64,000 nt of DNA from positions 70,308,001 to 70,372,000 of the forward strand of contig OZ287752.1 in the NCBI GenBank assembly GCA_965649765.1, in the 5' to 3' direction. Numbering within the stretch: the stretch's first letter is position 1; each line of letters opens with the position of its first letter. The position numbers and the translations under genes were made by a program. The notes below the pieces were generated by a model. The model had not been told where the DNA came from. It searched no databases and was given only the letters and a program-made list of their open reading frames with translations. This document shows, piece after piece, positions 1 through 64,000 of the stretch. This DNA comes from Bispira polyomma. Its lineage: Eukaryota.

Positions 1-49
1 ATACACAAATAGTCTCTGCCAAGGCTCCAGCTTGATATGGTGTCTTTCG

Positions 50-620
50 GATTTTTAATGCAGCACAAAAACGTACAAAAAGCAGAAATAATTTAACAAT
101 CGACAAGTAAAAAATATATATAGTTACGTCGTAAGGAAGGATAAGGAAGGAAGAATATGGAGGTATAGATAGGGAACTAAGGGGGATACATATTTCTGAA
201 GAGATAGGTTTTAAGACTTTTTTCTGGACCAAGAAACTTTTTAAAAGTGACCTAAATTCAACTGGGAGACTATTTCATAATATAGGAGCAGTGAGAATGC
301 GTGGAGATGCGTGCACAGATGTCGTAATTTTAAGGATTGTATGTCACATGCATTGTAAAATATGAAACAAGTTTCTTATTTTTAAATCTTGGCAAAGAAC
401 GTGAATGCACAATCAAAGTCTTGATGACTCTATCGTGTACACATTAAAACTCTCTTTACAAGGTCCTTTCATAAAAGACACAGGTTATATAAACATATAA
501 AATCTGTATATACATGATATAAAAGTATTAGGAAACGACAGAAGATTGTAGGAAAATTTCTGATGTCGACAACAAACTACAAAATATTTAGTATTTAATA
601 TATTTCTCCCTGGAACTAGT
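50..620 (-). mobile_element. Decayed L2/CR1-like LINE 3' fragment
   Basis: CTGGGAGACTATTTCATA (~262) matches CTGGGAGACTATTCCATA (~60262) in a clearer LINE copy, the reverse complement of the WNSLP-type motif near the end of L2/CR1 ORF2. Boundaries approximate. Confidence 0.4.
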
Positions 621-1016
621 TTACAGCTCCATAATATATGTAAGTTAACATCGAAGTTAAAATGGCAATTCCCAAATTTGCCCAGTTTTCTGGATGTCTG
701 GTGTTGTGCAAAACGATTTATTGTGACATAGTTATAAACCATACAATAAATTTGAACAAATACATATACTTTATCTGAATTTTGTTCCAAAATATAATGT
801 TGCCAAAACTCGAGCCATCATCAAGGCTAACACAGACATATGTATTAGTCAACTCCCCCCTCCCCCCCTCCTCCCCCCCAACAAAAACACAAAACTCCAA
901 ATATAACAGAAATCACAAGAAGCAGCTATTTCAGCAATTGTACCAGACATGTCGCAATTTGAGTGGGCTGTAAATATGACTGTATGTACATACAAGGTAC
1001 ACTATTACTGAATGGC

Positions 1017-1023
1017 TATAAAG
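1017..1023 (+). promoter_or_regulatory. Candidate TATA box of C1qDC gene 1
   Basis: TATAAAG about 205 nt upstream of ATG 1227; the paralog has TATAAA at a similar distance. Confidence 0.4.
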
Positions 1024-1226
1024 GCTTTGTACATGTATTAGCAGCACGAACAGAGGAACCAACAGTTGCTGATTGAAGACTATTTGGTGGGCCACGAACA
1101 ACATCCAACTTTTTCTTCTTTCAATTATCGGATGAAAGAAGAATATACATATATTTAAGTATTTTGTTGCAGTTTATATTTTCAATACATTTTTCTTACT
1201 ACATTTAAACTTTTCCAAATATCAAA

Positions 1227-2167
1227 ATGCAACTGGAACATTTGATCTGTGTGATGTTGGTGGGTACATTTTATGTCAGTCAAGCTTCCAAGAATGTCGG
1301 CACTCCTGAAGACAATCCTATGGGTCAGTCTGATGCTCTGACTAGCCTGGGTGATATTACCACCAAGTTAGTGACCAAGCTAGTAGAATCTGAAGATGAA
1401 AAGGTGGATATCTATGGGATGGCTGACCTTATCACGGCTCTTTCAAAAGCAGCAACAATTGTGGAACACCCTGATGTGAGTAGTATTGAATTTAATGTCT
1501 ATGTCAGCCAATGTATTGTCGTGAGGATTTGTCTATGTGCAAGTCAATGTCTTCTTCTCTGTATATAGGTGCCACCCACTTCCTGAATTTGTTTCTACCA
1601 GTACCGGTACCAATAAGTCTTCATGGCATCCTGACATTACCTGGGTTTAAAAGTCTTCCCTGTGCAAAACTACTTCCTACTATAGAACCACCAAAGTGAT
1701 CATTTGTTCATAGCAGTATGTACGAATCAACAGTCCCCCCAAGGATATATTATTTCAATATTTTACTAATTGTTGTTGTTACCAAGAGTAACCAGGGATC
1801 TTCTGATCGCCTAGAGCAACTTAATCCCTGACCACTCGGCTGAGATAGTATACTTTGCTTGTATTGGTGCTGAGTTTCTGGTGTGTGTTCATATTGTTAA
1901 ATGCACAATAATGTGGTCTTCTGTGGCCTAGTGGTCGGGAAGGCCTGGTCTGGGGAGCTGAGGCTCGCTTGTTCAACTCCCGGTGTGGCTAAAATAGCAA
2001 CCTACAATTGTGGAGTCCTCACATGTAAGTGAAAAGCGAAAAGGTTTCTGCGAGTAACAAAGGCTATCGGCTGCTAGTCTACGATGTAGTAGTCGAAAGT
2101 GTTAATGATGACTGTTCTATTGTTGAAAATTAAATGTTGCTCCCTCAACATATTTAGAGAGTTTCTA

Positions 2168-2248
<81 letters not shown>

Positions 2249-5200
2249 TGCATGTAAGAAAAAAGTTGGTAGTAGACCTTTTTAAAAGCTTTGGTTTGCC
2301 GTACTGAATACCACCATCAATAACTACCCTGTACTGATTTAATCCGCTCCAGCCACACATTGCGATGTAATACGCAGTTATTGAAAGTGACAACACATCG
2401 AAATGTATCGACTATAAACTTGAGTATGACACGATATAGAAATTAATACTATATAATTTTGAAATGTATTTGTTTCCTCTGTTATACCCACCAAGAGAGC
2501 TGATTTTAGAGCTTTCCCAATCAATGCCCTCACGTTATGGAATAGTCTACCAGTTTAGCCTAGATGACTAAAAACTAAAACACTTGCTGGGTTTAGGTAA
2601 AAACTTGAATCCTATCTCTTCAAACTCGTTAATCACTTAGTTCCCCCACTGTACATAGGGGCCGCAGTGGCCTAGTGGTTAGCAAGGAGTACGCTTCACA
2701 ATCAATGGCCTCTCACCTCTGGAGATCGAATGGTCGCGAATTCACCTCTCGTTGATGTCTATGTGGAAAAGGTGGTAGTTCCTTACTGTGGGCCGCTGGT
2801 TTCAGTGTAGAACCTTGATCAACTGTATACAGTGTTTCCTCCAGCGTTTCAAGTATCTCTCCCAATATAACCTACTAAAACGTACTAGAGTGGACGTTAA
2901 ATATTCAAATCAATCCGCTTTACATGTCCACATCCTTAAAACCGGGCTATGTTTTTGGACTTCTCTATTGGTTTCATGATTCTGTTTTTGCACTTTAGAA
3001 GCTACCTCACAAAATACAATATAATACAATAAAAATATGTAGTGGATAAATGATAGACAGTAGATTATCCTCCTAAAATGATTTACATATTCTTCCAGAT
3101 GCTTGTTCTAGAAATTGGTATATTCACACACAATATGATTGGTCGTCATATGAGAAGCAATACTGTGCTTTTCACATGTCCCCCCCAATGATCCCTGTAA
3201 CTTTAGTAGGGGTAGTTTTAAAAATATTATCATTCTTCAATTTATGTCTCAACCAATCTGATTGGCTGAAAATATTGTCTCAAAGAAGTTAATTGGCTGA
3301 GACCAGCAAAATACTTTCAAAACTACCGCCTCATGGGTTGAACTGGAGTCGTTTACTGCTTACTATACCAAATCTCAAACCACCAGGCCGACAGTTAACA
3401 GCGCTGTCGCTTTTAATTAACCCTTTCAACCTCAAGGAAAAGCTATGATCAGAAGCTTTAGGAAATTTTTCGGAAACATGTAACAGATAGCTCTAACCAC
3501 TGAAACACTCATCACAGACTACTTCCAGCATACAATAATGGCTTCATGTATTATTTTCTAAACCAGAGATTGTGCTGTGCAAACAATTTTCTATTGCAAA
3601 AAAATGAAGGAAAATAAATTAATATTTTTTTGGCTGTGTGAGCAACAAATGCTGTTGACTGCTTATCGAGAATATAGAGGTCTAAAAGGGTTAAAGTCAC
3701 AGTTAAAAGATCTTCTTTTTGTTAACATTTTCCAGATGTACAAAGAGATGATCACCAATGACCATGAGGAACAACTGCACAAGCTAAGCTCGACAGTCAA
3801 GGTTCTTTCGGAACAGCAGAGGAGCCTGCAGGAAATGATCGACCTCCAGCAAGAACGTCTTCTTGTCATCGATGAAATGGCTTACGAACTCAACCAGAGC
3901 CAGGCACTCATCACAAGGCTAGAGCAGCAACTTGAAGAGAAGGAGCTCAGTCTAGGTATATTAACCCTCTTTAAGCCTCGAGTTTCTTCACTTTGAAAGC
4001 ATGTCTCACATAATTGGGAACAAATTCAATAAATACATCCAATTTCAGTTTTCACAAAATAGTCTCAATAAGTAAGAGGAATTTGTAGGGTTGCTAAGAA
4101 GAGTAGGTGGTTAAGAAGAGTAGTTTACCTGCTGTAAGTTCATACATGTAGTTAATACATTTAATATTTGCTTGTATATATACAGATATAAATTTTATAT
4201 ACTGTTATATTTTATATACTGTTGAAATAGTAATTCATGTTTGTGCAAGTATGCATCCACATAGGTAGATTTCAATATCAAAAGTAGAAAATTGGATTCT
4301 AAGAAAAGGAAAGACAGGGGAGATGGGGCCAAGGGCCTTTAGGAGAGAGGACCATGGGTTGGGGAGATGATAGGGAAATGGTAGAGATGTGAAGAAAGGA
4401 CTTTCGCGTAGGAAAGATGGGAGAGAAACTGGGGAGGGGATAGGGGACGTAGAGTAAAATAATGGGTGTGTGATATTAGGGGTGGTATAGAGAGGGTATG
4501 GAGAGATTTCTTAAAAAGAGACAACAATATATGGAGATGACAGTGACTAAAATTCATAGAGATAGGCCGAATATTCATGTTTGTAACATTAAAGATCTAT
4601 TATATGTAAGAGATAAGGAAAACACTAAGTTTACAATGTATAAGGTTAGGGAGATGTTAAAGTGTGCCTGTACAGCATTCCCTTCATTTACATACAAGAA
4701 GTGGTGCTTTTTCCAATACAAAGTATATTGGGGCCAAATAGCCGCTTTAAACTACTACCATACGATACAACTAGTAAGAAAACCTTTACCTCTATATATC
4801 CATATATAGGTCAAGACTTTGTTGGCTTCACCGCCTGGGCTGATGTCTCCTCAAGCTACAGAGACGAGGACACAATCCTCTTCCCTCAGGTCCTCTTTAA
4901 CTACGGCTCTGGCTATGATAGGTCCACCGGCAAATTCACCTGTCCTGTATCTGGTGTTTACTCCGTCAATGTTCATCTGGAGGAGACAAACTCCGGCGGA
5001 CTTATTATTGATGGCATGCTAGATTCTGTTGCACTCTTCCGTGTCCATGTTCACGACGATTCGACTGAGCATGGAACCTCTGCCACGTCGGCCATGGTGG
5101 GCTGTCGCCAGGGCCAGACCATCTACATGAGCTCTCAGGACAGCGGTAGCAGTGCCGAGGTGCAATACACTGAGAAGAGAAGTGTCTTCAGCATTTACCT

Positions 5201-5255
5201 GGTCAAAGCCATGTCTACAGGAGATGTCCGAAGTGGAAGTCAGCTCGGCTCATAA
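1227..5255 (+). CDS. Secreted C1q-domain-containing protein (C1qDC paralog 1), ~304 aa, 3 coding exons
   Basis: Exons: 1227-1475 (signal peptide to EHPD, donor GTGAGT, phase 0); 3736-3955 (acceptor TTTCCAG, coiled coil, 220 nt, phase 1); 4810-5255 (gC1q motifs VGFTA, FPQVLFNYGSGYD, TGKFTCPVSGVY, FSIYLV; stop TAA). Exons join in frame and match paralog 2 in structure. Confidence 0.92.
1922..1990 (+). mobile_element. tRNA-derived SINE head
   Basis: A box GTGGCCTAGTGG and B-box-like GTTCAACTCC; no convincing cloverleaf. Confidence 0.5.
2171..2244. repeat. (TA)n microsatellite
   Basis: About 37 perfect TA units in intron 1 of C1qDC gene 1. Confidence 0.98.
2470..3035 (+). mobile_element. L2/CR1-like LINE 3' end interrupted by a SINE
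   Basis: TTATGGAATAGTCTACCA (LWNSLP); 3' UTR motif GGCTATG..TTTGGACTTCTCTATTGGTT shared with copies at ~15720 and ~9410 (reverse complement); AATAC-like tail. Confidence 0.65.
2658..2915 (+). mobile_element. tRNA-derived SINE inserted in the LINE 3' UTR
   Basis: GGGGCCGCAGTGGCCTAGTGGTTAG head; shares CTTCACAATCA..GG.CTCTCACC and ATGTGGAAAAG with the copy at 11733; AATC-type tail. Confidence 0.75.
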
Positions 5256-5594
5256 ATGTGGGGGGCGAGTCAGGCGTACTTTACTGGTACAAATAAGAAA
5301 GTGTTCACACAAAGATTTGACATATACAAGAAATTTGACAACTAATTCAATGTGTAAAGTTTCATCAGCTCTGAAATACAATTCCTGAAACATAAATTTT
5401 ATATTATTGCAAAAGGAGGGTCCTGTAGTTGGGTCTAACACTTTAGGTCTAATACTAACAGGCAGTTTGGTTGGGAGATGTGACACCACCATAAATTAAA
5501 TTTAAAAAAAAACAAACATAAAATTTATTTCTGATGGATTTACTGTTTGATTTTGTGGTTGCATGTTTTTTGTCAAAGATTGTCTGAACGTTAA

Positions 5595-6075
5595 ATAACA
5601 GCGTTTAGTATCGTAAACATACAAATGTGCCGCCGAGGCTTCGTACTGGAATTATAAACTCTATCCTACTTTAAAAAATGTCAAAATTTAGGCTATAATT
5701 TTTCGAATAAGAATGCAAAAGACCTTTCTGTTTAGAAGATAATTATTCCATTTTTTGTGTTTAATTATAGAACTAAATCATACAAAGTCATGCCGAAATC
5801 ATCATTTTTTTTCTAATGATCTACAATATTTTAGTTTGGATTCATTCTTTGTATGTGAATTGTTCGTCACGTTTGGGAAGCAAGAGCCTTGAAAATTAGG
5901 AACCATTTTTTTTCTAAATTTAACCCATTCGAATGTATATTTGTATATATGAGTTTCAAAATATTCATTGAAGTGATACTAAAAACGTGTATGTATGTAT
6001 CAGCATATAATTCAAATATGGCATTCTGAAAATGTAAATATATTATCCACAATATAACTTTAGTTTTGTTGGTAA
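5595..6075 (+). mobile_element. Eroded copy of the Kolobok-type MITE family
   Basis: Start GTTTAGTATCGTAAACA resembles the TIR at 30341; internal GTATGTGAATTGT..GTCACGTTTG.GAAGCA matches ~30911. Confidence 0.5.
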
Positions 6076-6559
6076 AAGATACATGTTCTTTGTGACTTAT
6101 TTGTTAAATATGGTCAATATTATATCCAAGTTCATAGTGCAAAAGTAGAGTTATAATAAATACTTGATATTAACTGGTGTTTTCCCCTTTCAAACATTAA
6201 TTAAAATAAAACCTGTCTACCACTGACAACCAGGACAACTCAGGACACATATTCTGCATTAGATTGTATAACTTAAAACATAGGCGGATCTAAATATTAT
6301 ATTGTGAGCATTCATGTTAAACATTTGGTCTTAACCTCTTGTTTTCTTGTGACAACATCAAATGAATTCAAAAACAATAATTAAATTGTTTAAGTCAGTT
6401 TACTCGCATAGGTCAACATCTTCTTCTCTGAAACTGCAAGTGCTACAGACTTTCTGATTTTCTTGCAAGTACCTTGGGTGAAAAAATGTAATGCATTTAT
6501 CAAAGTTGACCCATGGGTCAATTTCCAGAATTTCGTGCCATATCTAGTATTACGTGTAG

Positions 6560-7400
6560 TGTCATAGGGGCTGGTATATCTCAACAAAACTAACTGGTAA
6601 GGTTCAACACCATACAAATCTATTCAAGGTCACTTTTATGAACCCAAAAGGATTAATTTTATGTTTTTTGTTTATATGAAACCTACTTATAAAAAATAGC
6701 CTGCAATTTCCCTAATACACCACCATATTTCTTTTGTTAGACTTGCTGGATCCAATTCCTAACCATTTCAAAAAGTTACTTATAAAGTAACTAAGTGAAG
6801 CGAGGGCGTGACCGATTCATTGGTCACTGGGTGCTTGTTTGTTTATAACTTCTATCCATTGGTTTTGATAGCCTTGGAATGTATTATAAGTCTTGGTCAG
6901 ATTTGATATGTGACCTTGGGTTAAAGGTCAAACTGGGGTCATACTTGCTCGGACATCTTTTTAGAGTTCTCCAAAATTACTGATAAGGCTCAATCTATAA
7001 GTGTGTGTCTTTTTATCGTAATATACTTAAGTGTCCCTGAAATATCTCTTTATGGCTCAACAAGATTACTGGTAAGGTTCTGAACAGTATTTTAAGGTCA
7101 CTTCTATGACCATAAAGGGGTTAATTTTCATGTTTTTTATTGCTTTATATCGCCTTTACTATTGGCTCAGAATGTATTTTTTGGCATATAGGAAACCAGA
7201 ATCAGTAAATCTAACGGACTGGTCTTGTTTGACCTATGACGTGGCTTGAAGGTCGAACTGGGGTCATGAAGGTAAATTTCCTGTATTTTGTGTGATATCT
7301 CCAAAAGAATTACTTGAAATACTATTAAAGTTGCTGGCCTATCTCTATTAGGTTTAACAAAATTACTAGTAAGGTTTTGTATAATTGAAGTCACTGTTTC
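6560..7400. repeat. Degenerate tandem repeat region, possibly Helitron/Helentron-associated
   Basis: ACTGGTAAGGTTC...AAGGTCACTT..ATGA at ~6593 and ~7068; AAGGTC.AACTGGGGTCAT at ~6924 and ~7249. Confidence 0.5.
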
Positions 7401-8329
7401 ATTGTAGTCACTGAAAGATGCACCACAGACTACGTCTGACATTCAATAACATCCTCATGTATGATTTTTTAACAGGGATGTCTGCTGTACTAGCAATGTC
7501 CTGTTGTGAGAAACTGAAGGAAAATTAAAAAAGTATGTTCTGGGTGTAGCAAATGCCTTCAACTGCTTACCAACAACATAGGGTTGATTCCATCATGTTT
7601 TGCCCATGTGTTTGTCACTACCATTACACAAAACAATATCAGTAAACAGATTCATTGTAGCAATGGATGCATAGTCCAAGCAAGAATTTTTTGAAATTTG
7701 GACTTGAAGGTCTAGTTATAAGAGCAGATCCTGTTACTTGTATGCAGAGGTATGCACTCTACTGAGTTGGCTTTTATTGTTTCTACTTGATTGTCATATG
7801 AAAAAAGGTTTTACTTCTATAGCGCCACAAACGATGACCACGTAATCTCTTCGGCGCACGTCAGTCAGTATTTGAATGAGTAGTACAATAAAAGAAAAGG
7901 TTCCAGAAGACAAATGTTAAGGCATAAAAGTGAGTTGACATAGATGTGCTTTGATCTTTCTCATAAAGCCTATAATCCATTCTTAGTGTGAAGACCAGCA
8001 GTGAGACTATTTCACAAAGTCGTTGCGGCAACTTCAATGAGTTTAAACCTGCCAAAGTTTATGAATAAGAAGTCAGAGTTAGAGAGGTGATTTTTCTTTG
8101 GTGAGATCGTTTTACAACTCTGACAACATTGGTGAGATCGTTTTTACAACTCTGACAACATAGATGATAAGTAGGCTGGCTGCTGCACATGGACACTTTT
8201 TAAAATGAGGACATCTACCTTGAATTTTATACAGGACTAGTGTATTTTTTTAAATTTATTTTAAGTATTTATATAGCTCCTTATTGATATATCATTCTGT
8301 AAGGCGATAATTCTACAAAAGGTTTAGTC

Positions 8330-9160
8330 CTACAACATGGGTCATCATCAGTAGGAAATGGTGTGTTCATATCTTGCCTAAAGACATTATCCCGCCACTG
8401 AGCCTAGCAGCATTAGCAGAAGTTGAACCTGGGAACCTTCTGATTACCAGGGGCCGTATTCACAAAGATGGATCAAGCTGAGCGAAAAATCAGCTCAAGA
8501 TCAGCTCAGGATCAAGATCAGCTCAAAAAAAAGACTCAGCTGATCTTTGGATCAAATCAGTATTCACAAAGCAAGGATTAGCTGAGCCAAAAATTAGATA
8601 ATTTTTAAACAACAAAAACACAAGTTCAAGTTTTTATATTAAACAGCTGTTTTATGAATTAATTTCCATTTAGATTATATTTTTATGCATTAGGTTGATT
8701 ATTGTAAGCAAAAGAATATTTTAAATATTTTGGTTATAATCCAAAAACTTCAGCTCCGCCCACTTTTGATCCTTGTAAAATACACAAAACATAGCCTCTT
8801 TTCACAACAAGTTAAACCAACATAAAACTGTACGTAGCTACTCTTAAAATGACATATGTGAAGATAAAGTATCATAGATAATTTATCAATGATTTATTTG
8901 ATGAAACCATTGTTAGTTCGTATATTACAAGCTCCAAACTTTGATCCAAATCTTAAACCACCTAAATGGATGGATCAAAATTAAGCCAAAAGATGAGCGA
9001 AAAATCAGCTCAACTTTTTAGTGAATACCAAATTTGATCTGATCCAAAAATTTGAGCTGATTTTTGGCTCAGCTAATTTTTGGCTCAACTTGAGCTGATT
9101 TTTCGTTGATCCCTTTTGTGACTACGGCCCCTGATCAACTCTCTAACCACTGGGCCACGA
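8330..9160 (-). mobile_element. tRNA-derived SINE split by a MITE
   Basis: Minus strand has A box GTGGCCCAGTGGTTAGAG (~9140-9159) and B box GGTTCAAC (~8422-8429) on either side of the MITE; body similar to 13040-13140. Confidence 0.65.
8451..9130. mobile_element. Non-autonomous DNA transposon (MITE) with CWG flanks, probably PIF/Harbinger-related
   Basis: TIRs GGGCCGTATTCACAAA and TTTGTGACTACGGCCC; flanks CAG and CTG; subterminal GATCAGCTCA/GCTGAGC repeats; same TIR as 44005-44318. Confidence 0.85.
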
Positions 9161-9329
9161 GAGACCACAAATTTTGAAGCAACGGGGTTGTGTGTAATCA
9201 GCAAGGTATATAATTCAGCATTGCTTGTTTTAAATTATCTGCAGTTTGTTAATTTGCCCCTGTCCAGTTCCATACAGCATTTTCTCGAGTTAGGTGTCGA
9301 CAAAGTCTCCGATATTGCAGATTTTTGGC

Positions 9330-10700
9330 AATTTTGTATTGTATTTTGGATTTTTAATGTGCATTATTCATACAAGGCATCTTCTAAAGCTCAACAACAG
9401 AATCATTAACCAATAGAGAAGTCCAAAAAACATATAGCAAGGTCTTAATGAAGGAACACATAGGGAATTATGGGGTATGCGAGTTTGAAGAGGTGGGTTT
9501 TAAGCTTTTTACTAAAACCAAAAAGACTGCTCAGCAACATAGGGCAGCAATAGAGAAAGCTCTAGATCCAGCCTTCTTGGTAGGTTTTACAGAAGAAACA
9601 GAACGTCTCATTTCTATTTTAAGGTTTTTGATGGCAATGCGAGCAGCAAGGTAGGAGGGCTGTTGAGAGATAACAGCTTTGAAAGTAATTACATGAATAT
9701 CACAGAAACAGTAAAGAGGGCTGTTTCACAGTCAAGGATGATCTGGAGCAGCCCCAATTTTTACGATCTTGGTGGCACCCTGCTGAATCCTCTGGACTAC
9801 CTGCTGTGACAGGAAATACCTTGAATTTTTAAAAATGCTCCAGATAATCCTGGAGTATGCCAGGGTGATCTTGAAGGACTTAACGATTTAACTTCAACAA
9901 GCCACCCAGGTTGATCCTAGCAATCGGGAAAGTGACCGAGGTTGACCCTAACAATAGGGAAAGTCACCCAGATTGATCTTAACAATCGGAAAAGTCATCC
10001 AGGCTGATCCTAACAATCGGGAGGGTCACCCAGGTTGATCTTTACAACAATAAGGATTCCATTTTGTTGTTTTAGGGTGATGGAGGGGGAAATACACCAA
10101 GATCAACCTGGGTGGCATTAGGGTTACTCGGGGTTATTCCAGATTATCCCGGCCCAGAGGGGGGTAAAATTTCAAATCGGGGCATTTTCTAAACATGTTT
10201 AGAAACTTTACGATCGTGTTATTTGATCCCTAGGATTATGACCCTGACTGCCCAGATGAATCCTGAAGCTACAGGATTACGGTCGGGGTGTCAAAAATCG
10301 GGGCTGCTCCAGATCATCCTTGACAGTGGAACAGAGTATCTTGTGACAACTGTGTTGAACACTGCAAACAAGTAAATAAAGGTTATGGCAATTACACTGT
10401 TTGTGTCTAAGACCCTGTTAATATCATTGCTAATTCTCAGTAGTGCTGTTTCAGTAGAATGGAATTTTCTATATAGGCTGATGGATGTGGTATATCCATT
10501 TGTTTTATGGACTAGTGTTCATTTATTTAAAGTGCAACAGTTTTTATACCCCTATTGCACGATTATTAGGCAATTGTGCAAAATCTGTCATACCAACTCA
10601 AACAAATAACAGATTGACTGAAAGTGTATATCAAAAGTTATAATAATCACATCATAATTGGATCCTCTATCTGCGCACCAAACAAAGTAGTATTAGAAAT
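9330..10700 (-). mobile_element. L2/CR1-like LINE fragment interrupted by a MITE
   Basis: AACCAATAGAGAAGTCCAAAA is the reverse complement of the family 3' UTR motif; GCAAGGTAGGAGGGCTGTTGAG matches ~60390; homology resumes after ~10340. Confidence 0.65.
9718..10334. mobile_element. Harbinger-type MITE
   Basis: About 35-bp TIR CTGTTTCACAGTCAAGGATGATCTGGAGCAGCCCC and its near-perfect complement at ~10300-10334; internal ~30-bp repeats (CACCCAGGTTGATCCTAACAATCGGGAAAGT) at ~9900-10045; terminus GGGCTGTTTCAC shared with 27164. Confidence 0.85.
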
Positions 10701-11119
10701 GTGTGGCAGTGTCCTCATTTTGCATATGAAGGATCTAACTAGAATAATACTTATGAAAACTTAAATTTAAAAATAAATATTTACTCACTAATTGCACAAT
10801 GGTTTTTTGACAGTTTTTATTGTCTAATACCCGCTTCAATATATGTGTGTCAGTCATATGTTTATCAATAAAAATCAAGATGATACAATCAATATTATAC
10901 AGTTTGTATTGCTTCACCATTTTGTTCAGTGCCTCAGGCCCAATTTTCACATACTTAAAATGAAATTGACTATAATTAACTTGAATCATGGTCTTTAGAT
11001 ATTGTCTTAATCCAAATCGGACTATTCAAAAAGATAAATATTTATAGTATATATATATTAGTCCCAGAAAACATTAGTCCATTGTGCCCATTCGTATCAT
11101 GGCTACATGAAGTTGGACT

Positions 11120-11322
11120 TAAATTTAGTTGGGTTTTATGTTAATGTTACAAGCATCAGATTTAATGGTGGGGAAAACCAGTGCTGGAGTACTGTAAACC
11201 CCAGCCATACGACAAGTACCTGCCAATCTTTCCGACATTAAAGGAATGAACCAGGATCTGAACCCACATTGGTGAGTCCAGTAGATATTAGCAAGCGCTT
11301 CTAACCACTAGGCCAGCAATGG
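11120..11322 (-). mobile_element. tRNA-derived SINE
   Basis: TTCTAACCACTAGGCCA (A box reverse complement) and GAACCCACATTGGTGAG; tail TTTAGTTGGGTTTTATG; same family as 11733, 23685 and 51880. Confidence 0.75.
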
Positions 11323-11732
11323 ACCTGAGACCATATAAATCATGGTCTTAGGATATTGTCTGAATCCAAATCTGAGTGTTCTAAAAGATATGTTCATGAA
11401 TGGGTGTGCATAGATATTTGCAGATGCATGGAAACAGGGCATTAACCAAATCTCACACTGATTGTGTACATTGTATATTGATGCAGGAGCTTCATTATTA
11501 TATCAGTAGTCAGTTAATCTACCAGCCAGAATATAGATCTAATTCTTTTTTTGAAATACCCCTATCATGACATTGAATACAAATCCATTATTCTGTCAAT
11601 TATATATATCAGAAGATTAATTGAGCTATGACATCTATTTAAGCATACTCAAAACTACAACCGGAACCTGTATGGTGTGGTAATGGTAATAAAGTCGCCT
11701 TCCATCTCCACAACAGTTGGGGGGGAGGCGTT

Positions 11733-12280
11733 GGGGACATGGTGGCCCAGTGGTTAGAACAGTCAGCTTCACAATCACTGGTCTCTCACCAATGTGAGTT
11801 TCGAATCCTGTGCCATTCCTGCATGTGGAAAAGTTAGTGTACATCTCCAGTACAAGTACAATCTGGCGATGTACAATCGTACCATTTGCGATTAATATTT
11901 GTGGTGTGTGTCTCCACAAGTGCGACTTGGTATGGGATTACAAGACTTTTGATATTGTTTATAACATTACTTCCATGTGATTTTTTTGTCTGATGAGAAA
12001 ATTTCCGCTCCACGAGTAAATACTTTTGCAAATAGTACAGTTGATTTTTGTGTGTGGAGACAGTTGTATATAATTTATAAGGATCAAACAAATCGCAATC
12101 GCAAATCGTACATGGTACGGCGAAAATGGTACTTGTGGAGGCGTACACTGAGCCAGGGACTTGCAGTAAGCTAGCTGGTGGTTTACAATGCTTCAGCACT
12201 GATTTCTTTCACTATCAAGAATCTGGTCTTAGTGATAGGACCTAAGCTATTGTAATAGCAACATAAAACCTAACTAAATC
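11733..12280 (+). mobile_element. tRNA-derived SINE with an internal MITE insertion
   Basis: Head GGTGGCCCAGTGGTTAGAA...TTCGAATCC; body resumes at ~12160 and ends ATAAAACCTAACTAAAT. Confidence 0.75.
11835..12150. mobile_element. Small MITE with CAGTG-type (hAT-like) termini
   Basis: AGTGTACATCTCCAGTACAAGTAC at the left and GTACTTGTGGAGGCGTACACTG at the right form imperfect TIRs; no clear TSD. Confidence 0.55.
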
Positions 12281-13039
12281 TGAATTTCCACCAAATGTCC
12301 TGTAAATTGGATCATTTGTGTTTTTTTTGTGTATTTTCGGTGACCAATAAAGAAACAAACGAAGAAACACAGGTAAAAACATTAAATCCTTACCACAGAT
12401 AATTAATTCAAGGTGAACTGTAACATTTCTGTACTAGCTAATACCCATATTAATTTTTCAATGAAAGGAGAATGTTTTACCAATTGTTATCTGAACTTGT
12501 TTTCTTTTTTAATAGTTTTGTTTGTAATAACAGTCAACTATCAGAGCCAGCATAGTGCAATGTATGCTGTTTATTTCACAACAATGGGAGGACAAATTTG
12601 TTTTTAAAAGATAAGAAATATTCTAGTTAAAGGACAATTTTAAGTATATAAGGACGGTTGTTATCACTATAACCAATGGATTGCACAACATAAGCACCAA
12701 GTTAAAAATACACACAACACAGGATCTAAACAGCATATTTTATACAATACCTTCCAAGCCTTGGTTTAAGCACAAAACGTATTTTCAACAGATACTTAAT
12801 ATGTACACTGTTATTTTCCATAAAGTTCTGCATGTTTCAAGAATATCTTTAATAAGAATTTTTTTTTCAATGTTATTTCACGTTTTAATTTTATAGATGC
12901 TCTGGATTTAATAAATTTACAAAAGGAATTAATTTTAACTATTTTGGCAATGTAGTTTTTGTATTGTATTTTTTATTTTTAACATGCTTTATTGATGTGA
13001 AGCATCTTTCAAAGTGCAACAACACAGTCAATCAACCAA

Positions 13040-13220
13040 TCATAGTCTGCGTCGTTATCAGTAGGAAACGGCTTGTTCACATCTTGCCCCAAAGATGTTA
13101 TCCCACGAATAAACCTAGCCACATTAGCAACCGTAGTCGAACCGTGGCTACCCCCTCTCACACTTAGAGTTGAGCCAATGACCTTCAGACCAACCCCCTA
13201 TAACTTCTAGGCCACCGGAG
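13040..13220 (-). mobile_element. SINE copy (family of 8330)
   Basis: ATCAGTAGGAAA.GG..TGTTCA.ATCTTGCC shared with ~8347. Confidence 0.55.
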
Positions 13221-14689
13221 ATCATAGTTGGATAGTTTAAATTAATTTAATAGTGACAGTTGGTACCCTCTAAGTGGGTATCAGCTGACCCTTAAATTCA
13301 CCGCTAGATTATGGGAAAATTGTCATTGATCTTCACATCATCTTTATGGCATAAGTGTACGTGTCCATGGATATAACTTTATGATATTAGAATTTGCATT
13401 ATCTCTTGATAAGTTACATAAAACTGTATCTGTAAAAATATCCAGAATACATGATTTGTGATGGCAAAAGAAGTATTCGCTCACCATGTAAAAATTCCCA
13501 CATCAGGTGAATTCATTTTAGTAAATAATAATAAATTATAATATAATTGGGGTTTTTTACACCAACACAAATTTAACTGTCTTGTAACCTAATTTCTTTT
13601 TTTTTAATTCTTAATTTATTTTAACATATAAACAAACATTTTGGTAAAGTAGTGGACATGAAAGTATACCCATACAAGAACCACATGTTAACTATAATTA
13701 AATTAGAGGAATGACGCATGTTGTATCAGAGAAAAGATTTACCACATTTGATAAAAAATATCTGTAACGGCCTGTCTGCGAATGATACACAAATTACACA
13801 CAACTAATAATTGTTATGTCAGCCATGTTGTTTTTTAAAATAAGGTCAAAATTAAGAAAGAACAAGATATTATGGCCATTAACATGTTCGAACAAAAAAT
13901 TGGGAAGCAATAGTTTTCCTGTGAGAGTATTAATGAAGAGAATCTTTTTTAAAAGAAGTTACCATCTTGTTTTCCAAAATGATGCAAAGTTGAGGAGTAG
14001 CCAGATATTATAGCAGTGGCCTTATTCTGAAGATTTGGTGAAAGCCTTGTTTGTTTTTTTAGTCAGGCCACTCCCCCCGAAAAAAAGTAAAATTTTGACA
14101 CTTGCACCACCCTAAAATGTACATGTATTTCTTTTAAAAGAAGCATGCTTTGAAAGTAACACAAAATATATCAGTAAAAAAGCATCAGCTTTTAGTTTTT
14201 ATGTACGCCCACTTTGCACAGAAACCTATTATGTTTAGTATATACCGTACACTTATTACAGCTCACAGGTAATTTGCGTATATGCAAATATTTTCAAATA
14301 ACATAATTTTTTTCAAGTCAATAGAGTAACAGGATTCAAATCGTCTGCTGTTCTAAACCTTAATCTTTTTAAGGAGAAATATGATTGATCATTCTGGAAT
14401 TTTTATCATTTTTAAATCCAAAGAACCTGTCATATTTCATCATCATTTAGAGTTTTCAAAACACAGAACACAGCTTCTATCTTGTCTAGAGGGTCTTGAC
14501 ACAGTAACCCCCGAAAAAAAAAACATCTTAGTCTTTCCTGAGCCCACTTATATAAAATAATGCTTTCACTTCTTGCACTCCAACAAGAGATATTTTGTTG
14601 AGGTATTGCTTTTACTCTTGGTCAAGGAAATAGCCTTTACTTAAAGGAGGACTTTCATATAATTCAAATATTGTAAATGCAAACAAAAT

Positions 14690-15820
14690 ACTGAAGCTCA
14701 GTGACATTGTGTCTTTTCCTCACAAATTATGTTTAATAATTCGAGAGTTAGGCTTACTGTCAATAACTGTACCTGGAGTGTGATAAAACTGTAGCTCCCA
14801 TCGTTCTAGATCTTTTGGCAGTTTTAGACACCATCGACCATGATCTACTTTTTGACACCCTAAAACATTGGTTTGGACTAAATGGCACAGTCCTAGATTG
14901 AATTAGATCCTACCTGACTTCCAGAACCCCTTAAATCAAGCTGGGTGATCACTTCTCATCCTCATTCAACCTGCCTTTTAAAATACCCCAGAGGTCGGTC
15001 CTCGAGCCTCTACTTTTTACCCTCCACACACATCCCCTCGGTAAATTTATCAATACTCACAAGAAACACAGTTAGTACTTTAGATCATTATTCCCTATTA
15101 CACTACTGGACAATGATATATAGCCCTCTAATAATGACAATAATCTTGTTGTCGCTATTGACTCAGCCTATTGATTTGATACACACATCAAGCAGCAGCA
15201 TTTATCGCTCTTGTAACTGTCACAATTTGTGATATCAAAAGAATCAGAAATCATTTGTCAATGGATACTGTCACCGATGTGGCTAACTCCCTTGTTTGCA
15301 GCCGTTTATACTACTGCAATTCCCTTTTGCTATTTAAAACAATATGTGTTAAGCAATTTTTTACTAGGCATCTGTACTGATGTCTGTCCATACCTTAAAA
15401 ACTACATTTGTTTCCCATTCATTAACGTATTTAGTTTAGAATCCACGTCACTACTTTCAAAGTTGTTATCTCTCATCAACCCTCCTACCTTGCTGCTCAC
15501 CTTTCCTTCAGTATCCTTAAATGGGAAAAGAGACTTTCTTTTTCCTCTGTTAAACCCACCAAGAGGGCTGGGTCTGAATCTTTCTCTATTGCTACCCCTA
15601 TGTTATAAAATAGTCTCCCTGTTGAGCTTAAATCACTTGAAACACTTTCTGGTTGTAACCAAGCTGTACTACCAGTTTTAGTTCCCAACGTGGACCCCCC
15701 ATCCTTTAATACCACTTTGGCTATGTCTTTTGGACTTCTCTATTGGTTAACTGATTATGTTGTTAAACTTTACGAGATGCCTTGCATCAATAAAGCAAGT
15801 TAAAAATCCAATACAAATTC
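14690..15820 (+). mobile_element. Decayed L2/CR1-like LINE (RT and 3' UTR)
   Basis: Translates to LDLLAVLDTIDHDLLFDTLKHWFGLNGTVL (LDLSAAFDTIDH-type RT motif) and PYLKKLH; carries the family 3' UTR motif; many stops and frameshifts. Confidence 0.75.
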
Positions 15821-18800
15821 AATACTCCATACATAGCTCTGATGGAACTGAATGTTCCCCTTATCCAAATAAATGTCATGTTTTCATGTTTGAATAATTA
15901 GAGTTACGCTGTGTTCGGGTATTTGATGACAATAGTACTGAATTTTCAAGTGCATGACAAACATGGAAATTATGTTTACATATAAATATTACAGCAGTAG
16001 TAAATTAAATTGCTATTTAAATGTATACGTCTAGCTACCTTTGTCTGGTAGTGTTGAACAAAACATTTTACCTGACTGTCCAAGTACAAGCCACCAGTAA
16101 CTGTCATTCTCTTAACTAAAGACATACTTAAGTGTGACACCATTTATCACATATCAACAAGATTATGCATTTTTTTTTATACATTTTATATGGTCATCCA
16201 GGTAAAAATGTATCTTTCTCTACCTGGGAGCCCTATGCTGGAATCAAACCCAGGTCCTCTGCGCTATTAGGCGAATGGGTGTTAACTTAAATATGTTTTA
16301 AAGATGAATAACAGATTTTTTTTAAGTTGAATTAATGACTCAGAAATTGCAGATTAGTGAAATTACATTCCAGCTAAAATTTGCAGTTTTACAGTCATAA
16401 CGAGTAGATATTAGCTAGCATGTAAGTTTGATGAATTATTTGCCAAGAAGGTTTTGTTTTCACCCATGTTCGTCGGTTGGTTAGTTTTTTTGTTTGTCAA
16501 GAAGATTTCACAAATACTACTGAACCGATGAGATTTGGCCAAGAAAGAATACATTCGATTTTATAGTGTATACAGGTTAAAGGGTCGATGCATGATTTCA
16601 TGGCATCGTGACACCTTGGAAGAGGTATATAATCTACTAAGTGTCGTTCTAGATTTGTGACTGTTTTGTTTATTGTTTGTTTTCTTCCTATTTATAATTT
16701 CCAGGAGAAGGTAGATCTACTATATCACCCACGACACAACTGACAAGAAAAGCTTTGATAAAAACAATCAGTTTTAAAGGAGGATTGACTCTAAGGCTTG
16801 TTTTGGGCCCCATAAAATACAGAAAAAGGTTTTTTCATCTATAGTTAAATGAAATACCCTTTGACAGTGCTTTTATTTTCCTGTGAAGGACATACCTTGT
16901 TCCTCCACCAGTGAAATGCTCACCATAATATGACTCAAGACGTATTGTATTAGCCATGTTAAACCCAAACTAAGCTGAATAAAGTAAAGACTAATCTTTT
17001 TAATGATACTCTCATATATGCTCTAATCCCACTTGACCTCTCCACAATTTTGATATGTTTTACATTATATTTCACAGTCTTAAATCATGGTTTGGCATCA
17101 CAGGTCTGGCCTTGAGATGATTCATATTATATCTGTCAAACTGTACACAGGGTGTTAAGGTTAGGGCCCTTTTATCCAGATTTAAAGGCATATATTTTAG
17201 AGTGCCACAAGGCTTTCTCATGGGACGCATACTTTTAGATGTGACCAGAAAAGCGGAAGCTGATAGCAGGAAATTTGCTGTGTCATTAGCCACGTTCGAC
17301 TGGTAGAAAAGATACTCTCACTGTTTGTCTGGTCAATATTCCAAAAAAGATAAGTATCAAAGTTATACACATGTCTAGCTGGTTAACTTTCTGAAAAAGT
17401 CACGTGACAAGCTAAATAATGATAGGTTTCAGTAGACAGCACTCTGAAGCATTAACTGCCATATAAGGATATTTAACTGTCTGTGACCTTTGACTCTGCA
17501 ACACCCATGTGCTACGTTTTATACGATCATAATAATAGAATTACATATTACCTTAAATGAACACATATTTGCTTGAATAAGAATGTTATATGAATTCATA
17601 ATTCATCAAATAGGTTAGCATTCCAAAAAATTATTGCTCTTTATGTAAAATATTGCTATATCGCCCATCATGCACGTGATATACTTCCGAGTCTTTCCTT
17701 CGTCAATTGTCGTTTGTTTTTGGTTGTAGATACTTATTTCTACTGTGCGGCTGGTACCATAATAGTTAAGTATCTCTGTTACTGCGCAGGTGGGCGGAGT
17801 TCACAGATAAGTATCTGAAACGCTACCAATAGAACAGCTTAATTCAGACATATATATTAAAACATTGAAATATAATTGGTTTTTAAAGTCTAAAATACTA
17901 AGAATAATTAAACAATGAGAAGGATGGGGGAGGTATATAGTTTTTCAATTGTTGTCCACTCGATCTCAGGCTTTAATGTGAGATTTTTTTAGTGCCAGGC
18001 ACAAACCTGCTGGTCGCACTTGCACACATTTTGAACCATTCATATAGTAGTATTGTCATTATGTGCCTGAAAAAGTAAAACTACAATTAATCAAAGTTCA
18101 GTTGCACAAGATTTAGACGCAAATTAAAGGCTTTTTTTAACATACACTATTAGAAGAGTAATTTTATTCATTAAAGACACATTACAAATACTATGGAGTA
18201 ATTTTATTAATAAAAATTTTAGGTAAAATATATCCTATTTGCACCAGTTTTGTATGTACACAATGAAAAGACTGTTTTAGTATTTAATACATCTTAAATG
18301 AGAAGGGCGCATGAGTCAGCAAATAGAGTGTCAGTTCTTCCTAATGAAATGCAACGAAAAATTCCTCTATAGCTCTAAAATTGCTGTCTAGATATCCTCC
18401 AAGGCAAATCACCATTAGGATTATCCAATAACATAGTGCAGGTACACAAAACATGGTTTTAGTAGGAAAAAAATAAATAATTAAATAAATTTTTTTTTTA
18501 AAAAAAAAAACGATTGATAGACAGATAGATTAATACATCAGTATTTTATTGGGTTTGTTTGCATCAATGTTTTATTTTATGATATTACACACAACACGTT
18601 GGCTAGCATTAGTTTTAGACATCCCAATAACATGCAATATATACATTGGTACATGTAATCTATTGAACAAAAGCCACAAAGTACAATGTTAATAGATAGG
18701 GGTTTAACATATTATTAAATAATTATCAAAGAAACAATTAAACAATTCACAAAATATCTAGGTATTTAACAGTAGGCCAATGAAATGTACATGCTGATCT

Positions 18801-19429
18801 ACAATTGTCATACAGATGTTTTAAGCAAATCAGTCTTTTAAGATTGCTAAAAATTGCCTGATGGCAAGATTTACTGAATTCCCATTATATTTAATTGTAG
18901 TACCTGCTGAAATATTGGCCTTTTTTACAAAAAGTACAGAATAATCATCTTTAACCGTGGCTTTGAATTACATGTTCCCCCAACTGGTTGAAATTTGAGG
19001 TGCTGATGACAACATTCTGGTTATAAAATGAGTATAAGACCAGCCAAAAAACATATCTACTACTATTACACAAAACTGACAATTTGAAATTTTATAAACT
19101 CCCTTGATTTCCTATTGTTTTATGTTTAAAGGACTGTTTTCAAATTTATAAAAAACTCATTTATCCAAACAAAAATTTAATCACATAATATGTTCAGATA
19201 ATTCACTTTCTAAACTTATATTATCTAAATATTCAAATTTTATAAACTCAATTGCACTCTTTCTTAACTTACTATTAAACCAAATTTTGATCTCATGATA
19301 TATTGAGATAACTGAGTTTCTACCTGTACTGAGAGTATCTGTGTCGTTTTACAATTTAAACATAAACTTTAATATAAAAAACAGCAGTCATCTTTCACCA
19401 TCAGAGGTGGGATGGTTTTTTCTCCTCTC

Positions 19430-22400
19430 TCACTTTTCCATCAAGTTTCCTGATATCACATCTTCATCCGACAACTTCTGGATCAGGAAGACACTGAAGA
19501 TGGTCCTCTTCTCGATGCTCTGCACTTCTGCCTCTGAGCCGCTGTTTTCCGTTACAACATAGATCTCCTGACCTCGGTGACAGCCCACCATGGCAGAAGT
19601 GGCAGACGTTCCATGATCGACAGAATTGTCGTGGATGTGAATTTTAAAGACATACTCGGAATCCAGCATGACTTTGATGAAGAGTCCTCCGTTGTTCCTC
19701 TCTTCCATGTGGGCATTCACAGAGTAGACACCAGACACGGGGCAGGTGAACTTGCTGGTGCTTGGGTCGTACGCAGCACCATAGTTAAAGAGGACCTGTG
19801 AGAACTTCACCGTGGAACCAGACGAATAGTAGCTACCTGTGTTGGCCCAGGCGGTAAAACCAACAAAGAAGTCTGAATCTAGAAGAAAAAAAACAAAACA
19901 CATAGGACATTAAACAAAATAAAGAAAAAACTTTATTACTGTGAAGGCCAAGTTAAAAAAATAAAAATATTAAGCAACATATTTTAATAAAATGACTACA
20001 GTTGTTTTGTTTAGTATTTTGTATGAAAGCCTTTGGCCTGCACAATAGCTGCCATCCTTTGAGGCATGCTCTGAACAAGCTTCTGTAATGTTCTTAGGGA
20101 AAATTTCTCCAATCGTCACATAAAGCTTGTTCCAGTTTAAATAAATTTGAAGGTTTTTCATATCCACGGTGCTTAATAGATTAGAAAAAACTCGAGCTGG
20201 TTTCATAAACAAGCAGACTGTAAGAATGAAAACCATGGTTTTCTTTCTGTTACAGTTAGTAGGAAAGAGCCTGGAAACCAGAATATATGACTTAATTCAT
20301 TGATTGGCTAGTTTAGAAAATTGTTTTTTGTTTACTATAATCCCCCATATCTACGGCAATATACACGCAAGTATACAAGTGTAGAGTAACAAGGAAAGCA
20401 ATCACCAATAAGTAATCGAGTACAATTTATGGTGCTTGCGGCAGCATTAAAAAGTAAGAGTGTATATCTAACATATTAAGTAACCCCATATTTCTGTATA
20501 CATTTTGCTCCTTTTGCTAGCATTATCTCCAAATATCCACCTTGGGTATTTTTCATGGAGTATTTAAGTTTTAGAATAAAGGTTAATCTGTATATAGTCC
20601 CGAAATATTGCCTGGGGTGAATAAAGATGTAGTCAGAATCCAGCATGACTTGGTATAATAGTATAATCCTTGAATATCTACCAGGGGATAAAGCATGATT
20701 GTACTGTATTCCCCATCACCCCATGGCGGATAAAACACCATGATATTCCAATACCCATACTTCCCCCCCAAGGATCATAGTAAAAGGATCACATTGGAGT
20801 TACACTACACAAGCCTATATAAACATCGCTTGAATACAACATCCGATGCAATCACAGAGGAAGCTATCTCTAAACACAATTAAGGATAATTCCTGTATAA
20901 TCGCCCTGTGAGATAAAACATGAATATAATAGAATCACTGCATCTCCTTGAGGAGATATATAGGATATATAGCGACTAATATATCTTCCCCATATATTGC
21001 CCGGTGGACATAGTATGATCATGTTTCCTCCCGCAGGAGACAAGCAGAGATTCTTTACATATTGATTTCTGTTTTGACCATTATTCAACTAATTTAGTAT
21101 GGCTTTACATTTACCAACAGGCTCCACCAAATGATTGATTGCATAAGCATTGTTTCCTGGAAGTTTCTATTGTAAACATTATCCTTTGACATTAACAACT
21201 GCATCATTGATATTGCATTAGATTGGTTTTAACGAAGGGTACATTTGGAGATATGGCATATCTGTCATAAAGATAAAAGCCTCTTACCTGTATTGCTGTC
21301 TTGCTGGTCCAGTTGCTCCTCTAGCCTTTCTACGAGTGCTTTGCTACGGTTCAGCTGATTGGCTATGTCATCAGCCAACAGGAGGCGCTCCTGTTGCACA
21401 TTGACGATGTCCTGTAACGTCTTCTGTTGTTGGGTGATAACCTTGACGGTCTTGGTCAGTTTGGTGAGTTCATCCTCTAAGTCACCAGTGCCCATGTCTT
21501 TGTACATCTATAATTAAGGAATATTAACCCATGACAAACCAAGGAGACATGGGAATCTTATACCACTATGGAAAGCGTGGGGACACAAAGGCGTGCTCCC
21601 TGGTGTTTTTTACTATTAAAAGAATGGAAAATTCCCAAACGCATAAATGACTACTGAGGTGAGGGTGAGAGTATTCAATTCTAAACCACCAAGGTCCCCT
21701 CCAGCAAATGGCATACAATGGTAAAACTACACCAGCGGTGTGTATGATTAAATTTTATCATGAAAGAAGACAAGGCATTAGTGTTTTGTCTTATTGAGTT
21801 ATATAATTTAACAATACAGAACACAAGTAAGGTTTTACTTTTATCATACACTATATTTTATCCTTATAATGCTTAAAATGTAATGAAATTTAAAAAAATA
21901 ACAACAAAAGCGTAAAAATAATAAATATTGTTTACGTTTGAAAACCTTCTATTCACTGTGATGTCAAGTTTAACATAAAAGATGTACTGAGTTGGCACCA
22001 AGAATTAAATCAAAGTAGTCTTTGAAATGCAGTACAAATCCAGATTTTTATAATAAAACATACGATATCTATTTTGTGTAAATTCAGTTGTTTTCATAAA
22101 TGAGTAAAGTGAACATTAAAACCTTCGATAGACAAGCAAATCATGTTGTTTCCTGAAACATTTTCATAGGCGCTGTGTGATAAAAAAAATGTAGAATGCA
22201 GCCATTTTATGGCATGTTATAATTGTGCCCCGGTGCCAAATTACAATGCCAAGCAGTATTTCTTTATAGAGAAACCTATATAAATACTTGGAAAAATTAT
22301 TTAATAATTAAAAATAATAAAGACTTACATCCGGATGATCCACGATGGTAGCCGCTTTAGATAGGGCTGTGACCAGGTTAGCCATCCCATAGATATCAAC

Positions 22401-22589
22401 CTTTTCTCCAGGAGCCTGCACTAGGGTGGTCACCAATTTGGTGGTAATATCGCCCAGACTGTTCAAACTGTCTCCTTGGTGAGGTGCCGACTCGACAGCC
22501 AATCTGGTGGTAGCATTTCCTGTTGCCAAGGTACCCAGCACTAGGGTTGCCATGGCAACTAAAAAACTTAAACTTTTTTGATTGGTCAT
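19430..22589 (-). CDS. Secreted C1q-domain-containing protein (C1qDC paralog 2), ~309 aa, 3 coding exons
   Basis: Exons: 22589-22329 (MTNQKSL to DHPD, donor GTAAGT, phase 0); 21507-21288 (coiled coil, 220 nt, phase 1); 19878-19430 (gC1q motifs VGFTAWA, FSQVLFNYGAAYD, KFTCPVSGVY; stop TGA). Intron phases and exon-2 length identical to paralog 1. Confidence 0.92.
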
Positions 22590-22770
22590 TTTGAAACAAA
22601 AAAAAAACAACCCAAAAGCAATGATCCTCTGAATTGAATAGAAGCTTTAGAAAAAAATATTCAGCACTGCCTTTTCTCAAAGCAACTTCTTAAATGAAAG
22701 AAGAATTAAGCTTTGCAACCAACAGCAGCAAGTAAATATCTCTATTCAAGTTTTAGAGTAGAGGAGACTG

Positions 22771-22778
22771 TTTATATA
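22771..22778 (-). promoter_or_regulatory. Candidate TATA box of C1qDC gene 2
   Basis: TATATAAA on the minus strand about 185 nt upstream of ATG 22589. Confidence 0.4.
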
Positions 22779-22806
22779 GGTTTATATTCAGACACCCACA
22801 CTTATC

Positions 22807-22810
<4 letters not shown>

Positions 22811-22842
<32 letters not shown>
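22811..22842. repeat. (TA)n microsatellite
   Basis: About 16 TA units just upstream of the candidate TATA box. Confidence 0.95.
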
Positions 22843-22843
<1 letters not shown>

Positions 22844-23684
22844 TGACAGAGAGAGCTAGTTACTATGACTACAACCTGATTGCGAAATATGCACTGGTTT
22901 GTTTGAAATATCTGTTTACAGTGGATGTGTTGGGAGGGAGGGGGAGAAGGAGTGGTCATAGCCTTGCAAAAGACTCAAGTTTATCATTAAATGTATCAAT
23001 CTATTTTCAATTGATTTTAAGGTCTATGAGTATATCACTCACCCAGGTACAGGAATACATGGCTTAGATCACAGCCTAGGCTGATCAGGTACAGGAATAT
23101 ACATGGAGGGTCGAATGACAGATAAATCAAATCTGACTGCATATTTAAATTCAGTGTTAAAATCTGGATTAAAATGAATGGCCACACATATGGGCTAATT
23201 CTACTCATTGCTTTCATATAAGTTCAGCTAAAGTGTCTTTCAGGAAAGCAGGTCCAAACCCTACATTCTCTAAAGAATACCTATACTTGTAACCATTCAT
23301 TTTAATACATGTTTCAGCACTGAATTCAAATATGACAGTCAGATTTTACTTAAACCTCAATTCTTTAAGAAATAAATATTATTTCATGCATTGGACACTG
23401 GAGCCTGAGACAAGGCTACAGAGTAAACACTGAAGTTTGACAACAACTAGGGGAGTTTACTAAAACAGGATCTAAGTGTCTTCTACCCGGGACAGTTCTA
23501 AGAAAAATATTTGCATCAAGTTTGGACAAGTTTGTTGGATAACATGTATTACAACTGGGTAATGACCTTTTAAAGTGTGTCCTTAAACAAGTCTTCAGTA
23601 TATACTTATTTTTATCACTTGTTAGCCTTTCTTAAGGCTCCAATCTACTTACATTGTTAGTCATGCAATAGTGTGTTTTAATTT

Positions 23685-23905
23685 AAATTTAGTTGGATTT
23701 TTGATGTCATTTTCAACAGCTTAGGTCATATCACCATGACCCGATTTAATGGTGGAAGAAACCAGTGCTGAAGCCACTATAAACAACCGACCTCTGTCAC
23801 GTACATGGCAAACTTTCTTACATGAAATAACTAAATGGATTCAAACCCACATTGGTAAGATATCAGTGATTTTGAAGCTATTGCTTCTAACCATGCAGCC
23901 CCTGT
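23685..23905 (-). mobile_element. tRNA-derived SINE
   Basis: TTTAGTTGGATTTTTGATG tail, AACCCACATTGGT and CTTCTAACCA as in the 11120 copy. Confidence 0.65.
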
Positions 23906-25668
23906 CTTATTCAGTTATGCCCCATTCACATATCGGCGATATGCTAGGTGGTAACAAAAGATACTGTAAGTTGTCATTTCACCTATTTAATCGGCTGTTT
24001 CATCTGTTTTATTTGGGCGATATATATCGGAAAGGTGAAAAGAGATAATAAAAGACAGGAATAGGTGATTACAGGTGAACAGTAGAGTAGTACAGTAGAA
24101 AAACGAAAATACTTGGACATAGTCGGAAATAGGCAGAAACGGGAGTAACACTTAGAGTAGTGAAACAGAAATTCCAATAAATAGTCAGAAACAGACAAGT
24201 ACTAGGACAGAGGAAATAGTCAGTAACTGTGGGAAGTATTTCTTTGTCTTTTTCTGCTGTGATTTTGACCCTACTTAAAAAGTTCTGCCTCAGACCACTA
24301 ACTGCTCAAGTTTGGGGAAAAAAATGTAAACTCATGGAAAAGTCACAGAGTGGGTTTCCCGCGCTAGATGGCGCTAGATGCAAAACATCTCTCATCGCCT
24401 CTCCATTCTGTCATAGTATGGACAACACTTTCAGTGAGTGATTTTAAAATTGTCTTTAGGGAGGGAGGGGGGCTTACTGGTATAATGGTAACACACTCAT
24501 CACCCCATCTGTTATGGTGACTTCCAAAATATCAGTATAGTAGGCAAAGTTGTCAGTAGACTATCTCAAGGCCGGGGGTTTGCAGGGTAGAAAGCCTGCT
24601 GTACTGGCAACTACCTTTCATGAGGAACTGAAGTAAAACAAAATAATATATTTGGGCAAAAATGCTGTTGGTAGCTAGGTGACATATTAGGGGTCGAAAG
24701 GGTTAATCTATTACCCTGAGATTATAAAAAAAAGCTATCCTCCTTAAACTATGTCAAAACTGGAAGAGCTCTCAATACAATGCACACATCTGTCAAAACA
24801 GTACAGTACCAAACCCTGAAAAACTAATTCTGGATTCCAAAACTTTGATGGTTTTTCTTTAAGTCAATGCGTACACCAAATTTCATGTAAATCAGCTCAA
24901 TACATTTGGTGTAATCCCGGTGATCACCAATGGACATGGACCAAAAACTTAATAACTTCCTTTGAGAAATCTATTACTTGTTTATATGATAATGAAAAGT
25001 CACCACATGTTTAATGTTTTAATTTACCTGTATTTTACATGTTTAGAGCACAAACTGGCTTTGTTATATAAAACAAAATTGTACAAGTGTTGTGTTAATA
25101 ATAACAATATCATTATTTGCAAGTGGTAGTTTACTTTTGAGATACTAAAAAAGTATTCCTGAGACTTCTTTTTTGCTATTAAATACATTACAAATAACAG
25201 TTTAGCAAGCTAAAGTTTTGTTTAAATGAGTTTTAAGCCAAATAATATATGTAAATTATACAAATGTTTTTTAAACTATTTCTCTTCCTTTTTTCTATGG
25301 TAATAATGTACTGTTTGATGTACTATATAAAACCAGAATAAACCAATAAATAAACACCTTTCCTAAATAGTCTAATTGTGCATTCATTCAGAATACTCAA
25401 GGACCTACACGTGTGCTTTGTGATCAACCTTATTACTGTGCACATACACACGAGTACAGCTCACAAACATAATAGAATGCTACAATCCGCTTGTACATCT
25501 TTCATACACAAAGTGAATTTAGCATTTAAATACAGATATTTTGATACCAAATAACCTTATATTCATAGAGCACGACGTCTAATTTAGCATTTAAATACAC
25601 ACATTTTATTACCAAATAACCAGATTTGTCAGTGAAGTAAATGCAATACTCAATTTATTGATCTTTCA

Positions 25669-26278
25669 TGCCATGGTCACACTGCCCTTACATTTTGATT
25701 ATCCCAAAAAAGGCTAACTTAAGGTAAAACATACTAAAATGTAAGTAAACGTAAGCATGTGTGAGTAAGATTGTCCCTTAATCTACCGTTAAAAAAAGTC
25801 TTATTTTCTGAATGCTCGAAATTTTTTACAGTTTTAGTTGTTTGCTAAAAATTTTCTGGAAATGGGTGGTGTGTTTGCGACCAATATATGACACGTATTC
25901 AATGCGTATTTGACTTAAATGACAGCAGTAAAATGAACTATCCGTCCAAATAATATTAAAAGTGAGGAGAACGAGAACGAAACAGGTTTACAAATGTTAA
26001 AAATAAGGAGAACAAGACCGAAACTGGTTTAGAATAGTGGCTAACGTCTTTCCAAAATGTGGCTAATGAGGCTAACGTATTCCTAAAACGTGGCTAACGA
26101 GTCAAACATAATTGAAACGACTATTGAAACGTGTACAGATGCGTACTGAACGTGTGCAAAATGGCCCATACATTGATTTTGCTACGTTTTCCCGATTTTC
26201 CCATGGTTTTTCATTTAGTTTTCTCCCATTTGCAGAAATAAAAACGTAACGAGAACATAGCTCAATGTGACCACGGCA
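25669..26278. mobile_element. Harbinger-like MITE
   Basis: TIRs TGCCATGGTCACACTG and CAATGTGACCACGGCA; internal AACG-rich short repeats. Confidence 0.65.
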
Positions 26279-26764
26279 TTGGAGAACATCCAAGAATAGT
26301 TAGGGACGGGGGAACTATGAAAGATAGTATCCGTAAAAACTTAAGCTTGACATGGGTGAATAAGTTTGTTGTTCTTGCTGAATGGAATGACCCCGTTTAT
26401 TTATCCCAGCTGACTAAATTAGGATACAAGTCTCAATCAAGTATCAGTTTGCAATGTGTTCAAATAGACAGGTTGCCAGCTAACAAATTCATATTGGCAA
26501 GGTCACTGAGTAAGCTGAGATTATTGAAGTCTGGTTCAAGAAGCTCTCAAGGTGACATTTAAGTACAAATGAACTTCAGTATCTATATTATAAATCAATA
26601 AGTGTACATATAATTATAAAATGTAGTACAATAAACTGAAAAAATAATATAAATGTTTCTGCGAGCCGACATAAATTTAAGACCAATATATATATATATA
26701 CTATATAACTACAATGTTTAGCCTTATTAATTACAGTCTATGTCAAAATTCAGATAGGCCTGCT

Positions 26765-27000
26765 CCATTTAAAAACAATGTTTCCGAAAAATTTTCAGCA
26801 AACGACTAAAAATGTAAAAAATTTCGAGCAGTCTGAAAATTAAGACGTTTTTAAAAAAAACGGATATTAAGGGACCAGCTGATCCCCGCATGCTTACCTT
26901 TTTTCCGCACACTACGTTTTGCTTATGTTTACTTAGGTTTTACCTTACGTTAGTCATTTTTCGTGCGTAAGCAAAGCATAAGCTCAGTGTAACCACGGCA
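26765..27000 (-). mobile_element. Inverted partial copy of the same MITE family
   Basis: Ends CAGTGTAACCACGGCA followed by TAA; reverse complement aligns with 25669-25860. Confidence 0.65.
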
Positions 27001-27764
27001 TAAGTTGATATAAAGAGCAGAACACAAAGAAAAATCATGATGCTTTCAATTAAAGATTCTGTAGCACCAACTAACAATAGGAAAGTATCGTAACCATAAT
27101 GAGCTGTTTAGATGTCACTAATTTGAAGCGGAATACCATTTATATTTGAATTCTGCCTTAATGGGGCTGTTTCACTTAGTTGATCGATTGGGGCTAGCCC
27201 TCCGATGATGCTATCGGGTGCACTCGGTAGCATTTGCCCCCGATTTTTGAAGAAAAGCAAGGTAAAATCTGCATCACACGATTATAATCGTGAAGACTCC
27301 TGAGTGGTACGATAAGTCATGGGGTGGGGCTCCCGATAGATCTTAACAATTGGCCCGATTTGATCTCCCGATGGACAAATGACTGCCCCGACCACTCCGA
27401 TCCGGGGCGATAAGTCGCTAGTACTGCTTATGACTTATGACAACTTAGGGAGGCCACCCTATCCACTGGGCGTGGTTCACGATAACTCGGCACTGTGAAA
27501 AATCAATCTAGGTCGGCGAAAACCTCAAAATGCCAAAGATTGTCTGAACATTGATGAACTCTATATATAGGTTGCTCAACTCAATTCCACACAGATTTAA
27601 TTGTCCAGATGGTTCTACAAAGAGTAACATAGGTTATGAGGGTACTCCAAGTTTTTCAATGTGACTGCAAGTGATGGGTTTTACATATACGAGAAGAACA
27701 GACATATTAAGAAGAGGGTGCTACAGGTCAAGGGAAAGTCGTCACAAGATGAAGGGCCAGACGT

Positions 27765-28565
27765 TGATTATGGGTAAAGCCATGGCTCAAGGAATGTGAG
27801 GAACATGGGCATTACTCTGTACTTCTCCCCTGCCTGAAACTACAAGATGGTGCGTCATACTGTAACTTCCTGACGATGTCCCCCGATGCATTTCAAGAGA
27901 TAGAGAGGTTGGGGCATAAGATCAAGAAGCAGGCCACCTGGTCTAGGAAGACACTGTCCCCTGGACTGAAGATCGCCATCACATTGAGACATTTGGCCAC
28001 TGGGGAGACCCAGTTCTCTACACTACTCCTTTGCAGTGGGGAGGTACACCATAACCAAGTTGGTTCCTGAGGCGTGCCAAGCAATCATTGATGAAAACCA
28101 GGAGGAATTCTTGTCTTGCCCGACAACACAGGGCTGGAAGAAGGAAGAGGCTCAGTACAGGCAGATGTGGAATGTGCCCAATGCAGATGGAAAACAATTA
28201 ATTACATGTAAAATGACAGGGGGAGCGAACACTTTAATTACAAGAGGTTCCACTCGTTTGTTTTGCTGACTTTGGTTGACACAGAATACAGATTCCTCTG
28301 GGTGAACCTTTGATCCAGAGGCTCCAGCTCAGATGCACAGATCTTCAATTAATCTGAACTGAAGCAGAGGAGAGAAGATCACTCAATCAACTCCCCCCCC
28401 CCTCCTGAAGCCATAAGCCCTTTTAGGCCCCCCATCCCCTACTTCATCCTGGGTTCCGACAAATTTGTCCTAAAGCCCTGGATAATGAAGCCCTTCTCCA
28501 GACGAGGGATGGACCCCAACGAGCACATACACAACTACAGAATTTCAAGGGGTAGAAGAGTTCAT
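27765..28565 (+). pseudogene. Harbinger (HARBI1-like) transposase, frameshifted
   Basis: LWVKPWL, NFLTMSPDAF, LSPGLKIAITLRHLATGE, ITKLVPEACQAI, WNVPNA, GSSSDAQIF, WIMKPF, NYRISRGRR distributed over shifting frames. Confidence 0.85.
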
Positions 28566-28629
28566 TTGAGAATTCATTTATAATACTAGTCCAGAGGTGG
28601 ACAAGGGCCAATTGGTTTTGATGTGAACA

Positions 28630-29705
28630 CTCTACTTGTCTGGCAGGTTCGGCAGGGGTGGTGCTGAGGTGGAGGAGGTTGTTGTGATGGCTAAGGAGGA
28701 GGCTATGGTGGTTGTGCGTGTATCTGTGATCTGATGCTCATAATGAGAAGGTGTGCCTATGCTGTGGTAGCTTATATCCCCTGGGCGTATGCCTATATTT
28801 CTGACCATTGATGACACTGTTGAACTGTTCAGAATATCTGACTTGACTGACCCCAGGTTGTCCAATGCCTGAATAGTCCCAGTTATGCTAAATATACTAG
28901 CAACACTTCCACTTGGTGTTGGTAGTCGTTGAACTGTCTTGATTGGTTAAGGGTTTGGAGGCTGTGAGATCTGTGGTTTGGCTTATGGTTGGTTGATGTA
29001 CTGCACATACTGTTGTGGTTGCTGTTGTTGCTGTGGGACACAAGCAGTCGGCCCCATGCCATAGGTGGTACCCGGCTGTAGTTGAAATGGCTGATACTGT
29101 TGTGGTTGTTCATGGAAATGGGTGAATCCAACCCCCTGTTAAGCCCCTTCCTGTAAGTTGCTGACCAGGTTGAAGGCCTTTTTCCTGAAGGTGTTGAACA
29201 AAGTTTCCGACAGTTAATCTGTCTCTAAGGACAGCCAGTTCATGAAGGCGGCTTTTGGTCCCTCAGACTTTGGTTTGACGGCGTCCTTCAGTAAGCCGGC
29301 TATCCTATCTTACATCCTGGACATGCTGTCCTTAAAGTCGGCTGCCATTGCATCACAGTGCGTTGGAGTGGACTGCCCTCCAAAGGCAGATGACTGTTGG
29401 AAAAGTCGAGCTGGCGATGGCAATGGCAACGGCATAGAATCTTCTATCTCTAAGTCAGCCTGGTCAGTGTCGGACTAGGACCCCGTTGGTGTCTGAGACC
29501 TATAACCCAAAGGAACTTGAAGTTGTCCTTCACCCAGTTCTGTCTGTCCGTTAACTCAGGGGGGCTTCCCATAGATGGTGTGCTGGGACTGGAACCACTT
29601 CTCGACTTCCCCAGCATCAAGCCCCTGGCCCCGCAGAACTCCTCCAATACACTCATGGTTCTTGAGGAAGCTGATGGCAGCCTCTTCCTGTTCGTCAGTC
29701 AGTAA
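28630..29705 (-). pseudogene. Harbinger second-ORF (Myb/SANT-like accessory protein) remnant
   Basis: Convergent with the transposase; fragments LTDEQEEAAISFLKNH, VEKWFQSQHTIYGK, ELTDRQNWVKDNFKFL and a Q-rich tail. Family assignment inferred from layout. Confidence 0.55.
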
Positions 29706-29937
29706 CATTGTTTCTAAGTTATTAAAAGCTCACTCACTTCGATGGCTTCATTTTAGCTGTTCAAAACATGCTGATTCAGGTCAATTTTGGAATTTGGTGG
29801 ATACAGTTACTATATGATGTCACCAGCTCTTTTAGAATTGAGTTTTGATCTGTAAGTATATTTTGGCCATTGTTTAAACTTATTCACGTAATTTTGCTTT
29901 TTCAAATTACACAAATAAGTTGAGATATTTTGGCTCT

Positions 29938-31670
29938 AGACCTAATCAGGGTACCATTAATTTGTCTTGTATTATTCTAGCTGTTGTATCAGCATTTCTT
30001 ATTTATTTCTTACTTTTAACCTTATTTCATAAAAAATATCAACAGTAGTTAATTGATCCTCTGAATCCGCAATCCTTTTCATGTATTGAATACGATTGTT
30101 ACACTTTAACATATGTTGACAGTTCTTCAAACATATTGTAAAAACTTTATTTGATATTAAAGTATAAAGGAGATATAACACATAAACCAGTTAACTGACA
30201 GAGCCTGTCCCATAAAAATGATTTACAAACCTTTGTGTAGAAGCTGGGTTAACTATATATTCTGTTTATGAACTCAATTTTTTGCAATATTTTCCATTGA
30301 TTCCTAATTTTTGCTAAGACTTAATCAGGTCACCGCTTAAGGTTTTAGTGACGTAAACACACAAATACGTCACCGATAAATCATACTTCATTTGCGCAAG
30401 TTTATTTTCGTCTATATACAGACTGAGGTAGCCTTAAAATGATTCTCTAGTGATGTTTTTCACTATTTTTGGTATACCCACACAATTTAAAACTTAAGTA
30501 GTTTGTCAGAAAGTGATTAAACACCCATATGGCGACTTTTGTATTGTGACGTCACACAATTTGAAATGTATGGTGGAACGTCATATTTGTAAATAATTCT
30601 GCAGAGAGCCCTGTCTATTGTGACATCTATTGTGAGTATTGAAACAGCATATATAAAGATATTATATAGGCTACACAACTTTAAAAAACGTGTATATTGG
30701 TTTGAGTGAATTACATGTTTAAATATGCCTCTTTATGTTATATAAACGAAGAAAACAAAGTATCTTTCTATTTAGAAGAGTGTAACTTTAAAGTGTTACT
30801 TAAATTGTCCCCATTTTTGTACCTTTATTAAAAAACGAATTCATTCAAAATAGTGCTGATGTTCTCCTTTTTCTAGTCCTGTTTTTAACTTTAGTATTGA
30901 TCCCTTTTTGGTATGTGAATTGTGTCACGTTTGTGAAGCATGTACTTTGAAAATATTACCCATTATAGTTACAATTTTACACACTTGCCACTGTATTATA
31001 TGTCCCAAAAAATATATTAAAACGTGACGTAAAATATATAAACTAGCATATAATTAAAATAGATGTCATTCTTTATTATTTCTACTTATAAAAATGTAAG
31101 TATGTTATTCATAAATCGAGTTTTAGGCAACAAAATAAAAGTTGTGCAGTTTCAGAGAAGCTCGAGCACACATAACGTGGCTATCGGCGATCATTTTATG
31201 TGTTTACGTTACTAAACCCTTAATTTGACCGGTTTTGTTAATTCTAACACTTGACAGTGCAAATTATTTCTTACTTTAACCTCATTTCATTAGAAAATTC
31301 AACCTTAGTCAATTAATCCTCTGAATCCGCAATCCTGTTTATGTATTGTATACGATTGTAACAGTTTGACAAACGTTGACAGTTCTTCGAACATATTTTA
31401 AAAACTTCTTTTGATATTAAATTCTGATGGAGATATAGCACATTATTCAGCTATCTTACAAAGCATGTTCCATAAATAATGCCTGGTAAACCTCTGTGTG
31501 GAAACTGTGTTAACTATATATTCCATTCATCAACCTTTTTCCAACTATAGTCCATTTATCCATATAGTTTGGCTTTAGACCTAATCAGGGTCCTACTGAA
31601 TTTGTCTTGCCTATTTCTTTCTAACTCTTGGATCTGTATTTTAAAATTATTTCGTACTTTTAAACTTATT
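29938..31670. repeat. ~380-bp tandem repeat (2 full units plus a partial) with a MITE insertion
   Basis: AGAC(C/T)TAATCAGG at ~29938, ~30317 and ~31577; ATCCTCTGAATCCGCAATCCT at ~30056 and ~31316; further units at 34325-34720 and 40830-40975. Confidence 0.85.
30341..31219. mobile_element. Kolobok-type MITE, 879 bp
   Basis: TTAA TSD at 30337-30340 and 31220-31223; TIRs GGTTTTAGTGACGTAAACAC and GTGTTTACGTTACTAAACCC; RR...YY termini with TTAA are characteristic of Kolobok. Confidence 0.85.
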
Positions 31671-32369
31671 TAACGAGAAATAACGAGAAATATAAATTTG
31701 TGCGTACGCTATGTTATTGTGTTAGTTTATTTTCTAACTTTTCACATTTTGAGCAACATTTGGTATGTAATTTTTAACCTATTTTCACCGATATCCGTTA
31801 CAACCATATACTAGACATCTACTCGTAAGCTTGTAACTGGCCTGCTACCATTATACCAATTGTACTTTCTGTCATATGGTGTCAATTAGGTTTAAAACTT
31901 CCATAATGTCCTCAACTTTTTTTTCAGAAAGTTACATTATTAAAAATTTATTATATCAATATGGATTATCCTTATTCATACCATAAATAACAAGAAATAA
32001 GACATTATTTAGTATTGTCTGCAATCAATAAATTTCCACTCTTATCTTTCAGAATCGTGATATGGTAGAGTATCCACGATATATGACATCTGATTCCCAG
32101 TCCATCTTAAAGTTAACTGCATGCATCACATGTTTTTGTAGATATTGCAAAAAATAAATAGTGAGGTTCTTTGTTAACCAGAACAAAGATCAAATCTCCG
32201 TTACACTGAGCTAGCGCCTAATTTTCATAAAACCAATTTTAATGTTGTTATTCATTTTATTATATTAATATAAAAACAAGCCAATGCAGCCCAAAATGCC
32301 CACTGCCATGACTTACAATTAATTTCTTCATTATACTTACAGTGACAGATGGAGAAGTTGTAAGCATGT

Positions 32370-32920
32370 TTCCAGTTGACATCCTGGGTGGCCCTTTGCC
32401 CTTTGCCCATTCTGCCCAGCTGATTCAGTCAAGAACTGGGGCGTGTGGTTTGACTCTGATTTTTCCTTTTCTAAACACGTTTGGAGTGTCTGCAAAAGTT
32501 TTGTGCAACTCCGGCACTTTAGACGTGTAAGGCGATTTCTCATTTATGATGCTTCGATGCTTGTGGCCAATGCTTTTGTCAGTAGTCGATAGTATTTAAA
32601 ATAGTCCAGCTAGAATTGTGTTAAATACCAGTCGATACACCAGTGTAACTCCTGTTCTTAAGAAATTGGCTTCCTGTTTATAACAGCCACACTTGTTTAT
32701 AAGTTTCTTTACATTGATTTTCCCAAGTATTTTGCCCCATATCTTTTTCTCTTACAGTAGTTCCTACAATACCATGTGGAGTCTGAGTGGTAGTAATTTC
32801 CTTGTTGTTCCAAAGTTCCAACTGTCTACTCAAAAGTCAGTTAAACAGTTTGGTTATAACTTTGCTTTTGATGCTCTGTTTGTTTGGAATGCTCTCCCTG
32901 ATGTGATTCCTGCGTACCCC
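32370..32920 (+). mobile_element. L2/CR1-like LINE fragment
   Basis: SVKNWGVWFDSDF, VANAFVSSR and FVWNALP motifs, degenerate. Confidence 0.65.
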
Positions 32921-32924
32921 TCTC

Positions 32925-34320
32925 TGCTAAATTTAACTTTTGCAGAATTTGCTTTAGATTCAAACGTATTTTGGAATCTCGAAGTGGTACCCAGCTTCTT
33001 GGAGTTTGAATTGGAACAAAAGGTAAATTGTGGTACCTGGGTTATGGCCAATAGTTTCCTCATTGCTACTACTGGATACAAAGGGGAATTGTCGAAACGG
33101 GAACCTTAATGATACTACTCTGTAAAGTTTTGGACCACCTGTTTATAATGTTTACCCTTGGGAGCAAAAAGAACAGCTGACCCTGGCAAGCATCAGTAAA
33201 TAAGCAGCCTTGAAAACTTGTCTTATAAACATGTAATAACACGCCTGCACTTTCTGTGTGAGCAGTGCTATGTCTACAACCTTATGTATTTTTGCTTTAA
33301 ATGGACGTTGCAAGGTGAGACTTGTTGAAAATATTTTAACCATGGGTCGGTAAATGCTGATAAAAGCTTAATAAGCGAAATTTTGCCGAATAGTTGGCTA
33401 TGAAGGGTTGTGACACCTTATTGTCCCCCAGTAGCTGCAACAAGGACAGCAATAATAGGGATAATGTGTGATAAATGCTGACACAAATGCTGACGGCTAC
33501 AAATAATCTAAACATATTTTCGTAGGCTTGCTGCATTGCTGGCATGAACGCCTGATGGGCTGTTTGTGTAGTCTGACCTACTAGTGATACACCAGGGAGA
33601 AAAAACCTGAAATACATATTTTTGCTTCAATCAATACTTAGCATGTCATCTGGTACCATGGGTGAAGGATTAAGATTTGTCATTTGCTTAGAGGTACTGT
33701 CATCTTATGCCGTCTTGACAATAAATATGCTGCCTGGTTTAACTTTCCCATGATGTGGACTGGTCTGATACTAATATCTGCCCTTGCAAATTCCATGAAT
33801 ATATTGCTTGTAATAGCAGCCAATGTTAAGTCTTCACTTCAAGATGGTAACCACTGCTTGATTGTCATATTTTTATGACTAGTTTATTACCCTGCCATAT
33901 ACATTTTCAGAGTTTCGACGCTACTAGGATTATTTAACATGTCTAAGTGGACAATTGTCAAGTTGATGTAACATAACGGCATCTTTTTGGTGTATACAAT
34001 ATCATTATATCTGCCACACAGGCCTGATAGGCAGACGTCTGGACTGTGATAAAAAGGCATTGAATTGAACAAACCAGTTCAATTCAGGAAGAATGGCAGT
34101 CCTAGTTTAATATTATTTGCCTCATGAGCGTTACCAAAGACATGGGGGATTCTGATTAGGAAAACTTAGACAAAGAGTACACATTTAGAAGAATGACTCC
34201 AATAGTGATCTCTTTTAGTGTAAGTACTTTTATAATCTCAATAACAGAGATAACTTTTCAGGAGGCACTTCTACTGTGAAAGTGTCTGTATCAATAAGTA
34301 TCAACTACCAATTAACAGAT
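32925..34320 (-). mobile_element. Ngaro-like YR retrotransposon fragment (copy 1: RNase H and YR)
   Basis: Minus-strand fragments KYDNQAVVTIL (RNase H), QAYENMFRLFVA, VFKAAYLL, WSKTLQ and PVVAMRKLLAIT align with the YR at 55085-56039. Confidence 0.75.
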
Positions 34321-34324
34321 ATTT

Positions 34325-34720
34325 TGGCTTTAAACCTAATCAGGGTACCACTTAATTTATTTTGTCTTATTAATTATAACTCTTATATTTGCATTTCTGA
34401 ATTATTTCTTACTTCTACCTTTATTTCAGCAGAAATATCGACCTTAGTCAATTAATCCTGTAAATCCTCAATCCTTTCATGTATTGTATCCCACAGTTTG
34501 ACATCTGTTGTACGTATTGCAAAGGCTTCTTTTGCTATTAAAGGATAATAGAGATATAACACATAAACCAGTTAACTGACAAAGCCTGTCCTATAAACAA
34601 AATATCTGGCAAACTGTTGTATATAAACTGTGTTAACTATATATTCCATTAACAAACTTGTTTACAATATTTTCTATTGAATAATATAGTTTGGCTTTAA
34701 GCCTTCTTAGGACCTACTCA
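34325..34720. repeat. Dispersed unit of the ~380-bp repeat
   Basis: AACCTAATCAGGGTACCA, GAGATATAACACATAAACCAGTTAACTGACA and GTTAACTATATATTC match 29938-30320. Confidence 0.85.
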
Positions 34721-35469
34721 AGACTTAACTGGTTCTGTCTTAAAAAAACAAACAAACAAATTCATGAGCTACCTATGAGTCAGGCAGAACATCCTTGGAA
34801 ATCCACCCACATATCAATTTGTTATTTTAATGAGCTATTACATTGTTATTAATATGTTAAAAACTAATTTCTATATGTGTTTATGTTGGCCAATCACAAA
34901 AGGATGTGGGATCTGAAGGAAAATTTTTTGGAAACCATCACTTTTTCGGGGGATCAGTTTTTTCTCTATAAAAGCCACATCTCTACAATATAGGCGACAC
35001 TTGTGATTTGGGAGCCGGAGCTGTGATTTTGCTGGCTTTTTGTAGAAGTGCAATTTTAAGTTGACAAGTAAGAATGGGTACTTAATTAATCAATCATAGT
35101 TATTATAGAGAAATTCTTTGTAATGCTAGCAATATTGTGTATATTTGCTAGGTTTACTTCTAATGTTGTGTGTAGTCATTTAGGCTGTGCACTAAGAAAG
35201 TGTGTAATTTCATATAATATTATCTAAGTATTTATGTATTTTAATTATCTGACTTGAAGAAATCCAATATGGATAAAGAAAGTTCCACTCCGCGGAAAGT
35301 GTCCTCCTTTCCATCAGAAATGCCTTGGATTGGGATGAAACTGTAGTTCTCAAATTTCTAGAACTCTCAGCAGCTTTTAATTAGCAATGAAAAAGTAGTG
35401 AAAGTAGTATTGAAACTATTATCTGTAGTGTAGAATTTCTCCAGAAAAATACTGGTATTTAAAGTCAAG

Positions 35470-38400
35470 TGGCAAAGAGGCTTGTTAAATTAAAATAATT
35501 AAATGCGAAATCGTGATAAAAAGCAGGAATAGGTAGTAAAATTGGCGCTCAAAGGTGTCAAAACAAAACAGGAAGCAGTGAACCATATGTCAACAATGTA
35601 TATAGTGGCATAGTAACAAAATGTGTCAGCAAATAATCACACAAACCACTGGCTTAGAGAAAGCATTAAGTGTCCAGCCTGGACTGACCCGAAACACTAC
35701 CCAAACTCACAAGGTAAAATGTAGTGAGGGAGGGAACTCTATTGTGGAAGGCTGTGCCGGTTGGGACAATAGTAAAGGACCAATTGAAAGTGTGAACAAA
35801 GAAAGGGTATGTATTGTTACATGGGCAAATCTTATTGTAGAATTGATTCCAAATTCTTAGTCAGCCTGCTTCAATTAGTGCGGTTACTGCTGGGGGCAGG
35901 GGGCTTTTAAAACAACAATACAAATGAACACTGCAAGCCACAAACAAATGCACCCCAAAACAAGTGGAGCTGAGAGCAATGCCAGAGCTAATAAACCCAA
36001 GTTCGAAAGCTAATACTTCTCTAGTACAAACAGTATAATGGCTAGCAATACTTCAAATGACAAATATGCATTAGAACTGAAGCAAAAAGTCAACAAGCGG
36101 GAATTTGTGGAACATATTGTAAATGGTGTAAGCAAAGCAATGTTAAATATGACTTTACCCCTCTGTCAGACTTGAGCTGCAGAGTATGGGACAGTAAATC
36201 TAGCCTTGATGTGCTGCAAATGCACTAAAAACTGGGCAAGTTATCTGAAATTGTACTGGAATTGGCAGCTCCCCTTATTGGTCAAATACCGCTTTCCACT
36301 AGATGTAAGGCATGAAAACATCAGCCAATCAGATGCCACTAATCACAAATCGGCTAATGACTTTTTGACACACGTTGGTATATAATTAAAGAAGGAATCT
36401 GAAATTGGCACCATATTGGGACCTTTAAAAAATCCTCCAAATAGAAAATAGGCGGGTCATTGTCGACCTCAGCTGGCCTCTGTCCTAATCAGTTAACATG
36501 GGGACTTCCCATACCAAATATTTAGGCACTGATTTTTTATTGTCGTATCCATCCATCGATAATCTAACAAATGCAGTTGTTAAGTTAGGAAAAGTTTGTC
36601 AGAACTTTAAGGTCGACGTAAGTCATGCATCCCGACACATACCTTGACCCTAGGGATATTGATCTGCTAGGCCTCAAATGGGAATCCTATTATATGGACA
36701 GATCCCTCCCCTTTGGTTACCATAACAGATTGACTATTTTTCAGCAATTATCAGGCGCAGTCAGGTTCATAATGCTTAAAGAAGGGTTTCATATCCACAA
36801 TTATATCGACGATTATATATGCATATCGTTGCCCAGCAAGATCAGTAAAATCTATAGTAGACTGCAAAGCCTGCTAGCATAATTATGGCTAACTGTGAGC
36901 AGTAAAAAAATTAGTTGCCCCCAGCACGTTTTAAGAAATGCAGTGGATTTCACCATTTCTATGCCTCAAGAAAAGCTGGAGAAAATAAAGCAAATGTGTC
37001 AAAATTCAGAGGGCAAAGAAAGTTGTACGTTCCTTACTGTACGTTGCTAAATGTATTAAATATGCCCGTCTAAATTTAAACAGAATGCTCCAATTGCTGA
37101 GTGATAACCACAGAAAAAAATGGTTTTCCATTACAGATTACTTCACAAGAGATTTAAAATGGTTTCCTACATTCACGCAGCAATTCAATGACATCAGTGT
37201 CTTCACACACAAACCAGTCGACGCCCAGATAGAACTGGACGCCTGCTTAACTGGCATAGGTGGTATACATGCAAGTCTATAAATTATCAATACCCAATGA
37301 AATGTTACATGACAATATTCCCTCCCTAGAAATGCTTAAAATACTAGTTGGATTATGGGCCAAAGTCTGGCAAGGAAAACAGTAATTTTTAAATGTGACA
37401 ATATAGCTGTTGTCAGTGTATTGGAAACTGGTCGCACAAAAGATCAGATTTTGGCAACATACAACAGAAACATTCATATGCAGGCCAGTCGGTTCTATAT
37501 CGAGATTAAAGTCATACACATTATGGGTGTCAAGAATAAAGTCACAGACATGCTTTCCCGATGGGAAAAAACCCCAAAATAATAGTCAATTACTGCATCA
37601 CTGGGTGGGCCATGTAACATAGCTCCAAACTGATGTATCTTTATTAAATGTGGATAATAACATATAGTATGCACTATGTAGCTTTGTATTGTAGGAACGA
37701 ATTCATTTGGCTCCCTCCTGACAAATTTGGCATGTAAGCGAATACACACTACTTTTACTACAGACATGTGCATGTTGAGGCTCTTCCTCAGGTGAACACA
37801 TTTCAATTGCTAGCATATTTAAATATTTCGAAACATTAACAGTGTGTCTGCTTCCCAAATTGCCAACCATTTGTCAGCAGTAAAAGCCAAATGTATCTTG
37901 TTCCATGTAAAAGTGGATGTTTTCCGACCCAAAATTTTTATATTACAACTGGACCTTGTTAATCAACCGACCCCTTTAAATCAAACTTAAATATTTTTTT
38001 ATATTCCTCTCTTGTTAGCTCTGATTCAGAAATGTGACTGCACCTATAGGACAGGTTTTTAAAGCCCTATATTTAACAAGTTTCTTCAGCTTTCTAAGAC
38101 TGTCAAATTTGTGCCCGCATTCCATTGCCAGTTTCTCTCCATTAAAGCACCTGGCCAGAGGGGACGTTTTTTTCAAACCTGGATATGTGATAATCCTCAT
38201 TAAATGGTCAAAACCTATGCAAACAAATGACAAAGCGAAATTGCTGTCCCTGCCGACTTTGCCTAATTCTAAATTCTGTCAAGTAACTGCTATTAAAAGA
38301 GTACTGGCCATTACACCCTCTAGCCAGAATCCTCTTTTGTTTCAGTACAAACTGGCTGGCTCCTTGGTGCTCATGACTGACACTCGGGTCAAACATTATC

Positions 38401-40190
38401 TTAAAAATATTCTGGAAATGCTGAATCTGCAGCTGTCAAATTAACATTCCATGCTTTCCGGCATTTAGTTGTGATGTTCAGAGCATTCAAATTCATGGCA
38501 CTTGAACATCGGACTGTGTGTGGCGATATATAACTGACTCGGCTTAAATAGTAGCTCAAGTAGCTGATTCCTTCCGCCAGGCACTACAGCATACATCCTA
38601 GTTTAAATGGTGTTTGGTAGTCTAGGACCCCTGTAAATATAATATATACAAGTATTAATGTATTGAAACAGGCAAAGATGACAGAAAATGAATTATACTG
38701 TCTGGGGGCATAATGTCACCTTACATTGGCTAGTACATAATGTACTCATCAATATAACTTAGACTGAAACTCTAAATGTAGTCAACCTTAAAAAAAATTC
38801 ACTACCTGAATTCATAGTAACCTTAACAAAATTCCTTACCTGAATTTATGGTAGCCTTAAACTAAATACTTACCTTAATCAATGGTGACCTTTTTACTGT
38901 GTTGAATATCTTAAATTGAAATTTATAAAACATGGACTTTACACCAAGAAACTGTAAAAAGCAGCGCCAAGATGCTGGCGTTTTCAGTTTTGGGGTATCG
39001 GTTTTATTTGGTCACAGTTGTTTGCAGTGTACTTTAAAAATCGATGCAATTAAAATCTTTCTACCTTTTCACAAAATCTTTACAGAATAAACAACTTCAA
39101 AATATCCACTCTCCTCGTCCCTTGTTAACCTATTTTTGTTAGTTTCAGATTGAATCAGACAATATTAAGATTAGCAGTGATCCCTACAACTAAAGTCCTG
39201 TATTGTACATCCCTGTGATATGACAGGCACATTCGCAAATTCAGTGTTGAAGCCTGTTCAAGATCACCTGACAGATGTAGCAACATCAGTTTACCATTAC
39301 TGGGCTTACGTATTTGGCTATGACGAATTATAACAGCTAGGGGCGGGAAGTCAACACTGTGATTGTACACCCTGCACACATCTGGGATATTTACTGCTGC
39401 TATTGTGATTAGTGCATCATCATGTTTTATATTGTAGTTAAATGTAAAGTTTATTTGACCAAATAAGACTGTTGCAGATGAGCTAGAGTGGAAAATTTCG
39501 ATTTAAAGGACATTACAAATTGGTTGTCAAACCATTTTACTCAGGCTGGTTACACTTAAAAGACTTGTGGTGTAGTGTATGCATGGCTAACACTCGAGAA
39601 TACCACTTAACCGTGCTAAGGATTCTCAACTAACAAGATGTTGCTACATTTGTCAGATGACCTCAAACAGGCTTCAACCTAAAGAGCGTTTGTTGGTCTT
39701 TTCAGAGAAAGTAAAATAAAGAACTATAACTAAGTCATTTTATGCTTTTTACAACATTTTATATTATACATATTCATATATAAGCACCAATTTTTTTATT
39801 ATTTTTACATAGTGGTCTGGGACATCTCATGACCATATGCAAATATAATATATTCAAGTATTAATGTATTAAAACAGGGAAAGATGACAGAAAATAAATT
39901 GTACTGTCTCAGGACATAAGATCACCTTATATTGGGTAGTATATAATCGACCCATTAATATAACTTAGACTGAAACTCTAAATTTAGTCAACCTTAAAAA
40001 AAATTAACTACCTGAATTTATTGTAACCTTAAACTAAATACTTACCTTAATTAATGATGACTTTATGCCCCCTACAGCTGACCGTGAACTGTCGATAAAA
40101 ACATTAGAATTTAATTTTTTTTGTTTTTAGTATTAGCAGTAATATAGTATATAAATAAATATAATATAAATTGTAACATTCAAATTTGAG
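35470..40190 (+). mobile_element. Ngaro-like YR retrotransposon (copy 2), 5'-truncated, with split direct repeats B1-A2-spacer-B2
   Basis: RT DIDLLGLKW..DRSLPFG..YIDDY; RNase H IELDACL, FKCDNIAVV; YR FLRLSNL, KWSK, HAFR, VWRYI; no methyltransferase between RH and YR. B1 ~38640-38952 is repeated as B2 from ~39840; A2 ~38953-39100 matches the 5' end of copy 3. Confidence 0.85.
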
Positions 40191-40829
40191 TTAATCTAAG
40201 ACACAGTTCCTGTATGTAAAGTCCAAGTATTTTAAATTTTGTAGATATTTAATACAGTAAAAGATTGCGGTAAAATAGTTTTTTAGTTACTATGTTAGTC
40301 TTGCGTGACACAATGGGAATTTATTTTAGACCCAGAATAGGCAATTAAAATAGGCAACCGAAAATAAATATGATATATCTCAACAAACAGGACAAACAAT
40401 AAGTCAAAGAAAAACAGGATTAATGGTGTTGTCACAAATGCACGAATATATATTACCATTTGATATCATGCCCTAGCAATTAGTATATGGCATGCTAAAT
40501 ACATAAAATTACCTTAAAATACAGAAAAAATAGACTCTAGCTAAGTTAATCTAACACAAAAGCAGGACAAATATACCTATGTTATAGGACTCAACCCACA
40601 ACCTACACATATAAGAACCATACTCATCCAGATGAGTTTAAGGGGAATACCTACTAGCCAGAAAAGTATTAGAGTTTTTATTCCCTTTCAGGTTTGTCAC
40701 ACATAACTAGGGTAACCTAAACCAAGTACATAGACCCATAAACTGATGCAGCTAGAATGTTCTAAAACCACATGATGCTTTGTTCTCTAAATTACAATAG
40801 TTTATCTGACCAACACTCTTCGATTGACA

Positions 40830-40975
40830 TATTGTATTCCCACTGTTACAGTTTGACACATGGTGACAGTTCCCGGAAAGTAGTGTAAAAACTATAAAAG
40901 TATGACGGAGATATAACCTATAAATCAGGTAACCAACAAAGCTTGTTTCATAAATAAGGTGTCCGACAAAGCCTC
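40830..40975. repeat. Partial unit of the ~380-bp repeat just upstream of the tyrosinase
   Basis: ACAGTTTGACA..TGACAGTTC..AAAAACT..GGAGATATAAC matches ~31360-31440. Confidence 0.7.
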
Positions 40976-41122
40976 AAACAAAGATCAGTCTGTATTGATA
41001 TATAGCAAGCTCTTATCCAGTGATAAATACCGCTGACATTAATCTTAATGGTTTTTTACTTAGTTTTCAGTAATATATGTAAGACATAATGCGGTGATAG
41101 CCAAACAGTCATTCAAATCAAG

Positions 41123-44100
41123 ATGCTGCATGTAGCTATATTTCTGTTGGTGGTAGGATCCACTTTGTGGTCAGGTACGTATCTTTATCAACAATAATCA
41201 TTACGTGTACGTGTCTACATGGAATAACCAGCCTCAATAAAAGAATTTATGGTGTCTGTAAAATTTTTGGTAGCTTTTTAAAGTTGGTTGAATTCTCATT
41301 AACTTGTGCATGACAACAAATATTCAAATAGTTTCCCCAATCAGTCTGAAATGTGTGAAAGCCTATGACAGGTAGTGGACAGTTTAAAATACTATTTTTC
41401 AACTGTTTCAAAGTAAATAACAGTATGATATATTTAAAAACCAAATCTTAACTTACATTTATTAAAGGTGTTTTTATATATTTCTCTAAGAAATTCATAA
41501 ATATAATAATTTTGACACCCCAGGAATCTCTGACATGGTTGATAACAAAAAAAGGTCAGAATTCAAATTTTCTTCCAGTTGACAGTACAGTTCTGTAGCA
41601 GCAGTCATTTTTGTTTCTCTGTCAAAAATTATACCTTATGTAAAGCTGTAAAGCAGGACATTATTATTACTTAAAGTTCATCTGAATCTGCAAGAAGTCC
41701 AGGGTAGATGTCATGGTTAAGTTTTTGTTAGTTACTGTGTGTAAACTAAATTAATTCTCATTGGTAGCAAGAAACACAGTGAGTACTTAAGATAATTTTT
41801 CCCCATTACAGTACTGGATAAAGTGATACAATCCTCTAATCATAAGAACATTGGAGTTACTTTTGACTCTACTCTCTCATTTGACATGCGCATCAACAAC
41901 ATTTGTTACTAGCACATTGGTGATATAAAAAAAATCAGTAATTACTTTTCACTGGATACTGCTATTAACAGGACCATTTCCGTTGTAAGTAGCCACCTTG
42001 ATAACTATAATTCCATTCTACGTGGGGTAAAAAAAGTCTTACCTTAAAAAGTTACAGTTGATTCAATACTATCTGTGCAGAGTCATATTTCAGCTATGCC
42101 TCTGTACTTATGTCTCTCCATACCTCAAGAAATTACTTTGGCTTCTATTCATTATCAAATTCGGTTTCAAATCCATGTCACAACCTTCAGAGCTGTTGTC
42201 TCTGAGCTGTCTCCTTCCTTATGACCTTATGTTTTTTGAACTTCTGTAATGGTTAATTGGTTCTGTTGTTGTGTTTCAAAAGATGCCTCGCATTCTAGTG
42301 GTAGCTAAATTATAAATTTTTAAATCTTCCAAGAACAGGAATTTCAAAGATTCTATAGTATCTTTTACTCTGAACAAAATTAAGTATCATAATGACTGGT
42401 TTAGCCCTAAGTGGTGAACTTTCAATTTTTCAAATTAAATTATGTTGCTGATTTTTCAAACAAAATAGTATAACAAAAAAAACAAAAAACAAACAAATAT
42501 TGTAATGTCTGGTTTAGCCTTAAGTTGTCAACGTTTAATTTCAAAATTCAAAAAAAGATATGTTTAAAGTATTAAAATATATTGGCATGAATTGTAAAAG
42601 ACTAAAACAAAATGTTGTCTTTTTGAGTCAATAACTAGTGTGATATTTACAAATACATGTGTCTCTATCAGTCATTGTATGTTTTTGTAAATATTTAACA
42701 ATGTGTTACCTCGATTTGTACTTGCATGTTGAATGTTGAAAAAAAGAAGAATGTAAACAAGTTTTCTGAAAGCTAACCAGATCCGTTTGGGCACCAAATG
42801 TAGTATGCAAATAGTTTACATTTTTTTAACAGTTGAAGGTGCAGGTTGCCCCCCAGACTGCCCCATTAAAGGGAAGCTGAACCACAACAATCAGAAGGAC
42901 TTTAATCTAAGCCTGCAGGTGGGAAATGAAGTACGGAGGAGGTTTCCGACAAATGTCCTGAAGAGGTCAGATAAAAGTGTTAAGTCCGACAAAAGAGTGA
43001 CCATTACAATTCGAGGTAAGGAACACCCATAGTAATTTGAAGAAACATTAATGAACTTTAGGATTTATCCATCCTCTAAAAATTTAAGTACTAGAGAGTT
43101 TGAGATTTATACTTCTATTTGAGGGAACCGTGTATTGTGCAACAAGAGATTTTGCAGACATGTGCCCTAACCTTTGTTAACATTCTGTTTTACTAACCCT
43201 TTGTTTTACTAACCCTCTGTTTTACTAACCCTCTGTTTTAATACTCCTCTGTTTTAATACTCCTCTGTTTTTACTAACCCTCTGTTTTACTTACATTGTT
43301 TTAATAGCAGTCTGTTTTACTAACCCTCTGTTCTACTAACCCTCTGTTTTACTAACTCTCTGTTTTACTAAACCTCTGTTTTACTAACCGTCTGTTTTAA
43401 TACTTTGTTTTAATAACCCTCTGTTTTACTAACATTGTGTTTTACTAGCCTAGCAGTCTGCTTTACTAACCCTCTGTTTTATTAACCCTCTGTTTTACTA
43501 AACCTCTTCTTTACTCACCCTCTGTTTAACTAACCATGTGTTGTACTAACCCTCTGGTTCACAAACCATCTGTCTTACTAACCCTTTGTGTTACTAACTC
43601 TCTGTTTTACTAACACCCTGTGTTACTAAGCCCCACTTTTACGAAACCCTTCTTTTTACAAACTCTCTGTTTTCTAACCCTCTATTTTACTAACCTTCTG
43701 TTTTACTAACCCTGTGTTTTACTAACTCTGTGTGTTACTACCTCTCTGTTTTACTAACCCTCTATTTTACTAACCCTTTGTTTTACTAACCCTCCGTCTT
43801 ACTAACTTTCTGTTTGCTAACCCTCTGCTGTCTTACTAGCCCTATGTTTTACTAAGCCTTTGTTTTACCAACCCTCTGTTTTTTCTCACCCTCTATCTTA
43901 CGAACACTCTGTTTTACTAATCCTCTGCTTTACTAATCTTCTGTTTTACTAAACTTCTGTTCTACTAACCCTCTGCCTTACTAATCTTCAGTTTTACTAA
44001 CCAGGGGCCGTATTCACAAACAAGTGAAAAAAAATTTCACCTACTTTCCAAAGTAAGTAAATTTTTTCAAAGATTTCCTTAGAAGTGGTATTCACCAACA

Positions 44101-47100
44101 AGTGAAAACTCTACTTACTTAGGTTTTACTTAGAATGAAAGTTAGGAAAGATATCTAAGGTACCTCATCTGCTTACTTGAAATCTAAGTAAGTTTTATCT
44201 CCAAAATAAGTAAGTTTTCTTTCTTGAATACCACTTGGATCTAAGTTAATAAAATTATAACCACAATACTTGAAATCCAAGTTAGGAATAGGATTTCACT
44301 TGTTCGTGAATACGGCTCCAGATGTTTTACTATCCTTCTATTTTACAACATAGCTGCCTCTGGTGACGAATTCCTCCCAATCCTTGTGTCTATTGAAGTG
44401 AAGTTAGCAAAACTCATAGTGTTCAAGTTTTACCAGAAGAATGGTAAATCATCCACTGTCAAGGTATGGCAAAAGATACATTACATAAATGGTACATTTA
44501 CAGTTGCAGTGTATAAATGCATTGATAAATCATAAACAGTATTTTGATGAGATTTCCATTTCAGCAACTGATACACAATCATGTATACAATAGTCTTTGG
44601 TGTATCTCTATGTGTTTTCTTTCTGTCCAATGTTTATAGTTAAATCCCATTTTCAAGTTGCCAAAGATCTCATTTGTTTCAGAATTGTCGAGTTTGTAAC
44701 TCGACAGTTTAAGAGCAAAGTTTTTAACTATTTGCTTACTCAAACATTAAAACATAAACTTTAACATTATACCTTAGTTTTACAGAATATTTGAAAAGAC
44801 AGAAAATTAGTATAACTTATATTAGCCTAGTCAGTAACATTCCTGTAAGACTCTCTTTTTCTCCATTACAACTGTGAAATTACAGCTGTAACTGTATGAT
44901 TCTGTACCAGGACTGATATTCACAAAGATTCTTATTCTTAGATTGTTACTTAAACTATTTTGATTGGCTGAAAGTATTCTAAAATGTTTGTATCTTTAAC
45001 TCTTAAACTGAAATAAGTGTTGAGTTTCCACGACGTGTTGCAGAAATGAATACCTTGGTACTGTAAGAATTAAAAGAAAGTGCAAGGTCAAATTAGTAAA
45101 CCACAGCAAGCGACTGAAAACAGATACGTGTATTAATACATCCATGATGTTCCCTTGTGATCTAGTGGTACCAAGATCTGTTTTAATTTTGAAAAACATT
45201 TTGTTATGTACACTTCTTTAAACACCATCCTGCTCAATTGAGATAGATCTAATACAAGTTTAAGAAAAGCTCTAGCACTAAAACTTCACAATTTCCTGAG
45301 AAACATTATAAGTCCAGACAAAGTAGGGCACATAACAGGTAATTTCATTGGTGAAAATATCCGAACTACTGCAGACATTCTCAAATTTTGTAGTCAGTAT
45401 AGTAAAAATGTCCCGATTTCATTGATAGATTTTAAAAAGGCATTCAATACTGTAAACTGGACATTCCTTTTGAAAACCCTAAAAGTGTTTAATTATATAA
45501 AATTATATACTCAGATCTACAAAATTGTGTCATAAATAATTGCTAATTCTTTTAAAATTAAAAAGAAGCATTAGACAATATTGTTGTCTTACTGCTTCTA
45601 CTATTAATAATTATGGCTGAAATTTAGACACGAGTACCAGAACTGAAAGCTCTAACAAAGGTATTCTTTAAACAATAGTAAATTTTAAATAAGTCAACTT
45701 GCTGATGACACCAGTCTCTATTTAAAGGTTTAATTTAGTTAAATAATGCGTTAACAGTATCATGGAAATATCCAAATTTTAAAATGCCTAGTCTTGGTTC
45801 AACTAAAGTAAAAACCAGATGATAAGATTGAATCTTAATCTTGACTACACCAATTTCCTTCTGTTTGGGGTAAGTAAATCTCCCGTAAACAAGTTACAAT
45901 CCATGCAAAACTATTTGTGTAGAAAGCTATATTGAAAGTTATTCCTAAGCCCCCCCCCCCTCCCCCCACACACAAACATTGCTGCTCTGCCTACCTTCAG
46001 TAACCTTAAGAGGGGAAAGTGACTTTCCGTATAGGTTTCTCTATTGCTGCCCCTGTGTTATGGAATAGTCTTCCAGTTGAGTTTTGACCTAGAATGTTAC
46101 ATTACATATAATAAGTTATATCCATTGACCCTAATAGGATTTACATATGCTTAAAACTAAAGAAGTACTAATGAATATTTTACCGGTTACTACACACTAT
46201 ATCCTAATTATTAACCCTCTGTCTTACTAATCCTCACTTTTAAAACAAAGTTTACTTCTAATGAATTTATTCCCTCCCAAAAACCCCCAGTACTTCACAC
46301 TGACCTTAATATCAACAACCAGAACTAGAGAATCATGTAGTACTCAGCATTCAAAATATAAGCGTAAAACTAGCCTTGCCACTAGGCTTATTTGCACCAC
46401 ACATAATAAATAAATACACAAGTAGCATTTTTTCAACACAATATATAATAATCACCATAATAAACAATAAAACACCGTACCACAAAATGTGAGGTCCCAT
46501 GAAATGGAACTAAACTGAAGAGATCTAACAAAGTAAGTGTAATGTATTGAAATATACAGAATTGTACCTGGTGAACCAAGATTTATTTATATTAAAAACT
46601 TCACTTGTTTATTTATAATAAAATTTTCACTTATTGGTGTGTATAATAAATTGTAATTTGGCTATATTGTTTTGATATACATGCTTAATTTGGTTTTACA
46701 ATTGTAATAAGTACTAAATGTCGCTATTTGTAAAATGTTCTTTAATATCAACAGAGGAAAAGGAGTACAACCTGGAAAAAATATTCAACATCATTTGACA
46801 AAAAAGTCACTTCTGTTGTGATTAATCTCGTTCCAATATGGAAAAAGACAATTGTGTATAGAAAATTATTGATGGTAGCCTGTTTTAAGTCACCCACCAC
46901 AACCACCTCAGCCACCACTATTCTAACCACCACAACCACTCCAACACCACAACCACTCCAACACTACAACACCACAACCACTTCTTCAACCATTACCACC
47001 ACAACCACTCCTACCACAACAACTACTCCAACCACTCCTACCACAACAACTACTCCAACCACTCCTACCACAACAACTACTCCAACCACCACTACCACTC

Positions 47101-50100
47101 CAACCACCACAACCACTTCAACCACCACTACCACTCCAACCACCACAACTACTCTAACCACCACTACCACTCCTACCACAACAACTACTCCTACCACCAC
47201 TACCACTCCAACCACTCCTGCCACAACAACTACTCCTACCACCACAACTACTCCTACCACCAGGACCACCACTACCACTCCTACCACCACTACCACTCCA
47301 ACCACCACAACTACTCCTACCACCACAACTACTCCAACCACCACAACTACTCCTACCACCACAACTACTCCAACCACCACAACCACTCCAACCACCACTA
47401 CCACTCCAACCACCACAACCACTCCTACCACCACAACTACTCCAACCACCACTACCATCACAACTACTCCTACCACCACTACCACTCCAACCACCACTAC
47501 TACTCCTACCACAACTACCACTCCTACTACCACTACCACTCCAACCACCACTACCACTCCAACCACCACAACTACTCCAACTACCACTCCGACCACCACT
47601 ACCACTCCTACCACCACAACTACTCAAACCACCACTACTGCACCTACCACCACAACTACTCCAACCACCACAACTACTTCTACCACCACTACCACTCCAA
47701 CCACCACAACTACTCCTACCACCACTACCACTCCAACCACCACTACCACCCCTACCACCACTACTACTCCTACCACTACCATTGCTCCAACAACAGAGGC
47801 CATTGCTACAACGACAGAGCAGTGTGTTGTTCCAGAGGAGCCAGACTTTGATGAAAGGTTTGTGTAGCACTGGCATTTTATGCCTCCACTTGTCAAATTA
47901 ATGTTTTTAGAGTGAAAAATATTAACTTACAACATAGATTTTAACATTGTCATTTTTCATCACTTTTTTGAGAAACACAATGAGAATAGTTTAAGATAAT
48001 AATAAAGTGACTCCCCACCAGATAACAGTAATTAATTTAAATTATAATTATTCATACTGGCATCACTGTCAATATGAAAACTATGAGTTACCTTGGCATC
48101 TCAGTATATCATTAAATCAGATACATGTATTGGACGAGAGAGTGCCATCTTTGTATTTGAATTAAGTTGGACTTTACTAAGGTATTTGCTCAATGGAAAG
48201 GAAGAATATATGTAACTTAAATAACTCTCTCTCTTTATATATGTATTTATATTGACCATAATTTTGCGTCTGAAATAAAGTATCTATCTCCCCATCTATC
48301 TATCTATTATCCAAAGGTAAAATAAGCCAGTGTGGAAGCACTGTAAACCACCGGCCTACGGTAAATAGATTGTTGATGCTAATTAACTCAATGAACTTTA
48401 TTTGGCTTGCTTCAGCTATATTGTTCAAGTTGTCGAGTCACAATTTGATACATGGGAGACAAGTGATATGGGAAACATAACCTATGGACCAGCTAACAAC
48501 ATAGAGCGTATAGAGTACAGACAGCTAACACAGGCAGAGATAAATAGATTTAATAGAGTGAGTCATTAACTTACATAACAAATTTAGAAACTAATTTGAT
48601 GTCAATGTTGAAACATAAAATATACTGCAAATGCATTTGTATATAGAGCTGATAAAATTTTAACAATGTAAGTCATTAAGCCGAGGCTTTATATTTCAAC
48701 GAACAGCCAGGCGAATTATACCAATTGATTTAGCAAGCAAAGCGTTTCTAATATCAATAAATAAGATTGTTTACTGCATTCGTCAGTAGAAATGCTTTTG
48801 CTTCATTAAAGAAAAAAAAAACTTTCATCATCCTTTTACATATAACTTAAATATGCAGAAAATCAGATGCAACTATTAACTGGGTGAATTGTATTTTGTC
48901 AGGCTATGAAGGCCATAAAGGTTGCTGGTATCTACAACAGCTTTGTCATCCAGCATAGGCCAGACACAGCACCAGTAGCACACTTTGGTGTGGCATTCTT
49001 ACCTTGGCACAGACAGTTTTTATATCTGTGAGTAAGAAAAGGGTCAAGCCATTTTCTTGTACTTTACCTCAGGCATTGCATTACTGATTTTAATTTCTGC
49101 CATGCCTATACCAAAATTCAAAGTCTGTACAGTCTGAACATAAGTATAGACCAACTTGCTCCAATGTTAACATTTTCAGGTCTTCATTTACATAAAAATA
49201 ATTATCTTGAGCAATGTTAGGACATTCAAAATACCACATACCCTTGCTGAAGAATCATTGTGCCAAAAAAAAAAAAAATTACAACTGAAAGTTTAATATG
49301 CGTAAATAATTTAACATACGAGTCTTGAACTAGTTGTGTAAGCAATGCTCAAACAAATTAAACAACAAAACAAAGCATAACACAAATCTAGATAGACCAA
49401 CATTGGTTATAGATTTTCAAGCAAATTATGTGTTTATGATTACAGCCTTGAACAAGCTCTACAGAAAGAAGAGCCTGGAGTGTTTCTTCCTTACTGGGAC
49501 TCTGCCCTGGATTACCCACTCAATGAATTCCCAGCCGATTCAGCTGTATGGACAGCTGATTTTTGGGGTAGAAACGATGGAGCAGTAAATAATGGCCCTT
49601 TTGCTAACTGGTTTGCTCCTTGTAGTAACAATGGATTTATAGAAAAAGTCTTGCGTAGAAACACCAACAATAATAAACTCTTCCTGTACAATAAAAGTCT
49701 AATTGACAGATTACTCAAACCAGGGAGTTATGCTCAGTTAATGCTTGTTCCTGCAGGTAGAATTGCTTCACAGTTTGAAATGTTCCATGGCGGACCTCAC
49801 AATTTTGTTGGTGGAGACATGTCACAAATTCCATGTTCACCTGCTGACCCAGTTTTTTGGATGCATCATAGCTTTGTTGACTGTTTGTGGCAAGAATGGA
49901 TTGACAATGGAAATGACAACACCTATCCAGATATGGGAGACCCAGGCGTAACAGCACATGGGCTGGGCCATAATTCAATTGACAACAGACCCAATGGTGA
50001 GATGAAACCTAAGACTTTTATGGGAAACCTTAAGAACAAAGATGGATTCCGGCCTAATTTCTACCCTGGATATCGACAGAGACCATCAAAGATAACATGT

Positions 50101-50307
50101 ACAGTAGATGCAGACTGTCACAGAGCAGGGGATCTGAAGCTGCTGTGGTGTGATCGCTTATCGTGTTGTTGTGTGGCCAAGATTAAAGAAGGTGGCAAAT
50201 GTGATGACTTTATAGGCAAAGACAATGCCTGTTACTGTAACAATGCTGCCAAGACACCAAAGTGTAAGCCTAGGCTTTCTGGGGGTGGCACCTGTGTTTG
50301 TCAGTAA
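41123..50307 (+). CDS. Secreted tyrosinase/catechol oxidase-like protein with a basic N-terminal domain and a Thr/Pro mucin stalk, ~858 aa, 7 coding exons
   Basis: Exons 41123-41174, 42833-43015, 44354-44463, 46755-47857, 48416-48557, 48903-49027 and 49446-50307; all GT-AG, phases 1,1,0,2,0,2, total 2577 nt open. Signal peptide MLHVAIFLLVVGSTLWSVEG; RIEYRQLTQAEINRFNRA; CuA QH..VAHFGVAFLPWHR; LPYWD; CuB FHGGPHNFVGGDM..SPADPVFWMHH; Cys-rich C-terminus. Exons 5-7 are near-certain; attachment of exons 1-4 is inferred from phase. Confidence 0.85.
41810..42320 (+). mobile_element. L2/CR1-like LINE fragment in tyrosinase intron 1
   Basis: NIGVTFDS, VSSHLD and VSPYLKKL motifs as in other copies. Confidence 0.6.
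43170..44001. repeat. 16-bp minisatellite (TGTTTTACTAACCCTC)n, about 50 units
   Basis: Directly visible tandem array in tyrosinase intron 2; continues briefly after the MITE at 44322. Confidence 0.97.
44005..44318. mobile_element. MITE, 314 bp, CAG TSD
   Basis: CAG|GGGCCGTATTCACAAACAAGTGAAA ... TTTCACTTGTTCGTGAATACGGCTC|CAG; same TIR family as 8451-9130 with a different interior. Confidence 0.88.
45215..45800 (+). mobile_element. L1/Tx1-like LINE RT fragment in intron 3
   Basis: FIGENIR, LIDFKKAFNTVNW and ISQLADDT motifs with stops. Confidence 0.75.
46892..47800 (+). repeat. Coding 18-bp repeat, (PTTTTT)n mucin-like tract
   Basis: CCWACCACCACWACYACT units; open frame inside tyrosinase exon 4. 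Confidence 0.95.
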
Positions 50308-50372
50308 AGGTATTTTATTACAGAATCTGGGACAATATAATGGTATTTATTAATTTTAATTAGTGTTGTTTA

Positions 50373-50378
50373 AATAAA
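50373..50378 (+). terminator. Candidate polyadenylation signal
   Basis: AATAAA 66 nt after the stop, followed by a T-rich tract; a second copy at ~50466. Confidence 0.55.
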
Positions 50379-51879
50379 TCTAGAATGTTATCTGTTTCTT
50401 TTTATTGATCAAATTACAGAATATGGGACAGTATAATGGTATTTATTGATTTACAATAATGTTGTAATAAATGTAGAAAGTTATCTGTTCCTTTTCTTTA
50501 TATGTCTGTTCACCCTTAGACACAATACATTATAACATGGTATCCACACAAGTAAGTTAAATATGTTTTGTCAATTACTGTGATATATTTGATCTTTTGA
50601 GGCTCTTTCTCTCTGCAACAGCAGATTCTAAGGCAAAATAATCCACTTAAATTTCCGTATTTGTATAATAATCACTGTTACCGAGATGCTAGGATCACAA
50701 GGCAGCTAGGTAGTGTAAGAAGACTGTGTTTTGCATTGATTTGACAAGGATAAAGTCTCGGGTAAAGGCTGAAATACTGTATTTTGAAACCTTGACCTAT
50801 ACATGATATATCAGGCATTGCAGGCTGCTAGAATACTTTTCACTGACATATTCAGTGAATTTTTTTCCATCCAAAACTGTAGCTAAGTGTTTTCTTCAAA
50901 TGTCATACATTTTCTTTTCATCCAATTCTCATTAATGACTTTATCTAAACATTAGTATTGTTATCTAAACTAGTGGCAATGTGGCTACAAAGAAGAACAT
51001 TACCTTGCTATCTTAATCCTTATTCTAAAATATGATATTTTCAAAAAGTACAGTCGCCTCTGAGCTAATAATTTTAAAGGTCGGCTGATATTAAGAGATC
51101 CCAATAGAACTGAGAAAATGTCTTTTGTGCACCCCTGGAGTTAGATTATGATCTTTATGGCATGATAGAAACAAGAAAAATGCGGCCATGAGTCGCATAC
51201 CAGAGTTTGCTATCTGAATGCGCATACAACACATGGGCAAAACGTCTGACCAAAAACGGGTCAAAACGTTTAGTATTCTGTGGAAATCATACAGTTACAG
51301 TCACTTGGGGTCAAATTAATGACTGGCCATATCCGACACAAGTACTACCCATCATTTTCAAACACAAATTTTGTAATTTTATTAACATTCCGTCAGCCTG
51401 AGTCTGACAAGAATCAAGTCAGGCCGCGATCTTTTGTTGGTAGTCGGACCAGCGGACATATATATTTTTTATACAACTACATGCGTGCGTTATGGCAAGT
51501 TAGAATGAAGTACACAATATATATACTTCAAAATGTAAATACTAAATAAATACTAAAAAACAAAAAACAAAGTAAACCATTTGCTTAAACTATTAATACA
51601 GACCTGCTTTGTACGCTATTTTACAGCTATAAACTACAATTTCTAAAGCGAGAAGCCCTACCCAAGATTCCAGAACTTCAGTAAGGAAAACCAATCCTTT
51701 CGCATGCACAAACGTCTGGTTAAAAATAAACTATAATGCCTGGCCTGTATTCTTTGCAACATATCTTGAAAATGGCATTTTAAATGTAAAGGCTATAATT
51801 GAATAAGATAAAGAGATAAAATATTTATTATCAATTAGAAATAAAACAGGATTATCACCATCTGGATTTTTATAGAGGA

Positions 51880-52062
51880 ATTTAATTGGGATTTACATAG
51901 CTTTCAACAGCTTAGGTCTATCATGACATCCCGATTTTTAGATTGGAGGAAAGTGCTAAAACTATGTAAAGCACCAGCCCACGATAAATACCTCATTAAC
52001 CTTTCCCACATTAAGGAAAACATGGGATTCGAACCCACATCAGTGAGAGCGTCTAACCACAC
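51880..52062 (-). mobile_element. tRNA-derived SINE
   Basis: GGATTCGAACCCACATCAGTGAG (B box reverse complement); TTTCAACAGCTTAGGTC shared with ~23711. Confidence 0.65.
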
Positions 52063-52234
52063 AGTAGTTACCTAACTGTACATTTAGTTGTGTTAGAAAA
52101 TGTTCTAGAATACATTCAGCACTTAGTAACTGCAGTATACGAGTCATCACAACACTGCACTGCATATACTGTCATTTATGTTGTTATAAGCGGGGAAAAA
52201 GTAATAGTGTAGAAGTAATCAAACATATCGTAAC

Positions 52235-52690
52235 TTTAAACTCATTATAATGACTTTTAATCTTAGGAGTTTAAGGCCACCATACAATAGGGTTTATCAT
52301 CAGGTCCATATACATCTGTGTACCAAATATAAATGAAATCGATGAAGCAGCTTTGGAATTAGAGTCCGGAATAACTGAAACATGGTGTAACCTGAAAGTC
52401 GTCAGAAATTTTAAGTGTTGAGGTCTATATACATCTGTGTACCAAATATGAATAAAATCCATCAAGCGGTTTTGGAGTTAGAGTCTGGAATGACTAAAAG
52501 ATGCTGTAATCTTAAAGTCATCATAAAACTTTAACTGTTAGGAGTTTAGGTCACCATACAATAGGGTTCCTCCTAATGTTTATATACATCTGTGTACTAA
52601 ATATAAATGAAATCCATCGAGCGGTTTTGGAGTTAGAGTCGGAAACGAAAGCCTGACGACGACAACAGACGATGAACAAAGCCACCAGAG
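52235..52690 (+). mobile_element. Helentron-associated (HINE/pearl-like) element with internal tandem repeats
   Basis: Three units of ATATACATCTGTGTAC.AAATAT...GAAATC..TTTGGA.TTAGAGTC followed by a GAC-type microsatellite. Confidence 0.6.
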
Positions 52691-53507
52691 CATGAAAAAC
52701 AAAAAAGGTGCAATGTTGTTTTTAATTGATCATAAATATATATGCAAAGTTATTACCTAAAACATAATGTATTAATCTTCCCTCTGTATGTTTGCATAAA
52801 AATCACCTTTCTACATTTAGGATTGAAACTAATACAATTCATTGCTACTAAAATGATAAACAAATAAAAGTTCAATATTAATTTTCTTGAAATTCACACA
52901 AAACTGAGTAATTTATATTAAATGATTTAAGTACCTTAATGGTTTTTAAAATAATCAAAAAATATATGACCTTGACACAGACATTTTGCAGATTCTTTTT
53001 ATATAAAATTTATCTTTGTATATTTTTTTTACCAAAGGAGAGACAATATAATAGAACCTATGTTTTCCCCAAAAAAATGTATTGTCGACTCGTTCACTGC
53101 ATTGTGTGTTGTATAGCATATACAAACTATTGTACAGTTACGGATGGCAGTATTAACAGATTAGGATGAAATACTTCAATGTGTACATGATTTCTACACC
53201 AATCTCTTCGCTGAAAGACAGAAAATCGTGACTTGAAATTTGTACCAAACTTAAATTTCAAAACCCTTGAAGAAATAATATCAGAAAAATTGGAAGGGCC
53301 AATTACAACAAGCGAGTTAAGTAAGGCACTAAAACACATGAAACATTTTAAAACACCCGGCATAGACAGTTTTCCTGCCGATTTTTTTAAAGTTTTTTGG
53401 GGTTCAGATTTAAGTTCATTATTACCAAAGCTGTTAATGTATGAAAAAGGCCTTGTGTTTGAAACTATGCGTACCTGTATTGTCACTTTTCTTCCTAATG
53501 GGCCAGT

Positions 53508-54053
53508 CCCACCGGATTTACATTAGGATATGTAAGTACGCATGGCCTGTAAAATATTTGATGCAAAACGTCATGCAAAACTCAAAATTGGTGATTTTTC
53601 CAACGTTGAAGGGGCCAACAGACGTTAAAATTCATGTATTAGTACGTCAAAAGCTGTAACGTCTTGCAGGGGATGCATAAGTTCACGTCCAAGTACGTAT
53701 TTGAACCCTCGTAAGACATGTATGAGTATGTCAATACACGTTGAAGGCCGTCATTTGTGACGTTTAAGTACGTTTGACTACTTCAAACCACATCATTCAT
53801 GCATTGTGACGCACATAGCCGTTACACTACGCGAACTGTCACAATGTTCACGCTAAAATTCACACTTAAGTACGTCAAATTTTGCAGCTTTTGCAAGTCC
53901 AAATTTCAAACGGTTTGAAAGTACAAATTTGTTGCATCTCATCTCTCACGCCCGGTTATGTATGTTCATGTATGTTACGTCAGCTCCAGCAAATACGATG
54001 CAAAACCTACGCAAATTATTTTTTAAACAACTCCTAACGTGACGGCTGGTGGG
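53508..54053. mobile_element. MITE with CCCAC termini
   Basis: CCCACCGGATTTACATTAGGA and TCCTAACGTGACGGCTGGTGGG form imperfect TIRs; ACGT-rich interior; interrupts LINE ORF2. Superfamily uncertain (possibly EnSpm/CMC-like). Confidence 0.65.
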
Positions 54054-55084
54054 ATAATAAAGGTAATAAGCCAGGTCAATATTTGAAAAATTGGAGACCT
54101 CTATCCATGCTTTCAGTTGTATACAAAATGACTTAAAATTTGTCAGTTTGCTGATGACACCTTTTTTTTTCTTTTTCTTAATGGAACACAGACATCCCTT
54201 CAGGCAGCACTTAATACTTTTGGTTCGGTTTCAGGTCTCCATATGAATACAACCAAAATTAAAGTAATCTGGATTGGAAGAAAAAAATTCTTTAAAGATA
54301 AATTAAGAGTAAGTCTAAAATCAGATCGGGGGAACACTCGTTTCACTCTGTTGGGATTAGCTTTTGACATAAATCTGAATGACATGATTCCTCTAAATTT
54401 TGACAAAAGCATCTTTCAGATAAAAAATACATTACAACAATGGTCAGAAAGAAAAATAACACCAACAGGAATAATCACAACTGTAACAATATTGGCACTG
54501 TCTAAACTCAGTTCCCCAGTGTAGCCGTCTTATTTAATAGTATGTAAGCTTGCATAACCAAGTAAAAGATTGCGGTTTAAAATTTTATTAGGTACTAATA
54601 TGTTAGGGCTACTACTTAGTATATATACAGTTCTAAGGTTAGGGCATAAGGTCACCTTAAATGTAAGCATTTTGAAATTACTAAGGTTGCCTTAAACTGA
54701 GAATAAGGCAACCACAAATACACTTTTAAATCTATAATTCAGTTAAGGCTAGCTTGATCTGAAGTTTCGTGTCAAGCTTAAGTTAAGTCTACCAGTGACT
54801 TAACTAAAATTTAAGGTTAGGTTAAGCCAAGAAAGAGACACGTTGAGTTTAAGGTTGCAGTAAGTCAACCATGTGAATTAGTAAGGTAGACTTAAATGTA
54901 AGTAGAATTTGAGATTATTAAATCAAATTTGAGACAAAAGAATACATTATGTACTGTGTTATGTAAGGTGACCTTATGCCCAGTACAGTAATATGGTTAC
55001 TGTAAGTTTCTATTTAAATACATTAATATATGAACATGTTCTCTGAGACTGTCACATAAGATGTGGCAGACCACCAAACCCAGA

Positions 55085-56050
55085 TCATGACGAAGTACGT
55101 AGGGCTGCAGAGTTAGCGTCAGATACCTGGGAACCAGCAATAGGTGAGTCTGTAATGTATCTCCACACACAGTCCGACGTCCAGGTGCCATTAGATTTGG
55201 ACATTATTATTAAAAGCAAAGGTGGTACCTGAACGTCGAAAAGCATGGAAGGTGAGGTTTGAATTTTGTAAGCCCAGCATCTGTAATACAATCTTGAGAG
55301 GGCGTCTGACCCGGGTGTGAGTAAGAGGGATCCAGGAAGCCAAAAGCTTAAACTGAAACAAAGAAAAATTTGAACCAGTAGGAGTAATGGCCAACAAGTT
55401 CTTCAAGGCTGTAACTGGACATAAAATTGAATTAGACAAAGCTGGTAAGGTGATGAGTCACACCGCATTGTTGGTTTGCATTGTTTTGGACCACTTTACC
55501 AGTACAACTGCGTAACCAGGCTTGAACATGAAATCGCCTCTGGCGAGATGTTTAAGAGGTGAAAAATCATTTACTGAGTGGGGACATAGATTTGAGAGTC
55601 GTAGAAAGCTAAAGAAACTGGTAAGGTAAACAGCCTTGAAGACTTGGCCCATATACAAATAGTTACATTTCTGAACTAAAGCACTAAGCAGAGGTATGTC
55701 AAAAATACATTTTAAGTTAACTTGCAAAGGTCTATTTACTAGTAAGGCTTTAGTAAAGTATGAAATTCGTGGATCAGAAAAGACATTTACATGGAACAAG
55801 ATGCACTTAGCTTTGATGGCCGACAAGTGATTTGCAATCTGAGAGGGTGATACAGCATTAAAATTCAAAAATTCTAAATATGCAAGAATGTTAAAAACGT
55901 TCACCTGGGTGGGGGTCCATTTCATGAAGACCCCAAAAGCCAGAAAATGTCTGTACATGCTCTCATAGGCTTTAGCTGTTGAAACAGCGAAAGCTAAATG
56001 CAATCTCTGGCAAGCCATCTTTGTCAGCATCCTATCCATGGGATTTGTTG
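55085..56050 (-). pseudogene. Tyrosine recombinase of Ngaro copy 3
   Basis: Catalytic motifs FLRLSNL (R), KWSKT (K), FHAFRR (HxxR), GTW and VWRYI (Y); lesions near 55458 and 55191. Confidence 0.9.
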
Positions 56051-56099
56051 CTTAAATACATAAAACTAGGGGTACTTATTCTATATATTATTATCCACC

Positions 56100-57945
56100 T
56101 GCAATAAAGTGTGGTCAGTATCTAACCAAACTACAGGGCTTGCCAAAGTAGCCCAAATTTTTTCATTATTTTTGGTTTTGTCCCACCTAGACTATAAGTC
56201 GGTTATATTGTTATTAACGCCTAGTATATGTACAACTTTGATGTCTATATTGAAATGACTAGCCCACATGTATATATTGCAAGTATAAGTAGCCAATATT
56301 GGATCTTTTGTTCGCCCCGTTTCTAAGACACTGACCACAGCTTATTTGTCGCATTTGAACAATACTTGGAATCCACGCCAGGCTTCAGCCCACAATTTTA
56401 AGGCTACTAATATATTTAGCATCTCTAGTGCCGCAATATTATGATGAGACATATGGGTAGGGACTAGTAATTTGTATATTTTCGCATTGACGGGAGTGTG
56501 ATTAAAGAAAGAAACTCTATTAAATTGATTTATAAATGTGATAAACCACCTAAGGTCCCTGGTGAATTCTTCAGTAAGAGGAAATCTATTCTTGCTGTGA
56601 TTATCTCTTAACAGGGCTAACATCCGATTAGGATATACTCTAACATATCTAATACATTTTGCCACATATAGTGGAGACCCTAGTAAAGACTGAAGCTCTT
56701 TTTTGGTACAATACTTTTTTACTTCTCCATCTGACGCATATATCTTTTATTTCCTGCAATTTTTCAATGGGAATAGAAGTAGTAAATTTCACAGTATCAA
56801 TACTTATACCCAGACATATAACCACAGTATTAGGAGGCGCTAATTTTTTCTTGCTGACTGTAAGTCCTAGCTCAGATAGCAGTACTTGCAAGCGTTGGTA
56901 AGTCTTGACGATTTTATTCAGGAGCGAGATGCATAAAAAATCATCCAAATAATTGTGGACATTATGACCTTTGGAGTGCATTATGTATCTGACTGCGTCT
57001 GAAATTCTCTAGAAGATAGTACTCCCATTTTGATAACTGAACAGGAGTGACTTATCTATAAAATAAGAACCCCACTTCAGGCCTAACAAATCAATGTCCC
57101 CAGGATCAATGGGCACGTGTCTAAATGCCCTACTAATGTCAATTTTGAATATTTTACAACCTCTCCCCAGTTTGAGTACCTCATTTGTTAAATTGTCAAT
57201 AGAAGGATCAGACAGTATAAAATGTGTACCCAAGTATGTGGTGGGTGAAGCACCAGCGTTAACTGATTGGCCCTTCGGCCAGCTCTGATCAACAATGACC
57301 AGCCTATTACTCAAAGTTGTTTTTGTGCGTGTCATCACTGGTGAGAAATGAAGGTTTTTGATCAGAGGGTCCATAAATGGCCCGAGCATTGCTTCATAAT
57401 CACATTTTCCTTCAAATAGAAATCGACGTATTCAGGAAATTCCAAGGCGAATTTGTGATTGAGCCACGCTGATTGGCTGATATTGTCCAAGCACACTAAA
57501 TCTATTAGCCGTGTCAGCCTGCAATTGATTGTTTTGTTTGTTGGAATCATTTGAACTTCTACTTTTGTTAACAAAGAGAGGAACCTGAGTTTTGGCAATA
57601 GCTTGTGGTTTTTTTGATTCTCACCTTGTGTGTGTGCCTTACTCTGGTCGCCTCCATTGTTGTTTTATTTACATTTCTTGGGGAAGCTTTGCACCCCAAT
57701 TTTTGATGTACAAGGTTAGAATTAGTACTAGTATTTTTATGTACACTTTGTGATACGCTACTATCCATATACTTACTGCTACTACGCGGTTTAACCACGA
57801 CTTCGCTGTAACTACACTGGCTTGTTATACCTCTATTATATGTACACATCTTTTTAATCACCGACTTGTCAAACAAGTGAAATGATTGAAAACCATTTTT
57901 ATATACAGTGCGACTAAAAATTCGCTTCATACTTTTTTCGCCCAC
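56100..57945 (-). pseudogene. RT/RNase H ORF of Ngaro copy 3
   Basis: MLGPF, SPVMTR, KIDISRAFRHVPIDP, NYLDDF, LGISIDT, NIAALEMLN, FKCD; broken frames. Confidence 0.88.
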
Positions 57946-57965
57946 TGCATCGCTGCAGTGGCCCC

Positions 57966-58963
57966 TTAGTTGTTTGATCCCTTCTTGTTACAAACCGAGT
58001 TTTTGTGGCTAGCTCCACACGCCTCACACACATGTTTAAAGTAGGTATTCCCAGTTTTGTGATTATTCTGGTGCTTATATGTACCTTCTTGAAAGAATTT
58101 ACAGTTTGCCGAATTTTGCTTACCACTGACAGTTGTCTTAGTACCAGTTTTACTGTTTTCCTGGCTAGCACTACTAGAAATATGCCTTTGGGCATGAGCC
58201 CTTCTTAATCGATCTATCTTATCGACCTCTGTCCACTTTAACTTGTCCATCTCCATAGTGGAGAGAATGACAGCATGACACGCTTTGGCCGACTCCCATC
58301 AAATTAGCCATGTATTCCAACATTATTTCACGAATTTCTGTGGATTTCTCATCTTGAATTATTCTAGTGAATCCACAGACCCACTGATTGAGAGTTAAAT
58401 CGTCATAACTTGGATGAGTTTTCAAACTTCCAAAAAGGACATGATTTTGTGGCCATTCGACTAATTTTCTAACTAGAACGTCAGTAGCCCCCTCTTTGGC
58501 ATTTAAGCTTACCTTGGGTCAGATTCTCGTTCAAAGTTTTTAATTCAACTAATCTCTGTTCTACTTGTGTTTGAATAGCCGAGTTTTTCTTTAGGAATTC
58601 AACAGTAGGAATAACACTATCACTGGAACTAGCTTCAATACTCGGTTCGATTATAGAATTGACAGAAAGAGAACTACTACCCACCTGATTTTTGGTGAGG
58701 TCTTCCGCTATCGATTCCGCCGTGAGCTGTACTCGTTGGTCCATCCTCTCCATCATTTCAGCCATGGATTGCAATTGTGTCAGAATTTGTCGAGAAATAT
58801 GATCGCCCTGAACTGGAGAGGAGGTAGAAGCATCACTAGAGCCGGCGACAGCCACGGATTCCTCAGACACCACAGAATAAGCACATTTTCTACCCACTGG
58901 CCTTTCATGTTTTCGACCACACTTGGAACATCTAAAATCTTTAATACTTGGCATTGTAAACAT
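57966..58963 (-). pseudogene. Gag-like ORF of Ngaro copy 3
   Basis: N-terminal CSKCGRKHERPVGRKC, central WPQ..YDDLTLNQWVCGF, C-terminal HVCEACGASH..C Cys/His motifs; internal stop at ~58481. Confidence 0.8.
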
Positions 58964-60044
58964 ATAATTAAAAGTTGAAATTAAAACACTAAAATGACTA
59001 AAACATCAAAGTGCACAAACAACAAATTTAAATCTCAACCGTTACCCACCAAGCCTATTGTTTCGAAGTTGTTCCTAGTACATGAAAGTAAGAAAGGCGG
59101 GAGAATTTGAAATGTTTTGTCTTTTATAGTAAGCCGCAACGAGGTCAATTAGCTCTTTTAGACTGGTACAATGTGAACTGAAATCGCTCGCGCCTGGGCG
59201 CTGCCTACTAAAACCATCTTTTCAAACTTTGCCTACACCATCACTGAAATACATAAATCAAATAAATTAAAGACCATGTTCTACTCTTTTATTTGGGATG
59301 GCAAACCTGACAAGATTAGCAACAACATGGATACGACGTTTATTAATTGGCCATCAATCTGCATAGGGCAAATTATTTATAAAACCGTTTCACCTGTCCA
59401 AAGTCTTGCTTCAATGGGCTCACAGTGGTGCAACAAAATCGCAAATAGGATAAGTAATGAGTTCTGGACTACAGTATTGAAAGCATGGGCAAAGGTTATT
59501 GACAAAATTGTGCCAAGGAAAAATCTTGATCTGCTTTCTTCACCATTGTGGTACAATAAACATATATCTATTGAAGAACCATATATAATTAAGTCAGACT
59601 CATCTATTTAAGCACAAGGCTGTAGTTTTGACTATATAAATTGTATTTGATACAGTAAATTAATTGAACAGTTTATCAGTTTAATATTGAAAATACAGAC
59701 GTTTATCAGTTTAATATTGAAAATACAGAAGTATCAAGTGTTTGGTTATCTTTATTGTAGATAATACTACATATACATACACATATACAAACATATACCT
59801 GTGTATACTTTTTAACTGCTATTGTATCAAACTCTTAAAAGTTTTGGTCATTATCCATGTAATGTATTTTATATGTTCTGTAAGATTAACTTATATACAA
59901 ATCCTACAGTATATTCCACTACATTACTCAGACATCAATATACAAGTATGTTATATCATAATGAGAAATATGATACAGATTGTGTAATAATAAAAACATA
60001 TAGGAAATAATGTAGACTGTGAATTTGTCCATTTATAACATTAT

Positions 60045-60437
60045 TATTATAAATTTTTAACGCGCTTTATTGATGCTAGGCATCTTCTAAAGCGCAACAG
60101 CAGAATCATTGGTCCAATCATAAGGTCCATGGACACTGCAAAGTCGTAAGGAAGGAATTGGGAGCGTGCATGAGGAAAGCTAAGGTGGGTAGGCAAGATT
60201 AAAAAGATAGGTTTTAAGCATTTTCCTAAAACCGATAAGTGTGTCAACTGATCTGAGGTCACTGGGAGACTATTCCATAACCGTGGAGCTGCAGTGGAGA
60301 ACGCTCTGAATCCCGCCTTTCTGATTTGTCTGACTGAAGTGATGGAGAGCCTGTTGCCTCTCTTGCATTTACTGAAGGAAAGAAGGGAGGCAAGGTAGGG
60401 GGCTGTTGAGTGACTACAGCCTTAAAAGTGGTAACGA
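60045..60437 (-). mobile_element. L2/CR1-like LINE 3' end
   Basis: Reverse complement aligns with 61370-61745, including the (AAT)n tail. Confidence 0.8.
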
Positions 60438-60469
60438 ATTATACTAAAATGTCCATCTGCAAGGATGAG

Positions 60470-61745
60470 TATTCACAGCTCTTTATGCTGTTGCTGTTTT
60501 CCTATCAGCAATGATATAAATGTTGCATTAGACCAAAATGAAACAGTGGCCCTCGCTCTTTTATATCTTTCAGTAGCCTTTGACACTATTGATCATGGCC
60601 TACTTTACGACACTCTCAAGACACTGTCCTTGATTGGATCAGATCATACCTTACTCTTAGAGCACAAATAATTAAACTAGATGATGACTTCTAGTTTAAT
60701 GATCATCTTCCATGAACCTACTATATAGAGTACCCCAGGGATCTGTCCTTGGGGCTCTACTTTTCACCATCTATACACATCCTCAGAGCACTGTCATCAA
60801 TAACCATAATATTAATCAAGTCTATCTCTCTCTCAACCCTCAAAATGCAAATAAATATATTTATCTACTGAAGGGCTACCTGTCCGCTGTGGATGAACTT
60901 CTCCAAAATGAAATTAAATCCGTACAAAACTGAATTCAGTCTCATTGTAAACAAGAAAGACAGTGAATTCCTAAATTGTTGTTCCCCATTTCCCTTCTGG
61001 AAAAAGATATACTACCTTTCAATAATGCCAAAAACCGGGGTGTCACTTTTGACTAAGCCTTTTTGTTTGACACCAATATTGCCAACATCTGTCGCTACTG
61101 CTATTACCACATCCGTGAGATGAAAAAAATCTGAAACCACTTGTCACTACCATAACTGTGGCCAACACCCTTGTGAGTAGTCGCCTCGATTACTGCAACT
61201 CTTTTTGGTTTGGAGTCAACAAGTCACAGATTAAAAAGCTACAGTCCATTCAAAATGAGCCTATTCGCCTGGGTGGTTGCAAAGATGTCACTCCTTACCT
61301 TAAAAAACTACACTGGCTGCACATTCACCCTAGAATTTTGTTCAAAATTCACGTTACCATTTTAAGGCTGTAGTCACTTAACAGCCCTCCTACCTTGCTT
61401 CCCTTCTCTCTTTCATAACCTGAAGAAAGGCAACAGACTCTCTGTTTCTTCGGGTAGACCCACCAGGAAGGTGGGATCCATAGCTTTCTCCATTGCAGCT
61501 CCGTTGTTATAGAACAGTCTCACAGTTAACCTCAGATCAGTAGATACACTCATTGGTTTTAGGAAAAAGCCCTAATTTTTTTAACCTTGTCTACCCACCT
61601 TAGTTTCCCACCTGTATGCCCCACATCTTTCCTTACGACCTTGCTATGCCCATGCACTCTACGATTGGATCACCGATTCTGCTGATGCGCTTTAGAAATT
61701 ACATAACATCAATAAAGTGCGTTAAAATGCATAATAATAATAATA
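60470..61745 (+). mobile_element. L2/CR1-like LINE, RT to 3' tail
   Basis: LSVAFDTIDH, VPQGSVLG, MKLNPYKTE, LVSSRLDYCNS, LKKLHWL; (AAT)n tail. Confidence 0.88.
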
Positions 61746-62721
61746 CAAAATTTAATTATTACTGAATCTTGTGACAAAAATTTTATAAATGAAAATCATC
61801 AAATATAACTAGTAATAAAACAAAAATATTCAAAGATTTCTAAGCAAAGTTTTTCTTCGTTTATCAGTAGAATGTGGTTGTTTTTAAACAGGTGATCAGG
61901 TAATTGTAAATTATATCGGTTTTATTATATTCTCAAGAGAATATACACATTTGTCTTGTTTTAGTGAATGTTAGTGCAATAAAAAGGCGATCTAAAACAA
62001 ATGATTATTATATCTCTCCATAAAATTCTACTGTGTGCGTGTAATGCAGGCAAACCACTTACACACTGTTTCTCCACTGTTTCTAACAAGTAGGCCAAAA
62101 TGCAGTAAATTATACACATGCAACTGACAGTTCGAATTTGTGCTGTTTAAAGCCACTGTGACCACTAGGTCATCGCTGTGCCTCCAAACCTTGAGGCAGA
62201 ATGTAAGATCTAACATGCAGAACTAATTTCTTGCCAAAAACTGTGTGGCTGGTTTGATGAGTGAATCATCCAACAACAAATTATGAAGTGCTACTATGAG
62301 AGTAAATGTAGGGCATCAATAACCTATTTAATATATCATTTTACACAGGATATGTACAATACTACAATTGCCTGCTCAGTCAAGAAATGTTTTTTCTCTA
62401 ATCTCATCAATAAAAATTGGTCTAATCAAAAGCAGTGTCAAGTGGTGGTGGTTTGTTGTACACATGTTTCTAGTAATTTTGGCTCTGTGTTATATCATTC
62501 TTTCTGGGTTCTCTCATTTGACAACAGTGATTTCCGAATATTTTTGTTAAACAACAACATAACAATATTTAATATAAAACGTACAATTTCTTGCTTGATG
62601 GTGCCTCTAGTTACTTCTTAAAAAGCTACAATCACTCTCAGAATTGCATTTTGGTCTCCTTAAGTTGGCTAAATGCCTCCTTGTATACTGAATTGTGGAA
62701 TGCATGCATTCGTTGGATTAG

Positions 62722-62910
62722 TTTTTAAAAAAGTCCCCCTAAAAAAAATTTATATTCTCAAACTAAAAAACAACAATGGAAATTTTTAACATAACCATAC
62801 ATGTCATGTCATCTTTTAAAAAAAAGTCCCCCCTCAAAATAAACTTATATTCCCAAACTAAAAAACAACAACAACAATGGAATTTTTTTAACATAACCAT
62901 ACATGTCATA
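62722..62910. repeat. ~90-bp tandem duplication
   Basis: AAAAAAGTCCCCC..TTATATTC.CAAACTAAAAAACAACAA..TTTTTAACATAACCATACATGTCAT occurs twice. Confidence 0.85.
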
Positions 62911-63239
62911 CGCTGAAACTTGTTATATCTCAAATGAATGAGAAGCTGACTGATTTAACTGCACTTGTAAATAATCATAGACTTTGTGTAAATAGTTAAC
63001 CATTGGTGGTGCTAAGACAGTGGTCGGGTCGTATACATGTACTGGTCTATACTGATGAAACCTATTGATCAACCTTTACTTGTCAGCAATCAGATAACTC
63101 GTAATGCATAGATGACCATTGGTTATCATAACATAGTAGTATGGGTAAACTGCTGATCTAGATGTTCATAGGCTAATGTGGTAAAATATTAACAATATTA
63201 ACAATTGGTGTATAACTAACTAATGTGAATTAACGTATG

Positions 63240-64000
63240 TTCTTTAACAAGTTTTAAAATAAAACTCCAAACATGTTAATCAATGCTTTATTATTTCTGG
63301 CTTCCTCCCGTGAGACTGAATGAATGTTAAGTATTTCTGCTGCAATAATGAATAGGGAAGGTGAAACAGGGTCACCTTACTTGTCTTCAACCACGCATAT
63401 TTTATAAACTCAGACATGAATCCATTTTGTATGACAGCAGTTTGCATATCTGTGTTAAATAGTTTTATCCATGAAGTAACATTATCTGTAAAACCCATGT
63501 AATTGTACTTTTTGTATAAATTTTCATGATATCGAATCAAGGCTTTTTCAAAATCAATTAGCATAAGGAGAGCAGAAATTTTGAAATTTTCTGCAAAATG
63601 CATTTTGTCATATATCAGTCATGTTGATTCAACTATATATCTAGCAGAGACAAAGCCATTCTGATTTTTGCTGATGAAACTATTCAACAGAGGTTTCATT
63701 ATATTTTTCAATAGCAACTGAAGTTAGCTTGTATATCGCACATAAGTTTCATAATGGGTGTCTATTCTGAATATATTCTCTGGGCTTTCCCTTTTAGGAA
63801 GGCATATTAAGAGGTGCTTCCTTTGTGACAGGGAATTTGTTTTATAATTTAGGGCTCTAAGTTAATTATCAAAATGTTTAGTTCTTGTATAATGTTCTAA
63901 TTGATAGCCAGTGTTGATATCTATATGATTGATCAGCTTTGATATCTATATCACTTATAAAGTCTGTTAGGCTTGCTGAAACAATAAAATAATCTAGTCC
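63240..64000 (-). mobile_element. L1/Tx1-like LINE RT fragment
   Basis: LPKRE, ISKNQNGFVSARYI, LMLIDFEKA and VIQNGFMSE motifs with frameshifts. Confidence 0.75.

Follow-up and report, generated by a model that had tools for sequence, protein, structure and literature searches.

What does an array of short palindromes do at one end of a retrotransposon? In the stretch of Bispira polyomma DNA analysed here (64,000 nucleotides; the window), 13-bp palindromes crowd the B repeat of a Ngaro-type tyrosine-recombinase (YR) element, and the original prediction offered two answers: binding sites for the recombinase or a host factor beside the recombination junction, or a multi-hairpin RNA domain for reverse transcription.

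The carrier element (Table 1) is inserted in a LINE without a target-site duplication, and its empty site is spanned by a contig of the X2 run in which 54508 is joined to the bases from 59211 onward, the sole result of a search through the contigs of X1–X3. It has a single B and no A2-B2, which corrects the original prediction. Within B the order is the first site with a 5-bp extension, a variable interior that contains further sites, the last site with the mirror extension, a likely poly(A) signal and a terminal hexamer; the A repeat holds a TATA-like word at A+83 (59128–59123) that would serve as part of a promoter. A G/T-rich word lies at the B start in the window (55060–55080), in families of the G000 genome and in metagenome relatives. 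Upstream of the Ngaro copy, another insertion breaks the host LINE (53500–54060).

A Pfam search with the seven ORF fragments of the window gave no matches, and 27 pattern matches in viral contigs included no relative. An intact relative, L050, encodes gag, RT/RH and then a YR that replaces the integrase; it matches RVT_1 (E = 3e-10), and its YR matches PF00589 with E = 0.002, below the cut-off. Pfam reported no methyltransferase domain in the three ORFs of L050, a scan that left out the RT-YR gap. Both A and B pairs are present in 10 of 60 diverged loci (A1-ORFs-B1-A2-spacer-B2), and the window's own family shows B1-A2-B2 in L017 and L021. In that family (L001–L030), A follows B in only 5 of 29 distinct loci, and most copies stop exactly at the B1 end; a solo A-spacer-B unit occurs at L016. 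Rather than arising by later recombination, the exact A-ORFs-B monomers may come straight from the element's cycle. Tandem (A-spacer-B)n units, 97–99.9% identical, stand behind or before elements in L092, L102 and L104, as is expected if units join at the B/A junction. In L003 and L013 a lone B sits between 43-bp direct repeats within another repeat, and in L027 and L028 a 47-bp repeat adjoins the B end.

Table 1 Coordinates of the Ngaro-type element, its palindrome array and the second copy in the window
Feature	Position	Strand	Remarks
Broken Ngaro-type YR retrotransposon, A-gag-RT/RH-YR-B	54509..59210	-	Homology of 30 loci stops at 54509 and 59210; frames broken
B repeat	54509..55076	-	B1/B2 pairs of L017 and L021 match 55076-54509
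5' bracket arm, first palindromic site + 5-bp extension	54964..54981	-	20.9 bits; 83-100% identity in 10/10 other families compared
Palindromic site	54882..54894	.	12.7 bits
Weak site	54850..54862	.	6.8 bits
Weak site	54812..54824	.	6.4 bits
9-bp inverted repeat, 7-nt spacer	54781..54805	.	One arm is the word predicted at 54784
Weak site	54744..54756	.	6.5 bits; lowest conservation of the nine
Palindromic site	54704..54716	.	13.1 bits
Palindromic site	54682..54694	.	17.4 bits
3' bracket arm, last palindromic site + 5-bp extension	54642..54659	-	20.9 bits; 78-100% identity in 10/10 other families
Likely poly(A) signal, 81 nt before B end	54584..54589	-	Other families have a like word, then a conserved block; putative function
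B terminal hexamer, outer 5' arm of B/A junction fold	54509..54514	-	Crossover immediately after; copies end exactly here
Tyrosine recombinase gene, open fragment	55458..56051	-	150 scored relatives in G000
A repeat, 152 bp	59059..59210	-	Matches A2 of L017, L020, L021 and L025 over 152 bp
A-side junction fold: 7-nt bubble strand, 6-bp inner stem, 4-nt loop, 7-nt bubble strand, outer 3' arm	59175..59210	-	11-junction alignment
Copy 2 B1 sites with interposed 34-bp tandem unit	38711..38893	+	
Copy 2 B2 sites	39917..40031	+	
Copy 2 B1/A2 junction (between 38954 and 38955), same fold layout	38949..38990	+	Outer 6/6 pairs, inner 5/6, from sequence

The palindrome has the symmetric consensus TADGGYNRCCHTA, which, like its symmetric information profile, was derived from 98 sites in 18 representatives. 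As an exact 13-bp word it occurs 7,312 times in the G000 genome, against 90 copies of the reversed control. All nine words predicted for the window are present in 54635–54985, and the 18-bp inverted repeat said to bracket them is exact (54642–54659 and 54964–54981). Under a weight matrix derived from other families (87 sites), five of the nine are strong (54647, 54682, 54704, 54882 and 54964; 12.7–20.9 bits) and three are weak (54744, 54812 and 54850; 6.4–6.8 bits); the word at 54784, with five mismatches and 2.2 bits, fails as a 13-bp site. The inverted repeat to which this last word belongs is confined to the window's family and has few changes across the aligned copies. The stretch contains five sites of at least 9 bits, whereas 500 dinucleotide shuffles gave 0.10 on average and never more than 2. 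Many near families have, after the first site, a 15-nt odd palindrome, which in the window lies about 35 nt past the 5' bracket arm (near 54942–54956, minus strand). Single strong sites (13–17 bits) also lie beyond both Ngaro copies, at 52272, 52546, 30424, 40708 and 63367, two of them inside another tandem repeat near 52230–52680.

The diverged second copy retains sites at 38711, 38847 and 38881 in B1 and at 39917 and 40019 in B2, as predicted. The description of the spacers as mostly non-repetitive holds for the window copy, whose spacers have no tandem repeat, but not for copy 2, where they consist of 2.9 copies of a 34-bp tandem unit (38779–38879). The antisense strand of this unit (38800–38880) contains words that read as strong 5' splice sites and that are likely a by-product of the half-site. 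The placement of the array beside the recombination junction needs amending as well, the actual distance from the B end being 138–467 bp.

The array is real and under selection. Among 29 copies of the window's family, changes common to two or more copies (lineage-shared) fall in 21 of 117 motif columns (18%) and in 88 of 213 spacer columns (41%; Fisher p = 1.6e-5), so that the motifs are more conserved than the spacers; in a mask-shift control restricted to changes in at least three copies, the p value is 0.009 for the nine words and 0.06 for the five strong sites. Singleton changes in the same copies are similar in motif and spacer (0.55 and 0.58 per column). The depletion of lineage-shared but not of singleton changes indicates selection during the spread of the element. 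The 3' bracket arm has no shared variant at all in the 29 copies. Between families, the bracket arms remain 78–100% identical in all 10 compared, while the interiors align at 0.48–0.55 against 0.41–0.53 for shuffles, and the span of the array ranges from 246 to 407 bp. Site number and spacing thus turn over between families, and the sites outlast alignable spacers. Another 48 loci, close copies of the families used for training, all carry at least two sites in B, at a density of 10.2 per kb compared with 0.11 per kb in coding DNA.

We placed the array on a YR tree of 47 rows, made up of 27 G000 loci and 20 of 44 metagenome loci without named reference elements. It is found in 18 of the 19 rows of one clade (45–98% identity to L050) and in L110 (31%); three further rows (L100, L109 and L093) have one site each, and L091, which like L110 is on a long branch, has two, in A. 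Sites are absent from four G000 rows and from all 20 metagenome rows, an absence that is confounded with distance (26–41% YR identity), with fewer than 400 bp available downstream in six of the 20. The array-bearing rows need only two changes on this tree, so most of them represent one inheritance, and the array persists among families whose YRs are only 31–53% identical.

The manner in which the sites vary distinguishes a protein-binding array from an array of hairpins. Although the motif is symmetric, its halves do not covary: across 92 sites, 412 pairs are kept compared with 412.8 after permutation, and two-sided changes number 6 against 7.0. The centre base does not bias the sites to left or right (p = 0.34 and 0.84), both halves decay alike, and A.C exceeds G.T within sites, 41 to 25. 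Complementarity between sites is no higher within a family than across families (9.89 versus 9.95), and the inner sites, taken with their flanks, are preferentially in direct orientation (p = 0.0008). Of the 59 distances between neighbours, seven equal one helical turn (11 bp), and such neighbours share two bases; over all spacings, helical phasing was not significant beyond these 11-bp pairs. The lack of covariation between halves means that the palindromes are not hairpins, and the multi-hairpin RNA of the original prediction is unsupported both within and between sites. Symmetric degeneracy of this kind looks like that of sites for a dimeric protein on double-stranded DNA, and the proposal of a protein-binding array fits it.

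We therefore favour, with a probability of roughly 0.5, an enhancer-like array bound by a predicted dimeric host factor, likely a transcription factor; taking all readings together, the array quite probably works through protein bound to DNA. The predicted host protein would bind the palindromes in double-stranded form, making the array an enhancer for the element, comparable to the repeated sites in an LTR's U3. Where the repeats are split, A2 directly follows B1, and A1 would be preceded by B if the intermediate is circular or tandem; this places the sites ~220–550 bp upstream of the TATA-like word of A. In an integrated copy the sites would act on A1 from ~4 kb downstream. Weighing in favour of a host factor, the same word is kept across YR identities from 31% upward.

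The same sites also occur outside Ngaro elements. In a 3.6-kb TG..CA LTR family (Gypsy), all 12 copies examined, out of 40 scored, carry one to three sites at +706 to +797, within a ~44-bp unit beside a CCAAT word. Nine of the 12 have 4-bp target duplications, and an Integrase_p58_C match (E = 1e-12) adjoins the LTR in L173. The Gypsy-type solo LTRs of ~3.6 kb with the palindrome are L173:4292-7858 and L202–L213, one of which has received the Ngaro copy of L031 as an insertion. Compared with 78 B regions, the site-bearing stretch of the LTR has a best match of 39 bp. This is the only non-YR element family found with the array, which the LTR could have captured long ago from a B repeat. Of 24 loci chosen for an exact site, 8 match the B-end profile and 2 are the LTR, the remainder not being classed by profile; by eye, more of them are Ngaro B repeats. 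Of two other families, L171 resembles a B repeat by eye and L189 was left unplaced. That most classified exact-site loci are Ngaro B repeats counts against a host factor. A cluster of eight sites at L172:4831-5532, for which no second copy was found in G000, may be a regulatory region of the host or a remnant of great age. The two sites of L091 lie upstream of CCAAT and TATA-like words.

The word has partial resemblances to known binding sites. A thyroid-receptor-type half-site is contained in those sites with a C or G centre (60 of 92), yet two overlapping halves are not known as a receptor geometry. Look-alikes among RFX, NF-kB, SIX, telomere-repeat and U1/splice-site words are probably a poor fit to the 13-bp word. 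A nuclear receptor bound as a monomer was considered and rejected, given the absence of asymmetry by centre base, the overlapping halves and the lack of DR, IR or ER spacing. The relevant part of one report (PMC2045677) describes an invertebrate thyroid receptor that binds an 8-bp half-site in monomeric form, and it is the half-site of that gel-shift probe that lies within our C- or G-centred sites; here, by contrast, both halves are kept.

Alternatively, the element's own YR, or another of its proteins, could use the sites for loading or as accessory sites that gather recombinase near the B end before the B/A cut, a reading that we judge unlikely. Their concentration in B (10.2 versus 0.11 per kb) speaks for it, as does the start of A, which from 2 nt past the crossover matches motif positions 1–9 with 7.7–10.7 bits in L041, L059, L081, L101 and L107 (at best 10.7 of 14.8 bits) and has no match in two array-poor families (-19.7 and -17.7); in the window's own family, however, the A start scores only -1.4. 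In L107 the crossover is preceded, 24 nt away, by a full site, and in the family of L101 both the sites and the A start have shifted towards G runs. Because the A-start match also lies ~80 bp upstream of the TATA-like word, it fits the host-factor and the YR readings alike. The core sites of YRs such as Cre, Xer and lambda Int need a 6–8-bp overlap region, whereas this palindrome has a 6-1-6 layout with a centre of 1 bp and lies 138–467 bp from the crossover. The word is also constant over YRs that are 31–100% identical, whereas the junction arms change, and it recurs in an LTR that uses an integrase.

A structural model of the L050 YR (pLDDT 83) points the same way. It has a Cre/Xer-like fold composed of core-binding and catalytic domains, and aligns with Cre (Z 17.7, rmsd 3.6, 270 aligned, residues 26–323), an archaeal Xer (Z 16.0) and an integron integrase (2a3v; Z 15.9, rmsd 3.6, 248 aligned), the last of which is not among the Foldseek matches listed for the model. 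The matched domains cover residues 26–346 with no further N-terminal domain, and the probable start Met is residue 20, so the modelled protein appears to hold these two domains only and no arm-binding domain. Recombinase arm or core sites, as originally proposed, are thus disfavoured by geometry, distance, the two-domain model and the Gypsy LTR. Compared with lambda Int, Cre and Xer systems overall, the array shares short inverted symmetry and the element shares the YR fold; the array differs in its 1-bp centre, the missing overlap region and its distance from the crossover, and the modelled YR differs in its apparent lack of an arm-binding domain.

A fold that does covary was missed by the original prediction and is located at the B/A crossover itself, not in the array. 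In 11 gapless junctions (11 of 15 in alignment A3, with L059, L081, L101 and L100 left out) the layout is a 6-bp outer stem, a 7-nt bubble, a 6-bp inner stem and a 4-nt loop, and the B terminal hexamer pairs with A+31..36 with compensatory changes. Paired cells amount to 95.5%, 7 of the 12 pairs show two-sided change, none of 500 shuffles scores as high, a test possibly inflated by related sequences, and slid registers do not come near. Facing bubble positions are unpaired in 44 of 66 cases; a bulge is absent from the 11 junctions, and no fixed extrahelical base is seen. In the window copy the inner stem is partly decayed. By eye, array-less metagenome relatives have a like fold in seven loci. 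Copies terminate exactly at the edge of the outer stem, where the crossover lies, and the host sequence that follows is variable: across 25 B ends its first base is A in 13, T in 9, C in 2 and G in 1.

Integron attC sites have two stems, an unpaired spacer and extrahelical bases, and recombine as folded single strands through IntI-type recombinases that carry an insert. By analogy, the stem-bubble-stem fold resembles attC: two stems flank an unpaired 7-nt region, pairing is kept while sequence is free, the crossover is at the stem edge, and target homology is not seen. It differs from attC in having no fixed extrahelical base, and the modelled YR ranks Cre (17.7) above the integron integrase (15.9). 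The ratio of G.T to A.C at the junction is 7 to 1, a bias that points to the sense strand, so an RNA signal is possible; such a signal for reverse transcription fits the junction fold as well as the attC-like reading does. The array and fold could be united in a permuted LTR, in which the array would load the element's own recombinase, or its host partner, and a folded, attC-like single-stranded B/A junction would be cut at the stem edge without target homology. We find this combination doubtful; if true, it would provide the first substrate and accessory sites for a recombinase of the DIRS order, and the family would have spread perfect sites by the thousand across the genome of an animal.

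The array might also act as RNA, which we consider quite unlikely. The 18-bp arms would close a fold in the 3' untranslated RNA or in single-stranded cDNA, ahead of the poly(A) signal, with a role in 3'-end control, packaging or template switching, and the inner palindromes would pair mutually or between RNA copies. The array stretch of the window does fold, its arms pairing, with an energy of -93.8 kcal/mol (z = -6.1); of 12 families, 10 form 12–18 outer-arm pairs and the other two form 8 and 0. When the sites are kept and the spacers shuffled, z stays at -0.9 to -4.7, values inflated by the use of a single-base shuffle with 15 rounds; and the arms have one candidate two-sided change (L031, L038 and L077), possibly one event on the tree. 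However, any palindrome array folds, both strands fold alike, and the sites lack covariation and favour A.C over G.T, as described above. The centre pair of the arms is broken in 5 of 11 families, and most arm columns are invariant and hence uninformative. Finally, it is very unlikely that a silencing or chromatin protein of the host binds the sites, or that they are leftovers of tandem duplication with no use to the element, for although tandem units do carry sites (copy 2, 34 bp; the LTR, ~44 bp; L170, 96 bp; L188, 28 bp), selection depleted the lineage-shared and not the singleton changes, the sites outlast alignable spacers, and a site that only represses should be lost from an element.

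The enhancer-like array bound by a host factor invites comparison with the U3 enhancer repeats of LTR retroelements. In both, short sites are repeated ahead of a TATA-like word, and their number and spacing turn over; the order is permuted here (array, poly(A) signal, end, then promoter), and the enhancer role is putative. The element itself belongs to a known kind, and the array is a selected cis-element within it. For Ngaro elements of the DIRS order, the relevant sections of four papers describe an A1-ORFs-B1-A2-B2 layout (PMC9210276, PMC8547959, PMC13465315, PMC6681497). Such elements also have RT/RH followed by YR, integration without target duplication and solo A-B units, and the window's family shares these split repeats, gene order, lack of target duplication and solo units. 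It differs in that most copies end at B1 and in that B, with its selected array, is 520–670 bp long in most array-bearing families, compared with the 152 bp given for Xenopus DIRS-53_XT in the section concerned of PMC9210276.

A literature search that excluded the founding Goodwin and Poulter papers, Repbase and supplements found no description of a Ngaro array, nothing on this junction hairpin for Ngaro and, by title, nothing on the terminal sites of YR elements. The combination of half-site word, palindrome and retrotransposon was unmatched there, and spellings of the motif matched only unrelated plant work. The anatomy of the array in Ngaro thus appears undescribed. The pertinent passage of PMC7192593 has DIRS-1 cDNA as single-stranded and states the specificity of the DIRS YR as unexamined.

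Transcription and integration in the DIRS order have been little tested, and the 13-bp site matrix and the junction fold are direct substrates for assays of both. If the array is only an enhancer, the principle is ordinary. If a host factor does bind it, one factor would be common to two unrelated classes of retroelement, and the ~7,300 perfect sites, many of them element-borne, would form a large pool of mobile regulatory sites.
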